From Chloroflexota bacterium (GTDB lineage: Bacteria > Chloroflexota > Anaerolineae > Anaerolineales > JBFLVL01): DNA of 64,000 nucleotides. The notes beneath the pieces are model-generated. The model made no database searches. It saw nothing but the letters and a program-made list of their open reading frames with translations, and was not told the DNA's origin. Location of the stretch: contig JBFLVL010000005.1 in the NCBI GenBank assembly GCA_040758495.1, forward strand, positions 35,682-99,681, in the 5' to 3' direction. The stretch's first letter is position 1. The number at the start of each line of letters is the position of its first letter. A program made the translations under genes and the position numbers. This document shows, one piece after another, positions 1-64,000 of the stretch.

Positions 1-156
1 AGGGCATACAACCCCTTCGGGTTCCTCCACCTCCTCTTCCACCTCTGGCGGTGGCACCGGAGATGGAGTTGGGGTGGGAGTTGGTGTTGGTTTGCACGCT
101 GCCAGCACCATACTCAACATAAGAACTACTAGCACTACAATAGACGTTTTCTTCAT
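1..156 (-). CDS. Lipoprotein, N-terminal fragment (runs off window start); possibly the solute-binding partner of the adjacent ABC permeases
   Basis: ATG at 154-156 (minus) preceded by AAGGAGGAAC (161-170). Translation MKKTSIVVLVVLMLSMVLAAC-KPTPTPTPTPSPVPPPEVEEE... gives a signal peptide, a lipobox Cys and a Pro/Thr linker. It is missing from the ORF track because the window edge truncates it. Confidence 0.6.
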   Translation of the reverse strand, partial: MKKTSIVVLVVLMLSMVLAACKPTPTPTPTPSPVPPPEVEEEVEEPEGVVCP

Positions 157-319
157 GATTGTTCCTCCTTAAGATAAGATTATAGATTTGTTGATAAGTT
201 ACAAGCTGACGTACTTGCAAGGTAATTCTAACACTTTTCAAGGCGCAGATAAAATTTTTAATGTGCCACCTCCACCTTAAAAAAATTTCCGCCTCAACCA
301 TTAACCCAGGGTTGACACT

Positions 320-1375
320 TTATCCCTTTAAACCGGTGCGGCTGATGCTCTCAGTGAATTGCCGCTGAGTCAGGAAATACAGGATCAAGATAGGGATAAT
401 CGTCACTACGGCACCTGCCATCTGTAAGTTCAACATAGACCCAGCTTCCTGGTCTACGAAGTTGAACAGACCCACGGCAATAGGCCGCCAATCCGGCTTT
501 TTGGTCACCAACAGAGGCCAGGCTAATGAGTTCCAAGAGTAAATGAACGACAAAACGGTGATCACCAGGATAGGAGCTGTTGAGAGGGGTATCACCACCT
601 GCCAGAGAAATTGCCAGTGGCTGGCACCATCTATCTGGGCAGCATCGAACAGGTCATCCGGTATTTGAGCAAAGAATTGCCGTAATAAGAAGATCGAAAA
701 AACGCTGCCCATAAAAGGTATGGTCAGTGACGGCCAGTTATCGAACCATTGTAGAGGGGTGATCCGATCCAGCCAGGTGATAGTGATGAAGTTGGGGATC
801 ATGGTCACAATACCGGGAATCATCATGCTGCTAAGCAAGAGACCAAAGATGACATCTCTACCCGGGAAGCGCATGCGAGCAAAAGCATATGCTGCCAGAA
901 TGCTGAAGAACAACTCGCCAGCCAGGATAATTAAAGTGATTTCAACGGAATTGATGAGGTATTCAGAAAATTTTCCTTTCTTCCAGGCGAACAAGTAATT
1001 CACCACCCCACCCCGGAATACTGTGTTGCCTATCACCCAATAGTCATCCGACCCTTCGGCATACTCCCGCGCGGTCATCCTGAGCTCACGCCTCTCCAGC
1101 TTGGTCGTCTCTTTGACGAAGTCAGGCACACCTTCACTCAACAGCATATCCAATTCTTCCGCTGTATACTTGAACACTTCTAAAAAAGGTTGACTGGTAA
1201 CCAACTTACTGGTGCTCAACGCCTCACTGGTGGTCATCAACGAGGTAGATATCATCCACATAAAAGGGATTATGGAAATGACCGCTCCAACGATCAACAC
1301 ACAGTAAATCAACAACCTGCCGAACCGATACTTATAAATGGTAAATACAGGGTTCATCTTCATCGGTTTACCCAT
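320..1375 (-). CDS. ABC transporter permease (carbohydrate-type, MalG/UgpE-like)
   Basis: 351-aa multi-TM ORF with the EAA-loop signature [23 protein letters not shown] roughly 100-aa hydrophilic insert follows TM1. The start overlaps the stop of the upstream permease by 8 nt. Confidence 0.85.
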
Positions 1376-3020
1376 AAAACACGCGTGAGCCTTGAATCTT
1401 GTTGTTGGCGTAGGTTAAAACCAGGATGATGGCAAACAGCACGAACGCCATAGCTGAGGCATACCCAAAACGCGTGCGTAAAAAGAACTCGTCAAATATC
1501 GCCACGCTGACCGTGTCCACAGTTCCTAACGCCATGACGTCCCGCATAACGTAAATATGGTTGAAGGCCTTAAAGGTGCCAATTACAGCAATAAGAGAGA
1601 GAAAATAGGTCGTCGGTGAAAGCAAGGGAAGGGTGATATAACGGAAAATTTGCCAACGGCTGGCCCCATCAATTGCTGCCGCCTCGTTGATCTCATGGGA
1701 TATGTTGCCCAGCCCTGCCAGATAGATAACGGTATCATAGCCTACATATGTCCAGATGGAGAAAATAATAATTACCACCAAAGCTAGGCTGGGGCCGGCC
1801 GCCCAGCTTGGTACCTCAACTCCAAGGTATGACCCCAATATGGTAAACACACCCCGGGGCTCGATCAACCATCTCTGATGTTCACCACCCAATAAGGTGA
1901 TAAGAGCATTCACCGGAGAGGACGCACGCGGGCCGAACATCAATCGAAAAACCGCGGCGCTGGCAACGGCCGGGGTAACGTAGGGCAAAAAATACACTAC
2001 CCGGAAAAAATCCCTGCCGCGCACATTCTGGAACAATAGATACGCCAGCACCAACGCAATGCTCAACTGAAACGGGATGGTCCCCGCAGCATAGAACACG
2101 GTCACTTTGAGACCTTGCCATACGTTCTTGTCTCCGGACTGGATCACGGCGGGGATTTCACCCACCAACAACCACCCCCCAACGATCAATAACAGAGCAA
2201 CGAATCCTCGCCAGATAAACGCCCTGTCCGACTCGTGTTTTACTGCCTTGCTCCAAAACTTCCACGCCACACCTAAACATAAAACCCCCGTGGAGATAAG
2301 AACAACCTGGACACTCACCAGATTCCCCTCACCTGTCTCCATGGCAGCGTGTATGGCTTTGACCATCTCCGTGTAGGTAAACCACCCTACGATCACAGCA
2401 CCAACCAGACACGACCAGGCCACCGTCATCTGATTGAGATAGGTCACCCTGTGTGGGGTGCGGATGAAACGCCACAATATCAACGTCAAGACCAACGCTA
2501 AGGCCAGCAAGCACACCCAATTCCAGAACGCAGAAACCACGTGGTCAGCGCGTAACGCCTCCCCCAGCAACTGAAGGAACAACTCACGCGACCTCTCCTG
2601 CCCCCGGACTTTATCCGCTATGGCTAAAACCTCGGGGATTAACAAGAACACATAACGCAAAATGAGCAATATACCCCCCGCGTTGAGCATCCCAGGCACA
2701 AGCAACGCCCAAGGCTTTTCATTGTGCTCTTGAGCCTGAACCACACAATCCCGTATCCTGCGATATGCGAAGTATACTAACCCCACAACCAGCGCAAAGA
2801 ACAGCACATACGTCAGAGCATCAATCGCCTTTACGTAGTTCTCCAACCCGAGAAACGGCCCTTGCTTGATCTTCCACTTATGCAGACTGACATAAACCGC
2901 AAAAATAACCGGGAAAATGCCGAAAACAAAAATCAGCAACATAGCAGGCGTGATCATCAAATACGCGGTAAGATATTCGCGCAAATCACGTCCACGCTTG
3001 CCAGACCAGAAAGAAAGCAC
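1368..3020 (-). CDS. ABC transporter permease (carbohydrate-type, MalF/UgpA-like), unusually long
   Basis: 550-aa ORF with a GTG start. It has a conserved N-terminus ([25 protein letters not shown]) and an EAA loop ([22 protein letters not shown]). A large block of extra TM and loop sequence lies between TM1 and the core. Confidence 0.85.
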
Positions 3021-3086
3021 GCTTGCCCTCCATTGCCAGTGATGTTATTTCGGGAATTATATCAAAGGTAACGAAAGAGAATAAAC

Positions 3087-4370
3087 ATGCCAGACCTGAC
3101 CGATGAAATCCTCCTTGATCTGAAGACCAGGCAGCTTCCTGGATTAGGTGAGAACGAGGGTTGGCAACTCCCCGATACTAAGGGGTTCTCCCTCCAGAAT
3201 CTCCCCTCCAGCATTTGCCACCTGCTCAACGTACCGGAAATCCGGGGTGCGAGGCTACATTCCCGCATTCTCTCGTCCCTGAAGGGTCAGTCTCGCTGTC
3301 TCGTAGCTATCATAGTAGATGCCCTTTCGCTTCACTGCTTCCAAAACTGGGTAAACGACGGAACCGCGCCCATATGGAAACAACTCCAATCGGAAGGGGT
3401 ACTTGCCCCCCTCACCTCCCTGGTGCCCAGTACAACTAGCACGGTGTTGCCCACCCTGTGGACCGGATGCAGCCCCGCTGAACACGGCTTACTGGGTTAC
3501 GAACTGTGGTTGAAAGAGTACGGCATCGTGACCAACATGATCACCCAAAGCCCGATAACTTTTAAAGGCGAAACTATCAGCATGGAAAGAGCAGGGTTAG
3601 AACCGGAAAAATTAATCCTTGGCCCTCTCCTGGGGTCCCATCTGAAGGATCACGGCATAGAATCCCACGCTTTTCTACACTACACCATAACCCGCTCCGG
3701 CCTTTCGCGCAGCTTCCTTCACGATGTAGAACTACATTCGTATAGCACAGCCACAGACCTCTGGATAACCCTGCGTAAATACCTCGAAGAAAAAGCAGAC
3801 AAACAGCTGTTCGCCTGGGTGTACTGGGGTGCGTTAGATGGCCTTTCCCACCGCCACGGTCCAGACGACGAACGTATCCCCGCCGAGTTCGCCCTTTTCA
3901 GCACTGCATTTGAACGGAGTTTCCTTTCCAAACTCAGCGCAAAAGCCCGAAATGATACTGTGTTGATGCTCAGTTCCGATCATGGTCAGATAGCCACTCC
4001 TCCCAACAGACTCTACGATCTCCGTAACCACGTGGACTTCACCCGCCGTCTACACCTCATGCCCACGGGCGAAAACCGGCTTATCTACCTGTTTGTTAGA
4101 CCTGGGCAAATTGCTGCTGTGAGCAAATATATTGAAGAAACCTGGCCAGACCAGTTCAGGGTCATACCCTCGGTAAACGCCCTACAGACTGGTTTGTTCG
4201 GCGACGGACTTCCTCACCCAAGAGTGCTCGAAAGGATTGGTGACCTCATTCTCATCCCTACAGGTAACGCCTATCTATGGTGGGCAGAGAAAGAAAATCC
4301 CCTTCATGGGCGCCATGGAGGCCTCTCTCCTGATGAAATGTTGGTTCCTTTCCTGGCGGCTCACTTATAA
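3087..4370 (+). CDS. Alkaline phosphatase superfamily protein (nucleotide pyrophosphatase/phosphodiesterase-like)
   Basis: 427-aa ORF with motifs typical of the superfamily: IIVDALS, PSTTSTVLPTLWTG (nucleophile region), LDGLSHRHG and SSDHGQ. Confidence 0.6.
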   Translation: MPDLTDEILLDLKTRQLPGLGENEGWQLPDTKGFSLQNLPSSICHLLNVPEIRGARLHSRILSSLKGQSRCLVAIIVDALSLHCFQNWVNDGTAPIWKQLQSEGVLAPLTSLVPSTTSTVLPTLWTGCSPAEHGLLGYELWLKEYGIVTNMITQSPITFKGETISMERAGLEPEKLILGPLLGSHLKDHGIESHAFLHYTITRSGLSRSFLHDVELHSYSTATDLWITLRKYLEEKADKQLFAWVYWGALDGLSHRHGPDDERIPAEFALFSTAFERSFLSKLSAKARNDTVLMLSSDHGQIATPPNRLYDLRNHVDFTRRLHLMPTGENRLIYLFVRPGQIAAVSKYIEETWPDQFRVIPSVNALQTGLFGDGLPHPRVLERIGDLILIPTGNAYLWWAEKENPLHGRHGGLSPDEMLVPFLAAHL

Positions 4371-4513
4371 CTCCCCAAAACATCTGCCTGGAAAACACAC
4401 AAGCCACCTTCCCACCGTAACCCATGTAGGACCATCAGGCAAATCATCCCGGGTTTTCTCGCAAACGGCGAAAAAAGTATGGTCTCCTTCCTATGCGTTG
4501 ATGCTGTAGGATT

Positions 4514-4612
4514 TGTCATTGCGAGCACATTCGCTAAGCTCAGTGTAGACTCCGCGAAGCAATCTCCCTGGAAGTTGGGGATTGCCTCGTCACTGCGCTC
4601 CTCGCAATGACA
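4514..4612. repeat. Imperfect nested palindromic element (REP/MITE-like, the 'GTCATTGCGAG...CTCGCAATGAC' type)
   Basis: Perfect 12-bp outer arms: tgtcattgcgag (4514-4525) and ctcgcaatgaca (4601-4612). Inner arms are cgaagcaatctccc and ggggattgcctcg around the loop tggaagtt. It is non-coding and lies between convergent genes. Confidence 0.6.
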
Positions 4613-4626
4613 CAGGTCGGTGATAC

Positions 4627-4665
4627 GAAAAACCTCCCTCAGGTTTCACTAACCCACGGGAGGTT
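4627..4665 (-). terminator. Putative intrinsic terminator of the M23 peptidase gene
   Basis: On the minus strand, AACCTCCC pairs with GGGAGGTT (8-bp stem, 19-nt loop) and is followed by TTTTCG. It lies about 20 nt downstream of the stop at 4686. Confidence 0.45.
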
Positions 4666-4685
4666 CGACCTCAGAAAGCCGATGG

Positions 4686-5885
4686 TTATGGCAGGAAGTT
4701 CAATGGATTGACCTTACCCCAATCTGCATGACGCAGTTCAAAGTGTAGATGCGGACCGGTGGATTGTCCCGTGCTCCCCATAGATCCGATGATAGTCCCC
4801 TGGAACACACTCTGGCCACACCCCACAAGGATGGCACTCAAGTGAGCATACAACGACTGCCAGCCATTCCCATGATCAATAACGATCATATATCCATAAC
4901 CATAATTGCTCCATCCCGAGTACACCACCACGCCCCCATCGGTCGAGTAGATGGGATAACCCGTATCCCCACCAATGTCAATTGCCGGGTGGATCACAGG
5001 GTCATAGTGATAGCCAGAAATGAACCTGCTGGTTGTAGGCCAGATGAACGTCCCTGTACCCACGGCGCCTTCGTAGATTTCCCCACAGAAACCCGGACCG
5101 TAAGTTGAAGCCACGGCAGGGTTCGTCCGGGAGATGGGAGGCGGGCCCCAATCCCGAAGGGGGCGCGAGCCTCCTGGCACGATCAGGTACACGCCTGCCT
5201 CCAGAGTTGGATTGTCCACATCAAAATCAAACGGGTCTAAATGGTTCCCTGGCCATTCAACGATCGTCAGAGGGTCTACGCCGTAAAATTCTGCCACTTT
5301 GCGGAAATTCTCCCCTTCGCTCCAACGATGATAGATGCCATCTACGGGCAGGATATTCAACACCTGACCAGCCCTCAATATATGAGGGTTATCCGCTAAC
5401 ACCTCATAATTACCCCACAGGATGGTCTCTGGACGTAAACCATATTTATCCGCAATGCCAAAAACCGAGTCGCCAACCTCAACTGTGTAGGTAATCACAT
5501 CCACCCGAGGGCGGGTCGGTATCGTGGTATGCAACAAGGCTAAACGTGGGATCCCCATTTCATAGGGCTCCATTACATCCTCTGCCTGAGCCAGAGGGGG
5601 TAGGGACACAGTTGGAGTAGGAGTGGGCAAATCAGCCGCCTGGACATCGGGTTGAACACTGGCCACACCCCTAGTTGGTTGTTTACTCAAATACAAACCG
5701 CGTAACACCCATGCCATCACCAGCACAAGGATGATCGAGAAAATATGGGTAAGGGTTTTGAGCACCGGTTTAGCCAAACCTGCACTGGTAATAACCTCCC
5801 AGATATTGGTCAACCAACTGGTTTCCACTGTCTCAGTATCTGGGGAAATTTCCTTTTCCTGGGTCTGAATATCCGTCTTAGCCAT
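4686..5885 (-). CDS. LysM domain-containing M23 family metallopeptidase (peptidoglycan endopeptidase)
   Basis: 399-aa ORF with an N-terminal TM anchor, a PT-rich linker and two LysM-like repeats (YTVEVGDSVFGIADKYGL...). The M23 motifs are present: HPAIDIGG, DHGNGWQSLYAHL and GSTGQSTGPHLHFELR. Confidence 0.9.
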   Translation of the reverse strand: MAKTDIQTQEKEISPDTETVETSWLTNIWEVITSAGLAKPVLKTLTHIFSIILVLVMAWVLRGLYLSKQPTRGVASVQPDVQAADLPTPTPTVSLPPLAQAEDVMEPYEMGIPRLALLHTTIPTRPRVDVITYTVEVGDSVFGIADKYGLRPETILWGNYEVLADNPHILRAGQVLNILPVDGIYHRWSEGENFRKVAEFYGVDPLTIVEWPGNHLDPFDFDVDNPTLEAGVYLIVPGGSRPLRDWGPPPISRTNPAVASTYGPGFCGEIYEGAVGTGTFIWPTTSRFISGYHYDPVIHPAIDIGGDTGYPIYSTDGGVVVYSGWSNYGYGYMIVIDHGNGWQSLYAHLSAILVGCGQSVFQGTIIGSMGSTGQSTGPHLHFELRHADWGKVNPLNFLP

Positions 5886-6005
5886 GATGAATTTCGCTAT
5901 CCTGTTCCAAAAGTGTCGTTAATACGCCCGGCTCTACCTTGTTATGCTCCTGCAGGAGCAGACCGAACCACAGTAGCTAAAGGTACCACTACCCAGTGGA
6001 AGAAG

Positions 6006-6034
6006 ATAATAACATTAGCGTAGGAAAGCGTCAA
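6006..6034 (-). promoter_or_regulatory. Putative sigma70-type promoter for the M23 peptidase gene
   Basis: Minus strand reads TTGACG (6029-6034), a 17-nt spacer, then TATTAT (6006-6011). These are the same hexamers as the groES promoter. The predicted leader is about 120 nt. Confidence 0.4.
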
Positions 6035-6139
6035 TCATGCCTTCCAGAACAGATTTTCGTCCGCTGGAAACTTGGAGGATGACATTGGTTCAAACACTTG
6101 AAAGAGCCAGCTTATCCGCGGTAACGTGAGAACGGCAAC

Positions 6140-7132
6140 CTACTTCAAACTAATCGGTGAGTGCAATAACTCTAATAACAGCTTTACTGCCTGCTGCACA
6201 TCGCCAAAGTCAACCATCTCTGAGGGGGCGTGAATATACCGACAGGGAATAGAAAGACATCCCGCGGGAACCCCCGCCTGTGTGATCTGGATCGCCTTGG
6301 CATCTGTAGTGCCACGTTCGAGCACCTCCATTTGGTATGGCAGCCCGGCTTTCTTAGCCGCTCGTACCATCCAGTCAACTACACGTGGGTCTGATAACAT
6401 CCCCCGATCACGTACTTTGATGGCAGGCCCCTTACCCAGAGCCACATCCATCTTGGCTTCCTTCGGGGTATCACCCGTCCTGGTCACATCAACGGCCAAG
6501 CCCACATAGGGAGAGATTCCAAATGCTGCTGTGGTGGCACCACGCAAGCCCACTTCTTCTTGCACACTGAACACAAAAACAACTTCGTGTAGGGGGGTTT
6601 TTAAACACCGAAGTGTTTCGATGAGCGCTGCCACGCCGATACGATCATCCATCGCTTTGGCGACCAGCCGATCTCCCAAATCTAAAAAAGGACGCTCAAA
6701 AGCAGCTACATCCCCAACATGCACAGGGCAATCTTTGGGACTGCTGGCGCCAACATCAATGTACATTTTTTCCAGGGGTGGCACTTTGCTCTCATCAAGC
6801 ATCCGTTCAGCTCCTATGATCCCCAGTGCACCATTTAAAAAGCGTACACGACCACCAAGGCAATTGAACGGTCGTACACCTCCGATATTCGTAAAGCGTA
6901 CAAAGCCATTTTCGTCCACGTGTGTGGCCATAATCCCAATTTCATCCATATGGGCAGCCAACATAACCTTACGCTCATCAGATCCGCACTTTCTCACCAA
7001 CAGGTTCCCAAGTGCATCCACTTTGACCTCATCAGCAAAGGGTTCAACCATTTTCCGAACAACGGCACGAACCTGAGCCTCATAACCCGAAGGCCCAGGG
7101 GTTTCCACAAGTGTTTTGATGATGGATTTCAT
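6140..7132 (-). CDS. M42 family metallopeptidase (TET/FrvX-like aminopeptidase), paralog 3 of 3
   Basis: 330-aa ORF with AGGAGAAGG upstream of the ATG. The M42 metal ligands are present: AAHMDEIG, MDDRIG, QEEVGLRGA, AVDVT and CRYIHAPSE. Confidence 0.9.
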   Translation of the reverse strand: MKSIIKTLVETPGPSGYEAQVRAVVRKMVEPFADEVKVDALGNLLVRKCGSDERKVMLAAHMDEIGIMATHVDENGFVRFTNIGGVRPFNCLGGRVRFLNGALGIIGAERMLDESKVPPLEKMYIDVGASSPKDCPVHVGDVAAFERPFLDLGDRLVAKAMDDRIGVAALIETLRCLKTPLHEVVFVFSVQEEVGLRGATTAAFGISPYVGLAVDVTRTGDTPKEAKMDVALGKGPAIKVRDRGMLSDPRVVDWMVRAAKKAGLPYQMEVLERGTTDAKAIQITQAGVPAGCLSIPCRYIHAPSEMVDFGDVQQAVKLLLELLHSPISLK

Positions 7133-7159
7133 TGCCTTCTCCTAAAGTAAGCAATCACG

Positions 7160-8257
7160 TCATGTCAGCGTTTTCGAAGTTATGCGCCTTAAGGCGGCGT
7201 AAACCAGGTTCAATGTCTGCTTCCAATCTTCTAAACGGACTAGGGAAACAGGTGTGTGCAGGTACCTGCCAGGCACAGATATGGAGACACTTGGGATGCC
7301 GGCGCGTTGCCTTTGGATTGCACCAGCATCTGTGCCACCCCCGCCAGGTTGTCGGAATTGGTAGGGTATCCCTTCCTCCTCTGCAGTACGTACGAGGAGC
7401 TGGATCAAGCGTGGATCAGAGATGGTCCCCCCGTCAGCAATGTATATCGCCGGTCCTGCTCCCAGGCGGGTATTGTATCGGGTGTTTTCTTCTCCATCCC
7501 ATGACGGCAGATCAAAGGCAGGAGTACAGTCCAGCACAAAAGCCAAATCTGGGTCGAAGGTATAGGCAGCCACACGGGCACCACGCAATCCAATTTCTTC
7601 CTGAACCGTAAAAGCAGCCAGGAGGTCAATGTTTGTTGGGGCATGGGTAACCAGTTCGATCAGGGTTGCCACTCCAATCCGATCATCAAACGCTTTGCCG
7701 CACAGGTTTCGACCCAGACGGAAAAAGCGTGTGGCAAACGTAGCACGATCACCAACCTTGACCTTGGAGTCTTTCCCCAAACCGATATCAATCCGCAAGG
7801 ATTTTATCGAAATGACTTTGCTTCTTTCTTCGATTTCGGTCAGATGAACGGGCTTGACACCGATTACTCCGGGTATCTGCTCACTGCCAACTAGAACAGG
7901 TTTACCGACCAACTGTCGGGCATCTATTCTCCCTACAGTATCAAAATGGAAAATGCCCTCATTTTCCTTATGGGTGAGTAAAAATCCCACCTCATCCATG
8001 TGAGCAGCGACCATCACCCGTGGTCGGTCTTTTCCCTGGCCGCGGCATGTGACCAATACATTCCCAAGCGCATCAACAATCACATCATCGGCAGCACTCC
8101 TAACCTGTTCCAACACCACCTGACGTAACGCACCTTCATCTCCAGAAACGGCACATGCGTTGGATAAACGCTCTAACAAGCGAATTTGAGCCGCGGCTAT
8201 TCGCGGGGCACTGGATTTTTCCTGTGTCATGATCTTATCTCTCTGTTTATTTCGCAT
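7160..8257 (-). CDS. M42 family metallopeptidase (TET/FrvX-like aminopeptidase), paralog 2 of 3
   Basis: The ORF extends to 8263 (TTG). The ATG at 8257 has GAGGA 6 nt upstream. Motifs: AAHMDEVG, FDDRIG, QEEIGLRGA, VLDCT and GRYLHTPVS. Confidence 0.88.
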   Translation of the reverse strand: MRNKQRDKIMTQEKSSAPRIAAAQIRLLERLSNACAVSGDEGALRQVVLEQVRSAADDVIVDALGNVLVTCRGQGKDRPRVMVAAHMDEVGFLLTHKENEGIFHFDTVGRIDARQLVGKPVLVGSEQIPGVIGVKPVHLTEIEERSKVISIKSLRIDIGLGKDSKVKVGDRATFATRFFRLGRNLCGKAFDDRIGVATLIELVTHAPTNIDLLAAFTVQEEIGLRGARVAAYTFDPDLAFVLDCTPAFDLPSWDGEENTRYNTRLGAGPAIYIADGGTISDPRLIQLLVRTAEEEGIPYQFRQPGGGGTDAGAIQRQRAGIPSVSISVPGRYLHTPVSLVRLEDWKQTLNLVYAALRRITSKTLT

Positions 8258-8275
8258 TAGCAATCCTCGATTACA

Positions 8276-9331
8276 TTAATCCATGTTTACCTTATTCATG
8301 AAATCCGGTCCTAAACGAGCGATAAACTCGGCCAACAAACGCCCTGTACGCTGGATGTCCTTCATCATCACCATCTCAACAGGAGTGTGCATGTAACGCA
8401 AGGGTATACTCAGCAGCACCGTGGGGATACCCTCGGCAGTTACTTGTAGAGCTATGGCATCTGTACCTGAATGATGAGCGAATACCTCTACACTGTAGGG
8501 TATCTCCAGCTCTTCGGCCAAAGTTTTAAAAGCCTTGAATAAAGTCGGGTGGACATTGGGCCCCCAACCCAGGGTCAACCCTCCACCCAGCGGAAATGTG
8601 CGATGATCATCTGCTCCGGGACCCCGACCGTAGGTGACATCTACAACCACAGCCACATCCGGGCGTAACTGAAAGGCAGATGTGGCTGCTCCGCCTAAGG
8701 TCTCCTCTTCCTGTACAGTAGCGACCACCCAGACATCCCATTGGTGGACACGCTGGGTAAGTTCCTGGAGGCAATGGGTCAGAGCCACAATGGATACCCG
8801 GTTATCCAGCGAATGCCCAGCAATCACCTCTCCACTAAGCTCCAAAGGGGGCTGGGCAAAGGATACCAGGTCGCCAACTCGCACCAAACGTGCCAGGCGC
8901 TGTGCGGTGAGGCCTGTGTCAATCCACAAATATTCTATGGGCACATTACCGTTGTGAATCTCGGTCGGCAACAACCAATCGGGTGGCATGACAACCACCC
9001 CGGGTATATCCTGGCGGCCATGCACAGTAACCAGTTGACCGGGTAACACGCGGGCATCCACACCCCCCACCGATGTCAGGCGTAAAAATTCTTCCTCCAA
9101 ACCTTTGACCATCAAACCAATGGCGTCCATGTGGGCAGAAATCAATACGCTGGAACGCGGATCGGGTGCCTCACCACGCCGAAAACCGTGCAGGCTACCC
9201 AAGGGGCTGAGGGACAATTTCTCCACCAACGGTTTCCATTGGTTGGCTATTAAATCGCACACTGGACTCTCGTGACCAGATAACCCTGGTGCGGATATCA
9301 ACTCTTTCAAAAAAGGGGTGAAGTCTGTCAT
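8276..9331 (-). CDS. M42 family metallopeptidase (TET/FrvX-like aminopeptidase), paralog 1 of 3
   Basis: 351-aa ORF with motifs SAHMDAIG, SLDNRVS, QEEETLGGA, VVDVT and LRYMHTPVE. Confidence 0.88.
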   Translation of the reverse strand: MTDFTPFLKELISAPGLSGHESPVCDLIANQWKPLVEKLSLSPLGSLHGFRRGEAPDPRSSVLISAHMDAIGLMVKGLEEEFLRLTSVGGVDARVLPGQLVTVHGRQDIPGVVVMPPDWLLPTEIHNGNVPIEYLWIDTGLTAQRLARLVRVGDLVSFAQPPLELSGEVIAGHSLDNRVSIVALTHCLQELTQRVHQWDVWVVATVQEEETLGGAATSAFQLRPDVAVVVDVTYGRGPGADDHRTFPLGGGLTLGWGPNVHPTLFKAFKTLAEELEIPYSVEVFAHHSGTDAIALQVTAEGIPTVLLSIPLRYMHTPVEMVMMKDIQRTGRLLAEFIARLGPDFMNKVNMD

Positions 9332-9375
9332 GTAGTCTCCATTCAGGTTCAGGTGAATGCTCCGGGATTTTTTTA

Positions 9376-10584
9376 CTACGGATATGAAGTGGCTGGGGTA
9401 GGTGTAGGGGAAAGAGTGGCCTTTTCTGTAGGCCGGGGTGTTGGTGTACTGGTCATCGTGGCTGTAGGCGAAGGGGTAAGAGCAGCTTCCAATGTGGCTA
9501 TCAATGGAGAGAGAGGCACAGGGGTGCGCAGTACATCCAGAGCCTGCTTCACCTTTTGTATCCAGACTTCCCGCTTGGGTAAGCGTACAACTTCACTACC
9601 CGAACCAGGCACTTCCCAGGTTGTAACACTGCCCTCATCCAACCGAAAGTAAAACACCCTCTGCGGATCGAGTAAGCGAACAGCAAGGGGTATATAGCTC
9701 TTCAGATCGCTTAACTTCAGATTGGTTTGCACACTATCCTCATATTCTAAATATAGAGAAGCAATATCCATTAAATTTTCAGGAGTGACAATCTTTTCAA
9801 ACAGGGCGCGCAGAACTTGCTGTTGTCGTTGTTGGCGCTCAAATTCGTTTTCGTCTATTAATGTACTTACATAACAATAGGCCTTCTTTCCATCCATGCG
9901 GATGTCACCCGCTGAAATACCGCCGCAGATTTCCGGCAGACCAGTCTGGACCGAAATGGTTAGCCCTCCAAATGCATTCACAAGACGAATGAATTGGTTT
10001 TGATAAACAAGCACCCAGTGCGTAGGACGCAGACCTAGATTGTACTCCAGGGTAAGGGCTAGTAACTCAAACCCGCCGCGGGCATACGCTGCACCCAACC
10101 GTTGCATTGTCCAACCGGGTATGTATAGATATGCATCGTAGGGCAATGAGATCAGACTGATCAACCCATAACGAACGTTAACCAAAGCCAGTATAAAAGT
10201 TTTCGTCAATCCCTGAAATGGGGCTTGCTCACCAATTCCCATCAGAACGAAAATCTCAATGTCCTCTGGCAAGGACTGTGGCGGAACCGGTGGAGGAATA
10301 GGCATAGGGGGTTTACGACTGGGCGTGGGGTAATCCGTCAGGGGCGTTGGAGTGAGTGTGCGCGTGGGCACCAAGGTATCAGTTGCGGTTGGAGATATCG
10401 AGGCCGTAGAAGTAAACGCAACTGTTGAGCTTAAGGTTACCGGCTGAGCCGCGATAGGATATCCCTCCACCGGCGTAAGGTCAGATTCCCCGATCTGACC
10501 ACACCCCACCACGAGAAATCCTGTTGCCACCATAGCGAGCAACAAACATCCATCTTTTAAATCACACATATTCAACAAACCCAC
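9376..10584 (-). CDS. LCP (LytR-CpsA-Psr) family protein with Pro/Thr-rich N- and C-terminal linkers
   Basis: 402-aa ORF (GTG start; an internal ATG lies 5 codons in) with a lipobox-like LVVGCG. The core IFVLMGIG...LISLISLPYDAYLYIPGW resembles the LCP catalytic domain. The C-terminal tail is TPSPTATMTSTPTPRPTEKATLSPTPTPATSYP. Confidence 0.65.
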   Translation of the reverse strand: MGLLNMCDLKDGCLLLAMVATGFLVVGCGQIGESDLTPVEGYPIAAQPVTLSSTVAFTSTASISPTATDTLVPTRTLTPTPLTDYPTPSRKPPMPIPPPVPPQSLPEDIEIFVLMGIGEQAPFQGLTKTFILALVNVRYGLISLISLPYDAYLYIPGWTMQRLGAAYARGGFELLALTLEYNLGLRPTHWVLVYQNQFIRLVNAFGGLTISVQTGLPEICGGISAGDIRMDGKKAYCYVSTLIDENEFERQQRQQQVLRALFEKIVTPENLMDIASLYLEYEDSVQTNLKLSDLKSYIPLAVRLLDPQRVFYFRLDEGSVTTWEVPGSGSEVVRLPKREVWIQKVKQALDVLRTPVPLSPLIATLEAALTPSPTATMTSTPTPRPTEKATLSPTPTPATSYP

Positions 10585-11156
10585 TATGGATATGGTATAG
10601 CTGTAAATGAAGGGGTGACAGTAGGAGGTGGTTGTGTTGAGGTCTTAGTGGCCGTCGGAGTAGAAGTTGGCGGCCTGGGTGTTTGCGTAGGGGTGGCACT
10701 GGCCGTTGGTGAGGCGCTTGAGGTGGGTGAAAGGGTGCTGGTTGGCGACAACGTTCTCGTCGGTGTGGGGCTGGGGGTAAAAGTCCCCGTGGAGGTAGTT
10801 GTAGGTGTGGGGGTAAAGGTTAAGGTAGCAGGCTGAAAAGGCGTCGGTGAACCTGTAAGCTGGAAGGTTGGCGACATGGTAGGGCTAGGAGTATCAGAAG
10901 GGGTGAGAGTAGGAGACCCAAATAAAGGGGTGATCAACGTTGAAGTTGCTTGCGGGGTTGGGAATGTCAATCGAGGTGTTAGTGAAGGAGGCTGAGTCCA
11001 TGTTGCTGGCGGCGACGGAGGAGAGGTGAGATACCCACCCGTATCAGGTGCCATCCAGGCGGCTAGAAACCCTGCAAAGTAACAAGGCAACGTAGCCACA
11101 ATGATCATAATCAGGGCTACCCGTAACCGTACCGCGCCACTCATTGGAATACTCAT
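10584..11156 (-). CDS. Membrane-anchored Pro/Thr/Ser-rich low-complexity protein
   Basis: 190-aa ORF with one N-terminal TM helix (LRVALIMIIVATLPCYFAGFLAAW) followed by about 150 aa that are almost entirely P/T/S. Its stop overlaps the LCP gene start (TAGTG). It has the same orientation as its neighbours. Confidence 0.55.
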   Translation of the reverse strand: MSIPMSGAVRLRVALIMIIVATLPCYFAGFLAAWMAPDTGGYLTSPPSPPATWTQPPSLTPRLTFPTPQATSTLITPLFGSPTLTPSDTPSPTMSPTFQLTGSPTPFQPATLTFTPTPTTTSTGTFTPSPTPTRTLSPTSTLSPTSSASPTASATPTQTPRPPTSTPTATKTSTQPPPTVTPSFTAIPYP

Positions 11157-11275
11157 TCACCGCCTCTCCCAAGAACAACCATGATAATAACATCAGGCCA
11201 TCGGAGAAGCAAGTCGCCATCTTCACCACCCACCTTGGCTTCCTGCTGTCCTTAAACCATGTTATCATCGAGTCC

Positions 11276-12253
11276 ATGACTGCGGTTACGGCTTCCGTTC
11301 TCACTCCTTCAGCCAAACAACTGCGCCCATTCGACGTTCGGCGCGATCTGATGGCCGTGGCTAACTTGATCGCTGATTGTTTTGCCCAAAGCCTGGACGC
11401 GGATGGAAAACGCTACGTCCAGCAAATGCGTCGTGCGGCCAACAATCCGAGCTGGCTCTGGTGGGCAGCCCTCACCAAGGATGATACCAACGTCCCTCTT
11501 TGGGGTTTTGTGTGGGAAGAGGACGGAAAAATCGTTGGAAACCTCAGCCTCATACCCAAATATAGCCTGGGCGAAAGGCGATACCTTATCGCCAATGTGG
11601 CGGTAGACTCTGCATACCGCCGTCGCGGCATTGCCCGAGCGCTCACCCTCGCCGCTCTGCAACACCTCCAGCAACAACATGTCCATTCGGTCTGGTTACA
11701 AGTGCGCGAAGACAACCTCTATGCATACTCCCTTTACCTTAGCATGAACTTTCAAGAGCGCACACGGCGTACGCTCTGGCACCTGCCCACCAAAGGAGCC
11801 GCCCGCAAACCCCCGACAGATATCCTCGTGTCACCACGCCTCCCCAGCGACTGGAAAAAACAAAAAACCTGGTTGTTGAGTGCTTATCCTTCCGAAATGA
11901 TTTGGTGTCTCCCTCTCGATTGGAAAGCCATACAACCCGGATTAACGGGGGAACTCTACCGTTTGTTCACCCAGAACTATCCCTATCATTTAAGTGCCAG
12001 AAGAAAAGACAAGTTGTTGGGCATACTTACCCGCCAAAGAGGGGGAAGTACATTTGACTACCTGTGGCTGGCCGCCTCTCCCGAAACCGAAAGTGATGCC
12101 CTTGGCGCTTTAGTACCGACGATACAACAAACCCCCTTAAGCAAACAAATTCTCTCCTTTGACTACCCCTCAGGTAGAGCTACGGAAACTTTACTCGGAA
12201 TGGGATTCCAACCACAACGCTCACTCATCTGGATGAATTACAACCTCGAGTGA
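11276..12253 (+). CDS. GNAT family N-acetyltransferase with uncharacterised C-terminal extension
   Basis: The ORF is open from 11144 (TTG); the first ATG is at 11276. It carries GNAT motif A: YLIANVAVDSAYRRRGIARALTLAAL. About 170 aa at the C-terminus have no motif I recognise. Confidence 0.65.
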   Translation: MTAVTASVLTPSAKQLRPFDVRRDLMAVANLIADCFAQSLDADGKRYVQQMRRAANNPSWLWWAALTKDDTNVPLWGFVWEEDGKIVGNLSLIPKYSLGERRYLIANVAVDSAYRRRGIARALTLAALQHLQQQHVHSVWLQVREDNLYAYSLYLSMNFQERTRRTLWHLPTKGAARKPPTDILVSPRLPSDWKKQKTWLLSAYPSEMIWCLPLDWKAIQPGLTGELYRLFTQNYPYHLSARRKDKLLGILTRQRGGSTFDYLWLAASPETESDALGALVPTIQQTPLSKQILSFDYPSGRATETLLGMGFQPQRSLIWMNYNLE

Positions 12254-12309
12254 TTTCTGCAGAGAAACACCACCCTGTCAAATCTTCCTTCTTCGGGATA
12301 AATGTTACT

Positions 12310-12702
12310 TTAAGCGTTGTCCAGCAGCCTGCTATTTTGAGCGACTTGGCGCAGTACTGCAATCATGTCATCCGAGTCGAGGCACTTTGTCAACACCCTC
12401 TTTACTCCCACCTTTTCCAACTCCATCCGCAAAGCGGTATCAGCAACCGTGGTGAGCACAACAACGGCTGTCTCAGGTACTTGTTGGGTGATCTGCTGAA
12501 GGGTATACATCCCCAAACCATCACTCATCATTGGGTCAATCAACAACAGGTCAGGACGTTTATTCAATGTGCACTTGAGAGCCTGGGTATTATCACGCGC
12601 TTCCCCCACAATGATAAAATCAGGCTCCCTATGTAAACGGGTTACCAGTTGTCGGCGTACGTCTGAGAACTCATCAGCAATGATAACGCGTATTGCAGCC
12701 AT
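12310..12702 (-). CDS. Stand-alone response regulator receiver domain (CheY-like)
   Basis: ATG at 12702 (MAAIRVIIADEF...). The receiver hallmarks are present: the acidic pair ADE, a phospho-acceptor Asp in LLLIDPMM, VVLTT and LTK. There is no output domain. Confidence 0.8.
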   Translation of the reverse strand: MAAIRVIIADEFSDVRRQLVTRLHREPDFIIVGEARDNTQALKCTLNKRPDLLLIDPMMSDGLGMYTLQQITQQVPETAVVVLTTVADTALRMELEKVGVKRVLTKCLDSDDMIAVLRQVAQNSRLLDNA

Positions 12703-12933
12703 AAAAAATTTGCCCCAAAACAAAATAGCAAGCTCAGTGTAACAAAACTTATAAATAGCTTAAAGAGACAAATGTCCCAGGGCTGAAGGGACAAGTCTCA
12801 TGTTAGGTTATATCCAGATATGCCTGGGGTTAGGCCCTGTAGGCTTTCACAGTCCAATGATCACGCGTGACTGCCCCCAGAAGGGGTGTGAGCGGAGGGT
12901 CACAAAGTTCGCAGCTCAAGTGGGGATCATCCG

Positions 12934-14268
12934 TCACGGTTCAGGCGTGGATGGTGAGTCAATCGTGGTATATACGTCAGTGATCAGCAAGTCGTAATTG
13001 CCAGCGGCTTGGGCGGCTTTCATCTGCGCCTGGCGTGCCAAGTTGGTAGCATCTGCGAGAATGCGCAAGGCTTCTTCGGGATTGTGGAAACCCATACTGT
13101 TTTCAGCCGAGACAAAGTCCCAACGGAACTGTGCCTGCCAATGCAGGAAGCGCGCTTCCTCCAAAAGGTCTTGATTGACCTCGGGAAGTTGAGCGGCAGC
13201 TTCGATAGCTTTGATGGCATCAATGATGGCATTCTCAGCGGTGATCTTGATTGTATGCACCTGATCTTGAATGGTACAGACGCGTGCAACCACATAATTC
13301 ACGTCGGTATGGCACTGACCGCAGGCCTGTTCGGGGAATAACAATGGGCTTTTTACGTCATGGCTGGAATATTTCACCGCACCGTCGCGCAGGTAGGGCA
13401 TATGGCAATCCGCGCAGGCCACGCCGGCACTGAAGTGGGTGCTTTCAGCCGTGTAGAACTCGTATTCCGGGTGCTGAGCTTTCAACATAGAAGTCCCGGT
13501 ATCGGGGTAGGTCCAATCGCTAAACCCCAATTCCTCGTAGTAGCTGAGGATCGCCTCCACGCGTGTGCCATCCGCCCACGGGAAAGTAAGGTATTTGCCT
13601 TCACCCGCGAAGTAGTACTCGACATGACAATTCGCGCAGACCACTGTACGCATCTCCTGGCGAGTGAGAGTACGCCAGTCTATGCCCAGCTTCATGAGGG
13701 CTTCTTCCAGAGCCGGGTTAGTTACGATCAAGCGCATCGTTCCGACCTCATGGCAATTGGCACAGCCGATGGGCTGATCAATCTGTTGACCCAGTTCGCT
13801 GAAAGGCGTCTTATCGAACGCAGCCATGCCCATCTCGGTCCACAACTCGGGGTTGTTGGCAGACTTACACGAGTAGCAGGTGCCTGGGGTCTTCTCGTCA
13901 ATGCGTTTGGTCTCGTTTACGTCGGTCAGGCTGTTTAAATGACCTCTTTCCTCGTTGTAGTCCTTGCCAAAGCCATAGCCCGCAAACAAGATGACCTGAC
14001 GTGGGTCCTCGGTCAGGTGCGAAAATTTTTCTGATCCGCCATAGGTAGTGCGTGTATCATTTGTCAGGGTCTTCAGGAAGGAGGAATATTCATTAGGAAA
14101 GTTAATACCCCATCTGGACGAGTCGGGTTCCATTGGCGCGATGTCTACCAAGGGCTGAAATCCTCGTTCCGGAGCAGGTCGGCTCTGGATATAAAGCAGC
14201 GTGCCGACCAGCCCAGCGCCAAGCAAAACGATGATTCCTGTCAAGATCAGGTTGGTGGTTCTTTTCAT
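12934..14268 (-). CDS. nrfA: Cytochrome c nitrite reductase, pentaheme catalytic subunit (ammonia-forming)
   Basis: Diagnostic CxxCK heme motif (CYSCK) plus four CxxCH motifs (CANCH, CANCH, CADCH, CGQCH). The ATG at 14268 overlaps the nrfH stop (ATGA), with GGAGGAGGAA upstream. An N-terminal TM/signal helix is present. Confidence 0.93.
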   Translation of the reverse strand: MKRTTNLILTGIIVLLGAGLVGTLLYIQSRPAPERGFQPLVDIAPMEPDSSRWGINFPNEYSSFLKTLTNDTRTTYGGSEKFSHLTEDPRQVILFAGYGFGKDYNEERGHLNSLTDVNETKRIDEKTPGTCYSCKSANNPELWTEMGMAAFDKTPFSELGQQIDQPIGCANCHEVGTMRLIVTNPALEEALMKLGIDWRTLTRQEMRTVVCANCHVEYYFAGEGKYLTFPWADGTRVEAILSYYEELGFSDWTYPDTGTSMLKAQHPEYEFYTAESTHFSAGVACADCHMPYLRDGAVKYSSHDVKSPLLFPEQACGQCHTDVNYVVARVCTIQDQVHTIKITAENAIIDAIKAIEAAAQLPEVNQDLLEEARFLHWQAQFRWDFVSAENSMGFHNPEEALRILADATNLARQAQMKAAQAAGNYDLLITDVYTTIDSPSTPEP

Positions 14269-14741
14269 TTTTCCTCCTCCTTGTGCTGATAGGGTAACAA
14301 CGAGATGCCGCGCTCGCCATGGGCAGTTGAGCGATGACAGTCCCAACAGTAGGTGTCAAAGGGCATCAGACCACCCAGGATAATATCCACGGTGTCCTCA
14401 TGGCAACGAATACAATTATCCTGAACAACTTTGAGTGAGGATTCTTTAGCACGGATGGCATCAGGAATATTTCCAAGAAGAAAAGCTGAGACATGATGGT
14501 AACCTGATAGCGCCTTCACGTAGTACTTAGGGATGAGCGCATGGGGTGTGTGACAGTCCGCGCAGACAGTCCCTCCGTGATGAGTGGCGTGAAACCAGCC
14601 CTCGTAGACCGCATCCATCACATGGCAGTTGTTACACGTGGTGGGATCATTTCCTAGGTAGGCGGTGAAATCGGTAACGTACATCCCCACCCCGATGACT
14701 GCCAACAGGGTTAAAATTCCGATCATTAACGGAAGCTTCAT
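14265..14741 (-). CDS. nrfH: NrfH, membrane-anchored tetraheme cytochrome c quinol dehydrogenase (NapC/NirT family)
   Basis: 158 aa with an N-terminal TM helix and four CxxCH motifs (CNNCH, CADCH, CIRCH, CWDCH). It lies immediately upstream of, and is coupled to, nrfA. Confidence 0.92.
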   Translation of the reverse strand: MKLPLMIGILTLLAVIGVGMYVTDFTAYLGNDPTTCNNCHVMDAVYEGWFHATHHGGTVCADCHTPHALIPKYYVKALSGYHHVSAFLLGNIPDAIRAKESSLKVVQDNCIRCHEDTVDIILGGLMPFDTYCWDCHRSTAHGERGISLLPYQHKEEEK

Positions 14742-14785
14742 ATAACAGACACTTTATAAAAAATATTCAGGTGAGTAAATACTCG

Positions 14786-16144
14786 TTATTGATGATGTAA
14801 GGGAAAGCGCAGGGTCACGCAAGTGCCTCCATCGGGTCGAGGAGATATATCCAGGTCTCCTCCCAAACCCTCTGCGCGCAACTGCATGTTGATTAATCCC
14901 TGACCACCAACCCGCATCTGTTCACCCCTCATCCCAATGCCATCATCAGATATGGATAGCACCAGGATATGATCTTGCTGCGCTACCTTTATAAACACGT
15001 TGCATGCGCGGGCGTGTTTGCGCACATTGGTTAACGCCTCTTGAGCTATATGCAACACCTCTACCGTATGTTCAGGATTTAGTACCTCCGATTGCAAACC
15101 ATCCAGCTCCAAATGCGTACTCAGAAAGCTGTTCGCTCGCAAATCGCGTTCCAGCTCAATCAGCCCACAGCGCAAGTCATTACCCTGAAAACGCTCGGGG
15201 CGTAAATTCAGTATGTAGTTTCGTATGTCACGGATGACCTCATTTAACCCCTGCAAAGCCTGAGCAATACGCTCCTTTTCCTCAACCGCCCTGTAAGGGA
15301 GGTTGTGCCTCGTATCGTCCAGCATCAAACCGATGGCATACAATGATTGGATCACGCCATCGTGCAGATCCATACCAAATCGTTCGCGTTCCTGAAAAAT
15401 GGCTAATTGCTGAGTTTGTCGGTAAAGCTGAGCGTTTTCAATGGCGATAGAGGCTTGCGTGGCGAACATCTCCAGTACTTCTTGATCTCTCTCGGTAAAC
15501 TCACAATACTCACGGCCATCACGGCTGTTCCTCGGCAACTTATTCGCCAGATATAAATCACCGATCACCTTACCTTTAGAATGTACGGGAACTCCCAATA
15601 GCGAATATATGGGAGGATGGTTAGGGGGCAGACCCACGGCCCGCGGGTCGTCTGCTATGTTCGAAACGCGGATGGGTTTACCCTCCCGGATCATGACACC
15701 CAACAACCCCCGACCTGATGGGGGTTTACCGACGCGTGCGCGCTCTTCCGGAGTAATCCCGGAGGTGATAAACTGCTCCAGGTAATCCCCCGTCTCACCT
15801 AGCATCCCCAACGCCCCATACTTAGCACCGATCAAGCCTCGAGCCAGTTCAGCAACTTTTTGCAGGACAACACTCAATTCCAGTTCGGTCGTCAACGTCA
15901 GGGCTGCCTGATGCAGAGCCGTTAGCTGCTCGGAGCGTTGTCCTATCTCAGCCTCACGTTTCTGTGCCAAACGAAAAATAACGGCGGAAAATCCCGCCGA
16001 TATCAAAACCACTATCATCACTGCAATAACTTCTAGGCTCAAATTAAGTTGCCCCCCAAAAAGCCAATCCCGCAACCCGACAATGGCAATTAAAAAGCTA
16101 AGCGGTATCATCACCGTTAGCAATTTCAACGCTCCAGAGCTCAT
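14786..16144 (-). CDS. Sensor histidine kinase with GAF domain (HisKA_3/NarL-partner type)
   Basis: 452 aa with two N-terminal TM helices and a GAF-like segment. The HisKA_3 H-box is FGMDLHDGVIQSLYAIG. ATPase boxes are ALTNVRKHA, SDDGIG and GQGLINM. Confidence 0.88.
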   Translation of the reverse strand: MSSGALKLLTVMIPLSFLIAIVGLRDWLFGGQLNLSLEVIAVMIVVLISAGFSAVIFRLAQKREAEIGQRSEQLTALHQAALTLTTELELSVVLQKVAELARGLIGAKYGALGMLGETGDYLEQFITSGITPEERARVGKPPSGRGLLGVMIREGKPIRVSNIADDPRAVGLPPNHPPIYSLLGVPVHSKGKVIGDLYLANKLPRNSRDGREYCEFTERDQEVLEMFATQASIAIENAQLYRQTQQLAIFQERERFGMDLHDGVIQSLYAIGLMLDDTRHNLPYRAVEEKERIAQALQGLNEVIRDIRNYILNLRPERFQGNDLRCGLIELERDLRANSFLSTHLELDGLQSEVLNPEHTVEVLHIAQEALTNVRKHARACNVFIKVAQQDHILVLSISDDGIGMRGEQMRVGGQGLINMQLRAEGLGGDLDISPRPDGGTCVTLRFPLHHQ

Positions 16145-16160
16145 CCAGCACCCTTCACCG

Positions 16161-16169
16161 TGCTATAAT
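16161..16169 (+). promoter_or_regulatory. Possible extended -10 promoter element for the NarL-type regulator
   Basis: TGCTATAAT lies in the 68-bp divergent region between the kinase and regulator genes. No good -35 hexamer was found. Confidence 0.3.
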
Positions 16170-16212
16170 CTATTACCTTGATTATATCATCTCCTCTTAG
16201 AGGGTGAACCAT

Positions 16213-16869
16213 ATGCTGCGAATTCTACTCGTGGACGACCATGAGGTTGTACGCTTAGGACTGAAGGCCTTACTCTCACGACATCCGCACTTCGAGGTCG
16301 TCGCCGAAGCCAGTGACGCCAACGAGGCCATCCAAAAAGTTCACAAGTACAATCCCGACGTGGTAGTAATGGACATTCGCCTGCCCGGAAAAAGCGGCGT
16401 TGACGCCACGCGCGAGATTGTATCACAACGACCCAACACCAAAGTGATTATCCTCACCTCCTACGCTGAGGACGACATGCTCTTTGAAGCCATTGCAGCC
16501 GGCGCTTCCGGTTACGTGTTGAAACAAATCGGGAGTGACGAGCTCATCAAAGCGCTGGAGACAATAGGCAAAGGGGAAGCCTTGCTCGACCCAGCCCTGA
16601 CACAACAGGTCTTCGAGCGGGTGCGCGAGGCCGCCCGCAAAGCCCACGATGAAGCTTTCGCTGCCCTGACCAATCAGGAACTGCGTATCATGTCCCTGAT
16701 ATCCAAAGGGAAGACCAACCGTGAGATCGCTGAGGCTGTTTATCTCAGCGAAAAAACCGTACGCAATTACGTGAGCTCCATTTTGAGCAAATTAGGACTT
16801 TCCTCTCGAGCCGAAGCGGCAGCATACGCGGTTCGCTACCGTATTCAGGACCACCTTCCCCCCCATTAA
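16213..16869 (+). CDS. NarL/FixJ family response regulator (receiver + LuxR-type HTH)
   Basis: ATG at 16213 ([17 protein letters not shown]); the ORF is open from a GTG at 16204. Receiver residues are [14 protein letters not shown] and YVLK. The HTH reads [44 protein letters not shown]. Confidence 0.92.
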
Positions 16870-17067
16870 CCCAACTCCTAATTTCGGCGTGCTTCTAACC
16901 CCTGGCGGAGTCTGCTCTTTGGCAAACCCCGGGGATCTGCCATTTACCTGTTCAAACGCCAGAAATTTACCTTGCGACAATACTCACACTTCGATCGGGA
17001 TAGCAGGAGGTCAAACAACGGTAGCAAGCACAAATTTCCGTTTATAACCCAGCAAGATTATTGAATG

Positions 17068-17111
17068 AAAAAAGAGGTGTCCCCGACCACCTTTCAGGTC
17101 GCGGACACCTC
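17068..17111 (-). terminator. Intrinsic terminator of the pyruvate:ferredoxin oxidoreductase gene
   Basis: Minus strand reads GAGGTGTCCGCGACC-TGAAAGGT-GGTCGGGGACACCTC (15-bp stem, one mismatch) followed by TTTTTT. It lies about 50 nt after the stop at 17164. Confidence 0.8.
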
Positions 17112-17163
17112 CGATAAACTCCTCACTGACTCTTTGTTAGCTCAGAAATCAGACAGCAGAATC

Positions 17164-20100
17164 TCAATCCTCTTTACTGCTGAACGACATATTCGCCCAC
17201 ATTTCATACATCCGCCAGCGCACATTGACATCTTCCTGGGCTCTCTCCAGCAGCTCTTCAGCAACATCTGGCCTGCTCAAGGCCAGCATGGTGTACCGCT
17301 CTTCATTGTAGGCATAGTTTTCGAGTGGACTAGAAGGCGGCTTGGAATCCAACTGCATTGGGTTCTTACCCTGGGCTATGAGATCGGGGTTGAAGCGGAA
17401 CAGTGGCCAATAACCAGCCAGCACGGCGCGTTTTTGCTGCTCCAGTCCATACTTGAGATCCAATCCATGCATGATACAGTGGCTGTAAGCAATGATCAAA
17501 GATGGCCCATCATACGCTTCTGCTTCGAGGAAAGCCTTGACGGTTTGGGCATCGTTACCGCCCATGGCCACGCGGGCAACATACACATTGCCGTAGGTCA
17601 TAGCTATCATCGCCAGGTCTTTCTTGGGCAGGGGTTTACCACCGGCCGCGAATTTCGCCACTGCAGCTCGCGGGGTTGCCTTGGACATCTGCCCGCCGGT
17701 GTTGGAGTAGACCTCGGTATCTAAAACAAGAACATTGACGTTGCGCCCGGAAGCCAGTACATGATCCAGACCTCCGTAGCCAATATCGTACGCCCAGCCG
17801 TCGCCTCCAACAATCCACACGCTCTTCTTTACCAGGGCATCTGCCACACTGAGTAGGTTGCGCGCTTCAGGAGTGTCTACACCCTTCAGTCGCTCTTTTA
17901 GAACCGTAACGCGCTCTCGCTGGTTAAAGATACCCTCTTCGGTAGACTGGTCAGCGTTGAGCAAGCCTTCGACCAGTTCCTTTCCAATTTGGTCTGATAA
18001 CCGAGACACCAGCTCGCGGGCATACTCGTTCTGCTTATCGAGTGTCAGGCGCATACCCAAACCAAACTCAGCGTTATCTTCAAACAGGGAGTTCGACCAG
18101 GCGGGCCCGCGCCCTTCAGCGTTGAAGGTCCACGGTGTAGCCGGTAGGTTTCCACCGTAAATGGAAGAGCAGCCCGTGGCGTTAGCCACAATGGCTCGAT
18201 CACCGAACAACTGGGTCATCAACTTTACATAGGGTGTTTCACCGCAGCCTGCACAGGCACCCGAAAATTCAAACAACGGCTCAAGCAATTGGACATCTTT
18301 TACCTGCTTCAAGTTAAGTTCCTGTCGCCCAACATCGGGTAGCTGCAGGAAGAAGTTCCAGTTATCAATCTCCTGCTCACGCAAGGGCAGCAGCGAGCGC
18401 ATGTTGATCGCCTTCAGGCTGGCATCTTCCTTGTTTTTTGCAGGACAAGCTTCCACACACACACTACAGCCCGTACAATCTTCGGGCGCTACCTGCAACG
18501 TGTAGACAAAATCTTCAAATTCCCGCCAGCGAGCAGGGGCTGAGAGAAACCTCGAGGGGGCATCTTTCAATAACCTGGGGTCGTACACCTTTGCCCGAAT
18601 CACCGCATGGGGACAGACCAGCACGCACTTGCCACACTGGATGCACACCGCCGGATCCCATACCGGTATCTCTAAGGCGATATTGCGCTTTTCCCACTGC
18701 GTGGTTCCACTGGGATAGGTACCATCTTCAGGCAGGATACTTACCGGGAGATCATCACCTTCTCCAGCAATCATCTTACCCGTTACTTCCCTGACGAACT
18801 CTGGAGCCTCAACTGGCACTGGCGAACGGAATTCCAGCGTGCTCGTGACCTTATTGGGAATCTTCACTTCATGCAGGTTGGCCAAAGCATGATCCACGGC
18901 CGCGTAATTTTGCTGGACAATCTCTTCTCCCCTTCTCCCGTAGGTCTTTTTAATGGCCTCCTTGATTTGGGCGATTGCCTCGTCCCTGGGAAGGACGCCG
19001 CTGATGGCAAAAAAGCAAGCCTGCATAACAGTGTTGATGCGACCTCCCAGACCAGCTTCTTGTGCCACTTCATAAGCGTTGATTACGAAAAAGCGCATCT
19101 TTTTATCTATCATTTGTTGCTGGATTGGGCGAGGGAGGTAATCCCAGACCTCATCCCGACCATAGGGGCTGTTGAGCAAAAAGGTGGCTCCAGGTTCAGC
19201 CAGTTTCAACACATCCATGCGTTCTAAGAAATGGAACTGGTGACAGGCTACGAAGTTCGCCTTGTTAACCAGATAGGTGGAATGAATCGGCTTGGGACCA
19301 AAGCGCAAGTGGGAGACCGTTTGGGCTCCAGACTTCCGCGAGTCGTACACAAAGTAGCCCTGGGCGTGGTTCTCAGTTTCTTCGCCGATAATCTTGATGG
19401 AGTTCTTGTTCGCCCCCACGGTACCATCCGCCCCTAAACCATAGAACACTGCCCGAACTGTCTTCGGATCTTCAATAGAAAATTGAGGGTCATAATCCAA
19501 GCTGGTGTGGGTGACGTCGTCATTTATACCAATGGTAAAGTGTTTCCTGCGTTTTTTCCTGGCCATCTCATCGAAGATGGCTTTGACCATGCCAGGGGTA
19601 AACTCTTTCGAGGAAAGTCCATAGCGCCCACCAATAACGGCTGGTCGGGTATCAAACGGGGCTTTCCCGCTCTCCATGATTTCCTTTATCGCCGCGACAA
19701 CATCCAGATAGAGAGGCTCTCCTATGCTGCCAGGTTCCTTGGTGCGATCCAGAGCCGCGATCACCTTTACGGTGGATGGCAAGGCTTGAACGAAATGCTC
19801 AACCGAGAAGGGGCGGAAGAGGCGCACTTTAATGACCCCCACCTTCTCACCTTTTGAGGTGAGGTAATCTACTACTTCGTGCACAGTCTCGGCACCTGAG
19901 CCCATGATCACCATCACCCGCTCTGCATCCGGGGCACCAACATAATCAAACAGGCGATATTGGCGACCAAGTACTTCGGCAAAGTGATCCATGGTCTCCT
20001 GGACGATTTCCGGGCAGGCCAAATAATAGGGATTGACCGTCTCACGTGCCTGGAAGTAGACATCGGGGTTCTGGGCAGTGCCGCGGATAAAGGGGCGGTC

Positions 20101-20730
20101 GGGGGACAGAGCCCGCTCACGGTGTTCCCGTACCAACCCATCGTTTATCAATTGGCGGATATCCCTATCTGAGATCATCTTTATCTTGTTGACTTCATGC
20201 GAAGTGCGAAAACCGTCGAAGAAGTGTAAAAACGGAACGCGGGCTTTCAAGGTGGCTGCATGAGCAATTAATGCCAGGTCATGAGCTTCCTGAACCGAAC
20301 CCGAGGGCACGAGGGCATAACCAGTGGCACGCGTGGCCATGACGTCACTGTGATCACCGAAGATGGACAATGCCTGGGCGGCGATAGAACGCGCGGCTAC
20401 ATGGAATACTGTGGAGGTCAACTCTCCGGCAATTTTGTACATGTTAGGGACCATCAGCAACAAACCCTGTGAGGCGGTGAACGTGGTGGTCAGCGAGCCA
20501 GTTTGCAAAGCCCCATGCACAGCACCGGCTGCTCCTCCCTCGCTCTGCATTTCCACTACCAGGGGCACCGTGCTCCAGATATTCGGCTTGTTCTCTGCAG
20601 CCCATTGATCCGCCCACTCTCCCATGGGAGATGAAGGCGTAATGGGATAAATGGCAATCACCTCACTCACGCGATAAGCAATAGAGGCTACGGCCTCATT
20701 CCCATCAATGGTTATATATTCTTCACTCAT
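17164..20730 (-). CDS. nifJ: Pyruvate:ferredoxin (flavodoxin) oxidoreductase, single-chain
   Basis: 1188 aa with two ferredoxin-type clusters (CIQCGKCVLVCP, CTGCSVCVEACP). The TPP motif is GGDGWAYDIGYGGLDH. GGAGG lies upstream of the ATG. Confidence 0.95.
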   Translation of the reverse strand: MSEEYITIDGNEAVASIAYRVSEVIAIYPITPSSPMGEWADQWAAENKPNIWSTVPLVVEMQSEGGAAGAVHGALQTGSLTTTFTASQGLLLMVPNMYKIAGELTSTVFHVAARSIAAQALSIFGDHSDVMATRATGYALVPSGSVQEAHDLALIAHAATLKARVPFLHFFDGFRTSHEVNKIKMISDRDIRQLINDGLVREHRERALSPDRPFIRGTAQNPDVYFQARETVNPYYLACPEIVQETMDHFAEVLGRQYRLFDYVGAPDAERVMVIMGSGAETVHEVVDYLTSKGEKVGVIKVRLFRPFSVEHFVQALPSTVKVIAALDRTKEPGSIGEPLYLDVVAAIKEIMESGKAPFDTRPAVIGGRYGLSSKEFTPGMVKAIFDEMARKKRRKHFTIGINDDVTHTSLDYDPQFSIEDPKTVRAVFYGLGADGTVGANKNSIKIIGEETENHAQGYFVYDSRKSGAQTVSHLRFGPKPIHSTYLVNKANFVACHQFHFLERMDVLKLAEPGATFLLNSPYGRDEVWDYLPRPIQQQMIDKKMRFFVINAYEVAQEAGLGGRINTVMQACFFAISGVLPRDEAIAQIKEAIKKTYGRRGEEIVQQNYAAVDHALANLHEVKIPNKVTSTLEFRSPVPVEAPEFVREVTGKMIAGEGDDLPVSILPEDGTYPSGTTQWEKRNIALEIPVWDPAVCIQCGKCVLVCPHAVIRAKVYDPRLLKDAPSRFLSAPARWREFEDFVYTLQVAPEDCTGCSVCVEACPAKNKEDASLKAINMRSLLPLREQEIDNWNFFLQLPDVGRQELNLKQVKDVQLLEPLFEFSGACAGCGETPYVKLMTQLFGDRAIVANATGCSSIYGGNLPATPWTFNAEGRGPAWSNSLFEDNAEFGLGMRLTLDKQNEYARELVSRLSDQIGKELVEGLLNADQSTEEGIFNQRERVTVLKERLKGVDTPEARNLLSVADALVKKSVWIVGGDGWAYDIGYGGLDHVLASGRNVNVLVLDTEVYSNTGGQMSKATPRAAVAKFAAGGKPLPKKDLAMIAMTYGNVYVARVAMGGNDAQTVKAFLEAEAYDGPSLIIAYSHCIMHGLDLKYGLEQQKRAVLAGYWPLFRFNPDLIAQGKNPMQLDSKPPSSPLENYAYNEERYTMLALSRPDVAEELLERAQEDVNVRWRMYEMWANMSFSSKED

Positions 20731-21038
20731 TACTTTACCTCCAAACTTGCCTTCTACAACTCAACAAATACCATCCATCGTTGTCTCACTATATGGCAAA
20801 AAACCAAGAGAGTATTATATCTGAGTTTTTCATCGCTGCTCAGCTAGCGTATAAAGAAAAGCCAATGTAATTATGTCCATTTAGTATCCTATTGCCATAC
20901 CGAAACCTCAGGTGACGATTGTCATTGATTCGTTATGAGATTTGTCACCAAACTACACGGGGCATGATAGACCTGTTTAGATGGGCAAGTTCATTTCCCT
21001 ATTGCCAAAAGCCAGCTTCTGGGTTCACAGAAACAGGG

Positions 21039-22283
21039 TCATTTCCCCTTTTTCCAGAAGCTTATGCTTTCAATGTGGTAGGTTTGGGGAAACATGTCAA
21101 AGGGGGTGATCTGATGGAGGAGATACCCTCCGGTGGTCAAACGACGGGCATCGCGTCCCAGTGTGGCTGGGTCGCAGGATATATAGACCAGTTCATCTGG
21201 TTGGAGGGATAGGATAGCGTCCAGGTTCTGGCGACCAAGCCCAATTCGGGGCGGATCTACGAGGACAATGTCCGGATGCAGATCAAGGTGAGGGAGCACG
21301 TCTTCCGTTGAAGCCTGGTATAAGGTCACATGGTCAAATTCATCCAGATTGCCAACAAAATCATCACAAGCTCCCGGGTCCGATTCGATCCCAATCAGGT
21401 GTCCCACATGGGGAGCCAGAAAAGCGCTGAACAAACCTACACCACAATACGCCTCCACCAACACCGTATCAGGTTTCAAATCCAGGTTCCCCAGTAAATG
21501 AGCGACCATCTTCTCCGTTGTGCCGGTGTTAACCTGAAAAAACGAACCCGCAGATACGCGAAACATCCTTTCCCTGATTTTCATGACCGTGTAGCTATCC
21601 CCTGCCAGGAGGAGAACACCTTCGGGCGTTTTGTACACCGCCGAGAAGGGTAAATCCAGATGAAAGTCAATCGTGGAAGGATCGTTCCCCTCACACACAA
21701 TCAGTACCTCATCCTCCACCCCCAGGCGCAGCCCTACCCGTTCCAGACCGGATAAAGGTTGAATGTCAAGCAGAGGCCAGACTTCGTTAAGCATATCTTC
21801 GGGTAAATGACATTCCCGAACAGGTACAACCACGCGGGAGCGAGGGGCCTGAAAACCCAAACCTCCAGTAGGACAAAGATGAAACTGAATATGATTGCGG
21901 TAATTCCAGGACACAGGAGAGGAAACGGCAGATTGTACAGGAGGTTCCCGCAAACCTCCTATGCGTTCAAGTTGGTCGGTCAGGATGGCGGTTTTGGCCA
22001 CCAGTTGATGAGGATAGCCCATGTTTTGATAATGACAACCACCACAGTGGGTGAAATGTGGACATCGCGGTTCTATCCGCTCTGCCACTGGTTCGATAAT
22101 TTCCAACAACTGCGCATGCACATACCGTCGCTTTTCTTCTACTAATCGAATACGCGCTCTTTCCCCTGGCAGGGCATAAGGCACAAACACCGCGCGTCCA
22201 TCTGGCAGGCGACCCAAGGTTTCACCACTATAGACCAACGTCGTCAGATCAACTTCGTACTCAGGGGATTGAGTTACTGCCAC
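21039..22283 (-). CDS. rlmD: 23S rRNA (uracil-C5)-methyltransferase, RlmD/RumA family
   Basis: 414 aa with an N-terminal TRAM-like domain and Fe-S cysteines (CPHFTHCGGCHYQ). SAM methyltransferase motifs are AYCGVGLFS and VLVDPPRIGL. The catalytic motif is YISCDPATLGRD. Confidence 0.85.
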   Translation of the reverse strand: MAVTQSPEYEVDLTTLVYSGETLGRLPDGRAVFVPYALPGERARIRLVEEKRRYVHAQLLEIIEPVAERIEPRCPHFTHCGGCHYQNMGYPHQLVAKTAILTDQLERIGGLREPPVQSAVSSPVSWNYRNHIQFHLCPTGGLGFQAPRSRVVVPVRECHLPEDMLNEVWPLLDIQPLSGLERVGLRLGVEDEVLIVCEGNDPSTIDFHLDLPFSAVYKTPEGVLLLAGDSYTVMKIRERMFRVSAGSFFQVNTGTTEKMVAHLLGNLDLKPDTVLVEAYCGVGLFSAFLAPHVGHLIGIESDPGACDDFVGNLDEFDHVTLYQASTEDVLPHLDLHPDIVLVDPPRIGLGRQNLDAILSLQPDELVYISCDPATLGRDARRLTTGGYLLHQITPFDMFPQTYHIESISFWKKGK

Positions 22284-22289
22284 TACAAA

Positions 22290-23513
22290 TTAAGAGGGAC
22301 GCCGGAACTTCCGGGATATCTCTCCCAACCAGTGGGTGAGGGAGTGCCACCAGCGAGACCAGAGGGGGACGGTCTGTGGTTCGGGTTCTGCCTCCTCTTC
22401 CGGCCAAGGGTTCATATCGAGCATCTTCAGGTAAGCATACTTACCGAATAGTTTCACTGTAGCCAACACAGGTGCTGCCAGAAGCAAGCCAACGAACCCT
22501 AACAGGTTGGCAGCTATAATAGCCGCTATCAAGATGCCGGCAGGATGTACGCCCAAGGCCCTTCCCATGATGCGAGGTGTGACTAAATTGTCAAACGCCT
22601 GATCCACAACAATGGCTGTGAGCAACACTGCCCCAACATATCCCATGGGCACAAGGCCAAAAGCGGTCGTCCCCTGAAATATGACCACCAGACCAGTGGT
22701 TATATACGTTACCAACGGGCCCACATAAGGGATGAACCTGGCTAAACCCGCTAATATGGAAAGGGGTAAAGCAAAGCGAACCTGGAAAATGGACAGGACT
22801 ACCAGATAGGGGAAAATAGTGAACAAGGTCAAGAGCACTTGCCCACGTAAAAACGCATTCCATATGCGGGTTAATTCCTGACTCAACCGACGGATGTCTT
22901 GGTTATAAACGGGGATATCCACACTCAACATCCGATCAGGTATCCCTTTGCTCTCTGCTAGCATGAAATAGGAAACCAAAAGGACAAAAGCGGTCCACCC
23001 GAAAAGCCGAACAGCACTACCAGCAATCACCCCGATTAAACCGGTCAATTGACGTAACAGGGGTTGGATAGAGGCAAGCAACTGTTCTGTCAGAGTACTG
23101 AGATCGAATTGACTGAGATCCAGCGTAAACGGGCCAATTGTATAGACTTCGTTAGCCAGCTGCGTTGTCAATGTGGGTAGTTCACGCAGCGTGCGTTCGA
23201 CAAAATTGATCAGGCTTTGCAGTTGCTGGAACAAGGCGACACCACTTATGGTGAGACCTCCCAACAAGAGCACCAACAAAAGAAGATAAACCAATCCCAC
23301 AGATAATCGCCAGGGTGTCTTAAGCCATTTTACCAGCGCCATTGCCAGGGGATGGAAGAGATACGCCAGGATAATGGCCAGCAACAAAGGCCCGATGATT
23401 ACCCGGAAGCGGATCAACAATGCAGCCAGTACCGCTACGGTGGTCAGACCGACGACCAATTTGGTTGTCGAGCTCCATCTGGGAGAAGAGGTTTTCGATT
23501 TAGTGGGGGTCAT
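22290..23513 (-). CDS. AI-2E family transporter (UPF0118/PerM-like), paralog B
   Basis: 407-aa polytopic membrane protein with family-typical topology. Its start overlaps the stop of the upstream paralog (ATGA at 23510-23513). Confidence 0.8.
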   Translation of the reverse strand: MTPTKSKTSSPRWSSTTKLVVGLTTVAVLAALLIRFRVIIGPLLLAIILAYLFHPLAMALVKWLKTPWRLSVGLVYLLLLVLLLGGLTISGVALFQQLQSLINFVERTLRELPTLTTQLANEVYTIGPFTLDLSQFDLSTLTEQLLASIQPLLRQLTGLIGVIAGSAVRLFGWTAFVLLVSYFMLAESKGIPDRMLSVDIPVYNQDIRRLSQELTRIWNAFLRGQVLLTLFTIFPYLVVLSIFQVRFALPLSILAGLARFIPYVGPLVTYITTGLVVIFQGTTAFGLVPMGYVGAVLLTAIVVDQAFDNLVTPRIMGRALGVHPAGILIAAIIAANLLGFVGLLLAAPVLATVKLFGKYAYLKMLDMNPWPEEEAEPEPQTVPLWSRWWHSLTHWLGEISRKFRRPS

Positions 23514-24679
23514 TTCTGCTCAGGTTTTTTCTCGGAGCGGCTACCGCGACCTAAACGAACACGCTGCCACCAGCGTGATTCTGGCAATGGTAGAGGCTGT
23601 GCTTCACTTTTGGGGAATGGATCTTGATCTGTCAGGTTGGCGTAGATGTAACGAAATATCACTCGTGCAGAAGAAATCGTCGGGGCAGCCAAAACAATTC
23701 CTAACACACCGGCAATAGAAGCGCCCACTACGATCCCCAATATCACTACCAGTGGTGGCAGGTGCACACTACGACCGATAATGCGCGGGATAAGATAGTT
23801 AAGATCAAATTGTTGGAAAACGATATGCAATCCAATCACCAACAACATAAATGCCCAATTGGGTAGAGGTAACCAGGTAGAACCTAAAAACAACGATAAT
23901 AATGATGCAATGGTCAACCAAATACCATGTCCAATGCTAGGTAAAAACTCAAACAACCCGGCCGCTGCACCCATGGCCAGGGCAAAGGGCAAACCAATGA
24001 TTAAACCCACTATTGAAATCAAGGTTGATACTACGAAAGCAAGGATCAACTGCCCACGGAAGAATGCCGCCCAGATGCGACCAATTTCCAGACGCAGGCG
24101 AATAAAATCCTCCCGATATGCAGGGGGAACCAGACTATCCACCCAATCTCTCAGCGCTGAAGAATCTTTGATGAGATAAAACGAGACCACTACAATAAAC
24201 ACCACCCATACCAGTGAAGAAATCACCTCTACAGCAAAACCCAACGTGTGTCCAAACACTGGTTCTATCAAATCGCGAAGTGACCCTTCAATTTGCTGGA
24301 GAATGACAGCCCCATCAATCGTTCTGCCAGCTAAGGTAAATTCATGGCCCAGCAATTTTTCTGCTTCACTCAAGAGGCGCTGTAAATCCAAATTCAGTCC
24401 CGCAAACTGGGCGGTCAGAGGCTTGAAAAGAACAACCGGCAGGGTAAAAACTACGCCTAGTAGCAGAACATAAACCAAAGCGGTAGCCAGCCCCCGAGGC
24501 AAGCGCAGACGCGGTTGCAACAGATTCACCAAAGGCGATAACACATAGGCTACAATTGCTGCCAAAACCAATGCTGGCACGACAACGCTAAAACGGAAAA
24601 GCAACAGTATTCCCAAAGCCAGCAGTAACAAACTTACCACCAACTTTGTCTGCGTAGACCACTTCGGACGATTACTCAT
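23510..24679 (-). CDS. AI-2E family transporter (UPF0118/PerM-like), paralog A
   Basis: 389-aa polytopic membrane protein with the same architecture as 22290-23513. Confidence 0.8.
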   Translation of the reverse strand: MSNRPKWSTQTKLVVSLLLLALGILLLFRFSVVVPALVLAAIVAYVLSPLVNLLQPRLRLPRGLATALVYVLLLGVVFTLPVVLFKPLTAQFAGLNLDLQRLLSEAEKLLGHEFTLAGRTIDGAVILQQIEGSLRDLIEPVFGHTLGFAVEVISSLVWVVFIVVVSFYLIKDSSALRDWVDSLVPPAYREDFIRLRLEIGRIWAAFFRGQLILAFVVSTLISIVGLIIGLPFALAMGAAAGLFEFLPSIGHGIWLTIASLLSLFLGSTWLPLPNWAFMLLVIGLHIVFQQFDLNYLIPRIIGRSVHLPPLVVILGIVVGASIAGVLGIVLAAPTISSARVIFRYIYANLTDQDPFPKSEAQPLPLPESRWWQRVRLGRGSRSEKKPEQK

Positions 24680-24752
24680 CTGATAAACATCATCCCAACC
24701 TGAGGACCTGCCTGCTCCTTACGGTCAAGCACCTATCATCTGTAAATGCGGA

Positions 24753-24941
24753 CTAACGTAACACAAAAGACAGGATTACCAGTATGAGGATGAAGCTCCC
24801 AGCCAGCAAACCAATTTGTCGCAGGTCTTTGGCAACGTATGTATAATCGGGTTCAAACTTTACACCACTCTGACGAAGTCTCTGCGAATCTACAGCCCTC
24901 CTCGTGATTCTCTTCTTTTTCTTGCTCAAATTATCCTCCAC
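24753..24941 (-). CDS. Small tail-anchored membrane protein, function unknown
   Basis: 58-62 aa (GTG at 24941, or a TTG 4 codons in, preceded by GGAGGA). It has a basic N-terminus (KKKKRITRR) and a single C-terminal TM helix (IGLLAGSFILILVILSFVL). It starts 6 nt after the sortase stop. Confidence 0.45.
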   Translation of the reverse strand: MEDNLSKKKKRITRRAVDSQRLRQSGVKFEPDYTYVAKDLRQIGLLAGSFILILVILSFVLR

Positions 24942-24947
24942 AAATAT

Positions 24948-25859
24948 TTACTCGCTGCCCTCCAAGATTGTCTGGACGACAATGCGTTTATTATCCACCA
25001 TATAAGGGTAACAAGAAATCAAGGTAACAACTGGCTCTGTAGTTGCAGCCAAAACTTCCACGTACGTGGGTTCCACCAGCTTGGTCTCAGTTACCCGATA
25101 GATATAAGACCGTTGGTTGGTATACAAGATGATCTGGTCACCTGGAACGAGCTGATCCAAATACCGGAATATTTCTCCAAAGATATCATTGTGCGCTGAA
25201 AGAATCACATTCCCGTTTTGACCTGGGTTGGCACTTCCAACATGCTGACCAACCCCCTTCTTTAACTGTTCCCACCCGTCCCCTTGGACCACTGGTGCGT
25301 CAACCCCTATGGTCGGGATGCGAATACGGATGGCCTGCTCTGGTCCTGGTGTGGGGATTGGCAAACCAGCAAAGGATTGAACCAGAGGGCGTAAGTGTTC
25401 GGGGATTTCGGCCTCGTTAGGACGGGCTCCACCAGGAGAGGTTGGTGATGTGTGACCTGAGGGCAGCACGATGGCCACAATCAGAGGCGTGGGTGTCAAG
25501 GTTGGCTGTTCTAAAACAGTGACAACCTCTTTATTTAGTTCGCGTACCAGTTTCACGCCGTTGTAAACCAAAACGAACAAACCTACAACTGCTAAAACCT
25601 CCACGGCCAGCAGAGCACGATCTAACCACTTCTTGTGCTGAGATCGAATTCCTTTCCTCTCCCTATCAACCGTTTCAGATGGCACGTCCGAACGCAAATC
25701 ATCCAGCGTGCTGCTTTCTACATCCGAGGCTAATATGACCACTCGCCCAGTCTGTCGAAAGCGCTCTAACCGACGCTGACGGTCTGCACGCCGTTTTTCC
25801 ACTAGCAAACGGCGTAACTCCTCAACAGAGAGGTTATCTGGATTAACTTTCTCAGACAT
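24948..25859 (-). CDS. Sortase family transpeptidase
   Basis: 303 aa with a cytoplasmic N-terminus and one TM helix. Catalytic motifs are SAHNDIFGEIFRYLDQLVPGDQI (His), VVTLISCYPY (the TLxTC Cys) and KRIVVQ (Arg). Confidence 0.85.
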   Translation of the reverse strand: MSEKVNPDNLSVEELRRLLVEKRRADRQRRLERFRQTGRVVILASDVESSTLDDLRSDVPSETVDRERKGIRSQHKKWLDRALLAVEVLAVVGLFVLVYNGVKLVRELNKEVVTVLEQPTLTPTPLIVAIVLPSGHTSPTSPGGARPNEAEIPEHLRPLVQSFAGLPIPTPGPEQAIRIRIPTIGVDAPVVQGDGWEQLKKGVGQHVGSANPGQNGNVILSAHNDIFGEIFRYLDQLVPGDQIILYTNQRSYIYRVTETKLVEPTYVEVLAATTEPVVTLISCYPYMVDNKRIVVQTILEGSE

Positions 25860-25967
25860 GTGGGGGATTATACCGTAACCCTGCGACTATCCTACCGACC
25901 TTTTTCACCATACAGGAAAACCTGGTGATCTCCCTCCAAGGGAATATACCAAAGTATGGCTTGTTGT

Positions 25968-26792
25968 TTATGGATCCAAACCACCCTTTACTATCAACAA
26001 TGGCCTGACCATGTGATCAACGATCTGGGCTGGAACCTCATCCAGGAACAGGCGATTAGCGACGCGCTTCAATGGGCTACCGATTACTGTCAAACCAAAA
26101 TCTGTAAGCTCATTAGCGCGCAGGATTTCCTCTGCTATAACACCGTGACGCAGCTCCAATCTGGTTTCCACATTCAAGGAGCCAAGCGTTTCCGCGTCTT
26201 TTTTCAACTGCCGGGCAACTGGTGTGTCGCTTTGCAGAAACTCTGCCAAGGTTTCCTCAACCTGGGTAAGCCCGGCGTACATATGCGGTGCCGCTCCTGA
26301 GCAGTGGAGTAAAGTCACCTCAGCCTGAAGAGCCTGAGCTAGTTTTGCACCAACAGCTACCGTGCGTTCGGAGGCTCTATAACCGGCAGTACAAATGAGT
26401 ACGCGATCCACATATTCTTTCGGACGTCGTACCAACAAAACAGAGGTGTTCGCCTTTTCAACCATCTGCCTGGCCACAGACCCCACCAACAAAACACCTA
26501 AAGGGGGGTGATCACGTGCACCAACGACGACCAGGTCATACTGCCCGGTTTTAAGCTCTGCAAGAATTTCTTTGGATGGTAAACCGTTTCGAACCAACAG
26601 GTTCGAGGGAGACATAGATAATAACTCACTGGTTCGAGATAACAGCGCCTCCCCAACTTCACGCCCTTCTGTTTTGGGTCGAACTGTCAACAACACCACC
26701 TCGGATTGTAGTGCAGAAATGATCAATTGCCCGAAGGCGACCACTTCTTTGGTATGAGGCGTCTCGCTGACACACAGTAAAGTTCTCATCAA
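25968..26792 (-). CDS. Universal stress protein, tandem USP domains
   Basis: 274 aa containing two USP-like halves (LLTV...DLVVVGARDH.. and LLHC...LTVIGS...). Confidence 0.75.
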   Translation of the reverse strand: MMRTLLCVSETPHTKEVVAFGQLIISALQSEVVLLTVRPKTEGREVGEALLSRTSELLSMSPSNLLVRNGLPSKEILAELKTGQYDLVVVGARDHPPLGVLLVGSVARQMVEKANTSVLLVRRPKEYVDRVLICTAGYRASERTVAVGAKLAQALQAEVTLLHCSGAAPHMYAGLTQVEETLAEFLQSDTPVARQLKKDAETLGSLNVETRLELRHGVIAEEILRANELTDFGLTVIGSPLKRVANRLFLDEVPAQIVDHMVRPLLIVKGGLDP

Positions 26793-26800
26793 AACGCTCC

Positions 26801-27739
26801 TTAAAAATGGACAATGCCAGTTCCGGAAAGTAAACGTACGGTAACGAAAATGGCTCCAACAAACGGCAACACCGAAAACAGCAACCGGATGCGAGGCCCA
26901 GCGAAAAAGCGTGTAGAGACTGCACCGATTTGCGCTCCAAGAGCTGCCCCCGTATGCATCACGAGCGCCATCAAGACATCCACATTACCCTTAATGGCAT
27001 GTGTGAGGGTGCCAAAGGCAGCCGAAATGACAATCTCAAACAGGTCAGTACCAATGGCTACATGGGTGGGCAAGCCTAACACGTATACCAGTAAAGGCAT
27101 ACGTATGAAACCACCACCTACACCCAAAGCTCCAGCCAGCAGACCAGAGATAAAACCTACTAAGAGAACACTCCACAAAGATACGGATTTGATGCCTGAA
27201 TTCGGAAATGCCAACATAGGCGGTAGCCGGAAGCCATGGACACGACGAGATAAGCCAGTAAAACCAACAACTTCGCGCGCAGACAAGCTCTCGGTACGGA
27301 TAACCCGAACCGCGCGTAGACTTTCAAAAGCCATAAAGCTGCCAATAATCAACAGGATACCAACATAGGTCCAGCCGATAACTAGATCTACCTGTCCAAT
27401 ACGTTTTAACCTCTCAACAATTTGTGCTCCCGTTTCAACCCCAATGATTGTCCCCGCCACCATCACCAATCCTAACCTGACATCCACGTGTCCCAACATA
27501 CGGTGCCTCCGGGCGGCCACGATGGACTTTCCCGTCATGTGCGCCAGGTCCGTACCGACGACGAAATGCATCGGCACCCCCGCCAGGAACATCAGCGGCC
27601 CGGCCAGGAAACCGCCTCCCACGCCAAAAAAGCCCCCCAAGACCCCCACGAGGAAACCAATCCCCACCAGGTATAACGGGTTTACAACCACACCAGCAAT
27701 CGTAAATTCCATAACACTACTCAAAACGTTGGAGACCAA
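26801..27739 (-). CDS. TSUP (TauE/SafE, DUF81) family anion exporter
   Basis: 312-aa polytopic protein with internally duplicated Gly-rich TM motifs (GVLGGFFGVGGGFLAGPLM and LAGALGVGGGFIRMPLL). Confidence 0.85.
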   Translation of the reverse strand: MVSNVLSSVMEFTIAGVVVNPLYLVGIGFLVGVLGGFFGVGGGFLAGPLMFLAGVPMHFVVGTDLAHMTGKSIVAARRHRMLGHVDVRLGLVMVAGTIIGVETGAQIVERLKRIGQVDLVIGWTYVGILLIIGSFMAFESLRAVRVIRTESLSAREVVGFTGLSRRVHGFRLPPMLAFPNSGIKSVSLWSVLLVGFISGLLAGALGVGGGFIRMPLLVYVLGLPTHVAIGTDLFEIVISAAFGTLTHAIKGNVDVLMALVMHTGAALGAQIGAVSTRFFAGPRIRLLFSVLPFVGAIFVTVRLLSGTGIVHF

Positions 27740-27986
27740 GCCTGTTCAGCAGGAAAGATGTCAGGCTTTCTAACAAAACGCCTTGCGCAACGATGAGAAT
27801 CAGAGCAGCAAAACCATATAAAGATAGATGATTATCGAATAGATATTTCAAGGGGGAGGCCAACAGACGCAACACAAGGAAAAAATACGCCATCAACAGT
27901 CCACAATATACGACTAACTCAATAATAAAATTGTGGATTAATATTCGAACACTGACATGGGGTGGACGGTTTTTTCTACCAGTCAT
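27717..27986 (-). CDS. Small hypothetical membrane protein
   Basis: 89 aa with two predicted TM helices. It overlaps the TSUP gene start by 23 nt on the same strand. I recognised no motif. Confidence 0.4.
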   Translation of the reverse strand: MTGRKNRPPHVSVRILIHNFIIELVVYCGLLMAYFFLVLRLLASPLKYLFDNHLSLYGFAALILIVAQGVLLESLTSFLLNRLGLQRFE

Positions 27987-28175
27987 AGGGACATCCCAAA
28001 GATTTAAAAAGGCGTGATAATCTCAGCTACATCACGGAAATACCCGCAAAGTATACCTGAAAACAGGGTGGTAAGTCTTATTACGGTGTGACAGTTATGG
28101 CCTCTACTGTACATCCTAAAAAAGGACAATCTGTCAGGGTACGGTTGCCAGAAGATATTCAACCGCTGACCATAC

Positions 28176-30515
28176 TTAAGGCTTAAATGGCCAGAATAAG
28201 GGTAACACGAACAGGAACACCCCCAGAGTCACCAGTGTAAGCGGCAAGCCAACTTTTATGTAATCTCTAAAGCGATATCCACCTGGGCCTAAAATTAACA
28301 CGTTCGCCGGGTGAGCAACCGGACTCAAAAAAGCCGCCGATGCAGAAACAGCAACGGTCATCATGAGCGGGTAAGGAGATATACCCAGGTTGGAGGCTGC
28401 GTTCAGCGCGATGGGAGATAAAAGTACTACCACAACAGGGGTGGGTATAACCTGCGTAGCCAGAGCAGTTATAATGAAAAGAGCTGCGCTGACCGCCAAA
28501 GGCCCAAAACCTCCTACCGTGGCAACAAACCCCTCAGCAAGGTAACGCGCAGCTCCTGTCTGCTCCATGGCGATCCCCAGAGGCATCATACCAGCAATAA
28601 GGAAAACGGCCTTCCATTCGATATAGTGATAGGCTTCATCCATATTCAAACACCTGACCAAAACCATCAGAGCCGCTCCGATTACAGCCGCAATGTATAT
28701 TGGTAACCAACCCAGAATAACCGGCAACAATACGACTACCATCACCAGCCCGGCCATCGGAGCCTTTTCCGTTATTGGTCTCTCCTGCACTGCTTCCGAG
28801 AGCATTAAAAAATCTGCATCACGGCTCAACATCCTTAACCTGTCCCGAGGTCCGTAGAGCAAAAGCGCATCCCCGAAACGTAGTGCCACATGCGCCAGAT
28901 TAGAATAACGAGCCCGCCCCTCACGCCAGATAGCCAACACACTCAACCCATACTTCTCTCTAAAGTTCAGTTGATGCAAAGTCTTGCCCACTAACGTTGT
29001 GTGGGGGGATAACACCGCCTCTACCAACCCATCCTTGTCTGACTCCAACATGGTTAAGGTTGACCTTTCAGCATGATTGATTTCTAACTCCTGGAGTTTC
29101 TGCACTGCCTGGAGGCGTTCAGCATTTCCTTTCACCAGAAGCGTATCATCTGCCTGCAGCTTATCTTCGGCAGTGGGCATCAGATGCGTAGTACCCTGAC
29201 GCACGATACCCAGCACGGCCAGCCCAAACACCTCTGAAAGACGGCTCTCTGCCAGGGTCTTGCCGACCAAACCGGAAACCGGAGGGACCCGAACCACCAT
29301 CATGCGTTCATTCAAATGGTAAATATGAGCCTGTTCAGTCTGGGTTGCCAGGAAATCCGTATTGTGAAGCAATGCTTCGATATAGGTTTTCGGACCCTGC
29401 ACCAGCAAAACATCCTCCGGTGCTAATGGCAGGTTGTCGAAGCTGTCGCGATATAACTGGCCTTCGTGCCAGATAGTCAAAACAATCCCTCCATAGCGGC
29501 GACGAAAATCGAGTTGCCGCAACGTTTGGCCAATGAGCGGGGAATGGGGAGGTAAAGCCAATTCAACTATGCTGACTTCATCGGTGACCAGGTCCTCGAC
29601 AACAATCTTCTCATCTTGAAGCAACAAATGTTGCTGATGGTTCAACTCGCCCAACCAATCGAGCCGTCCAGAAACCAATAATTGGTCACCTGACTGAAGG
29701 ACCACCTCAGATCCCGGAGATAATCGTGTGTGGTCATCACGGATGATGACAACCACGTTCAATCCAAAAATTGACCCTAATTTACTTTCCTTGAGCGTTT
29801 TCCCACTCAATGTCGAATCCGATGGCAAACGTAACAGGTACATCCGTTCCCGAATGTCATACAGGTCAGTCAATTCAGGCCTCTGTATATCTTTGGCAAT
29901 ATCTCGCACGGGCAACAGATGACGGCCTATTAACGCCATAAAAATAACCCCACCTATCAAGACAGCCAGACCAACCGGGGTGTAGTCGAACATGCGAAAG
30001 GGACGTAACCCATTCTCCATTAACGCATTGCTGACCAGAATGTTCGGCGGGGTGCCGATTAACGTGATCGCCCCTCCCAATAAAGAACCGAAAGCCAGCG
30101 GCATCAATAGTTTTGAGGGTGGGTGACCAGTCCTACGGGCAATATCCATGATGACCGGCAACAACAACGCGGCCACACCAATATTGTTCATGAGACCTGA
30201 GAGCAATCCTGCGGTCAGCATGATAAGGGCAATCAGCCTGGCCTCCCCTACCCCTGCAACCCGCAGAATGTGCCGCCCCAGCATATTAGCCACCCCTGCT
30301 CTGGCAAGCCCGCCGCTGAGGATGAACACTGCCCATACAGTCACCACGGCGGGATTGCTAAACCCCGAAAGCGCTTCGGTGGGCGAAACCAAACCGGTTA
30401 TTGCCAGACTGCCCAACACCATCAACGCCACCAGGTCATAACGTATTCGTTCACTGACGAACAACACAACAGCGAGTAACAAAATGACCAATGTCGTGGC
30501 TATTTGGGGTGTCAT
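28176..30515 (-). CDS. SLC13/DASS-type anion permease with four central TrkA-C (RCK_C) domains
   Basis: 779 aa with polytopic N- and C-terminal halves. The central 350 aa or so contain four repeats of the TrkA-C pattern (...GKTL.ES.L...FGL.V..I.R....). Examples are LSGKTLKESKLGSIFGLNVVVIIR, LIGQTLRQLDFRRRYGGIVLTIWH, LVGKTLAESRLSEVFGLAVLGIVR and LVGKTLHQLNFREKYGLSVLAIWR. Confidence 0.85.
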   Translation of the reverse strand: MTPQIATTLVILLLAVVLFVSERIRYDLVALMVLGSLAITGLVSPTEALSGFSNPAVVTVWAVFILSGGLARAGVANMLGRHILRVAGVGEARLIALIMLTAGLLSGLMNNIGVAALLLPVIMDIARRTGHPPSKLLMPLAFGSLLGGAITLIGTPPNILVSNALMENGLRPFRMFDYTPVGLAVLIGGVIFMALIGRHLLPVRDIAKDIQRPELTDLYDIRERMYLLRLPSDSTLSGKTLKESKLGSIFGLNVVVIIRDDHTRLSPGSEVVLQSGDQLLVSGRLDWLGELNHQQHLLLQDEKIVVEDLVTDEVSIVELALPPHSPLIGQTLRQLDFRRRYGGIVLTIWHEGQLYRDSFDNLPLAPEDVLLVQGPKTYIEALLHNTDFLATQTEQAHIYHLNERMMVVRVPPVSGLVGKTLAESRLSEVFGLAVLGIVRQGTTHLMPTAEDKLQADDTLLVKGNAERLQAVQKLQELEINHAERSTLTMLESDKDGLVEAVLSPHTTLVGKTLHQLNFREKYGLSVLAIWREGRARYSNLAHVALRFGDALLLYGPRDRLRMLSRDADFLMLSEAVQERPITEKAPMAGLVMVVVLLPVILGWLPIYIAAVIGAALMVLVRCLNMDEAYHYIEWKAVFLIAGMMPLGIAMEQTGAARYLAEGFVATVGGFGPLAVSAALFIITALATQVIPTPVVVVLLSPIALNAASNLGISPYPLMMTVAVSASAAFLSPVAHPANVLILGPGGYRFRDYIKVGLPLTLVTLGVFLFVLPLFWPFKP

Positions 30516-30555
30516 TTCTTTTTCATCAGCCGTAACTGCCCAACCTGAGAACCAA

Positions 30556-30635
30556 AGTCGGATGAAATCCGACTGAAAAATACACCGAGCTGTCAGTCCG
30601 TTTGAACGGACTTTGCCTGCCCCCCGTATGGGGGC
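30556..30635. repeat. Cluster of short GC-rich hairpins in the GT4-SLC13 intergenic region (REP-like elements or a structured leader)
   Basis: Three strong hairpins: AGTCGGA-tgaaa-TCCGACT (30556-30574), AGTCCG-tttgaa-CGGACT (30595-30612) and GCCCCC-cgtat-GGGGGC (30619-30635). Weaker stems lie at 30663-30691 and 30709-30723. Confidence 0.5.
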
Positions 30636-30727
30636 CTGCCAGCCCTGGCGAGGGATGCCTGAGTAGCTACCATCAGTCTTTTAATGGCTACATTTCTGTC
30701 ATGAATCGGTCTGTAACCCAGACAGGA

Positions 30728-31960
30728 TTATAAACCACCATCAACTTCTGCAATTAACCTCTCACACACATCCGCGAACTTTTCTGCCAACCTGGTTCTT
30801 TCAAAATGCTTTTCCACATAACGGCGCCCTCTTTGGCCCATCTCAATTCTCAATTGCGCATCGCACGCCAATATCCGTACAGCCTCTGCCAGGGAGGTGG
30901 CGTCTCCTGGAGAAACGGGAATCCCTGCCCGAGCTGCCTCCACCACCTCTCGGATCACCCCCTCCATGGCCAGGACGATCGGGCGCCCGGCTGCCAGGTA
31001 ATCAAATATTTTGTTGGGATACACAGTTGCGTACAGCGGGATTGGCCTCAATATCCCTACGCAGATGTCGGCAGCTCCTAAAACCTGGGGCATTGTCACT
31101 TTAGACACGGGAGGAAGAAAATGAAGGTTTTCCAACCCCATCTGTTGCGCACGTTCCATCAAAGAGCTCTTCTCTTTACCATCCCCGAGCAACACAAACT
31201 GGATTTCGGGTTGGTTGCGCAATTTTTCAGCGGCTTCCAAAACCACACCCAGATCGTTAGACATGCCATGAGCACCGGCATACAAAACCACGATTTTGCC
31301 CTCCAAACCGTGAGCGCGCCGGAAGTCCATCCCCTTATATTCAGGGTGGAACATCGTGGTGTCGGCTCCGTTAGGTACCAGCTCAACCAGCCGCCCTTCG
31401 CGTCCCCGCACATGCTCAACAAAACCCGGTGAATTGACAACTACCGTGCCCGCGCGGCGGTAGAGAAACCTTTCCAACCCCTCAGAGACCCAAATAAGGA
31501 ACGGGTTTCTCAGCACCCCCACCGCCACAGCAAATGCCGGCCATAAATCCCGCACTTCAAATAGAAAAGGCACCCCCTTCAAACGAGCGAGCAGCCACGC
31601 GGTCACCCCTTGAAAGATCGGCGGGGAGGTTCCCCAAACCATATCCACTTCCCGCACACTCCATCCGATAAAGAAAGAAGAGAACATAAAGCTGAAAAAG
31701 CTGAACACCCGATGGACAAAACTGCGGTGTATGGCAGGATAGGTATAGGCACGCAGCACGGAGATGGCTTCCCCATAGCTCTGTGCTTCTACCCAAGATA
31801 GGGACTTTCCCCGCGTCTTTCCCGTCAAGTAGCTGACCTGGCTGGCAATTACCGTAACCCGGTGCCCTCGCTGTGCCAGGTGTTGGGCTAACTCAAAATG
31901 GCGGGTTCCGCCGGGTTCATCGAGCGCCGCAAAGGCCTGATGGATGAGAAGAATGTGCAT
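30728..31960 (-). CDS. Glycosyltransferase family 4 (WbuB/WcaI-like)
   Basis: 410 aa with an N-terminal HILLIHQAF...EPGGTRHFELA pattern. A GT1-type C-terminal domain follows (VLLGDGKEK...PNKIFDYLAAGRPIV). Confidence 0.8.
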   Translation of the reverse strand: MHILLIHQAFAALDEPGGTRHFELAQHLAQRGHRVTVIASQVSYLTGKTRGKSLSWVEAQSYGEAISVLRAYTYPAIHRSFVHRVFSFFSFMFSSFFIGWSVREVDMVWGTSPPIFQGVTAWLLARLKGVPFLFEVRDLWPAFAVAVGVLRNPFLIWVSEGLERFLYRRAGTVVVNSPGFVEHVRGREGRLVELVPNGADTTMFHPEYKGMDFRRAHGLEGKIVVLYAGAHGMSNDLGVVLEAAEKLRNQPEIQFVLLGDGKEKSSLMERAQQMGLENLHFLPPVSKVTMPQVLGAADICVGILRPIPLYATVYPNKIFDYLAAGRPIVLAMEGVIREVVEAARAGIPVSPGDATSLAEAVRILACDAQLRIEMGQRGRRYVEKHFERTRLAEKFADVCERLIAEVDGGL

Positions 31961-31973
31961 GGTGAACGGCAGG

Positions 31974-34049
31974 TCAGGGGAATCTCCACTCGCTGAGAAA
32001 TTTTATGGGCAAATCGCCAGCTACCTTCACGGCAAATGACAGCGCCGGGATTTTGCATCCATACGTGGGAGAAACCCATCCCTGGATAGGTGAGAACAGA
32101 CCATCCCCGCAGAGCAGTTTGCCCGCGCGGACGATTTGATATTGATGGCTCTTAGCGGAGGCCCGGCGAAGGTTGGCTAAGTATACCTGGACATTCAAAG
32201 AAACCCAACCGTACGGCGAATGGATCCGCAGCTCTAATCCCTTATCGCCCACCTTTTCTAACTCCCAAGACCAGTCCGGGAGTAACCAGTGGAGGCGAAG
32301 ATCAACGGGAGCCTGGTGCCTGGTGACAGGCAATAGCTGATCTTCGACCAGCCAACGGCCATCGTTATGGGCAGTGACAGCACGCTGATGAAGGACTCCT
32401 AATCGGCGATATCCATCGTGCTGAGCCACAATGCGTTCCCATAAGCCATCTGGAGATCGTTCACGACCCAGGAGTTGCCCCTGTGCCCAATCCAGGTAGA
32501 GGAAACGCCCTGCTCGGGTCATCTGTTCCCTACCGTCCACGGTGATCGTGTTGTGGACTGCTGTATGGGTCAGGGCATTATCCCAGGGAGGCGAAGCGTT
32601 GTATAGGTACGTTCCCGCGTCCCGGGCGATGTTCAGCCCGCGCCACCACAAGTCGAGGTGTAATTGGTCAGCATGACCGGGGCGGTCCGTAAAGCGTGCT
32701 ACTCGGAGGTAAGCCCATGAGCTACTGGAGGCATTCTGTAACACCGAGGGGGTGGTTACGGGTGAAGGGTGATCAGTGACCAGTGATACCTGTTTATTTA
32801 ATAACCCTGAATGACCAAACCAAATCGCCATCTCATCCCACACCCCCGGGTCGAAAGCCGATTTCCCCAGAAAGGCTGACGAAGCAGCTTGCAGCACAGG
32901 ACGGTGATCGTGAAAGGAAAGCACGGTCAATGGCAGAATATAGGCTCCGTCGTTAGGCCCAAGGTTGGGAACGCAACCGGTTGGGGGATCGGTCAGCGCC
33001 AACAGCCAGAGGGTAGCATTTCTCAATTTTCGGCGCCAGTCGTCAGATTCTGTTTTCGCATTTGATACCCGATGGCTATCGGCTGACATCCAATTCACCC
33101 ACAATGCCGCCTGTAGCAACAAGCGTTGGTAGTTGGTGCTGTGCTGAACGTAGGTACCATCTTCGGCTATCTGGTTTTTCAACGCCCAAATAAACCAACG
33201 CCAGCCCAAATCCCGCCAACCGCGAGCCCTTGGGTGATCAGGCAAAGCGGCTGCGGCTGTGATCAACCCAACTGCCTCTATAAGCAGGTGGTTGTTGTTC
33301 TGAGCGCGGGCGTAGATCAATGTGGGTGGGATGCGGTTAGCATGAGCAGCAATGGCTCTCCCCAATCGTAGAATATGTTCAGGAGGAGAAGAAGGAGAAC
33401 CGCAAAAGACCTGAGCAGCAAAGACAAAGGCAAGTATCCTCAAGGCCACCTCTTGTCCAGATATCCAGTTCGGTCCCTGATTGGTGGGGTTCGCTTCTAG
33501 GAAGGTCTCGAAGTAGCGCCAAAAGGTTTCCGGGTAACGATCCTCACCGCTCAGGAGGTAGGCACGCCCCAGGGTGTAGACCCAACCAAACCGAGCCGGC
33601 TCCCAGGTAAACTTTATATCGGTATGTTGGGAATCGGGTGTTCGAGAATTGGAGAGAGGTGTTTTCCCCCTCTCGTAATCCGTCCAATGGCATAAGGGCT
33701 GTGCAGGGGCTAATTGCAACTCCACCGCAGGGCCACCAAAGAAGCGGACTTTGCCAGCCACAATCTCATCCGCTTCAACCATGATTTCGTTAATATGCTC
33801 CCCCAAGACACGTTTTAATTCTTCAACACAAGGTGGTGTGAGTATGTGATAGACGTTGTACTGCCGATCGGGTGCCTCAACCGCTGGATCAACGCCCTTA
33901 CCCCCTGACTTTCCGCCAACCGGTGTCCGCCAGCGCAGATAACCTGTCCGCAATCCCAACTGGTAGAGCGTGTAAAGCCCCAGTTGTCTGGGGCCAAGTT
34001 CACGCAGGGCTTTGAGAACAAGAGATATCCTTCGAACAGTGTCCATCAA
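31974..34049 (-). CDS. Heparinase II/III-like family protein
   Basis: 691 aa with C-terminal family motifs HADQLHLDLWWRGLNIARDAGTYLY and HNTITVDGREQ. Confidence 0.75.
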   Translation of the reverse strand: MMDTVRRISLVLKALRELGPRQLGLYTLYQLGLRTGYLRWRTPVGGKSGGKGVDPAVEAPDRQYNVYHILTPPCVEELKRVLGEHINEIMVEADEIVAGKVRFFGGPAVELQLAPAQPLCHWTDYERGKTPLSNSRTPDSQHTDIKFTWEPARFGWVYTLGRAYLLSGEDRYPETFWRYFETFLEANPTNQGPNWISGQEVALRILAFVFAAQVFCGSPSSPPEHILRLGRAIAAHANRIPPTLIYARAQNNNHLLIEAVGLITAAAALPDHPRARGWRDLGWRWFIWALKNQIAEDGTYVQHSTNYQRLLLQAALWVNWMSADSHRVSNAKTESDDWRRKLRNATLWLLALTDPPTGCVPNLGPNDGAYILPLTVLSFHDHRPVLQAASSAFLGKSAFDPGVWDEMAIWFGHSGLLNKQVSLVTDHPSPVTTPSVLQNASSSSWAYLRVARFTDRPGHADQLHLDLWWRGLNIARDAGTYLYNASPPWDNALTHTAVHNTITVDGREQMTRAGRFLYLDWAQGQLLGRERSPDGLWERIVAQHDGYRRLGVLHQRAVTAHNDGRWLVEDQLLPVTRHQAPVDLRLHWLLPDWSWELEKVGDKGLELRIHSPYGWVSLNVQVYLANLRRASAKSHQYQIVRAGKLLCGDGLFSPIQGWVSPTYGCKIPALSFAVKVAGDLPIKFLSEWRFP

Positions 34050-34076
34050 TATAAAAAGAACAGCCCGGCTAAATAG

Positions 34077-36257
34077 CTATGGCTTGATAAGTGTATGATT
34101 TTTCTCAACCCCTACTCGCACACCGCTGCGCAGCGCCTCCACAGCCGCAAAGGTGGCCTGATGTACACCAAAGATATGCTTGTAAGGGATGGGCGGTGGT
34201 CCACCAGAAAGGATGGCTTGGGAAAAGGCTTCCCATTCCGCGCGGTGGCCCTTATTCTGTCGCAGGCGTGAGCGCACCATCCGACGGCGTCCATCTTGCA
34301 CCAGCTCTAGCGAGCGGAAATCGTCCAATACGGCGATGCGACCTCCGGTGAAGACCTCCACCCGTTCCTTGGCGAAGGTTCGATCACCATTCGCCAGGTA
34401 AGCGACGACCCCTAATGAGCCATCCACAAAAGTGAAGTTGAGGAGGACATTATCCTCCCGGTAGCGTCCCGCATCCGGCAACCCCTGCGCGGTGACCGAA
34501 ATAGGCGGCTGACCCACCAAAAAGGTCAGGAAATCCACAAAATGGCAACCTTCCCCGATAATGCGCCCCCCACCAATTTGGGGGTCGTGCAACCAATGGC
34601 TCAGGGGGAGATACCCTGCGTTGACGCGGTAATGCGCCACGAGGGGTTCTGGGCTTTCTGTGATGAAAGCTTGCAGGTGTTGAGCCAGAGGGGCAAAGCG
34701 GCGGTTGAAACCCACCATGAGCAATGACTCGGAACTGGAACCCAGGGCTTCTTCAATGCTCGATAATTGCTCCCGGTTCAATGCCAACGGCTTCTCGACA
34801 AACACATGCTTACCCACCTGCAACGCAGCCACAACCTGCCGGGCGTGGAGGTGATGAGGGGTAAGGACAGCAACAGTATTGATCTCAGGATCACTTAGTA
34901 TTTGCTCTTCGTTGCTGGTGGCGTAGCGAAATCCGTACTTGCGCGCCGCGTGCTGCGCGCTCAACCCTGAAGCCGAAGCGATGCCGAACAATTCCACCTT
35001 ATCCATCCTCTTTAGAGCAGGGAGCATGACCGCGCTAGCAAAGTTACCCGCGCCCAGCACGCCAAGCTGCACCTTCCCCACAGAACGCGATTCACGCCCT
35101 GCGTATCCTATACCGACTGTCTCGTGTGGCTTCTCGGACTGGCCGGGATAAGTGAGCAGTACACCCAAGAACGGTTCCTCTGTTTTCCCACCAATCAGCT
35201 CATACGCTTCGGGAGCCTGTTCGATAGGGAAGCGGTGAGTAATCAGAGGGCTGACATCCATTTTGCCTGAAGCCAGGAGCTCCACAACCGCCTCCAGGTT
35301 ACGCCCCTCCGTCCATCGCACATAGCCGATGGGGTAATCCTCTCCGCCTTCCTCATAATTGGGATCATAGCGCCCCGGACCGTACGAGCGAGAGACCAGG
35401 AAAGTCAGTTCCTTCTCGTAGTACAGTTTGCGGGGAATGGACATCCCCACCGAACCCAGAGCGATCACTCGCCCACGATCGCGGGCGATCTCCCCGGCCA
35501 ATTCAACCGGATCGTTCGAGGGTGTATCCGCACAAATAAGGACGATATCCATCCCGCGCCCGCGGGAGGATGCCTGGGAGGCAGATTCTGCTTGCTTGCG
35601 CAAGCAGGCATGAATTCCCGTCCTTTGCGCCAACGCAACGCGTTGGGGGTCAAGATCAAATCCCAAAACGGGACATCCTGCGATTGAGGCGATCCTGGCT
35701 GTCAATAACCCCAACAAGCCCAAACCGATAACGGCTACCTGTTCCCCTAACTGAGGTTGAGCTAACCGGAAGCCATGTAAGGCAATCGCGCCTAAGGTAA
35801 CAAAGGCCGCCGACTCGAAGTCCACATCATCGGGCAAAGAGGCCAGCAGGTTCTGCGGCACGATGGCGTACTCAGCATGGACGGCGTAACCACCCCCGGC
35901 ACAAGCCACACGGTCGCCCGTTTTGAAACCCTGCAACCCCTCGCCCACTGCGACGATCGTACCAGAGGAGGAATAACCTAGCGCCATGGGCCGATCCAGG
36001 CGGTTGAAGACCGTCTCCACGGTGGTGAGCAACCCCTCACGCCGAGCTTTTTCCAGCACCTGACGCACCAGGTCAGGACGGGAACGGGCTTTACCCACTA
36101 GGGATTTCTGGGCAAAATCAACCAACATGCGCTCAGTGCCCACAGAAACCAGGGAAGCAGCCGTGCGTACAAGTGCAGAGCCTGGCCTGGGCTTCGGAAC
36201 GGGCACATCTTCGATATACGTCTCACCAGTATGCAGATTTTGGAGCAATTGTTTCAT
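34077..36257 (-). CDS. Bi-domain oxidoreductase (Zn-type alcohol dehydrogenase/MDR domain fused to Gfo/Idh/MocA domain)
   Basis: The ORF is open to 36272; the ATG at 36257 gives the family-typical MKQLLQNLHTGE start. The N-half has an MDR fold (GYSSSGTIVAVGEG, VIGLGLLGLL). The C-half has a Gfo/Idh/MocA Rossmann fold (LGVLGAGNFA...HVFVEKPLA). Confidence 0.8.
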   Translation of the reverse strand: MKQLLQNLHTGETYIEDVPVPKPRPGSALVRTAASLVSVGTERMLVDFAQKSLVGKARSRPDLVRQVLEKARREGLLTTVETVFNRLDRPMALGYSSSGTIVAVGEGLQGFKTGDRVACAGGGYAVHAEYAIVPQNLLASLPDDVDFESAAFVTLGAIALHGFRLAQPQLGEQVAVIGLGLLGLLTARIASIAGCPVLGFDLDPQRVALAQRTGIHACLRKQAESASQASSRGRGMDIVLICADTPSNDPVELAGEIARDRGRVIALGSVGMSIPRKLYYEKELTFLVSRSYGPGRYDPNYEEGGEDYPIGYVRWTEGRNLEAVVELLASGKMDVSPLITHRFPIEQAPEAYELIGGKTEEPFLGVLLTYPGQSEKPHETVGIGYAGRESRSVGKVQLGVLGAGNFASAVMLPALKRMDKVELFGIASASGLSAQHAARKYGFRYATSNEEQILSDPEINTVAVLTPHHLHARQVVAALQVGKHVFVEKPLALNREQLSSIEEALGSSSESLLMVGFNRRFAPLAQHLQAFITESPEPLVAHYRVNAGYLPLSHWLHDPQIGGGRIIGEGCHFVDFLTFLVGQPPISVTAQGLPDAGRYREDNVLLNFTFVDGSLGVVAYLANGDRTFAKERVEVFTGGRIAVLDDFRSLELVQDGRRRMVRSRLRQNKGHRAEWEAFSQAILSGGPPPIPYKHIFGVHQATFAAVEALRSGVRVGVEKNHTLIKP

Positions 36258-36384
36258 TTTAATCCCAGGCATGGATTAGTTTCTGGAGAGAGTATACCGC
36301 AAGTTAACGCTTCAGCCGATAGTGATTGAGGATAATGTTATAATCCCAACTCTCGTGCAAAGACATATCCCTAAAAAAGGAGCG

Positions 36385-37500
36385 ATGACCTTGACCGACA
36401 CACGTGTTGAAAAACTAGCCCAAATTCTTGTTGATCATTCCACCTGGGTGGGGGCTAACGACCGCATTCTGATTGAGGCAACCACTGCGGCAGAACCCCT
36501 GGTGCGTGCGCTGTACATAAAGATTCTGGAACGCGGTGGGTATCCCCACTTGTTGCTAAACTTTCCCGATGAAGATGAGGTGTTCTTTGCCCACGCCGAA
36601 AACAGTCAATTAGATTTTACCCCCACCTTCACAATGCTGGCTTACGAAACGTTTGAGGGGCGCATCCGGATTAAATCCGAGACGAACACCCGAGCTTTGA
36701 GTCAAGTGAAACCCAGCCGACAAGCCCGGAGGAGCAAGGCTCTGGAACCTATACTCAAAACCCAAATGCAGCGCGGGGCGGATGAGTCCTTCCGATGGGT
36801 GACCACTATTTACCCCACTGAAGCTTACGCCATGGAAGCCGAGATGGGGCTACAGGAGTATGCCGATTATGTTTACTGTGCCTGCCACACGGATGAGAAC
36901 ACCCCTGACCCCCTGGCATACTGGCTGGGTGTGAAGAAGGAACAGGAGCGTATTATTCATCTTTTTGAAGGTAAAGATCAGGTTGTGCTGCGCGGACCAA
37001 CCGTTGATCTGAAACTTTCTATAAAAGGACGGACATTTAAGAACGCCTGTGGAATCAACAACATGCCCGATGGTGAGATATACACTGGTCCAGTGGAGAA
37101 TTCCGTCAATGGATGGGTACACTTCACCTACCCGGCAATCTACCACGGTCGAATAGTCGAAGGTATAGAACTCACCTTTGAGAACGGGAAAGTGGTTAAA
37201 GCCAAGGCACAGAAGAACGAGGAACTCCTGCTAGAGTTGCTCAAGAGCGATGAGGGAGCAAAATACGTGGGCGAATTTGCCATCGGTACGAACTTTGAAA
37301 TCACACGGATAACCAAACAAATCCTGCTCGACGAAAAGATCGGGGGGTCTTTTCACATGGCACTGGGCCGAGGGTATCCAGAGACCGGCAGCCAAAATAA
37401 GAGCGCCATCCACTGGGACATGATCTGTGACCTGCGTAAAGAGTCGGAGATCTCGGTGGACGGAGACGTCGTTTACCGCAACGGAGAGTTTGTGGGGTAA
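36385..37500 (+). CDS. M29 family aminopeptidase (AmpS/aminopeptidase T-like)
   Basis: ATG at 36385 preceded by AAGGAG (the ORF is open from 36322). Motifs are NMPDGEIYTGPVE, EFAIGTN, GSFHMALG and AIHWDMI. Confidence 0.8.
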   Translation: MTLTDTRVEKLAQILVDHSTWVGANDRILIEATTAAEPLVRALYIKILERGGYPHLLLNFPDEDEVFFAHAENSQLDFTPTFTMLAYETFEGRIRIKSETNTRALSQVKPSRQARRSKALEPILKTQMQRGADESFRWVTTIYPTEAYAMEAEMGLQEYADYVYCACHTDENTPDPLAYWLGVKKEQERIIHLFEGKDQVVLRGPTVDLKLSIKGRTFKNACGINNMPDGEIYTGPVENSVNGWVHFTYPAIYHGRIVEGIELTFENGKVVKAKAQKNEELLLELLKSDEGAKYVGEFAIGTNFEITRITKQILLDEKIGGSFHMALGRGYPETGSQNKSAIHWDMICDLRKESEISVDGDVVYRNGEFVG

Positions 37501-37540
37501 TAGCCTTCCGTACTATATCCCTATTGGTAAGAAAAAAGAA

Positions 37541-37572
37541 ACCCGCCCTCTTTTAGATACAGGGCGGGTTTT
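37541..37572. terminator. Bidirectional intrinsic terminator between convergent M29 and trxB-like genes
   Basis: ACCCGCCCT (37541-37549) pairs with AGGGCGGGT (37561-37569). The stem is flanked by an A-run on the left and TTT on the right, so it reads as a stem plus U-tract on both strands. Confidence 0.75.
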
Positions 37573-37621
37573 ACATGCCTACAACCCTCGTGCCAGGGAG
37601 AGGCAGCCCACTCTGCTTAAT

Positions 37622-38602
37622 TCATTTCCAATCCGCCCGGGCTGTTTGGCGACCGTGGAGGTACTTATCCACGGATATGGCAGCCACCACCCCGTCGGCT
37701 GCGGCAATCACCGCCTGTTTGATGTGTTCACAGACGATATCACCTACAGCAAACACGCCGGGGACGCTAGTCTTCATTTCACGATCTACAACCAGACAGC
37801 CCTCTTGCGTGGTTTCGAGTTGACCCATCAGGTAATCCGTTATCGGTCGGTTACCCTGGGTGTAGATAAACACGCCGTTCACTTCTAGCGTTTCTTCCTC
37901 CCCACCTCGCGGTTGGATGCGTACACCCTTTACGGTTTCATCACCTACGATTTCCCTCACGCGTGAGCCCAGGTATATAACTACCTTCGGATGGTTGGTC
38001 ACTTCTTCAACCAGGTGCGGACGAGCCTTTAACTCCGGTGTGGGGACGACCAGGAAGACCTGTTCGGCAAACTTGGTCAGAAAAATGGTTTCCTCCAGCG
38101 CTTCGTCGTTGTTCCCTGCTACAGCAACCTTCTGGTCACGGAAGAAAGCACCATCACAAGTAGCACAATAACTCACTCCCCTTCCCAAATAAACCTCTTC
38201 GCCGGGCAGCGTGCTGGTGCGCCCCATTGATCCGGTAGCTAAGATGACGGCTCGAGCGTAAAACGGTTTGCTCCCCGCCATCACCATCTTGGGATCAGAG
38301 GAAAAATCCACACCAACAACCTTGTCGGTCAAATACTCAGCCCCGAATGACTCCGCTTGCTGGCGGATAATCTCTACCAATTCTGCACCGCTGACCGGAC
38401 CGGGTACACCGGGATAATTGTTAATCTTGCCCGTTATGCCCAGCGCACCAGCAGTCAGACCCTTATCAATGACCAGGGTTCGCAGGTCTGCGCGGGCGGT
38501 ATAAATCGCCGCAGAGGAACCCGCTGGCCCCCCACCGATAATAATTACATCATAAACATCCGCTGGTTCTGCCCCCAAACCAGTTAATCGTAAACCTTCC
38601 AT
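37622..38602 (-). CDS. trxB: Thioredoxin-disulfide reductase homologue lacking canonical NADPH-binding motifs
   Basis: 326 aa with the FAD motif IIIGGGPAGSSAAIY and a redox-active CATC (VSYCATCDGAFF). The positions of GGGNSA/HRRxxxR read VAVAGNNDEALEE and FLVVPTPELKA. GAGGTG lies upstream of the ATG, and the gene starts 28 nt after the PDO stop. Confidence 0.85.
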   Translation of the reverse strand: MEGLRLTGLGAEPADVYDVIIIGGGPAGSSAAIYTARADLRTLVIDKGLTAGALGITGKINNYPGVPGPVSGAELVEIIRQQAESFGAEYLTDKVVGVDFSSDPKMVMAGSKPFYARAVILATGSMGRTSTLPGEEVYLGRGVSYCATCDGAFFRDQKVAVAGNNDEALEETIFLTKFAEQVFLVVPTPELKARPHLVEEVTNHPKVVIYLGSRVREIVGDETVKGVRIQPRGGEEETLEVNGVFIYTQGNRPITDYLMGQLETTQEGCLVVDREMKTSVPGVFAVGDIVCEHIKQAVIAAADGVVAAISVDKYLHGRQTARADWK

Positions 38603-38630
38603 ATTCTTTACACCTCATCACCTTTCAGAT

Positions 38631-39299
38631 TCATCCAGCCCCTGCTTTCAATGCTTCCATCACTTTCGCTAGCACCACCTGCTCGGGAACCGCACCCTCA
38701 ATAAAAAAGCCTTCGTTGATGACCGTTCGAGGGACACCCATTACGTGGTACTTATTGGACAGATGCGGAAATTCAATCGCTTCGACCATGTCGGCGCGAA
38801 TGTAGGCGCTTTCCATGGCCATTTGATGCACCAGACGAACTGCCGGCGGGCAGTACGGTCAGGTAGGGGTAATGAAAACTTGAAAATGTACCGGCTTGTC
38901 TATCTTGGCCAGTTGGTCTTTCGTCGCCGGCGAGAGACCCGAATCTCCTAACGAAACCATAAAAATATCCTCGATCAACGAAGTGAACTCGTACCCCGAG
39001 GGAATGCCAAAGAAGCGTATGCCGTAATCTACCGGCCTATCCCCATCCGCGGTAATAACCACAGCCGGGATTTTGTCAATCCCGTAACGCTTGGAAACCC
39101 CCTTCCCCGGTTCAAACATGGTCACTTCGGCTGCCAGTTTTTCCGAAAGGCTGGCCAGTTCCTCAATCAACATGCGCGTTTCATGGCAATACTGGCATTC
39201 TCTCTCCTGGGTGAACATCAACAGCTTAACCGGACGCTGTAACTTTTCAGCAAACAGCCGCTGTAATTGGATCTGATCACTTTCAGAAATCAAAGACAT
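38631..39299 (-). CDS. Two-domain protein disulfide oxidoreductase (PDO/glutaredoxin-like) with an in-frame TGA at 38859-38861. Candidate selenoprotein (UPYC); alternatively a nonsense-disrupted pseudogene.
   Basis: ORFs 38859-39344 and 38631-38831 share a frame and are separated by a single TGA. The ATG at 39299 has GGAGGA upstream. The N-unit carries CQYC; the C-unit reads FITPT-TGA-PYCPPAVRLVHQMA...DMVEAIEFP...YHVMGVPRTVIN. Read through, the protein is 222 aa, a PDO-like size. Confidence 0.6.
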
Positions 39300-39344
39300 G
39301 GCAATCCTCCTCTTCTGACGATGGTTGACATACAAGCCTTCCAC

Positions 39345-39373
39345 ATTTTACGCGTTTTTATGACTGGCCTCAA
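39345..39373 (-). promoter_or_regulatory. Putative promoter of the PDO-trxB-like operon
   Basis: Minus strand reads TTGAGG (39368-39373), a 17-nt spacer, then TAAAAT (39345-39350). Confidence 0.4.
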
Positions 39374-39397
39374 GTGCTGGGCAAGAAGGAGCAGGAC

Positions 39398-39441
39398 TTG
39401 ACACCGCAAAGGAGAGCGAATAAAATTATCAATAACAATTC
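39398..39441 (+). promoter_or_regulatory. Putative promoter of the Fur-family gene with an overlapping AT-rich Fur/PerR-box-like sequence
   Basis: TTGACA (39398-39403), a 17-nt spacer, then TAAAAT (39421-39426). The segment AAATTATCAATAACAATTC (39423-39441) is made of NATWAT-like hexamers and overlaps or follows the -10. Confidence 0.4.
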
Positions 39442-39463
39442 TCTATAAATAAACTTTATCATT

Positions 39464-39913
39464 ATGCCAGAAACAACCGAACGTCAGACCCGCTTAAAAC
39501 AAGTGGTGGCCAAATTACGTGAACAGGGTCACCGGATGACACCGCAGCGCATGGCGGTGCTGGAAATCCTGATTGACAGTACACAACACCCCGGCGCCGA
39601 ACAGGTCTACGAGCAAGTGCGCAAGGACTTTCCCATGACCAGCCTGGCGACGATATATAAGACATTGATTGTGCTCAAAGAAGTGGGTGAAATTTCAGAA
39701 ATTGTGCTCGCCGATGGTAGCAACCGTTACGATGGGAACATCCCCCACCCTCACCCACACCTGATCTGTAACCACTGTCACCGTATCATTGACGTTGACC
39801 TCAACGACTTGAGCACCTTACCCCAGGTGGTGGCTCAACAGACAGGCTATCAAATAGTCAGTCATCGGCTGGATTTTTTTGGGATCTGCCCACGATGTCA
39901 GGAGGAGGGGTGA
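39464..39913 (+). CDS. Fur family transcriptional regulator (Fur/PerR-like)
   Basis: 149 aa with a winged-helix N-terminus (RMTPQRMAVLEIL). The metal sites are HPHPHLICNHCHRIIDV and CPRC. Confidence 0.88.
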   Translation: MPETTERQTRLKQVVAKLREQGHRMTPQRMAVLEILIDSTQHPGAEQVYEQVRKDFPMTSLATIYKTLIVLKEVGEISEIVLADGSNRYDGNIPHPHPHLICNHCHRIIDVDLNDLSTLPQVVAQQTGYQIVSHRLDFFGICPRCQEEG

Positions 39914-40093
39914 TGGCGCACCTTGCCAGGGTGGAGAATCACTTCCGGGGAAACGAAGCAGGCAGAAAAGTGAAAGCGAGCCTCGGAGCCCTTTCTGGAC
40001 TGCTTCTAATCCATTGACACACAACTCACCCTGAGAAATATCAACCAATTCCCATTTTTAGCAGTATCAAAAAACCCAACAAAGGAGAAACAC

Positions 40094-40609
40094 ATGTTCA
40101 ACGAAAAAATCCAAAAAGAAACAAACGACCAGATTCAACGCGAGATCGAATCCGCCCATATTTACCTATCAATGGCTGCCTATTTTGACTCGACCACCCT
40201 GCCCGGATTTGCTCAATGGATGAAAGCGCAGTTCCAGGAAGAGTTATTCCATGCCTTCAAGTTTTACGACTTCGTCAATGACCGTGGTGGACGGGTTGCA
40301 CTTCAACCCATCGGTCAGCCACCCGTTGAGTTCACGTCTCCCCTGGATGCCTTCGAGAAAGCGCTGGCCCACGAACAAAAAATCACCAGCCATATTAACC
40401 ATCTGTACGCCCTCGCCATTCAGGAAAAAGACTACGCCACGCAGCAGTTCTTGCAGTGGTTCATAGATGAGCAGGTCGAAGAGGAAAAAAGTGTTGGCGA
40501 GGTGGTTCACACACTGAAGATGATCGGAGACAACGCTCACGCCCTGCTCATGCTGGATAGAGAGATGGGGCAGCGGCAGCCTCCAGTCGTAACCGGAGGT
40601 GGAGAATAG
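40094..40609 (+). CDS. Ferritin (non-heme, Ftn-type)
   Basis: 171 aa with a ferroxidase-centre pattern (QREIESAHIYLSMAAY, QEELFHAFKFYDF, EQ...H and FIDEQVEEE). AAGGAG lies upstream of the ATG. Confidence 0.88.
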   Translation: MFNEKIQKETNDQIQREIESAHIYLSMAAYFDSTTLPGFAQWMKAQFQEELFHAFKFYDFVNDRGGRVALQPIGQPPVEFTSPLDAFEKALAHEQKITSHINHLYALAIQEKDYATQQFLQWFIDEQVEEEKSVGEVVHTLKMIGDNAHALLMLDREMGQRQPPVVTGGGE

Positions 40610-40680
40610 GCAGCAGCTTACCTGCCAATCAGGTCTGGTACCTTCAGCCCTTTATCTAACTTTTTCATAAAGAGGTAGTT

Positions 40681-42012
40681 ATGGATCCGGTAACACTTGC
40701 TCGTATCCAATTTGGCCTGACAGCCGCTTTTCACTTTCTCTTCCCGCCAGTATCCATTGGTCTGGCTTGGATCATCGTCTACATGGGCTGGCGCGCTCTT
40801 CGCACAAATGAAGAAATGTACGATCAGATGACCCGTTTCTGGGTCAAAGTATTGGCCCTGATCTTCGTGGTGGGCGTAGCCAGCGGGATAACCCTGGAAT
40901 TCCAGTTCGGTACCAACTGGTCTACGTACTCCCGTTTCGTTGGCGATATCTTCGGGTCACCTCTGGCCGCCGAAGGAATTTTTGCCTTCTTCCTGGAGTC
41001 AGTCTTCATGGGTATCCTGGTCTTTGGTCACAAGCGCGTGTCCAGGAAGCTTTATTGGTTTTCTACGCTGATGGTAGCTCTGGGCTCCACCCTTTCGGCT
41101 TTCTGGATTATTGTGGCCAACTCCTGGCAGCAAACCCCAGTCGCCTACCAGATCGTTGGAGAGGGCGCTTTCCGTCGCGCAGAACTTACCAATTTCTGGG
41201 CAGCGGTGTTCAACCCTTCGACCTTACCCCGCTATCTTCACACCATCATAGCTTCTATTCTTACTGGTGGGTTCTTCGTCGCGGGTTCATCCGCTTGGTA
41301 CTTGATAAAAGGACGCCACGAGGAATTCGCCCGTCGCTCGTTACGTATCGGTCTGGTTGTGGTAGCCATCTTCTCCCTGCTGATCGTGGTGGCGGGTCAC
41401 TTTCACTCTGTACAGGTAGCCGAAACCCAGCCTGCCAAAATGGCCGCTTACGAGGCGCTGTTTCAGACCCAACAGGGCGCCCCCATGGTCATCTGGGGCT
41501 TCCCAGATGTTGAGAACCAGTCCCTGCGCTTTGGCATCCAAATTCCCAAACTGCTCAGCTTTCTGATTGACTTCGACCCCAACAGCACAGTAATAGGGTT
41601 GGATCAATTTCCACGCCAGGAGTGGCCGCCGATCGGTCTGTCTTTTTATCCTTACCATATCATGGTCTTACTCGGCGGCTGGTTTATCCTGATTTCCTGG
41701 CTGGGCATCTTCCTGGGAGAACGACGTTTCGCAAACCAACTCTTCTTAAAAGCGCTGCTTTTCTCCCTTCCCCTGCCCTGGGTAGCCATGGAGTTGGGTT
41801 GGATGGCCACCGAGTTCGGTCGCCAGCCGTGGGTGGTGTATCAGCTGCTGAAGACCAAGGACGCTGTATCCGTAGTGGTGCCTGCCTGGCAGATTCTGCT
41901 GACGATCATATTGTTCGCCCTGCTCTACACTTTGCTGCTGGCCCTGTTCATCTTCCTTCTCAGGCGGATGTTCCTAAAAGGGCCTCAAGAACCCAAGGAG
42001 GTGACAACATGA
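40681..42012 (+). CDS. cydA: Cytochrome bd-type quinol oxidase subunit I
   Basis: 443 aa with the N-terminus MDPVTLARIQFGLTAAFHFLFPPVSIGL typical of CydA. It is the short Q-loop form. Confidence 0.93.
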   Translation: MDPVTLARIQFGLTAAFHFLFPPVSIGLAWIIVYMGWRALRTNEEMYDQMTRFWVKVLALIFVVGVASGITLEFQFGTNWSTYSRFVGDIFGSPLAAEGIFAFFLESVFMGILVFGHKRVSRKLYWFSTLMVALGSTLSAFWIIVANSWQQTPVAYQIVGEGAFRRAELTNFWAAVFNPSTLPRYLHTIIASILTGGFFVAGSSAWYLIKGRHEEFARRSLRIGLVVVAIFSLLIVVAGHFHSVQVAETQPAKMAAYEALFQTQQGAPMVIWGFPDVENQSLRFGIQIPKLLSFLIDFDPNSTVIGLDQFPRQEWPPIGLSFYPYHIMVLLGGWFILISWLGIFLGERRFANQLFLKALLFSLPLPWVAMELGWMATEFGRQPWVVYQLLKTKDAVSVVVPAWQILLTIILFALLYTLLLALFIFLLRRMFLKGPQEPKEVTT

Positions 42013-43037
42013 GCCTGGCAACCCTGCAAATTATCTGGTATGTGCTGATCGGCATTCTGATCAGTGGATACGCCATTTTGGATGGCTTCGATCTGGGAGT
42101 CGGTGTGCTCTCCCCTTTCGTGGCCCGAAATGAGCAGGAACGACGTCTGTTGCTCAAGGCCATCGGTCCATTTTGGGATGGCAACGAGGTGTGGTTGCTT
42201 ACTGCGGGCGCGGCACTTTTTGCCGCTTTTCCTCATGTGTATGCTACCGTTTTCAGTGGATTTTACCTGGCCCTGATGTTGCTTCTCTTCGCCCTCATCC
42301 TGCGAGCTGTCTCCTTTGAGTTCCGTCACCAGATGGGGGTGGAAAAGTGGCGCCGTATCTGGGATTGGGTCTTCTTTTTCGGCAGCCTTATCCCTGCTAT
42401 GTTAACCGGCGTAGCCCTGGGGAACGCTGTACGGGGGGTGCCCTTGAACGCCCAAATGGAGTTCACTGGGAACTTTTTCACCCTGCTGAACCCCTTTTCT
42501 CTGCTGGTAGGTCTTACGGGTCTGGCCATGTTCCTCACTCATGGGGCCATATTCCTGATGGTAAAGACCAACGGTGCGGTTGCTGAACGGGCAAAGCGCT
42601 GGGCGTTAAACGGATGGACAGCACTCCTCATCCTGTTTTTATTGACTTCTATCGTGGGTTACATCTCTGCCCAACATCTTTTCGCTAACTACATACAAAC
42701 CCCCATTGCCTGGGCAGTGCCCTTTCTGGTAGTTATTTTCCTGGCAGCCACGCGCAACAGGACTGAGAAGGAAAATCCTGGGCGGGCATTTACCTTCTCC
42801 GCTCTCACCATTACCGGGTTAATAGGCGTCCTGGGAATTGCCGGTTTTCCTTTTCTCGTTTATGCTCTCAACACCATGGAACATGGATTATCCATTTATA
42901 AAGCCTCCGCCTCACACACAACCCTGATGACCATGCTTATCATTGCCCTGATTGGTATGCCCATCGTGATAGCTTATAGCGCCTATGTGTATTACATACT
43001 CCGGGGCAAAGTCCAAGTCGAGGATGAGGGCTACTGA
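42009..43037 (+). CDS. cydB: Cytochrome bd-type quinol oxidase subunit II
   Basis: The ATG at 42009 overlaps the cydA stop (ATGA). MSLATLQIIWYVLIGILISGYAILDGFDLGVG is a typical CydB N-terminus. The ORF track's upstream extension (41622-42008) lies inside cydA. Confidence 0.92.
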   Translation: MSLATLQIIWYVLIGILISGYAILDGFDLGVGVLSPFVARNEQERRLLLKAIGPFWDGNEVWLLTAGAALFAAFPHVYATVFSGFYLALMLLLFALILRAVSFEFRHQMGVEKWRRIWDWVFFFGSLIPAMLTGVALGNAVRGVPLNAQMEFTGNFFTLLNPFSLLVGLTGLAMFLTHGAIFLMVKTNGAVAERAKRWALNGWTALLILFLLTSIVGYISAQHLFANYIQTPIAWAVPFLVVIFLAATRNRTEKENPGRAFTFSALTITGLIGVLGIAGFPFLVYALNTMEHGLSIYKASASHTTLMTMLIIALIGMPIVIAYSAYVYYILRGKVQVEDEGY

Positions 43038-43098
43038 GCGGCAATAAGAAGGGTCCGAACGGTCTTCAACATCCACAACAGGTTGACCAGGAAGAGAT

Positions 43099-43398
43099 AT
43101 GAAATCCTATAAAGGTTTAGTTGTTCTGGTGGTAGCGATAACTGTATTATTGAGCGCCTGTGGCAGCCCCTCGCCCCAACCACCAGCCTCACCCCAACCC
43201 TCATCCCCTACAGATGGAAGTACACTCTTGCAGGAACGTTGCACTGAGTGTCATAGCCTGGCTCGTGTAGAACAGGCGCAAAAAAACCTTGATGAGTGGG
43301 AAAGGGTAGTTAATAGCATGATTAACAAAGGGGCACAGTTGAACGAGGACGAAAAAGCCCTGCTTATCGAATACCTGGCTGAAACCTACGTACCCTAA
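43099..43398 (+). CDS. Small monoheme c-type cytochrome lipoprotein
   Basis: 99 aa with a signal peptide plus lipobox (LLSACGSP), a Pro/Ser linker and a single CxxCH (CTECH). These are followed by LDEWERVVNSMINKGAQLNEDEKALLIEYLAETY, which resembles heme-binding domains of the quinohemoprotein amine dehydrogenase alpha type. Confidence 0.65.
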   Translation: MKSYKGLVVLVVAITVLLSACGSPSPQPPASPQPSSPTDGSTLLQERCTECHSLARVEQAQKNLDEWERVVNSMINKGAQLNEDEKALLIEYLAETYVP

Positions 43399-43442
43399 AA
43401 ACAGGTACTGCTAAAAAAACACTGGCAATCCCACAGGTTTAA

Positions 43443-43970
43443 CTACGCCCGCCAAAAACCTCTCCAGGTCGGGCGCACATCTTCCTCGGTGATAAAAGCC
43501 TCCGGATCCACCTCACGGATGATCCTCTCTACCAGGGAGGTGTTTTTTCGCAATACATCACAAGTGAGCATAGAGACCATCCCATCTTTCCCCCTGGCGG
43601 GGATTTCGGTCACCGCGTAACCGGCGTCTCGCAATTTTTGGGCAATAGCAGCACCACGACGGGGGCTGACCACACGCAGGTGTTTATGCCCGACTGCTAT
43701 CTTGCCCTCTATCAACATGCCCACCACACAACCGGTGGCAAATCCCCCCCCATATCCCAACATGTTCAACACATTTCCCAAATCGCGAAACACGGAGGTG
43801 ATGGCCAGCACAAAGATTAAGGATTGAGCAAACCCCATGACCCAAGCTACTGCCTTGTGACCACGAATGACAAACAGGGTCCGCAAAGTGTCCAGGCTCA
43901 TGTCCCCCACACGCAAACAAAATATCAAAACTGCACTTAACCATGCAGTGGTTGTGAAGGTCAATTCCAT
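43443..43970 (-). CDS. DUF2179 domain membrane protein (UPF0316 family)
   Basis: 175 aa with three N-terminal TM helices. The C-terminal soluble domain (LRDAGYAVTEIPARGKDG...) is typical of UPF0316. Confidence 0.65.
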   Translation of the reverse strand: MELTFTTTAWLSAVLIFCLRVGDMSLDTLRTLFVIRGHKAVAWVMGFAQSLIFVLAITSVFRDLGNVLNMLGYGGGFATGCVVGMLIEGKIAVGHKHLRVVSPRRGAAIAQKLRDAGYAVTEIPARGKDGMVSMLTCDVLRKNTSLVERIIREVDPEAFITEEDVRPTWRGFWRA

Positions 43971-44202
43971 CGTATCCTCGCACTCCTTACTTGTACTTTA
44001 TGACAATTTCCCGAAACTGTTAGACTGATTACACGGTCGAAAGCCTCGACTGGTTTCAGATACATTCACACAACGTTTCAACGCTAGACCTGACTTTGAG
44101 GTTGCCCAAGGGGGTACGACCGCAGGTACCTCCCATTCTTAGCCTTACCTCCCTGCTTGAATAATATGCTCGTTGCCCTACTCGCACGAAAACGCTCTTA
44201 CT

Positions 44203-46368
44203 TCAGAGTGTGCCCTTACCATCGTTCTGTATTGCTGGAATATAGAGCGTATCTAAATACTCTTTGACCACGCGCCGCATACAGAAACGTGGAGCTAAGG
44301 TGCGGATGGTTTCTTTCATCCGTGCGATCCACCCACCTGGCAACCCATCTGAGGGACGACTTTCATAGTACAGGGGAATGATCTCATCCTCAAGCACCTC
44401 GTACAAGCTTTCAGCATCCACTTCATCCTGAATGTTTTGGTCAGTGCAATCCTCGTCTTTCCCTATAGCCCAACCATTACGCCCGTTGTACCCCTCGCGC
44501 CACCAGCCATCCAGCACGGAAAAATTCAGCACTCCGTTAAGGGCGGCTTTTTGACCAGAGGTGCCCGAAGCTTCGTAGGGACGCCGAGGAGTGTTCAACC
44601 ATACATCCACACCCTGCACCAGATAGCGCGCCAGGTTCATGTCATAGTCTTCCAGGAAAACCATCCTCCCACCATTCTCCGCACGTTTCAGCGTACGATA
44701 TATCTGCTGGATGAGCTGTTTGGCAGGCTCATCCGCGGGATGGGCTTTACCGGTGAAGATAATCTGCACCGGCATGTTCGGTCGGTTGATTAAATCCAGC
44801 AATCGGTCTATATCCCGCAAGATCAGATTGGCTCGTTTGTAGGTGGCAAATCGGCGAGCAAACCCAATTGTCAGAGCGTAAGGGTCAAGCAACACGCCAG
44901 CAGCCACGACCTGCACGGGGTGAACATTGTCGTACAACCACTGCCTACGGGCTCGTTCCCGAATATAAGCTACTAGTTTACGTTTCAGGTGACGATGCAC
45001 CTCCCATAACTCTATATCCGGAATCTCCTCAATCTTCTCCCACATCTCAGGGTTATCTGCATGTTCAATCCAACCAGGGCCAAGGTAGAGATCGAACAGA
45101 TTCCTCAATCTGCGCGCTACCCATGTGCCGCTATGAACGCCATTGGTGACATGGGTTATGGGCACATCATCCTCACGTTTATCAGGCCATACGAAATGCC
45201 ACATCTTGCGCGCTACCTTAGCATGCAGTTCGGATACCCCATTACGAAATCCAGAAAAACGCAGAGCCATGACAGGCATACTAAACGTTTCACCCCAAGG
45301 TTGTTTATTACGAGCCAGGTCAATAAATTGTTCCCGTTCCAAGCCCAACTCAGGCCATAAGGTTGAGAAATATTTATCTATCAACCATAAAGGAAATTCG
45401 TCGCTCCCGGCCGGAACGGAGGTATGAGTAGTAAATACGGTGCTTGCCTGGACTTTTTGCGTGGCCTCGTCAAATGAGTGACCAGCAGCAACCATCTCTC
45501 TAATCCGTTCTAAATTGATGAACGCTGAATGTCCTTCATTCATATGCCACACTCGAGGGTTGTATCCCAACACCCGTAAGGCACGTACCCCACCTACTCC
45601 CAAGATGATTTCTTGAGAAATGCGCGAATCCGGGTCGCTGCTATACAACCTGGCGGTCAACTGCCGATCGGCTTCCGAATTACCTTCCACGTCGGTATCT
45701 AAAAGGAAGAGCGGGACACGACCAATGCGGATCTCCCATAGCTTGGCTTGAACTTCTCTCCCTGGCAGGGAAACGGAAACCGTCATTGGTTTGTCGTCCA
45801 CATCCAACAATGGGATCACAGGCAACTCATTGAAATCAAGATCCATTCTGTGGTCTACCTGCCAACCATCCTCGGTAATGTGTTGCGAGAAATACCCCTG
45901 GGTGTAAAGGAAGCCCACGGCTACAATAGGCAAACCGATATCGCTGGCTTCCTTCAAGTGATCTCCAGAGAGTATGCCCAAACCTCCGGCGTATATTGGC
46001 AGGGCTTCGTGCAACCCGAATTCGGTAGAAAAATATACAATGGGTGACTCTCCGAGATGGGGATGATGTTCCTTGATCCAGGTCTTATCCGTATGCATAT
46101 ACTCGTCAAATTCCTGAATGGCCAGATCATAAAGTTCTATATAATAACGATCCTGAGCAACGGCATTCAGACGGACGCGAGGCACCCGGCGCAGAAATTT
46201 GACTGGATTGTGATACGTCTGCTCCCACAATGCCTCGTCTATGTGCCTGTACAGGCGTTGAACTTCTGGGCGCCAGGTCCACCACAGGTTGTACGCTAAC
46301 TCTCCCAAGCGATCAATGTTCTTCGGCAAGCTGAAACGGTTAGGAATTACCGCACGGTAGGTGTCCAT
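44203..46368 (-). CDS. glgP: Alpha-glucan phosphorylase (GT35, maltodextrin/glycogen phosphorylase)
   Basis: ATG at 46368 (the ORF is open to 46452). Family motifs are GGLGILSGDHLKEASD and the PLP-Lys region YEASGTSGQKAALNGVLNFSVLDGWW. Confidence 0.9.
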   Translation of the reverse strand: MDTYRAVIPNRFSLPKNIDRLGELAYNLWWTWRPEVQRLYRHIDEALWEQTYHNPVKFLRRVPRVRLNAVAQDRYYIELYDLAIQEFDEYMHTDKTWIKEHHPHLGESPIVYFSTEFGLHEALPIYAGGLGILSGDHLKEASDIGLPIVAVGFLYTQGYFSQHITEDGWQVDHRMDLDFNELPVIPLLDVDDKPMTVSVSLPGREVQAKLWEIRIGRVPLFLLDTDVEGNSEADRQLTARLYSSDPDSRISQEIILGVGGVRALRVLGYNPRVWHMNEGHSAFINLERIREMVAAGHSFDEATQKVQASTVFTTHTSVPAGSDEFPLWLIDKYFSTLWPELGLEREQFIDLARNKQPWGETFSMPVMALRFSGFRNGVSELHAKVARKMWHFVWPDKREDDVPITHVTNGVHSGTWVARRLRNLFDLYLGPGWIEHADNPEMWEKIEEIPDIELWEVHRHLKRKLVAYIRERARRQWLYDNVHPVQVVAAGVLLDPYALTIGFARRFATYKRANLILRDIDRLLDLINRPNMPVQIIFTGKAHPADEPAKQLIQQIYRTLKRAENGGRMVFLEDYDMNLARYLVQGVDVWLNTPRRPYEASGTSGQKAALNGVLNFSVLDGWWREGYNGRNGWAIGKDEDCTDQNIQDEVDAESLYEVLEDEIIPLYYESRPSDGLPGGWIARMKETIRTLAPRFCMRRVVKEYLDTLYIPAIQNDGKGTL

Positions 46369-46538
46369 ATGTAGTGTTATTAAACGTATCCTTTCTTCAC
46401 GGAATCTCCTTGAAGCAGCGCCAATCTTACCACGACCAACAAGGCTTTCCAAAGGAGCCGAGATTCACTACCCCTATATCAGAGAGTTATTCCCATCTGA
46501 AGGCTATCTTATCCCGATGTTCCTCTCTAATTACATTT

Positions 46539-47759
46539 CTAGGAACCCTCGGCAGAATTAATAGCTAGTTTTGCCTCTCGTACACGCCACATTAGCAACC
46601 CTGCCAGCAACATGAACACGGCCGCAAATATAAACATTACACGATAGTTCCCTTTGGTCAAGTCGATCAGGATACCCACTATCTGAGGGCCACCCACGGC
46701 AGCGATGTTTGAAGCGAAGTAATACAAGCCCGTAAAAGCACCCACCCTTTGGTCTCCACCTACATCATAAACCATGGGCAAGGAATTCACATTGATCAAC
46801 GCCCAAAATATCCCTGCTGGTATCAGGAAAGAGATCAACATCAGCTTGCTCTGTAAAAACAAACCATACACCAACAGCAGTGTAAGCCCGGCAATACCGA
46901 CCAGTATCACCCGCTTGCGCCCATAACGGGTAGCCAACAATCCGCTGGGGATGGCAAAAACGACAAAGGTCAGAGCCAAGGTGGATGTCAATGTACTCAT
47001 CTGCCCTTCGTCTATGCCAAGCACAAATTTGCCAAAAGACGAGATCCACGTCTCCAGAGCGTTGAATCCCAAAAACCAACAGAGGATGGCCAACAAAATC
47101 AACAATCCAGATCGATCGGAAGCATTTATCACTTCCCCCAGGTTGACAAAAAATCCACCCCCCTCCGTACGCTTGCTTTCTGGCACCTTGGGTTCACGTA
47201 AAAAGAGCACCACCAGCAAAACTGAGAGCAACATCAATAGGCTGCCAAAAGCAAACGGCGTTATGCGTCCAAAGGCATATAATATACCGCCAACCAAAAA
47301 AGCTACCACTGCGGCTGCACCTCCCATAAAATTAATCACTCCATTTGCTGTGCTGCGTTGATGCGATGGAAAGACATCCCCCAGCAAGGCTACCGTAGGC
47401 GCGCGGAATAACGCCATACCAATATTGGTAAACAGTATGACAAACATCACTCCGATCACCGAGCGTATGGCAGGTATGGCAATGAAAAAAATCGCGGCTA
47501 TTGGTGCACCGACCAGCATCCACGGTTTACGCCTCCCTAATTTTGTACGCGTGTGGTCAGAGCGTTCCCCTACGATAGGTTGGATAAACATGTTCAGATA
47601 GTTATCCCAGGTCATCACAAAACCTACCACTGTAGCGGTGAGCCCAAATTCTTTGAGAAAGATGGGGACATAATTGTTAAAAATAGGCCAGATCAAACTG
47701 ATGCCAAAAAAACCAAAAGCAAGCAAGAATGTCTTACCGTAAGGGAAACGCTCTTTCAT
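46539..47759 (-). CDS. MFS transporter (GPH/SLC45-like, probable glycoside transporter)
   Basis: 406 aa with 12 predicted TM helices. The loop 2-3 motif is GERSDHTRTKLGRRKPWMLVG. It lies adjacent to glgP. Confidence 0.75.
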   Translation of the reverse strand: MKERFPYGKTFLLAFGFFGISLIWPIFNNYVPIFLKEFGLTATVVGFVMTWDNYLNMFIQPIVGERSDHTRTKLGRRKPWMLVGAPIAAIFFIAIPAIRSVIGVMFVILFTNIGMALFRAPTVALLGDVFPSHQRSTANGVINFMGGAAAVVAFLVGGILYAFGRITPFAFGSLLMLLSVLLVVLFLREPKVPESKRTEGGGFFVNLGEVINASDRSGLLILLAILCWFLGFNALETWISSFGKFVLGIDEGQMSTLTSTLALTFVVFAIPSGLLATRYGRKRVILVGIAGLTLLLVYGLFLQSKLMLISFLIPAGIFWALINVNSLPMVYDVGGDQRVGAFTGLYYFASNIAAVGGPQIVGILIDLTKGNYRVMFIFAAVFMLLAGLLMWRVREAKLAINSAEGS

Positions 47760-47858
47760 GATTTGCCTCCAAGAATGGATTTAGATTGGTAAGCTGTTCA
47801 TCGTTCCAACAGGTGAAAAGGATAAGGGGTTTAAAAAGCTGGCTTCAAAGACACCTGC

Positions 47859-48617
47859 CTAAGCTTCAACGTTATCGTCATTCACAGAATGTCCTTCTTC
47901 CAACTGATTTATAAAAACCCGGTCTTCAGGTGAAACGTCAATAAGATGCAACAGGTCAGGTCGTCGTTTCCAGGTACGTAGCAAGGATTGCTCTCGCCGC
48001 CAGCGAGCAATGCGAGCGTGATCCCCCGAAAGCAACACCTCCGGCACCTTCCAACCGCGGAATTCGGCTGGTCGGGTGTAATGTGGATATTCCAGCAAAC
48101 CTATGGAATGCGAATCTTTTTCCGTCGCTTCTGGGTCGCCTAATGCTCCCGGTAATAACCGGGTAAGGGCATCAATGATGATCAAAGCCGGTAGTTCCCC
48201 ACCTGTCAGTACATAATCCCCCACGGAAATTTCGTCGGTGACCAGGTGTTGACGTATTCGTTCATCCACTCCCTCGTAGCGCCCACAAATGAATGCCAAC
48301 CGCGGGTGTTGAACCAGTTCCCTGGCAACCTTTTGGGTGAAAAGACGTCCTTGGGGGGTGAGAAGGATCACCGGGCACTCAGGGGGAGCACCGACCACTT
48401 CCTCCACCGCGGCAAACATGGGTGCCGGTTTGATGACCATGCCACCTCCCCCACCATAGGGTTCATCATCGGTTAAGTGATGTTTGTCCTTTGCCCAATC
48501 GCGGATATTATGTACGGCGACTTGAATCAGACCCTTCTCCTGGGCGCGTTGTAAGATAGAGGCCTCCAGGTAAGAAGTAAACACTTCGGGAAGCAAGCTG
48601 AAGACATCCACTCGCAT
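47859..48617 (-). CDS. trmD: tRNA (guanine37-N1)-methyltransferase
   Basis: 252 aa with [13 protein letters not shown]..., [12 protein letters not shown] and [21 protein letters not shown], all classic TrmD motifs. Confidence 0.93.
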
Positions 48618-48776
48618 GCCATCATTCTAGCCCCATGGAGAGATATTGGCAAGCGACATAGAAATAAAAATGTGACTATGCTTACACACCTTCCTGGCCA
48701 TAACCAGCCTTAGGAAGACATGCATAAAAATGCCAAGTTCTTGACGCTTAACCCTGCTCTAAGGTAAGATGCAGAC

Positions 48777-50000
48777 ATGTATCTAAAAGGCAGCAACTGG
48801 AAAGTGACCAGAAAGAAGCCTCGTCGTTCGAGGCCATGGTACGTCTTCTTCTTTCTGCTACTGATCGGCGCTGCGCTGTATGTGAACCAGAAGATCGTCC
48901 CGGTCACTCCCCCGCTCTTCATTCCCACACCCACGGCTACTCGCAGTCCGGAATCGTTCTTAAGCGAAGCAGAGGCATTGTATAAAGCCGGAAAGTTACA
49001 AGCTGCCATCCAGGCATACCAACAAGCCATCTTGGCTGACCCTTCAAATCCCAACCTGTATGTAGACCTAGCACGCGTTCAGGTATTTTCCGGAGAATAC
49101 GAGGCTGCTCTTACCAGTGCCGATAATGCCCTGCTTCTCAACCCTAACCTGGGGATGGCGCACGCGGTACGCGGCTGGGCACTTGACTTTATGGGCGATT
49201 TCCTGGCTGCCTCAGCAGCAATCGAACGCGCCCTGGAATTTGATCCCGATAATCCTATTATCCACGCTTACTACGCAGAGGTACTTGCAGATAGTGGGGA
49301 TTACATAAAAGCGGGGGACGAGTCCCGTCTGGCTCTCGAATTAGGCCCCAACCTACTTGAAACCCGCCGCGCCCGGGGGTACGTGCTCTGGTTGACCGCC
49401 AATTACGAAGAAGCGATTATAGAATACAAGGCTGCACTGGCAATAAACAATAAAATCTCAGACTTGCACATGGCCTTGGGATACAATTACCTGGCTCTCG
49501 GTGACTACGAGGGGGCAGTCACTACCTTCCTGGACGCAACTGCCCTGAACCCCGATGATCCCAAACCAGTCACAGAAATATCGCGTACATATGCCATCGA
49601 AGGACAGTTTGGGAAGGCAGTCCAATACGCCCAACAAGCATTAAAGAGCCAACCAACTAATCCCAGACTTCACGGCAACCTGGGCGTAATGCTGTATAAA
49701 AACAATCAGCTAATAGAAGCCCTCCAGCATTTGTCTTTAGCCATCCAAGGAGGCACTACAGAGGATGGTCAGGTAGTAAATGGCGTCCCCCTAGATTACG
49801 GACGGGTAGCAGAATACTACTTTACATACGGTCTCGCACTGGCAAAAACCAACCAGTGTGGCCTGGCTTTACCCATCTTTCAAGCGATCCTAGCCATTGT
49901 GCCCGATGATGAAATCGCCACCTACAACGCAAATGAGGGGTTGCGTATCTGCCAGGAAAGCCTGACCTCTACACCAACAACTGGTACCCCTGTACCTTGA
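48777..50000 (+). CDS. Membrane-anchored tetratricopeptide repeat protein, paralog 1
   Basis: 407 aa with a basic N-terminus, one TM helix and the linker PLFIPTPTATRSP. Multiple TPR units follow (A..Y..AL..DP.N). Confidence 0.8.
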   Translation: MYLKGSNWKVTRKKPRRSRPWYVFFFLLLIGAALYVNQKIVPVTPPLFIPTPTATRSPESFLSEAEALYKAGKLQAAIQAYQQAILADPSNPNLYVDLARVQVFSGEYEAALTSADNALLLNPNLGMAHAVRGWALDFMGDFLAASAAIERALEFDPDNPIIHAYYAEVLADSGDYIKAGDESRLALELGPNLLETRRARGYVLWLTANYEEAIIEYKAALAINNKISDLHMALGYNYLALGDYEGAVTTFLDATALNPDDPKPVTEISRTYAIEGQFGKAVQYAQQALKSQPTNPRLHGNLGVMLYKNNQLIEALQHLSLAIQGGTTEDGQVVNGVPLDYGRVAEYYFTYGLALAKTNQCGLALPIFQAILAIVPDDEIATYNANEGLRICQESLTSTPTTGTPVP

Positions 50001-50002
50001 TC

Positions 50003-51346
50003 ATGAACTTAAGCAGTAAACGCCCCACTTTCCACGAAAGTGGACCTCGTTCGAACCCTTACCGGGTGTTCGCGCTGCTTCTCATCACAGCGGCTGGTGT
50101 GTGGCTGATACAACAAAAGCAGCATGGTAAAGTGCAACCCCTTTTTATGCCCACACCAACGGCTACTCGTACAGCTAACTCCTGGGCAGAGGAGGGCGCT
50201 GCCCTGTTCAATGCAGGGCATCTCCAGGGTTCAATTGATGCATACCAAAAAGCTTTGGTTTTGGACCCCAACAACGCCCAACTTTGGGCTGAACTTGCAA
50301 GGATACAAACCTACTCCTCCAGCCTGTTGACCACTAAAGAGGAGCGTCTGGCGCGACTGCAAGATGCGCTTGCTTCCATTGATCAAGCCGTGGCACTGGC
50401 CCCTGACGAGAGCACTATTCATGCCATCCGTGCCCTGGTATTGGATTGGAACGCCTCCCAAATCCCTGAACAACGCGATGTGCTGTTGAACGAGGCCGAA
50501 GCCGAGGCACGAAGAGCATTACAGCTTGAGAGCTGGAACCCTCTGGCTCTGGCATTTTACGCTGAAGTGCTCAGCGACCAGCAAAAGTGGGCTCAAGCTG
50601 AAGGATACGCCCGTCAAGCCGTGGATCTGGCCCCTGACTCCATGGACACACATCGGGTATACGCGGTTGTACTGGAATCATTAGGCAAATACCGTCAAGC
50701 AATTGAAGAATACGAAAAGGCTGTCAAGATTAATCCCAACCTCACCTTCCTGTACCTCAGTATCGGATACAACTACCGCCATCTGGAAGTATATGATCGT
50801 GCCCTTACTTCTTTCGATAAAGCTGCCAGCATCAATCAACAACTAGGCATCAAAGATCCTTTGCCATATATTGCTATCGCCAAAACATACGCCCAACAGG
50901 GAGAATTTTTTATCGCCGCTCGCAATGCAGAACGCGCAGTGTTAATAGACCCAACCAACGCCAACACCTATGCTCAGTTAGGCAGGATCTACATACAAGG
51001 ACGAAACTACGAGGGCGCCATTCCGGTATTGAAGTGTGCCGTGGAAGGTTGCACAGCCGCAGAAAACCAACAAATACTGCAACAATTACTCCAGAGCTTT
51101 TACATTGAAGAAAATATCGGCGGAGTAGACATACAACCTTTACCACTGAATTCGTTAGATGTAGCTTTTTACTATGTCCAGTATGGCTCTATCCTGGCGG
51201 CGCTGGACCGCTGTGAAGAGGCACTCCCTTTCCTGGAATTAGCTGGGGCCACCTTCCCCCACGAGAATATTTTGGAAATTGTACAAGAGAGCAAAATGGT
51301 GTGTGCCACCCTAAAAGGCAGCCCGCAAATGGAAATCAGTCCCTAG
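50003..51346 (+). CDS. Membrane-anchored tetratricopeptide repeat protein, paralog 2
   Basis: ATG at 50003; a TTG at 49997 would overlap the upstream stop. It has the same architecture, with linker PLFMPTPTATRTA followed by TPR units. Confidence 0.8.
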   Translation: MNLSSKRPTFHESGPRSNPYRVFALLLITAAGVWLIQQKQHGKVQPLFMPTPTATRTANSWAEEGAALFNAGHLQGSIDAYQKALVLDPNNAQLWAELARIQTYSSSLLTTKEERLARLQDALASIDQAVALAPDESTIHAIRALVLDWNASQIPEQRDVLLNEAEAEARRALQLESWNPLALAFYAEVLSDQQKWAQAEGYARQAVDLAPDSMDTHRVYAVVLESLGKYRQAIEEYEKAVKINPNLTFLYLSIGYNYRHLEVYDRALTSFDKAASINQQLGIKDPLPYIAIAKTYAQQGEFFIAARNAERAVLIDPTNANTYAQLGRIYIQGRNYEGAIPVLKCAVEGCTAAENQQILQQLLQSFYIEENIGGVDIQPLPLNSLDVAFYYVQYGSILAALDRCEEALPFLELAGATFPHENILEIVQESKMVCATLKGSPQMEISP

Positions 51347-51379
51347 GATATCAGAGCTTTGTTAATCCTGGTCTGCCCC

Positions 51380-51408
51380 TTGACGATATTTTTAAAGACG
51401 GGTATTAT
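51380..51408 (+). promoter_or_regulatory. groESL promoter
   Basis: TTGACG (51380-51385), a 17-nt spacer, then TATTAT (51403-51408), immediately upstream of CIRCE. Confidence 0.6.
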
Positions 51409-51420
51409 ACGCCCATAAAG

Positions 51421-51447
51421 TTAGCACTCGACATCGAAGAGTGCTAA
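51421..51447 (+). promoter_or_regulatory. CIRCE operator (HrcA binding site)
   Basis: TTAGCACTC-gacatcgaa-GAGTGCTAA is a perfect match to the CIRCE consensus TTAGCACTC-N9-GAGTGCTAA. It lies 48 nt upstream of groES. Confidence 0.95.
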
Positions 51448-51494
51448 CTTATCTGCATGTAAACTCATTTTATCGTAATACTTAGGAGGATTAT

Positions 51495-51791
51495 ATGGAT
51501 CTGAAGCTCAAACCCTTGGGCAACCGCTTGGTGGTTCAACCTATCGAACAAGAAGAGACCACTGCAGGCGGTATTGTACTTCCTGAAACAGCCAAAGAAA
51601 AACCCCAGAAAGGGACTGTGTTGGCTGTCGGGCCTGGAGACCGCGATGAAAGCGGTAAACGCATCCCAATGGATATCAAAGTAAATGACACTGTGCTGTT
51701 TGCCAAGTACTCAGGTACCGAATTCAAAATAAACAGCGACAAGTTGCTCATCCTGCGGGAAAGTGATGTATTGGCCATCATCGAAAAATAA
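51495..51791 (+). CDS. groES: Co-chaperonin GroES
   Basis: 98 aa reading [51 protein letters not shown] lies upstream of the ATG. Confidence 0.97.
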
Positions 51792-51829
51792 CCAAAAAAT
51801 GAAATTATATTTATAAGGAGTGAATATCT

Positions 51830-53458
51830 ATGGGTGCAAAACAATTGGCTTTTTCCGAAGATGCACGTCGTCGTCTTAAAAATGGTGTGGATATCCTTGC
51901 CGAAGCAGTGGTGACTACTTTAGGGCCAAAAGGCCGTAACGTGGCTCTGGATCGCAAATTTGGCGCCCCGACGATCACCCACGACGGTGTGACCGTAGCT
52001 AAAGAAATCGAGCTTGAGGACCCATTTGAGAACATGGGAGCACAACTGCTTAAGGAAGCAGCCACAAAGACGAATGACATCGCTGGTGATGGTACAACCA
52101 CATCTACCCTCCTGGCTCACTCGATTGTATCTGATGGCCTGAAGAACCTGGCGGCTGGCTCAAATCCCATGCTGCTCAAACGTGGTATCGAAGCCGCCTC
52201 AAAAATTGTGGCAGAAGCAATCAGTAAACAGGCAATAGACCTGACTACCAAAACGGATATTGCCAACGTTGCCTCTATCTCCGCTCAGGACCGCGAAATT
52301 GGAGAACTAATCGCCGAGGTGTTCGACAAAGTTGGAAACGATGGCGTTATCACGGTTGAGGAGTCCAAAGGTCTGGAGTTCGAGACCGACTATGTTGAGG
52401 GTATGCAATTCGATCGGGGCTACATCTCGGCTTACTTCATCACCGACCCCGAGAACATGGAAGCGAACATCGCAGAACCTTACATCCTGGTTTATGATAA
52501 GAAGATCTCCGCAGCTCAAGATATCGTCCCCCTCCTGGAGAAACTCGTCCAGATTGGCAAACGCGAGCTGGTGATTATCGCTGAGGATGTTGACGGTGAA
52601 GCTCTCGCCACGCTGGTATTGAACAAACTGCGCGGTATGCTCAACGTTCTGGCAGTTAAAGCCCCTGGCTTCGGCGATCGGCGGAAGGCCATGTTGCAGG
52701 ACATCGCCATTCTGACCAACGCCAGCCTGATCTCCGAGGAGACAGGACGTAAACTAGAAAGTGCTACTGTTTCAGATCTAGGCCGCGCCGAAAAGGTGGT
52801 CGCCACGAAGGATGACACCACGATCATTGGTGGTAAGGGTGATCCGAAGGGTATCAAAGGTCGCATTGATCAAATCCGCGTGGAGATCGAAAAAAGCACC
52901 AGCGATTATGACCGTGAGAAACTCCAGGAACGCTTGGCAAAACTGTCCGGTGGCGTAGCAGTCATCGGCGTAGGGGCAGCCACAGAAACCGAACTGAAGG
53001 AGAAAAAGCACCGCGTGGAAGATGCCGTTTCAGCAACCCGTGCGGCAATCGAGGACGGGATCGTGGCTGGTGGTGGCGTTGCGCTGATCAACGTTATGCA
53101 CACTTTGGACGATGTCAAAATGGAATTTGAAGACGCCCAGATCGGCGTGAACATCGTCCGAAAGGCGCTGGAGATGCCCCTTCGCAAGATTGCCGAGAAT
53201 GCTGGCAAGGACGGGTCTGTGGTGCTAGAAAATGTACGCCGTGAGCAGGAAAAGAATAAGAATAAGAATATCGGATTCAACGTTCTGACCGAAACATACG
53301 ACGATATGATCAAGGACGGCGTGATTGACCCTGCGAAGGTGACACGTGGCGCCTTGGAGAACGCGGCCTCTATCGCTGCTATGATCCTGACTACCGAAGC
53401 CTTGATTACGGACTTACCGGAGCCTGAGAAGCCAACTCCTCCGATGCCGGAATACTAA
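51830..53458 (+). CDS. groEL: Chaperonin GroEL
   Basis: 542 aa with [14 protein letters not shown]..., GPKGRNV and [16 protein letters not shown] lies upstream of the ATG. Confidence 0.98.
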
Positions 53459-53477
53459 ACCACTACAAGCATGGTTG

Positions 53478-53504
53478 GGGCGGGTGAAAACCCGCCCTTT
53501 CTTT
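53478..53504 (+). terminator. Intrinsic terminator of groESL
   Basis: GGGCGGGT-gaaa-ACCCGCCC followed by TTTCTTT, 20 nt after the groEL stop. Confidence 0.85.
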
Positions 53505-53787
53505 AACTGATATGTCGTTGTCTCCACCGACGAAGGCTTCAACCTAAGCTAAGCATTTTTTGCTGATTGAGCGAAAAGACCGATTAACACCACTTATTGA
53601 GGGGCGAATATTAATGCCATCAGGGGAGCATCCACGATCCCTTCCCTATAAAAATCAGCCTCTATGAATTGTTGGTAAATAGGACCAACCCGAGCATCTT
53701 TAGATTTGCATGCACTTCGTGTTAAAATCCGTCTGGACTTATGTTTTTCATATTTCTTAAAAGCGCAGAAAAGACAGGTAGCAAGAT

Positions 53788-55428
53788 ATGACCGATAAAA
53801 AATTACGCATTATTCCATTAGGGGGTTTAGGGGAAATTGGTAAAAACATGATGGCCTACGAGTACGGGAAGAACATCCTCCTCGTAGATACAGGCATCAT
53901 GTTCCCCGAGAACGATATGTTGGGTATTGACTACATTATCCCCGATTTTCAATACCTGCATGATAAAGCAGACCGTGTGCGCGGCATTGTGATCACCCAT
54001 GGGCATGAGGACCACATTGGAGCCATCAACCACGTGTTAGAGAAAATCCATGCTCCCATTTACGCCACTCCACTAACGCGCGGCTTGCTGGAGGTAAAAC
54101 TTCGACGTGGTGGCATGTTAGAGAAAACGGACATTACCTCCATTCAAGCTGGTGAAACGGTGGCTATTGGCCCATTCCAGGTTGAGTTCTTCCACGTGTG
54201 CCACTCTATCCCCGATGGCGTGGGATTAGGGATAGACACACCCGCAGGACTGATCATTCACAGTGGAGACTATAAATTCGACCACACACCGGTTGACAAT
54301 TGGCCTACAGACTACGCCAAACTGGCTGGATTCGCCTCCCGCGGTGTGTTAGCACTACTGGCAGACTCAACAAATGCCGATGAACCCGGCTGGACGCTAT
54401 CTGAGCGGGTGATTGACCAGGCTTTCGACCATGTCTTCAGCAAAGCATCGGGGCGCATCCTTATCGCCTCCTTCGCCTCGCTGGTATCCCGTATGCAGCA
54501 AGTGATCAAAGCCACAGTGGCCCAACACCGGAAACTCGCCTTCGTGGGTAAAAGCATGACCGAAAACGCCAAGATGGCTATAAAGCTAGGATATCTTGAC
54601 ATCCCGGACAACGTACTGGTGCCTCTGGAAGAAGCCCTCAAACTGGATCCCAAAGATGTGGTGCTGATGTGTACTGGCGCGCAAGGTGAACCCACCTCCA
54701 TACTTGTACGTCTGGCAACGGGGATGAACCGCCAATTCGACCTCCTCAAGGGCGACACCGTGATCATCTCCTCGCACCCCATCCCTGGCAATGAGGAGAA
54801 CGTTTACCGCACGATCAACCGTCTATTCCAGCGTGGCGCTAACGTCATCTATGACCCCATTGCTCCCGTGCATGTTTCTGGGCACGCCAGCCAGGAAGAG
54901 ATGAAACTCATGCTTCACCTGGTTCAACCCAAGCATCTCATTCCCATACATGGCGAGTTACGCCACCTCAAGCAACATGCTATCCTGGCTCAGGAAATCG
55001 GCATCCCTGCGGAAAACATCGCGGTTGTAGAAAACGGACAGGTGATCGAATTTACAGATGGAAAGATGCGCCTGGCTGAGCGTGTACCAGGCGGCTATGT
55101 GTTCGTTGACGGCTCAGGGGTTGGCGATATTGGTCCGGAGGTCATGCGCGAGCGTGAAGCCCTGGCACGTGACGGCATCGTCCTCATCAACCTGAGCCTT
55201 GATCGCCAGACTGGCCGGCTGCGTGATAAACCCGAGATTATCACCCGGGGGTTTGTGCATACCCGCGATGCCCAAAGTCTGCTGGAAGCAACCGGCCAAC
55301 TCATTTCCCGCACAATCAAAAAGGGGGATGGAAACATCCATGAAGAGGTGCAACAGACAGTAAAAACATACCTGTACAATGAGACAAAACGCCGTCCTAT
55401 GGTAATCGTCACCCTTTCGAGGGTCTGA
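53788..55428 (+). CDS. rnj: Ribonuclease J (metallo-beta-lactamase/beta-CASP)
   Basis: 546 aa with LRIIPLGGLGEIGKNM, the MBL motif ITHGHEDHIGA and beta-CASP motifs (HVSGHASQEE). Confidence 0.93.
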   Translation: MTDKKLRIIPLGGLGEIGKNMMAYEYGKNILLVDTGIMFPENDMLGIDYIIPDFQYLHDKADRVRGIVITHGHEDHIGAINHVLEKIHAPIYATPLTRGLLEVKLRRGGMLEKTDITSIQAGETVAIGPFQVEFFHVCHSIPDGVGLGIDTPAGLIIHSGDYKFDHTPVDNWPTDYAKLAGFASRGVLALLADSTNADEPGWTLSERVIDQAFDHVFSKASGRILIASFASLVSRMQQVIKATVAQHRKLAFVGKSMTENAKMAIKLGYLDIPDNVLVPLEEALKLDPKDVVLMCTGAQGEPTSILVRLATGMNRQFDLLKGDTVIISSHPIPGNEENVYRTINRLFQRGANVIYDPIAPVHVSGHASQEEMKLMLHLVQPKHLIPIHGELRHLKQHAILAQEIGIPAENIAVVENGQVIEFTDGKMRLAERVPGGYVFVDGSGVGDIGPEVMREREALARDGIVLINLSLDRQTGRLRDKPEIITRGFVHTRDAQSLLEATGQLISRTIKKGDGNIHEEVQQTVKTYLYNETKRRPMVIVTLSRV

Positions 55429-55439
55429 AACCGGATTTC

Positions 55440-55479
55440 TGCCTGGGATGAGAACCCGCGCGGTTACGCCTCCCAGGCA
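55440..55479. terminator. Hairpin between convergent rnj and pcm (possible terminator)
   Basis: TGCCTGGGA (55440-55448) pairs with TCCCAGGCA (55471-55479), giving a 9-bp stem with a 22-nt structured loop. There is no strong U-tract on either strand. Confidence 0.3.
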
Positions 55480-55535
55480 AAATTTCCCGTCTGGCACCCC
55501 CTTCAACTGGTAACCTGGTTCAGGAAAAAAGCGGA

Positions 55536-56213
55536 TTAAAAATCCAGCCACTTAGATTCATTCCACCCCCACTGTCCTCGCAATGGGACAAAGGCAACCG
55601 GAGCAAGGGTCTCATAATCCCATTGATCGCCTTTTCGTCTCCATAACTCCAAGGTCTGCCCGTACAACCCACCCACAGGTAAAATCAAGCGTCCTCCATC
55701 GTCCATCTGTTGTTTGATCGGCGGAGGTACCCGTGGGGCTGCAGCCGTGATGACGATGGCCTGGAAAGGAGCATGCTCGGCAATGCCTTGTGAGCCGTCG
55801 GAAACATGGATGTGGACGTTGTTATATTTCAACTTTTCCATCAACCGAGAAGCCCGCTGGGCAAGCTCTGGATAGAGTTCGATGGTGTGCACTTCTTTCG
55901 CCAACAGGGAAAGCACCGCGGCCTGGTAACCCGACCCTGTCCCAATCTCCAGAACCCGCTCCTCACCCCCCAGTTCCAGCACCTCGGTCATGAGGGCAAC
56001 AATATAAGGTTGAGATATGGTCTGCCGTTTACCAATCGGTAAGGGGCCATCGGTGTAAGCCAGATAACGATACTCTTTGGGGACAAAGAGGTGACGGGGG
56101 ACAGTACGCATGGCTTCCAGAACCCTTGGGTCGCTGATGCCCCGTGCGGCCAATTGATCCTTGACCATTCGCTCCCGCTCTATGTCATAAGAAGGTCTCT
56201 TGCCTATAATCAT
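55536..56213 (-). CDS. pcm: Protein-L-isoaspartate O-methyltransferase
   Basis: The ATG at 56213 overlaps the mutY stop (ATGA); the ORF is open to 56285. Motifs are ISQPYIVALMTE, VLEIGTGSGYQAAVL and LILPVG. Confidence 0.88.
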   Translation of the reverse strand: MIIGKRPSYDIERERMVKDQLAARGISDPRVLEAMRTVPRHLFVPKEYRYLAYTDGPLPIGKRQTISQPYIVALMTEVLELGGEERVLEIGTGSGYQAAVLSLLAKEVHTIELYPELAQRASRLMEKLKYNNVHIHVSDGSQGIAEHAPFQAIVITAAAPRVPPPIKQQMDDGGRLILPVGGLYGQTLELWRRKGDQWDYETLAPVAFVPLRGQWGWNESKWLDF

Positions 56214-57268
56214 AGGATTGCATTTGCTATCTGACGGTCTAACTTTCCCATGGGGTAGGAGCTCAAATCCATGGGGGTGACCCACTTCAAATCTGCGTGT
56301 TCTAGCTTGCGGGGTTCACCAGACACCAGAGAACAGAAAAAAACATGCAGGGTGACACGGAAGTGAGAATAGGTATGCTGATACACTCCCAACATCTCCC
56401 CCACGGAAATATCCACACCCAATTCCTCACGAACCTCGCGTTTTAAGCAGGTACGCAAGTCTTCCTCTGGCAGAGTTTTTCCTCCCGGAAATTCCCACAA
56501 ATTTCCGAGCAAACCTTCAGCAGGTCGCTGAGCAATCAGCACATGACCATCTCGCTGTAGCACTGCCGCAGTGACAAGATGGTGAGGGATGCTTTTTTTC
56601 CTCTGTTTTTGGGGAAGTTCTGCTTGAGCACCTAAAAGGTTGGCCCGGCAGAGATCAGCGAGGGGACAACGCGAACACATGGGTTGACGTGCTGTGCACA
56701 CCGTAGCGCCCAAATCCATTAACGCTTGATTGTACATTGCAGCCTGGCCAGGAGGAAGATGGCCTCGCGCCAAATCCCATAGCACTCGCTTTCCCGCGGT
56801 AGAATGGGTTGGTTCACGAACCTCAAAAACTCGCGCTAAAACGCGACCAGCATTGGCATCCACCGCGGGCTCATCGAGGCCAAAGGCTATAGAGGCAATT
56901 GCTCCAGCAGTGTAATCCCCAATGCCTGGCAATCGGCGTAATGCATCTATATCCGTTGGCAGACATCCACCGTATTCTGAGATCAGGATTTGAGCTGCGC
57001 GGTGCAGGTTATGGGCACGTTGATAGTACCCCAGGCCCTCCCACACCTTCAATACCTCATCAAGTGAAGTGGAAGCCAAAGCCTCTACAGTAGGAAAACG
57101 CTGCATCCACTGCTGAATGTAACGCACAGCCGTGTCCATCCGCGTCTGCTGGAGCATAACCACAGAGACCCAGACAATATAGGGGCCTTCGAAACCTCGC
57201 CAGGGAATTTCGCGGGAGCTCTGCCTGTACCAGTCTAACAAACCGGAGGCAAACGATGTGGGTTTCAT
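56210..57268 (-). CDS. mutY: A/G-specific adenine DNA glycosylase
   Basis: 352 aa with an HhH-GPD region (LPGIGDYTAGAI) and the 4Fe-4S loop CTARQPMCSRCPLADLC. The C-terminal NUDIX-like domain reads WEFPGGK...REVREELG. Confidence 0.92.
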   Translation of the reverse strand: MKPTSFASGLLDWYRQSSREIPWRGFEGPYIVWVSVVMLQQTRMDTAVRYIQQWMQRFPTVEALASTSLDEVLKVWEGLGYYQRAHNLHRAAQILISEYGGCLPTDIDALRRLPGIGDYTAGAIASIAFGLDEPAVDANAGRVLARVFEVREPTHSTAGKRVLWDLARGHLPPGQAAMYNQALMDLGATVCTARQPMCSRCPLADLCRANLLGAQAELPQKQRKKSIPHHLVTAAVLQRDGHVLIAQRPAEGLLGNLWEFPGGKTLPEEDLRTCLKREVREELGVDISVGEMLGVYQHTYSHFRVTLHVFFCSLVSGEPRKLEHADLKWVTPMDLSSYPMGKLDRQIANAIL

Positions 57269-57323
57269 AGGGTAAATCTCACATCAACATGATCATCAAA
57301 TTGAAAGAGCTGTGTATCTTCCC

Positions 57324-57626
57324 CTAAATCTGAAAACTGCCACGCGCACGGATGATTTTATATGAGAAGTCCTCCACATAATCATGTAGTCGTCTGACTA
57401 AACTATCCCACTCGTTTGAAGCCAGGGTTTGCTGTAAAGTCGTAAGGTTGGGTGAGAGCATTGCGGCCAGAATCTGGGGATAATCACCATACATGGTGAA
57501 CCATGCATCGCTCGGTTTCAGACCAATCTTCTGAACTTCAGGGATAAACTCCCGCACGACAAACTCGAAGTATTCCTGTTCTCGTCCTGGGAGTATATCC
57601 CAGGTCATGAGCATCTTTACAACCAT
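57324..57626 (-). CDS. Hypothetical 100-aa protein
   Basis: ATG preceded by AGGAG. It is on the same strand as, and tightly packed with, its flanking genes. I recognised no motif. Confidence 0.45.
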   Translation of the reverse strand: MVVKMLMTWDILPGREQEYFEFVVREFIPEVQKIGLKPSDAWFTMYGDYPQILAAMLSPNLTTLQQTLASNEWDSLVRRLHDYVEDFSYKIIRARGSFQI

Positions 57627-57638
57627 AACACTGCTCCT

Positions 57639-58286
57639 TCAGGAACCTTTATACTCCAACACCACTACGTCCGTTTCTTGAGGGACATTACCAGCCTTTA
57701 CTTCCAATTCAGGTTTTGGTTTTACCTTACCCAAACCCATCTCTTTGAGGAACCTATCAAGGGGCAACAATTTCGTCATCTTCGATTCGGGAGTTGCATA
57801 GTGCATTGGGATGACGATACCTGGCTCGATCAGACTCACGACCTCGGCTGCTTTCGCGGCAATCAATCCTCCCCCACCCCCAACTGGCACTAAAGCCACG
57901 TCCACAGTGCCCAAAGCTTCAATTTCCGCCTGACCCGGAACCCGGCGCAAATTGCCTAAATGCGCAACAGTAACCCCTTCAATATCAAAGACATACAGGG
58001 TGTTGGGCTGTTCATCCTTAGAACGTGCATGACTGTTCGTCCGTACGGCGGTGATGAAAACCCCACCGATTTCGTATTCACCAGGCCCGGTGATGACATG
58101 GGGATTTCCTCTCACCCCCTTTACATAGTTATGACCTGGCGCATCGTGGCTGATTGTGACGATATCTCCAGCGAGCTTGAGGGGGAAGTAACCCACGACT
58201 TCCGAATCGTAGGGGTCCGTAACCACTGTGGCAAAAGAGCGTTTCGTTATACGAAAACAAGAATGACCGTACCAGGTAATTTTCAT
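57639..58286 (-). CDS. MBL-fold metallo-hydrolase (UPF0173-like)
   Basis: 215 aa with the family-typical N-terminus MKITWYGHSCFRI, plus ISHDAPGH. Confidence 0.75.
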   Translation of the reverse strand: MKITWYGHSCFRITKRSFATVVTDPYDSEVVGYFPLKLAGDIVTISHDAPGHNYVKGVRGNPHVITGPGEYEIGGVFITAVRTNSHARSKDEQPNTLYVFDIEGVTVAHLGNLRRVPGQAEIEALGTVDVALVPVGGGGGLIAAKAAEVVSLIEPGIVIPMHYATPESKMTKLLPLDRFLKEMGLGKVKPKPELEVKAGNVPQETDVVVLEYKGS

Positions 58287-58437
58287 TGCGTCTCCTTTTC
58301 GTTTCTTGATTATACATCATGTCTCCCTCTGATGATTGGAACCCAAAGCTTCGCCAAAATTAGACTAAGAGGTTTGCGTATACCCCGTAGGCACTCATCT
58401 TCCCCTGTAGCCTGGCAACCCTTCCGCCTCCCACGTG

Positions 58438-58456
58438 TATAATTGTTGAAACAATT
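58438..58456 (+). promoter_or_regulatory. TATAAT box overlapping a perfect 7-2-7 palindrome (candidate operator) upstream of the UMF1 transporter gene
   Basis: TATAAT lies at 58438-58443. AATTGTT-ga-AACAATT lies at 58441-58456. There is no convincing -35. Confidence 0.3.
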
Positions 58457-58531
58457 TCAAATTGCCATGCTGGGAGTGCAAACCAACCATCTGGCACATA
58501 CCTCGCTGCACCAGATCCACGGGAGTGACCC

Positions 58532-59848
58532 ATGAAAGATAAATTACACAGACGGATTATCAGCGCCTGGGCGATGTACGACTGGGCAAATTCAGCCTTC
58601 GCCACGACCATCATGGCTGCCATCCTGCCAGTGTATTATTCCTCCGTGGCCGGCGCTAACTTGGCGGGAAACAAAGCCACCGTATACTGGGGATACACAA
58701 GCTCCATTGCTCTCTTCGTGGTGGCTATCATTAGCCCCATCCTGGGCGCGATCTCAGATTTTCGCGGGGCGAAAAAACGATACCTGACCAACTTTGCCCT
58801 CACAGGTATTTTTGCCACAGCTTTGCTGTTCTTCATCGGACGAGGTGACTGGTTGGCCGCCTCCATCATTTTCATCTTCGGTGAAGTCGGCTTTTCGGGA
58901 GCCAATGTGTTCTACGATTCCCTGCTCCCCCACATCGCTGACCCAGAAGAGATTGATCAAGTCTCAGCCAAGGGTTTCGCCTTGGGATACCTGGGTGGAG
59001 GCATTCTGTTGGCGGTAAACCTGGCCATGATCATGTTAGCCCCAGATGAATCCAAGGAGTTGATGACCCGCCTATCCCTCGCCAGTGTAGCAGTCTGGTG
59101 GTTGGTGTTCACCATCCCACTCTGGAGACACGTACCTGAACCACCGCGTCGGGTGTTCACGGGCGAGAGCGGCTTCAACCCGGTACAAGCCGGATTTCAC
59201 CGTCTGGCAAAGACCCTAGGCGAGATTTCTAAATACCGCCAACTACTGAAGTTCTTGATCGCTTTCTGGCTGTACAACGACGGCATCGGCACGATCATCA
59301 AAATGGCAACCATCTATGGAGCTGAAATCGGCATCGGACAGACTGATCTGATAGGCACACTACTTATGGTGCAGTTCGTGGGCATACCTTTCTCCTTTGC
59401 CTTCGGCTGGCTGGCAAAAAAGCTGGGCACCAAACGTTCGATATATCTCGGCCTGCTGGTGTACACAGCCATCTCTATAGGTGGTTACTTCATGAGCACA
59501 GCTTTGCATTTTTGGCTTCTGGGCTTCGGTGTCGCCATGGTACAGGGTGGCACTCAGGCGCTCACCCGGTCATTGTTCGGGCGGATGGTACCTAAGAGCA
59601 AATCGGCGGAATTCTTCGGTTTCTTCAGCGTCAGTGCCAAGTTTGCCGGAATTGCCGGACCGTTTGTCTTTGCACTTGTGGGTCAATTGGTGGGGCACAG
59701 CCGCTTGAGCATCGTATCCCTGATCGTGTTCTTCATTTCTGGCGCACTAATACTGAACACGGTTGACGAAGAAGAAGGCATCCGAGTAGCCCAAGCAGAA
59801 GAGAAGGCTCTGACCACCTCCATTAACATCCCGGCTCAGAACCTGTAG
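58532..59848 (+). CDS. MFS transporter, UMF1 (Atg22-like) family
   Basis: 438 aa with the family-typical N-terminus RRIISAWAMYDWANSAFATTIMAAILPVYY and 12 TM helices. Confidence 0.8.
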   Translation: MKDKLHRRIISAWAMYDWANSAFATTIMAAILPVYYSSVAGANLAGNKATVYWGYTSSIALFVVAIISPILGAISDFRGAKKRYLTNFALTGIFATALLFFIGRGDWLAASIIFIFGEVGFSGANVFYDSLLPHIADPEEIDQVSAKGFALGYLGGGILLAVNLAMIMLAPDESKELMTRLSLASVAVWWLVFTIPLWRHVPEPPRRVFTGESGFNPVQAGFHRLAKTLGEISKYRQLLKFLIAFWLYNDGIGTIIKMATIYGAEIGIGQTDLIGTLLMVQFVGIPFSFAFGWLAKKLGTKRSIYLGLLVYTAISIGGYFMSTALHFWLLGFGVAMVQGGTQALTRSLFGRMVPKSKSAEFFGFFSVSAKFAGIAGPFVFALVGQLVGHSRLSIVSLIVFFISGALILNTVDEEEGIRVAQAEEKALTTSINIPAQNL

Positions 59849-59930
59849 TAAGATAAGAAGCCGTCCTATCCATATACTACCCCGTCGTCACACGAGAGGT
59901 CCTCTTATCACCGCCTAATATCCAGGTAAG

Positions 59931-60764
59931 ATGGGGTGCCATCCCCTGCAAATATGCTCTTATGACCCTTTCTCACACCCAACAATAACCATGGATGCAC
60001 ATACCTCCTTCTCCCTCGAGAAAGCTGCGGCTTGCGGTGAAGCCTCCTATGTCTGGCGGAGCGGACAGGAACGTCGGTTGAAGATGATCTTGCAAGCAGT
60101 GGATTACAGGATACAGGGCAGAGTGCTGGATAACGGTTGCGGCGTTGGGATGTACGTAGAACACTTAACCCCTCACGCTGGCGAAATGATTGGGCTGGAA
60201 TACGACTTCCCGCGCGCCCAGGCGGCTCGAAAACGCACCCCCTACATTATCTGCTCCACAGGCGAGGCACTGCCCTTCCCAGATAACTCCTTCGACGTCA
60301 TCCTGAGTCACGAAGTGATCGAACATGTCCAGGACGACCGAAAGGCAATCGCCGAAATGATACGCACCCTTCGCCCAGGGGGGCGTCTCGTCCTGTTCTG
60401 CCCAAACCGGGGTTACCCCTTTGAAACCCACGGGATATACTGGAGAGGAGGATATCGTTTCGGAAACATCCCCCTGGTGAACTACCTGCCACGCAGCCTG
60501 CGTGACCGCCTCGCCCCTCATGTGCGAGTCTATACACACAGGGACCTGGAAGGTTTATTCAGAGGACTGCCCGTACATCCCATTCAACGTACGGTCATCT
60601 TTGGAGCTTACGATAATATCATCGCCCGTTATCCGCAGCTTGGACGCCTCCTCAGAGCATGCCTGCACACCTTAGAACGCACGCCGCTACGGATGCTGGG
60701 TCTATCTCACTTTTGGGTGGTAGAAAAAATTCGGGTTGGGTCAGCCAGCAGGAAAGAGGTCTAA
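59931..60764 (+). CDS. Class I SAM-dependent methyltransferase
   Basis: 277 aa with motif I (VLDNGCGVGMY), FDVILSHEVIEHV and RPGGRLVL. The start is uncertain (alternative ATG at 59991). Confidence 0.75.
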   Translation: MGCHPLQICSYDPFSHPTITMDAHTSFSLEKAAACGEASYVWRSGQERRLKMILQAVDYRIQGRVLDNGCGVGMYVEHLTPHAGEMIGLEYDFPRAQAARKRTPYIICSTGEALPFPDNSFDVILSHEVIEHVQDDRKAIAEMIRTLRPGGRLVLFCPNRGYPFETHGIYWRGGYRFGNIPLVNYLPRSLRDRLAPHVRVYTHRDLEGLFRGLPVHPIQRTVIFGAYDNIIARYPQLGRLLRACLHTLERTPLRMLGLSHFWVVEKIRVGSASRKEV

Positions 60765-61232
60765 GGGCTCTGGATTCTCCGCCAATCTAACAATGCGCTC
60801 AAAACCTTGGGTGAGCAAACGGTGGATCCTGGCAGCCGTCCTCCGATAATCGGATAACTCTCCCCCTATCGGGTCAGGGATGCTGTACTCCTCACCCACC
60901 ATCTCACTGAGCAGAAAAAGACGAGGGGCTATCTCCGGAAACTCAACCGTTAATGCTTCTTTCTGCCCTGTCTCCATCGTTAAGATAAGATCGAATTGGC
61001 GTAACAGTTCACGGGTTACAACGCGCGAGCGATGATCCTGGATGTTCAAACCAAAATCGGCCAAAACATCCTGGACTGTCTGGACTGCGGGGGAAATCCC
61101 TTGAACCCAGGTGCCTGCGGACTCGACCCGCCAGCCATACATTTTGTGCTGGTGAAGGAGGTGTTTTAGCAACGCCATCGCCATAGGGGAACGGCACAGG
61201 TTAGCAGTACAGACAATCAATACAGATGGCAT
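60741..61232 (-). CDS. Low-molecular-weight protein-tyrosine phosphatase
   Basis: The ATG at 61232 is preceded by GGAGAAGG (the ORF is open to 61253). The P-loop reads VLIVCTANLCRSPMA (CX5R-S) and the DP general-acid motif reads IPDPIGG. It lacks the extra Cys pair of ArsC-type enzymes. Confidence 0.85.
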   Translation of the reverse strand: MPSVLIVCTANLCRSPMAMALLKHLLHQHKMYGWRVESAGTWVQGISPAVQTVQDVLADFGLNIQDHRSRVVTRELLRQFDLILTMETGQKEALTVEFPEIAPRLFLLSEMVGEEYSIPDPIGGELSDYRRTAARIHRLLTQGFERIVRLAENPEPLDLFPAG

Positions 61233-61249
61233 ACCCTTCTCCACAACAA

Positions 61250-62146
61250 TCAACCATTCATCGGCAGTCTAAAGTCATAAATTCCATCCTCAACCGACCA
61301 ACGACGACCACAACCGTTACATCTCAACCACGCGGGCGCCTCTTCCAAGGGATCATGTCCACATTCCGGACAGCGAAAAAACGCACCTGCTGCGGCCTGT
61401 CCGGAATCCCGGCTCGCGCGGGCTCGAACAAACACGCTGGGTGAAAATTGCCACCAATTGCCGGTCCACTGTGCTACGGAATCCAGATACACGAGCAACC
61501 TCAGCGGCACTATCTGTTTTAAAATCCCTAGACGAAAATGCGATACGGTTAATTGCCGCTCAATGATAAAACCCTCAGATTGTAACCAGCTCCGCACTTG
61601 CTCAGGATGAAAGTTAAAATGTAGAGGCACAAACTCAACCGGCTCCAGTGTGAATGGGCTCCACGATTGACGTCTCACCAGGTAACGAAAAATTGCCTTC
61701 AGGTTGTGCTTGTTGGCATATTCCAGAATGAGAACCGCGCCAGGCAGAAGCGCATGTCGTACCTGTGATATGGCCATAGGGACGTCTGCCAAATGGTGCA
61801 TCACGCGGATCATCGTAGCTCCATCAAAAAGCCCCTCTACAAACGGTAAATGGTAAACATCCGCAGCCACAAAAATATAACCCGCATTACACCCTAAACG
61901 CTCTTGAGCCTGACGCAACTGACTACGGGAATAATCCAGCAGGACGATTCTCTCAAAGCCGCCATAACGCGAGGTGTTGCGTCCTGCTCCTGCTCCGATC
62001 TCCAAAAGCAATTTACCACCGGGTGGCAGTAGACGCTGTATTGCCACAGCCTCAACCTGATCTTCGTAAGCGCGATCACCCCGTTCCCAAAACCGCCTTT
62101 GATAATCAGAACCCTCATAGTCACAAATTGGGGGATGCGCATTCAT
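61250..62146 (-). CDS. Class I SAM-dependent methyltransferase with C-terminal Trm112-like zinc ribbon
   Basis: 298 aa with motif I (LLEIGAGAGRNT). The C-terminus reads CPECG...CNGCGRRWSVEDGIYDFR. Confidence 0.75.
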   Translation of the reverse strand: MNAHPPICDYEGSDYQRRFWERGDRAYEDQVEAVAIQRLLPPGGKLLLEIGAGAGRNTSRYGGFERIVLLDYSRSQLRQAQERLGCNAGYIFVAADVYHLPFVEGLFDGATMIRVMHHLADVPMAISQVRHALLPGAVLILEYANKHNLKAIFRYLVRRQSWSPFTLEPVEFVPLHFNFHPEQVRSWLQSEGFIIERQLTVSHFRLGILKQIVPLRLLVYLDSVAQWTGNWWQFSPSVFVRARASRDSGQAAAGAFFRCPECGHDPLEEAPAWLRCNGCGRRWSVEDGIYDFRLPMNG

Positions 62147-62309
62147 TTGACATCGTTACTCAAATTGGAATGATTCTCGCCATGCACACGCGTGACACAC
62201 GAGAACTGGGCCTGCTTGCTGCACTCAACACCTACAACTCCCCAAACGGATTTGCCAAGGTTGGTTTCAGATGGATTGCTTTCAGTCCGCAAAACACCGA
62301 TAACAAGAT

Positions 62310-63656
62310 CTAAGCCTCGGTTTTCGGGGTTTTTACTTCCTCCAAACGGCGCGTACCATCATACCCTCGTCCCACACCTCGGTACAGGAAACCCAGTTTG
62401 TACATCTTCTCCGGGTCATACACATTGCGTCCATCGAACACCACGGGTTGTTTCATGCTGTTGCGGATCTTTACCAAATCCAATTGTTGGAATTCATTCC
62501 ACTCCGTCACCACCACGATAGCATCACAACCCTCAGCCAAAATATAGGGGTCAGGCATCATTTCAACGCCTGGAAGCAATTCCCTGGCGTCATCCATAGC
62601 CACCGGATCGTAAGCCCGTACTTTCGCACCAGCCGCCAGCAGGTTATTGGCAATTTCTATTGAAGGGGCTTCGCGCAGGTCATCTGTGTTTGGTTTAAAC
62701 GTCAACCCTAAAAGACCAATGACGGTCCCCTTCAAATCCCCCAACATGTCTCTCAAGCGATCATTTACTATGGCGCGACGTTCTGCGTTGATCTTCATTA
62801 CAGTATTTAGCAGGTGCGGATGGCGTCCGTTCTTGTCGGCCATGTGTGCCAGGGCCTGGACGTCCTTAGGAAAACATGAGCCCCCATACCCTAACCCCGC
62901 GCGTAAGAAGCGCGATCCTATGCGTTCATCGTATCCCATGCCCGCGGCGACCTCCCTGACATCTGCGCCGACCACTTCACAAATATTGGCGATTTCATTG
63001 ATAAAAGATATCTTCGTAGCCAGGAAGGCGTTAGAAGCGTACTTGATCATCTCAGCGGTGCGCAGATCCGTAATGACGATTGGAGCTCGCAAGGGGAGAT
63101 GCAGTTGGGCTACCTCCTCCGCCGCATCAGGGTCCAGCGACCCCAAAACGGTACGATAAGGACGCATAAAATCACCAATGGCGGAGCCCTCACGCAAAAA
63201 TTCGGGGCAGGAGACCACAGAAAAAGGTATGGGTTCAGATTGATTCCGCCTGATGATCTCCGCAACCCAGTCACCCGTCCCCACTGGAACGGTGGATTTA
63301 TTGATAACGATGATCGGTCCTGTCATATTCTGGGCAATTGAGGTGGCTGCAGCTTCCACGTAGCGCATGTCGGCCTCCCCATCCACACCCGAGGGGGTGC
63401 CGACGGCGATAAAGACATATCTTACGTTCTTCATTCCTTCAGCGTAGGAGGTAGTGAATGAAAGACGTCCTGCTTTTACATTACGTTTGACCAGCTCCTC
63501 CAGGCCCGGTTCGTATATTGGCATGACACCGCGCTTCAAACCCTCAATTTTTTTGCTGTCAATATCTATCGTGGTGACAGCGTTTCCCAAATCAGCAAAG
63601 CATGCGGCGGTTACCAGCCCAACGTAACCCGCCCCCACAACGCATATCTGTTTCAT
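62310..63656 (-). CDS. ugd: UDP-glucose 6-dehydrogenase
   Basis: 448 aa with [25 protein letters not shown] and the catalytic Cys motif [10 protein letters not shown]. Confidence 0.93.
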
Positions 63657-63910
63657 GCCGAGCCTCCAACAAAGGTAGGATTGATCGTACGTGACCGCAA
63701 TATTACCACATCATCCTCCCTTTAGCAGCTTTGAACCGCAAGGGTGCCGCCACTACGAGCCCATCATATTCATAATGGAAGTATTAGTCATCCCTAACTA
63801 TTTTCCTCATAAAGCTACCCTCAACCCAAGTTTAAACAATCCCACCTAGGGATGTATAATCAGGGCAATGGATTGCTATCCAAACAACAGACTTTTTCAA
63901 GGAGGAAAAC

Positions 63911-64000
63911 GTGTTTTCTCCCAGAACCATCCGCGCTCCGCGTGGTACACGATTGACCTGTAAATCCTGGCTAACCGAAGCAGCCTATCGCATGATCCAG
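63911..64000 (+). CDS. hutU: Urocanate hydratase, N-terminal fragment (runs off window end)
   Basis: The GTG at 63911 is preceded by [42 protein letters not shown] matches the conserved urocanase N-terminus (IRAPRG..L..KSWLTEA.LRM). Confidence 0.7.

Follow-up and report, generated by a model that had tools for sequence, protein, structure and literature searches.

The gene under study lies on the minus strand of the window, the 64,000-nucleotide stretch of Chloroflexota DNA analysed here, and encodes a DTR-type flavin disulfide reductase (Table 1). Upstream of it on the same strand we found a gene for a seleno-PDO with two thioredoxin folds, and only 28 nt separate the PDO stop codon from the reductase ATG. 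An earlier note on this DNA had claimed that the two genes form an operon, and several features support this claim. The 28-nt gap contains GAGGTG as ribosome-binding site of the reductase, and a consensus scan revealed just one promoter-like site for the two genes, located upstream of the PDO gene. No terminator was found between the PDO and reductase genes. An intrinsic terminator occurs only after the reductase gene, where the region 37525-37625 (minus strand) folds at -35.8 kcal/mol (z -2.06), and the synteny is conserved among relatives, as described below. Given the single upstream promoter-like site, the lack of an intervening terminator and the hairpin with U-run after the reductase, a bicistronic unit is the simplest reading. 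The terminator is common to the reductase gene and a convergent M29 aminopeptidase gene. Genes for a Fur-family protein, ferritin and cydAB are oriented divergently.

Both halves of the PDO match TIGR02187.2 (PDO_seleno_TRX), with 157.6 bits for profile positions 2-139 and 74.3 bits for positions 151-209, while the AhpF N-terminal domain is matched more weakly. The start at MSLISE is supported by the alignment with Cys-form orthologues. We read the in-frame TGA of the PDO gene as Sec on the basis of family, position and Sec machinery: the genome carries tRNA-Sec, selA and two selD genes, the latter themselves TGA-containing. The 69 nt located 3' of the PDO UGA hold a hairpin directly downstream of the codon, with a fold z of about 0, a value that speaks neither for nor against a SECIS.

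Table 1. Features of the PDO-reductase locus (positions refer to the window).
Feature	Position	Strand	Details
Promoter-like site TTGAGG-17-TAAAAT	39345..39373	-	upstream of PDO; consensus scan, pattern match only
Seleno-PDO gene, two thioredoxin folds (CQYC, UPYC)	38631..39299	-	start ATG 39299 preceded by GGAGGA; stop TGA 38631-38633
PDO Sec codon, in-frame TGA	38859-38861	-	Sec147; first Cys position of second CxxC, giving T-U-P-Y-C
Ribosome-binding site GAGGTG	38611..38616	-	8 nt before reductase ATG (38602), within the 28-nt gap
DTR-type (cyanobacterial-type FFTR family) flavin disulfide reductase gene	37622..38602	-	326 aa; stop TGA 37622-37624
FAD dinucleotide-binding loop GGGPAG, residues 23-28	38519..38536	-	translation and family alignment
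Redox-active CATC, residues 146-149, in YCATCD	38156..38167	-	translation and family columns
Degenerate former NADPH site, residues 158-193, KVAVAGNNDEALEETIFLTKFAEQVFLVVPTPELKA	38024..38131	-	alignment to mycobacterial TrxR
Basic C-terminal tail GRQTARADWK	37625..37654	-	Trp325 codon 37628-37630; aligns with the GvDTR end (...KPDW)
Intrinsic terminator 3' of reductase	37531..37571	-	11-bp GC-rich stem, then U-run

Residues 17-304 of the 326-aa reductase match Pfam Pyr_redox_2 (E 1.4e-37). Against TIGR01292, the equivalog model for NADPH thioredoxin reductase, the protein scores 338.9 bits, slightly below the cut-off of 343.45. With this sub-cut-off score, and with GGGxxA and HRRxxxR both missing, it falls outside the NADPH type. 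The flavin-binding and redox-active parts are retained. Residues 23-34 read GGGPAGSSAAIY in the ORF translation, and G23, G25, P26 and G28 of the FAD loop are invariant in an alignment of 58 DTR-type sequences. The CATC is flanked by GRG (140-142) and FF (153-154). These correspond to the Trx-docking motifs GR/KG and FF as defined previously (PMC9025218), and both are kept in the 58-sequence family. At the C-terminus, the column of the tail Trp is occupied by W in 47 sequences and by Y in another 8 (W/Y in 55 of 58), and the preceding residue is D in 47.

The former NADPH site is altered in a specific manner. In HMMER alignments with the thioredoxin reductases (TrxR) of M. smegmatis and M. tuberculosis, GNNDEA stands in the place of GGGDSA and VPTPELKA in the place of HRRDEFRA. 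Substitution thereby affects the third Gly of GxGxxA and each of the three basic residues in HRRxxxR (GGG to GNN, HRRxxxR to VPTxxxK). Since residues 158-193 align column for column with the mycobacterial enzymes, the motifs are replaced and not shifted. Throughout the 58-sequence alignment the loop keeps its first Gly, G163, whereas the next two glycines are Asn. The earlier note had stated that the FAD motif and the CATC are retained, which the ORF translation confirms, and that both NADPH signatures are gone, which holds as well, the mycobacterial alignment revealing replacement, not displacement. Its third structural claim, a C-terminal extension ending ...ARADWK with an aromatic residue near the end, is equally borne out by the translation, and this Trp matches that of the Gloeobacter violaceus enzyme GvDTR.

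GvDTR is in fact the best match of the reductase in the PDB (5J60 and 6XTF, the latter with Fdx1), with 306 bits, an E-value of 1.6e-90 and about 47% full-length identity. In the same search the best NADPH-type enzyme reached 229 bits, clostridial FFTR (6gna/6gnd) 110-115 bits and DDOR (5n0j) 84 bits. The HMMER alignment between reductase and GvDTR extends to the terminal residues. As it runs D-W on D-W, Trp325 is the counterpart of the flavin-stacking W315 of GvDTR. Homologues were searched among 1.8 billion cluster representatives, and 150 representatives were compared. Of these 150, the best 35 or so (42-59% identity) have neither GGGxxA nor HRRxxxR, and most of them end with D/Q-W/Y, while ordinary enzymes with GGGDSA/HRRDxxRA make up the representatives that score less than about 245 bits. 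Close homologues number in the thousands.

Structure prediction and phylogeny gave corresponding results. A template-free AlphaFold2 model of the reductase (pLDDT 89) was compared with experimental structures using Foldseek. It yielded TM-scores of 0.83-0.85 (rmsd about 3 Å) against 6xtf_A and 5j60, versus 0.52-0.57 (rmsd 8-14 Å) against NADPH-type reductases. Since the TM-scores to 6XTF and 5J60 are far above those to the NADPH-type enzymes, the model takes up the open, extended domain arrangement of DTR. In a quick maximum-likelihood tree (IQ-TREE, 88 rows, GvDTR left out), a split with SH-aLRT support of 95 separated 52 motif-less rows including the window protein from 36 canonical GGG/HRR rows. 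The motif-less clade includes the FFTRs of Synechococcus and Prochlorococcus (L060-L064) and other tail-bearing sequences. Thus, by sequence, model and tree, the reductase is a member of the DTR/cyanobacterial-type FFTR family. Its earlier placement among the pyridine-nucleotide-independent TrxR-like enzymes, of which the note had given FFTR, DTR and the F420 enzyme as examples, is supported, and the PDB match, the C-terminal Trp, the model and the tree narrow it to this one family.

Matches in named genomes came from Anaerolinea, Caldilineaceae, Thermoflexales, Nitrospirae, Bipolaricaulaceae, Paenibacillus, Fervidibacter and cyanobacteria. Chloroflexi, Nitrospirae, Firmicutes and others have already been given as carriers of the DTR family by its authors (PMC8154056). 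Both families, that of the enzyme and that of the seleno-PDO, were on record before, as was the occurrence of the former in Chloroflexi, and the locus does not represent a new class of system. The earlier note had missed that the enzyme family is a described one and had been reported from Chloroflexi.

We then analysed the gene neighbourhood of the family. The reductases of the close homologues are 70-75% identical to the window protein and comprise L047 (Anaerolineales), L048 (Promineifilaceae), L049 (Ardenticatenaceae), L050 (Anaerolinea), L051 and L052 (both Caldilineaceae), L155 and L156. Wherever the flanks of these homologues could be read, the gene directly upstream of the DTR-type gene encodes a PDO of the Cys form (TCPYC, 60-63% identical); the PDO of L155, for example, is a Cys form with TCPYC. 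The pair is also present in L054 (Thermoflexales), L056 (Anaerolineales), L055 (Fervidibacter) and L058 (a Clostridia MAG). The paired PDO is the Cys form in all examined relatives, including two other phyla, and only in the window, among the loci examined, does a DTR-type reductase go together with a Sec-PDO. In a sample of 401 Chloroflexota genomes, seven DTR-type genes have no PDO within 1.5 kb. A small CAFC glutaredoxin adjoins some of the PDO-less DTR-type genes, and others as well. The cyanobacterial and Nitrospirae members of the DTR type adjoin neither a PDO nor a small glutaredoxin.

Conversely, seleno-PDOs occur with other reductases. Those of four other Chloroflexota loci (L028, L034, L037 and L044) share the T-U-P-Y-C centre and also adjoin a TrxR gene. 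Unlike the window protein, however, their reductases carry GGGDAAVE and HRRDxLRA, are of the canonical NADPH type and fall into the canonical clade of the tree. Since seleno-PDOs elsewhere pair with ordinary NADPH reductases, the PDO does not require a DTR-type partner. In L089, the PDO adjoins an AhpF-like, NADH-type reductase with a GAGNSG/EF pattern. The existence of PDOs linked to NADPH-type and to AhpF-like enzymes suggests that the PDO is a shared acceptor, joined from lineage to lineage with reductases that draw on different donors. Coupling to a DTR is one of the solutions that recur. A tree of the PDOs, built to see if the Sec form had emerged inside the DTR-linked Cys-PDO lineage, was poorly resolved, with the window PDO on a long branch.

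We also screened the genome assembly, which is 93% complete and consists of 54 contigs. A canonical NADPH thioredoxin reductase (NTR) was not found in this 93%-complete genome; the NTR of a relative, used as query, matched only the DTR-type gene. In four relatives, however, a canonical NTR is present in addition to this operon. Because PDO-DTR relatives possess the enzyme and the assembly is 93% complete and split into 54 contigs, its absence here may represent an assembly gap. The only other TrxR-like gene detected, L002 (295 aa), was considered as alternative reductase and ruled out, as it has no CxxC. Neither ferredoxin:thioredoxin reductase (FTR) nor flavodoxin was found in the genome. The same 93%-complete genome gave no match for cofH of F420 synthesis (TIGR03551), which was matched in control genomes, and no free plant-type [2Fe-2S] ferredoxin: PF00111 matched only inside large ORFs or within a 160-aa CoxS-like subunit (Fer2+Fer2_2). 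We did find four POR_N loci (2-oxoacid:ferredoxin oxidoreductase), including a 1188-aa PFOR at 17164..20730 of the window, and several small ferredoxins of the [4Fe-4S]/7Fe type. Candidate ferredoxins are encoded at C2:77640-78086 (7Fe type), C5:11168-11389 and C28:2286-2498. Without a detectable gene for plant-type ferredoxin, flavodoxin or F420 synthesis, but with PFOR and [4Fe-4S] ferredoxins present, the donor is probably unlike the characterised one. The genome further encodes two peroxiredoxins of the AhpC/TSA family and a single WCGPC thioredoxin (C16:23812-24189).

Several known systems resemble the window pair in part. With GvDTR, the reductase shares the fold, the open arrangement (in the model), the FAD loop, the CxxC, GRG/FF, the loss of both NADPH motifs and a basic tail ending in D-W. 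In contrast to GvDTR, whose partner is a plant-type [2Fe-2S] ferredoxin, it belongs to a non-photosynthetic Chloroflexota host in whose genome no such ferredoxin was found. Its gene also appears to be co-transcribed with that of a two-domain (seleno-)PDO as presumed substrate, whereas GvDTR acts on a free m-type thioredoxin. The clostridial FFTR of C. acetobutylicum and C. pasteurianum (6GNA-6GND) is likewise a TrxR-fold flavoenzyme independent of pyridine nucleotides, and it uses a [4Fe-4S]-type ferredoxin, the only ferredoxin type found in the window genome. However, it is a far weaker match (about 115 versus 306 bits), is shorter, at 288-294 aa, and has no Trp tail at its C-terminus (PMC8154056). 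The F420-dependent DFTR of Methanocaldococcus jannaschii and cyanobacterial DDOR are also TrxR relatives that lost the NADPH site. Yet cofH of the F420 pathway was not found in the window genome, and DDOR is distant (84 bits) and without the Trx-docking motifs kept in the window protein. Judged from its sequence, the reductase belongs to none of these three kinds, clostridial FFTR, DFTR and DDOR.

On the PDO side, the archaeal and thermophile systems (Saccharolobus solfataricus, Pyrococcus horikoshii) and bacterial AhpF share the path from a TrxR-fold flavoenzyme to a PDO or AhpF N-terminal domain and on to peroxiredoxins (PMC7278568). Their reductase is NAD(P)H-dependent, whereas that of the window is of the DTR type, and the attacking Cys of the window PDO is Sec. 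The two-gene system of the window resembles the PDO/NTR relays of archaea as well as a split AhpF, but with a reductase that is probably independent of pyridine nucleotides.

What is known of these systems guides the interpretation. GvDTR depends on ferredoxin and requires its C-terminal tail for ferredoxin binding (PMC8154056). Its W315 stacks on the flavin of the opposite protomer and is needed for ferredoxin binding and activity (PMC8154056, PMC12796991), and the FAD potential of the family is too low for NADPH (PMC12796991). TrxR serves as the reductant of characterised PDOs, which then supply peroxiredoxin (PMC7278568). We consider it likely that the window reductase is a homodimeric flavoenzyme of the DTR type which lost its NAD(P)H site and passes electrons from ferredoxin via FAD and the CATC to the PDO. 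On the family model, its FAD midpoint potential is predicted to be well below -320 mV.

For the identity of the donor, the PDO as substrate and the stacking geometry of the Trp, we infer the following course. By homology to GvDTR, Trp325 in the basic tail of the partner subunit would cover the FAD's re-face. A low-potential one-electron carrier would reduce the FAD in two steps. This carrier is most likely a ferredoxin reduced by the pyruvate/2-oxoacid:ferredoxin oxidoreductases of the genome, and the donor inventory points to one of the bacterial type supplied via PFOR/OFOR. The reduced FAD would transfer its electrons to the CATC disulfide, which in turn would reduce the presumably co-transcribed PDO at its C-terminal U-P-Y-C centre, predicted to form a selenenylsulfide. 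From the PDO, electrons could reach peroxiredoxins, for example the two of the AhpC/TSA family, and other disulfide targets. As the assembly yielded no canonical NADPH reductase, the DTR-type enzyme may also serve the single WCGPC thioredoxin.

An alternative that we regard as rather unlikely is a low-potential donor other than ferredoxin. This could be F420H2, which the methanogen DFTR uses, a small thiol of the kind suggested for DDOR, or else a hydrogenase or a different flavoprotein. The known partner type, a plant-type ferredoxin, was not found in the genome, and F420-, glutathione- and hydrogenase-linked relatives exist in the literature (PMC7278568, PMC9025218). However, neither cofH nor flavodoxin was detected in the genome either, while PFOR/OFOR and several [4Fe-4S] ferredoxins are encoded. 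DDOR, moreover, is a far weaker PDB match (5n0j, 84 bits) and lacks the GRG/FF motifs that are kept here (PMC9025218).

Less probable still is that the enzyme uses NAD(P)H through non-canonical binding, so that the loss of the motifs reflects a changed coenzyme preference. NADPH is unlikely as direct donor of the window reductase, given its homology to a biochemically characterised enzyme (PMC8154056, PMC12796991). This closest characterised relative does not use NADPH and has an FAD potential below that of NADPH (PMC12796991), and its tail Trp occupies the flavin re-face where the nicotinamide would stack (PMC8154056). A Rossmann-like second domain is retained (Pyr_redox, 158-230) with the invariant G163 as first Gly of its loop, and the TrxR classes paired with PDOs do vary in the NADPH region, as the GAGNSG/EF pattern of the NADH-type enzyme in L089 illustrates. 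But the third Gly of GxGxxA and the three basic residues of HRRxxxR are replaced in the window protein, and the adjacent canonical NTR and DTR-type genes of L056 argue for different donors of the two enzymes. Finally, that the reductase is a decaying or regulatory paralogue without activity, with the PDO reduced by another enzyme, is very improbable: its score is slightly below the equivalog cut-off, but the FAD loop, CATC, GRG/FF and tail Trp are kept in the 58-sequence alignment, which spans several phyla, close homologues number in the thousands, the operon is conserved, and the genome search revealed no further TrxR with a CxxC.

The ferredoxin-driven reading of the window pair may extend to other lineages, and here we are more hesitant. 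It is conceivable, though somewhat doubtful at present, that Chloroflexota, some Bacillota and Fervidibacteria share an undescribed relay from a [4Fe-4S] ferredoxin via the DTR-type reductase and the PDO to peroxiredoxin and other targets. Such a relay would draw on fermentative ferredoxin (PFOR) and not on NADPH or photosystem I. In the window host it would be the sole thioredoxin-reductase system, with its PDO upgraded to Sec, and the Trp tail, regarded as an adaptation to plant-type ferredoxin, would also serve bacterial-type ferredoxins. Full-text literature searches, of incomplete coverage, found no paper linking FFTR or DTR with PDO.

Work on DTR and FFTR has been confined to cyanobacteria and clostridia and to thioredoxin as substrate. 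In the present case, the family is found in a conserved PDO operon of non-photosynthetic bacteria, where it possibly provides the only thioredoxin reductase of the cell. Beyond the published picture are the recurrent PDO-DTR pair, a genome in which no NTR was found and a donor probably unlike the characterised one. If our reading is correct, thiol redox homeostasis and peroxide defence of such Anaerolineae-type organisms would be coupled to the ferredoxin pool and not to NADPH, and FFTRs with a Trp tail would not be confined to plant-type ferredoxins.

One of the approximately 30 loci, L056, offers a lead on the donor. It encodes four consecutive genes: the PDO, a canonical NTR, the DTR-type reductase and a 69-aa 2x[4Fe-4S] ferredoxin, which is 57% identical to a protein of genome G000. 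This gene row is suggestive of a [4Fe-4S] ferredoxin as donor, although it is a single locus. Homologues of the L056 ferredoxin are rare: they occur in 3 of 40 genomes of the order and are present in a genome that has no DTR-type gene, and no co-occurrence with DTR-type genes was detected in this sample. The two copies in G000 are located in unrelated contexts, one with PIG-L and methyltransferase genes, the other with amidohydrolase and aminotransferase genes. Given its rarity in the order and these unrelated contexts, the small L056 ferredoxin as dedicated donor is a weak lead only. Still, the side-by-side NTR and DTR genes of L056, together with the natural Sec and Cys versions of the PDO, would allow a comparison of donors.

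A canonical NADPH thioredoxin reductase (NTR) was not found in the window's genome (searched as a whole, 93% complete, including contigs C5 and C10); an NTR (385-405 bits to TIGR01292) is present in each of four relatives that share the operon of the PDO and the DTR-type reductase, the thioredoxin reductase (TrxR)-fold flavoenzyme that lacks the NADPH motifs. The window's genome does encode a TrxR-like flavoprotein of 295 aa at L002. This protein has no CxxC, with ICYEV in its place, and its gene shares a few bases with each of its neighbours, an isochorismatase-like ORF on the upstream side and one of 321 aa on the downstream side.

PDO genes also stand next to other reductase types. In the Chloroflexota genomes G077, G025, G037 and G049 (loci L028, L034, L037 and L044, respectively), seleno-PDO genes, in which an in-frame stop falls at the same T-U-P-Y-C position, are directly adjoined by canonical NADPH-type thioredoxin reductases. 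Both reductase types occur together in the row at L056, where a Cys-PDO gene is followed by a canonical TrxR (GGGDSA/HRRDELRA), a DTR-type reductase and, beginning 12 nt past the latter, a 69-aa 2x[4Fe-4S] ferredoxin. This row is a natural pairing of two reductases, presumably differing in their donors, for a single PDO. At L089, the second domain of the TrxR-like protein reads GAGNSGLQ ... EFLP, similar to the NADH-type pattern of AhpF; the Cys-PDO and this neighbour thus resemble an AhpF-like system split between two genes.

Coordinates of the features discussed
Feature	Location	Strand	Remarks
Pyruvate:ferredoxin oxidoreductase, single-chain	window 17164-20730	(-)	1188 aa; POR_N 275 bits
AT-rich spacer, PDO promoter to divergent Fur-family gene	window 39374-39470		
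TrxR-like flavoprotein	L002:1489-2376 (G000:C10)		
Four-gene row	L056:814-3700		Anaerolineales MAG contig CAYYTU010000077.1
Cys-PDO and adjoining TrxR-like gene	L089:1661-3409		Chloroflexota MAG S1bins75
Redoxin/AhpC-TSA-family gene	L155:796-1392		directly upstream of PDO-DTR pair
selD (selenophosphate synthetase)	G000:C5:8028-8978		
selD (selenophosphate synthetase)	G000:C32:5501-6430		

A possible source of reduced ferredoxin in the window is the pyruvate:ferredoxin oxidoreductase, encoded 17 kb from the PDO-DTR operon. On the acceptor side, DTR-type genes at six loci (L018, L019, L053, L054, L069 and L154) are adjoined by a small glutaredoxin-fold protein (PF00462; CAFC in L054). Such neighbours occur in lineages without an adjacent PDO, which suggests that they are alternative dedicated acceptors of DTR-type reductases. 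The Redoxin/AhpC-TSA gene at L155, the locus of a 75%-identical homologue, hints at a peroxiredoxin-type acceptor.

Each selD gene of the window's genome holds one in-frame TGA; the genome therefore encodes two seleno-SelD paralogues.

In the spacer upstream of the PDO, a Fur/PerR box could be formed by repeats resembling GATAAT (TGATAAAG..., TTGATAATTTTATT), which overlap with the plus-strand promoter. Ferritin and cydAB genes follow the Fur-family gene. At L048, a FUR gene likewise lies 1.2 kb away from the PDO-DTR pair.

Follow-up and report, generated by a model that had tools for sequence, protein, structure and literature searches.

On the minus strand of the window, by which we mean the whole 64,000-nucleotide stretch of DNA that was analyzed, the open reading frame (ORF) list contains two ORFs, 38859-39344 and 38631-38831, that lie in one common frame and are separated by a single stop codon, a TGA with its T at 38861 and its A at 38859 in the minus-strand sequence. 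Translation through this codon from 39299 to 38631 gives a protein disulfide oxidoreductase (PDO)-like product of 222 residues followed by the final stop, which contains the stretches ...FTQERE-CQYC-HETR... and ...HFQVFITPT-*-PYCPPAVRLVHQMAMES..., with TPT-U-PYCP (U being the proposed selenocysteine, Sec) at residues 144-151. The downstream ORF piece, taken by itself, starts at a GTG within the helix that follows the redox motif and holds no CxxC, and no ribosome-binding site was seen for it. TGA also ends 18 of the window's 45 ORFs, among them nrfH, cydA, mutY and the PDO gene, and the genetic code here is therefore standard and not reassigned. The preliminary description of this locus, which had reported the two frames split by a TGA, a 222-residue read-through product with two redox-motif units, TGA as a genuine stop elsewhere in the window, and a downstream piece lacking both a redox motif and a ribosome-binding site, is thus reproduced on each of these points. 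The features of the locus are collected in Table 1.

Table 1. Features of the PDO locus and its surroundings, in window coordinates
Feature	Coordinates	Strand	Basis
Read-through PDO gene, 222 residues, two predicted thioredoxin-fold units, proposed Sec at residue 147	38631-39299	-	Translation, profile, PDB match
In-frame UGA, proposed Sec codon, residue 147, first position of U-P-Y-C	38859-38861	-	Sequence and homologue column
C-terminal redox motif U-P-Y-C (TGA CCG TAC TGC)	38850-38861	-	Aligned to TPTCPYCP of Pyrococcus PDO
N-terminal redox motif C-Q-Y-C, residues 35-38	39186-39197	-	CQYC, CEYC or CQFC in all near homologues
Shine-Dalgarno GGAGG, 6 nt upstream of the ATG at 39299	39306-39310	-	Read from sequence
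Best SECIS candidate, stem of 7 bp (5 Watson-Crick, 2 G-U), bulged U at 38835, loop AGUUC at 38841-38837	38829-38848	-	Fold of the sequence outside a ribosome positioned on the UGA
Hairpin ACUGCC-CGCC-GGCAGU of the preliminary description, loop 10 nt after the UGA, overlapping and competing with 38829-38848	38839-38854	-	Minimum-free-energy fold
Low-molecular-weight thioredoxin reductase (TrxR) gene, starting 28 nt after the PDO stop	37622-38602	-	TIGR01292, 338.9 bits
PerR/Fur-family regulator, divergent from the PDO gene	39464-39913	+	NF052545 PerR, 141 bits
Promoter-like site TTGAGG-17-TAAAAT upstream of the PDO gene	39345-39373	-	Consensus scan, pattern match only
perR promoter-like site, back to back with the PDO promoter-like site	39398-39426	+	Consensus scan, pattern match only

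Family Membership and Gene Neighborhood

With Cys put in for the UGA, the read-through product matches NCBIfam TIGR02187.2 ("PDO_seleno_TRX") with 275.8 bits against a cut-off of 185, as well as PDB entries 1J08 and 1A8L with E = 7e-57 and 6e-55, respectively, its residues 1-217 aligning with their residues 1-225 such that the TPTCPYCP of both structures lies opposite the TPT-UGA-PYCP of the window protein. Pfam Thioredoxin_3 matches two stretches of the same protein. From these profile and structure matches, the gene is predicted to encode a PDO-type protein with two thioredoxin-fold units, in agreement with the double-thioredoxin architecture and TPTCPYCP-type C-terminal site that had been recognized at the outset. 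In its two thioredoxin folds, N-terminal CxxC and C-terminal TPTCPYCP site, the protein resembles the PDOs of Pyrococcus furiosus and P. horikoshii (1A8L, 1J08), Aquifex aeolicus (2AYT, 2YWM) and Sulfolobus solfataricus, and the alignment to known PDOs is full-length, with E ~1e-55. The known PDOs differ in that all have Cys at the attacking position, come from hyperthermophile hosts, and carry small insertions (226 vs 222 residues).

The N-terminal domain of AhpF has the same double thioredoxin fold, such that the PDO and TrxR genes of the window can be regarded as its unfused equivalent, although they are two separate genes and no ahpC lies nearby. Identity as AhpF itself was considered and rejected, as the scores of 78 bits vs 503 for TIGR03140 and 110 bits vs 688 for TIGR03143 correspond to a match with the shared N-terminal domain only. 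The redox motif of AhpF is CHNC, and that of the window PDO is of the CPYC type.

TIGR02187 with a UxxC site is a listed selenoprotein family (PMC13188914; PMC9312934; PMC1794560), the Sec form of which has been graded as "predicted with high confidence" (PMC13188914, PMC9312934). The Sec-form family dates from Kryukov and Gladyshev 2004, with its first members in Carboxydothermus hydrogenoformans and Symbiobacterium thermophilum (PMC1794560; PMC9312934; PMC13188914). The window gene is like this listed family in its profile and in the position of UxxC in the C-terminal thioredoxin fold, and differs from it in coming from a Chloroflexota-like genome (its nearest homologues being named Caldilineae or Anaerolineae), in forming an operon with a thioredoxin reductase beside perR, which is rare among Sec forms, and in having a hairpin at the SECIS position that is weaker than the family norm.

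The TrxR encoded directly downstream is the probable reductant of the U-x-x-C site; in Sulfolobus, the PDO is reduced by NADPH and thioredoxin reductase and regenerates Bcp peroxiredoxins (PMC7465337). On the other side of the PDO gene, perR is followed by ferritin and cydAB (profile matches), and these neighbors fit an oxidative-stress role for the PDO; no PerR-box-like inverted repeat was found in the intergenic regions. PDO-TrxR pairs in which the TrxR is ~70% identical to that of the window occur at three further loci (L247, L185 and L192), and all three are Cys forms. Across the homologue loci, a TrxR gene lies directly downstream of the PDO gene in one of 110 Sec loci (plus a second, partial match), compared with nine of 43 Cys loci. 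An NCBIfam scan of ~50 ORFs in the 64-kb window returned no selA, selB or selD, ARAGORN returned no tRNA-Sec in the window or in the homologue loci, and a search of the window for TGA-split ORF pairs and for extensions past TGA stops gave no convincing second selenoprotein candidate.

The UGA Column and the Sequence beyond It

Cys occupies the UGA column in all 119 of the nearest full-length homologues (60-71% identity), between invariant flanking residues, and the stop codon thus falls exactly on the attacking Cys of the C-terminal CPYC, as the preliminary description had it. Those of the nearest full-length homologues that carry a source name are Caldilineae, Anaerolineae or Chloroflexota. 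Protein searches hide Sec forms because gene callers cut Sec genes in two, and we therefore searched DNA directly. The pattern ACN CCN ACN TGA CCN TAY TGY CC, applied to one genome per species, gave at least 120 matches; 117 of the 120 listed are true PDO genes with 70-110 conserved codons past the TGA, and the hosts among these listed matches include many Anaerolineae and other Chloroflexota, Methylomirabilota, Acidobacteriota, Ignavibacteria, Sulfobacillus and Alicyclobacillus. Bacillota are also among the groups with many Sec-form PDOs in the scans. When metagenomes were scanned with the same motif but with TGH at the codon in question, the 120 matches listed, all of them real PDOs, carried TGA (42), TGC (40) or TGT (38). 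Alignment with PDO orthologues, which had been suggested as a check of the column, accordingly finds both Cys (in the 119 nearest full-length proteins) and TGA (in the two sets of listed matches). Over the species-genome and metagenome scans together, the same TGA recurs in hundreds of homologues, with Sec/Cys pairs at exactly the UGA column in many lineages, and Sec forms account for 23-35% of the family, or roughly one-quarter to one-third, and for no less than ~4% of the local clade.

The two halves of such genes can also be recovered at the protein level. A search with the N-terminal 146 residues returned 119 other matches, 27 of which are 145-153 residues long and end in ...TPT, or 26 once P0158 is left out; this protein was dropped as a near Sec relative, its contig ending one base after the TPT codon. 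The C-terminal 75 residues, used as a query, returned dozens of fragments of 59-70 residues starting ...(A)VRLAH, which are the other halves.

The neighbor-joining sister of the window protein, in a tree with close distances and no bootstrap, is the TGA-type protein P0121 (locus L241, GCA_024449935.1, 68% amino-acid identity), and it lies within a clade of Cys forms. The DNA of L241 reads TGA CCG CAT TGC CCG CCG GCA GTT CGC up to the end of its contig, and that of the window reads TGA CCG TAC TGC CCG CCG GCA GTT CGT. After the TGA, the two use the same codon at six of seven shared residues, compared with 46% over the N-domain (binomial p ~0.04, by rough arithmetic). Two further Sec forms, L249 (P0136) and L250 (P0191), have C-terminal parts that resemble that of the window, the one in L249 being 75% identical.

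Measured against 257 homologues, the window protein keeps 46 of the 47 columns that are conserved at ≥90%, including 23 of the 24 that follow the UGA, and to judge from this conservation the part after the UGA has therefore not decayed. Its C-part is 75-76% identical to those of relatives, compared with 61-68% for the N-part. The sole deviation from the conserved columns, A157V, lies past the UGA; we considered this substitution as an adaptation of RNA pairing and rejected the idea, as GCG would pair better than GUG.

Hairpins at the SECIS Position

In a numbering that sets the T of the TGA to 0, a 6-bp stem is present in most Sec forms, with 14-19 pairing with 25/26-31 around a loop of 5-6 nt (usually CGUGN(N)) in which G21-U22 stay unpaired; the family stem thus begins 11 nt, and the loop 17 nt, after the UGA. 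In a second class of Sec forms, which have Ala-Ala instead of Ala-Val, the loop lies ~22 nt after the UGA. A hairpin of at least 5 bp with GU early in the loop, a loop 16-26 nt after the UGA, and a ΔG of -5 kcal/mol or better is present in 86% of 153 Sec forms, compared with 18% of 78 Cys forms, and a perfect 6-bp stem in the Ala-Val context is found in 76 of 109 Sec forms (70%), compared with none of 48 Cys forms. Shuffles of synonymous codons, drawn from each locus's own codon usage, give mean z values of -1.56 for Sec forms and -0.45 for Cys forms. Compensatory changes are seen at one stem pair, formed by the second base of variable residue +5 and the third base of the Leu codon: of 29 sequences, 20 have G-C, seven A-U, and two C-G. 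These 29 sequences were picked for the 6-nt-loop register, and their 100% pairing there is by construction.

This family element is like the SECIS of E. coli fdhF, a stem-loop bound by SelB, in its stem start 11 nt after the UGA, its short G+C-rich stem, and the GU in its loop; the fdhF element requires the GU. The window version, in comparison with fdhF, has two G-U pairs, a bulged U on the 3' side, and a stronger competitor hairpin that overlaps it.

The best candidate in the window (38829-38848) is built from the pairs C13-G32, G14-U31, C15-G30, C16-G29, G17-U28, G18-C27 and C19-G25, with U26 bulged. Its stem begins ~11 nt and its loop 17 nt after the UGA, such that the loop position matches that of the family exactly and G21-U22 is kept; the loop AGUUC is also that of the Sec forms L084 and L092, and the Sec form L250 has a similar hairpin (-7.0 kcal/mol), also with a bulged U on the 3' side. 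The folding energy of the candidate is -6.8 kcal/mol, compared with a median of -9.5 for Sec forms, which places it at the 12th percentile of Sec forms and is equalled by 24% of Cys forms, and its synonymous-shuffle p is 0.17. In fixed register it has five of six pairs, a class that holds 9% of Sec forms and 19% of Cys forms, and it is no better than the hairpins of Cys orthologues such as L192, L247 and L242. A covariance model (R1), for which the 29 Sec forms of the 6-nt-loop register served as input, scores independent Sec forms at 36-54 bits and the window, which has a 5-nt loop, at 16.0 bits (E = 3.2), within the Cys range and below the Cys forms L192, L142 and L154; R1 separates the 6-nt-loop class but gives the window 16 bits, and it therefore leaves the window case undecided. 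Rfam, searched at the gathering threshold over the window and with E up to 10 over 38700-38950, gave no SECIS-type match, the only matches being chance ones to U7 and GA-cis. The hairpin at 38829-38848 is thus compatible with a SECIS but is not evidence for one, and because it does not separate the window from Cys orthologues, we treat the SECIS argument as neutral and not as support. Some true bacterial selenoprotein genes misfit the consensus SECIS model, according to reviews (PMC9312934).

The preliminary description had placed the SECIS instead at a GC-rich hairpin a few nucleotides after the UGA (38839-38854). This hairpin exists and is part of the minimum-free-energy fold, although the 86-nt region around it folds no better than shuffles (z = -0.92). 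As the family SECIS it was rejected, because only 10 nt separate its loop from the UGA and it requires the rare Ala codon GCA, used by six of 112 Sec forms. The sister L241 keeps this hairpin; the position homologous to that of the family element holds the weaker, bulged one. A ribosome whose A site is occupied by the UGA should enclose the 5' arm of the hairpin at 38854-38839.

Proposed Decoding of the UGA and Its Alternatives

Taking these observations together, we consider the window PDO gene to be a real selenoprotein gene, in which the UGA would be read as Sec, with a probability of roughly 0.87. This value follows from counting the hairpin as neutral, making a deduction for the Sec machinery, of which the search of the 64-kb window found no gene, and taking into account both the share of Sec forms in the family and the sister gene with the same TGA and following codons. 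The UPYC selenoprotein proposed in the preliminary description is supported by the Sec/Cys pairs at this column, the conserved part after the TGA, and the codons shared with the nearest TGA relative. Several observations speak against it, namely the Cys forms at the syntenic orthologues, the rarity of TrxR-adjacent Sec loci, the weak hairpin, A157V, the close distances and lack of bootstrap behind the sister grouping, and the lack of sel genes and of a second selenoprotein candidate in 64 kb.

The strongest competitor, though an improbable one, is that the TGA arose from TGC or TGT of a Cys-type PDO by a recent one-step nonsense mutation, or is a consensus or assembly error, such that the gene is broken or has been misread and no Sec is involved. 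It draws on the syntenic PDO-TrxR orthologues being all Cys forms, on the position of the window within a mostly Cys clade, on a hairpin no better than those of the Cys orthologues named above, on the lack of sel machinery within the 64-kb window, and on A157V past the stop. However, a chance stop would have to strike the exact codon that is TGA in approximately a quarter to a third of the family, and the nearest TGA relative has that same codon with nearly the same codons following. There is also no second lesion: with 23 of 24 conserved columns intact after the stop, the lesion must be too recent for more damage to have accumulated. By our own rough estimate, the frequency of a lesion at this codon would be ~1e-4, compared with Sec forms in at least ~4% of the local clade.

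All readings other than these two are, even jointly, very improbable. In the less unlikely of them, itself a long shot, translation ends at the UGA, the working product is the 146-residue N-unit with CQYC only, and the 66-75 codons beyond it are a remnant or yield a fragment made separately. Gene callers do split the gene in this way in many assemblies, and the N-unit has a CxxC of its own; such a split is, however, the usual annotation artifact for selenoproteins, and the downstream piece, with neither ribosome-binding site nor redox motif, is conserved as well as the N-part or better. In characterized PDOs, moreover, the main activity, that of a thiol transferase, resides in the C-terminal site (PMC7465337).

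The slightest chance of all goes to read-through without Sec, in which a near-cognate tRNA would insert Trp or Cys, possibly aided by the hairpin, to give little full-length protein: a stable hairpin does begin 4 nt after the UGA, and termination at UGA is weak when the next base is C, but this would leave unexplained why hundreds of homologues, which have a SECIS-type hairpin as well, share this TGA, and a Trp in place of the attacking residue would inactivate the site.

If the UGA is decoded as Sec, we propose that a ribosome reaching it would open the strong hairpin at 38854-38839 by melting its 5' arm, upon which the sequence just outside the ribosome could form the weaker stem-loop at 38848-38829, with its GU loop ~17 nt after the UGA. 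SelB-GTP carrying Sec-tRNA(Sec) would then bind the GU loop and deliver Sec at residue 147, following the standard bacterial pathway. In the finished protein, the U147 selenolate would attack substrate disulfides, giving a selenenylsulfide with Cys150, which would in turn be re-reduced by the NADPH-dependent TrxR encoded directly downstream. The PDO-TrxR pair would probably feed peroxiredoxin-type or disulfide-repair reactions, putatively under the control of PerR.

We can also envisage, as a tentative scenario that we hold to be rather unlikely, that the window and L241 record a young Cys-to-Sec switch in an otherwise Cys, PerR-linked PDO-TrxR lineage, and that decoding would depend on a minimal bulged hairpin already latent in the P-x-A-V-x-L-A coding sequence. 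The Cys orthologues keep four to five of the six stem pairs.

Implications for the Family

For annotation, ORFs 38859-39344 and 38631-38831 are to be merged into one selenoprotein gene. Many assemblies carry the gene split in the same manner, one half being annotated as a "glutaredoxin-like" protein of 145 residues and the other as a "DsbA-like" or hypothetical protein of 60-70 residues. Sec versions of the PDO family are already known and very common, and the window gene is an ordinary further member, such that selenoprotein specialists will find nothing surprising here. What is mildly new is the frequency of the Sec form in the scans, the unusual operon context, and a minimal SECIS candidate within a mostly Cys clade. 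With approximately one-third of the metagenome motif matches listed, the Sec-form PDO proves much commoner than was suggested by the original description, which drew on two genomes. A weak SECIS candidate in a PDO-TrxR-PerR setting of the kind otherwise seen with Cys forms could make this locus useful for studies of switching between Sec and Cys. Were the young switch to be true, the locus would show, as an intermediate found in nature, how a coding hairpin comes to be recruited as a SECIS, and would pair a low-molecular-weight bacterial thioredoxin reductase with a selenenylsulfide substrate.

Thioredoxin reductase neighbours of Sec and Cys forms

Gene neighbours of the protein disulfide oxidoreductase (PDO) were compared between the homologous loci L001-L120 and L121-L240 and the thioredoxin reductase gene of the window (37622-38602). 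Among Cys forms, it is common for a thioredoxin reductase gene to lie directly 3' of the PDO gene (9 of the 43 loci with sufficient sequence); among Sec forms this arrangement is rare, occurring in 1 of 110 loci, with a partial match in one further locus, L104. The window, in which a TGA-type PDO gene stands beside a thioredoxin reductase gene, is an exception to the Sec-form pattern. We also note, about 7 kb from the Sec-type PDO gene of locus L243 (Anaerolineales genome CP070811.1), a gene of the MTTB family (trimethylamine methyltransferase-like; L243 17059-18516).

Other genes of the window

The genes adjoining the PDO operon form an oxidative-stress or micro-aerobic cluster (see the table below). 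Elsewhere in the window, an MBL-fold hydrolase ORF ends in TGA and is followed in-frame, four codons past that TGA, by a 100-codon ORF; these are probably two genes. The window also holds nitrite reductase genes, with regulatory genes on their flanks, as well as tandem aminopeptidase paralogues.

Features of the window discussed in this part
Feature	Position	Strand
PerR, non-haem ferritin, cydA/cydB (cytochrome bd oxidase), small SorB-like c-type cytochrome	39464-43398	+
MBL-fold hydrolase ORF, TGA stop	57639-58286	-
100-codon ORF, without family match	57324-57626	-
Both ORFs together	57324-58286	-
nrfH	14265-14741	
nrfA	12934-14346	
Whole nrfH/nrfA region, including flanking genes for a NarQ/NarX-like histidine kinase and NarL-type response regulators	12310-16869	
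M42-family (lysyl/glutamyl) aminopeptidase, three tandem paralogues	6140-9331	-

Split and truncated database entries

Among the proteins retrieved with the C-terminal 75 residues of the window PDO (P0182-P0301), dozens of public entries, 59-70 residues long, each correspond to just the C-terminal half of a Sec-type PDO gene; their labels, 'hypothetical protein' or 'predicted DsbA family dithiol-disulfide isomerase', are a systematic mis-annotation. Protein P0158 (locus L248, Caldilineaceae MAG contig JAGRCW010000550.1) was rejected as a Sec form, which it resembles because the contig stops one base past the TPT codon, so that the protein is merely cut off. The assembly break falls exactly on the Cys/Sec codon, and strain-level TGA/TGY variation might be its cause.

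SECIS-like hairpins in Cys-type relatives

Within the 25 nt 3' of the Cys codon, the Cys-type loci L192, L247 and L242 either retain 4-5 of the six pairs that make up the SECIS-register stem or fold into different stable hairpins, at -7.6 to -11.1 kcal/mol, and the covariance model built from Sec forms gives L192 30.5 bits. It seems that either the sequence coding for P-[RQP]-A-V-x-L-A is predisposed to SECIS formation or the hairpins of these Cys-type relatives are SECIS remnants.
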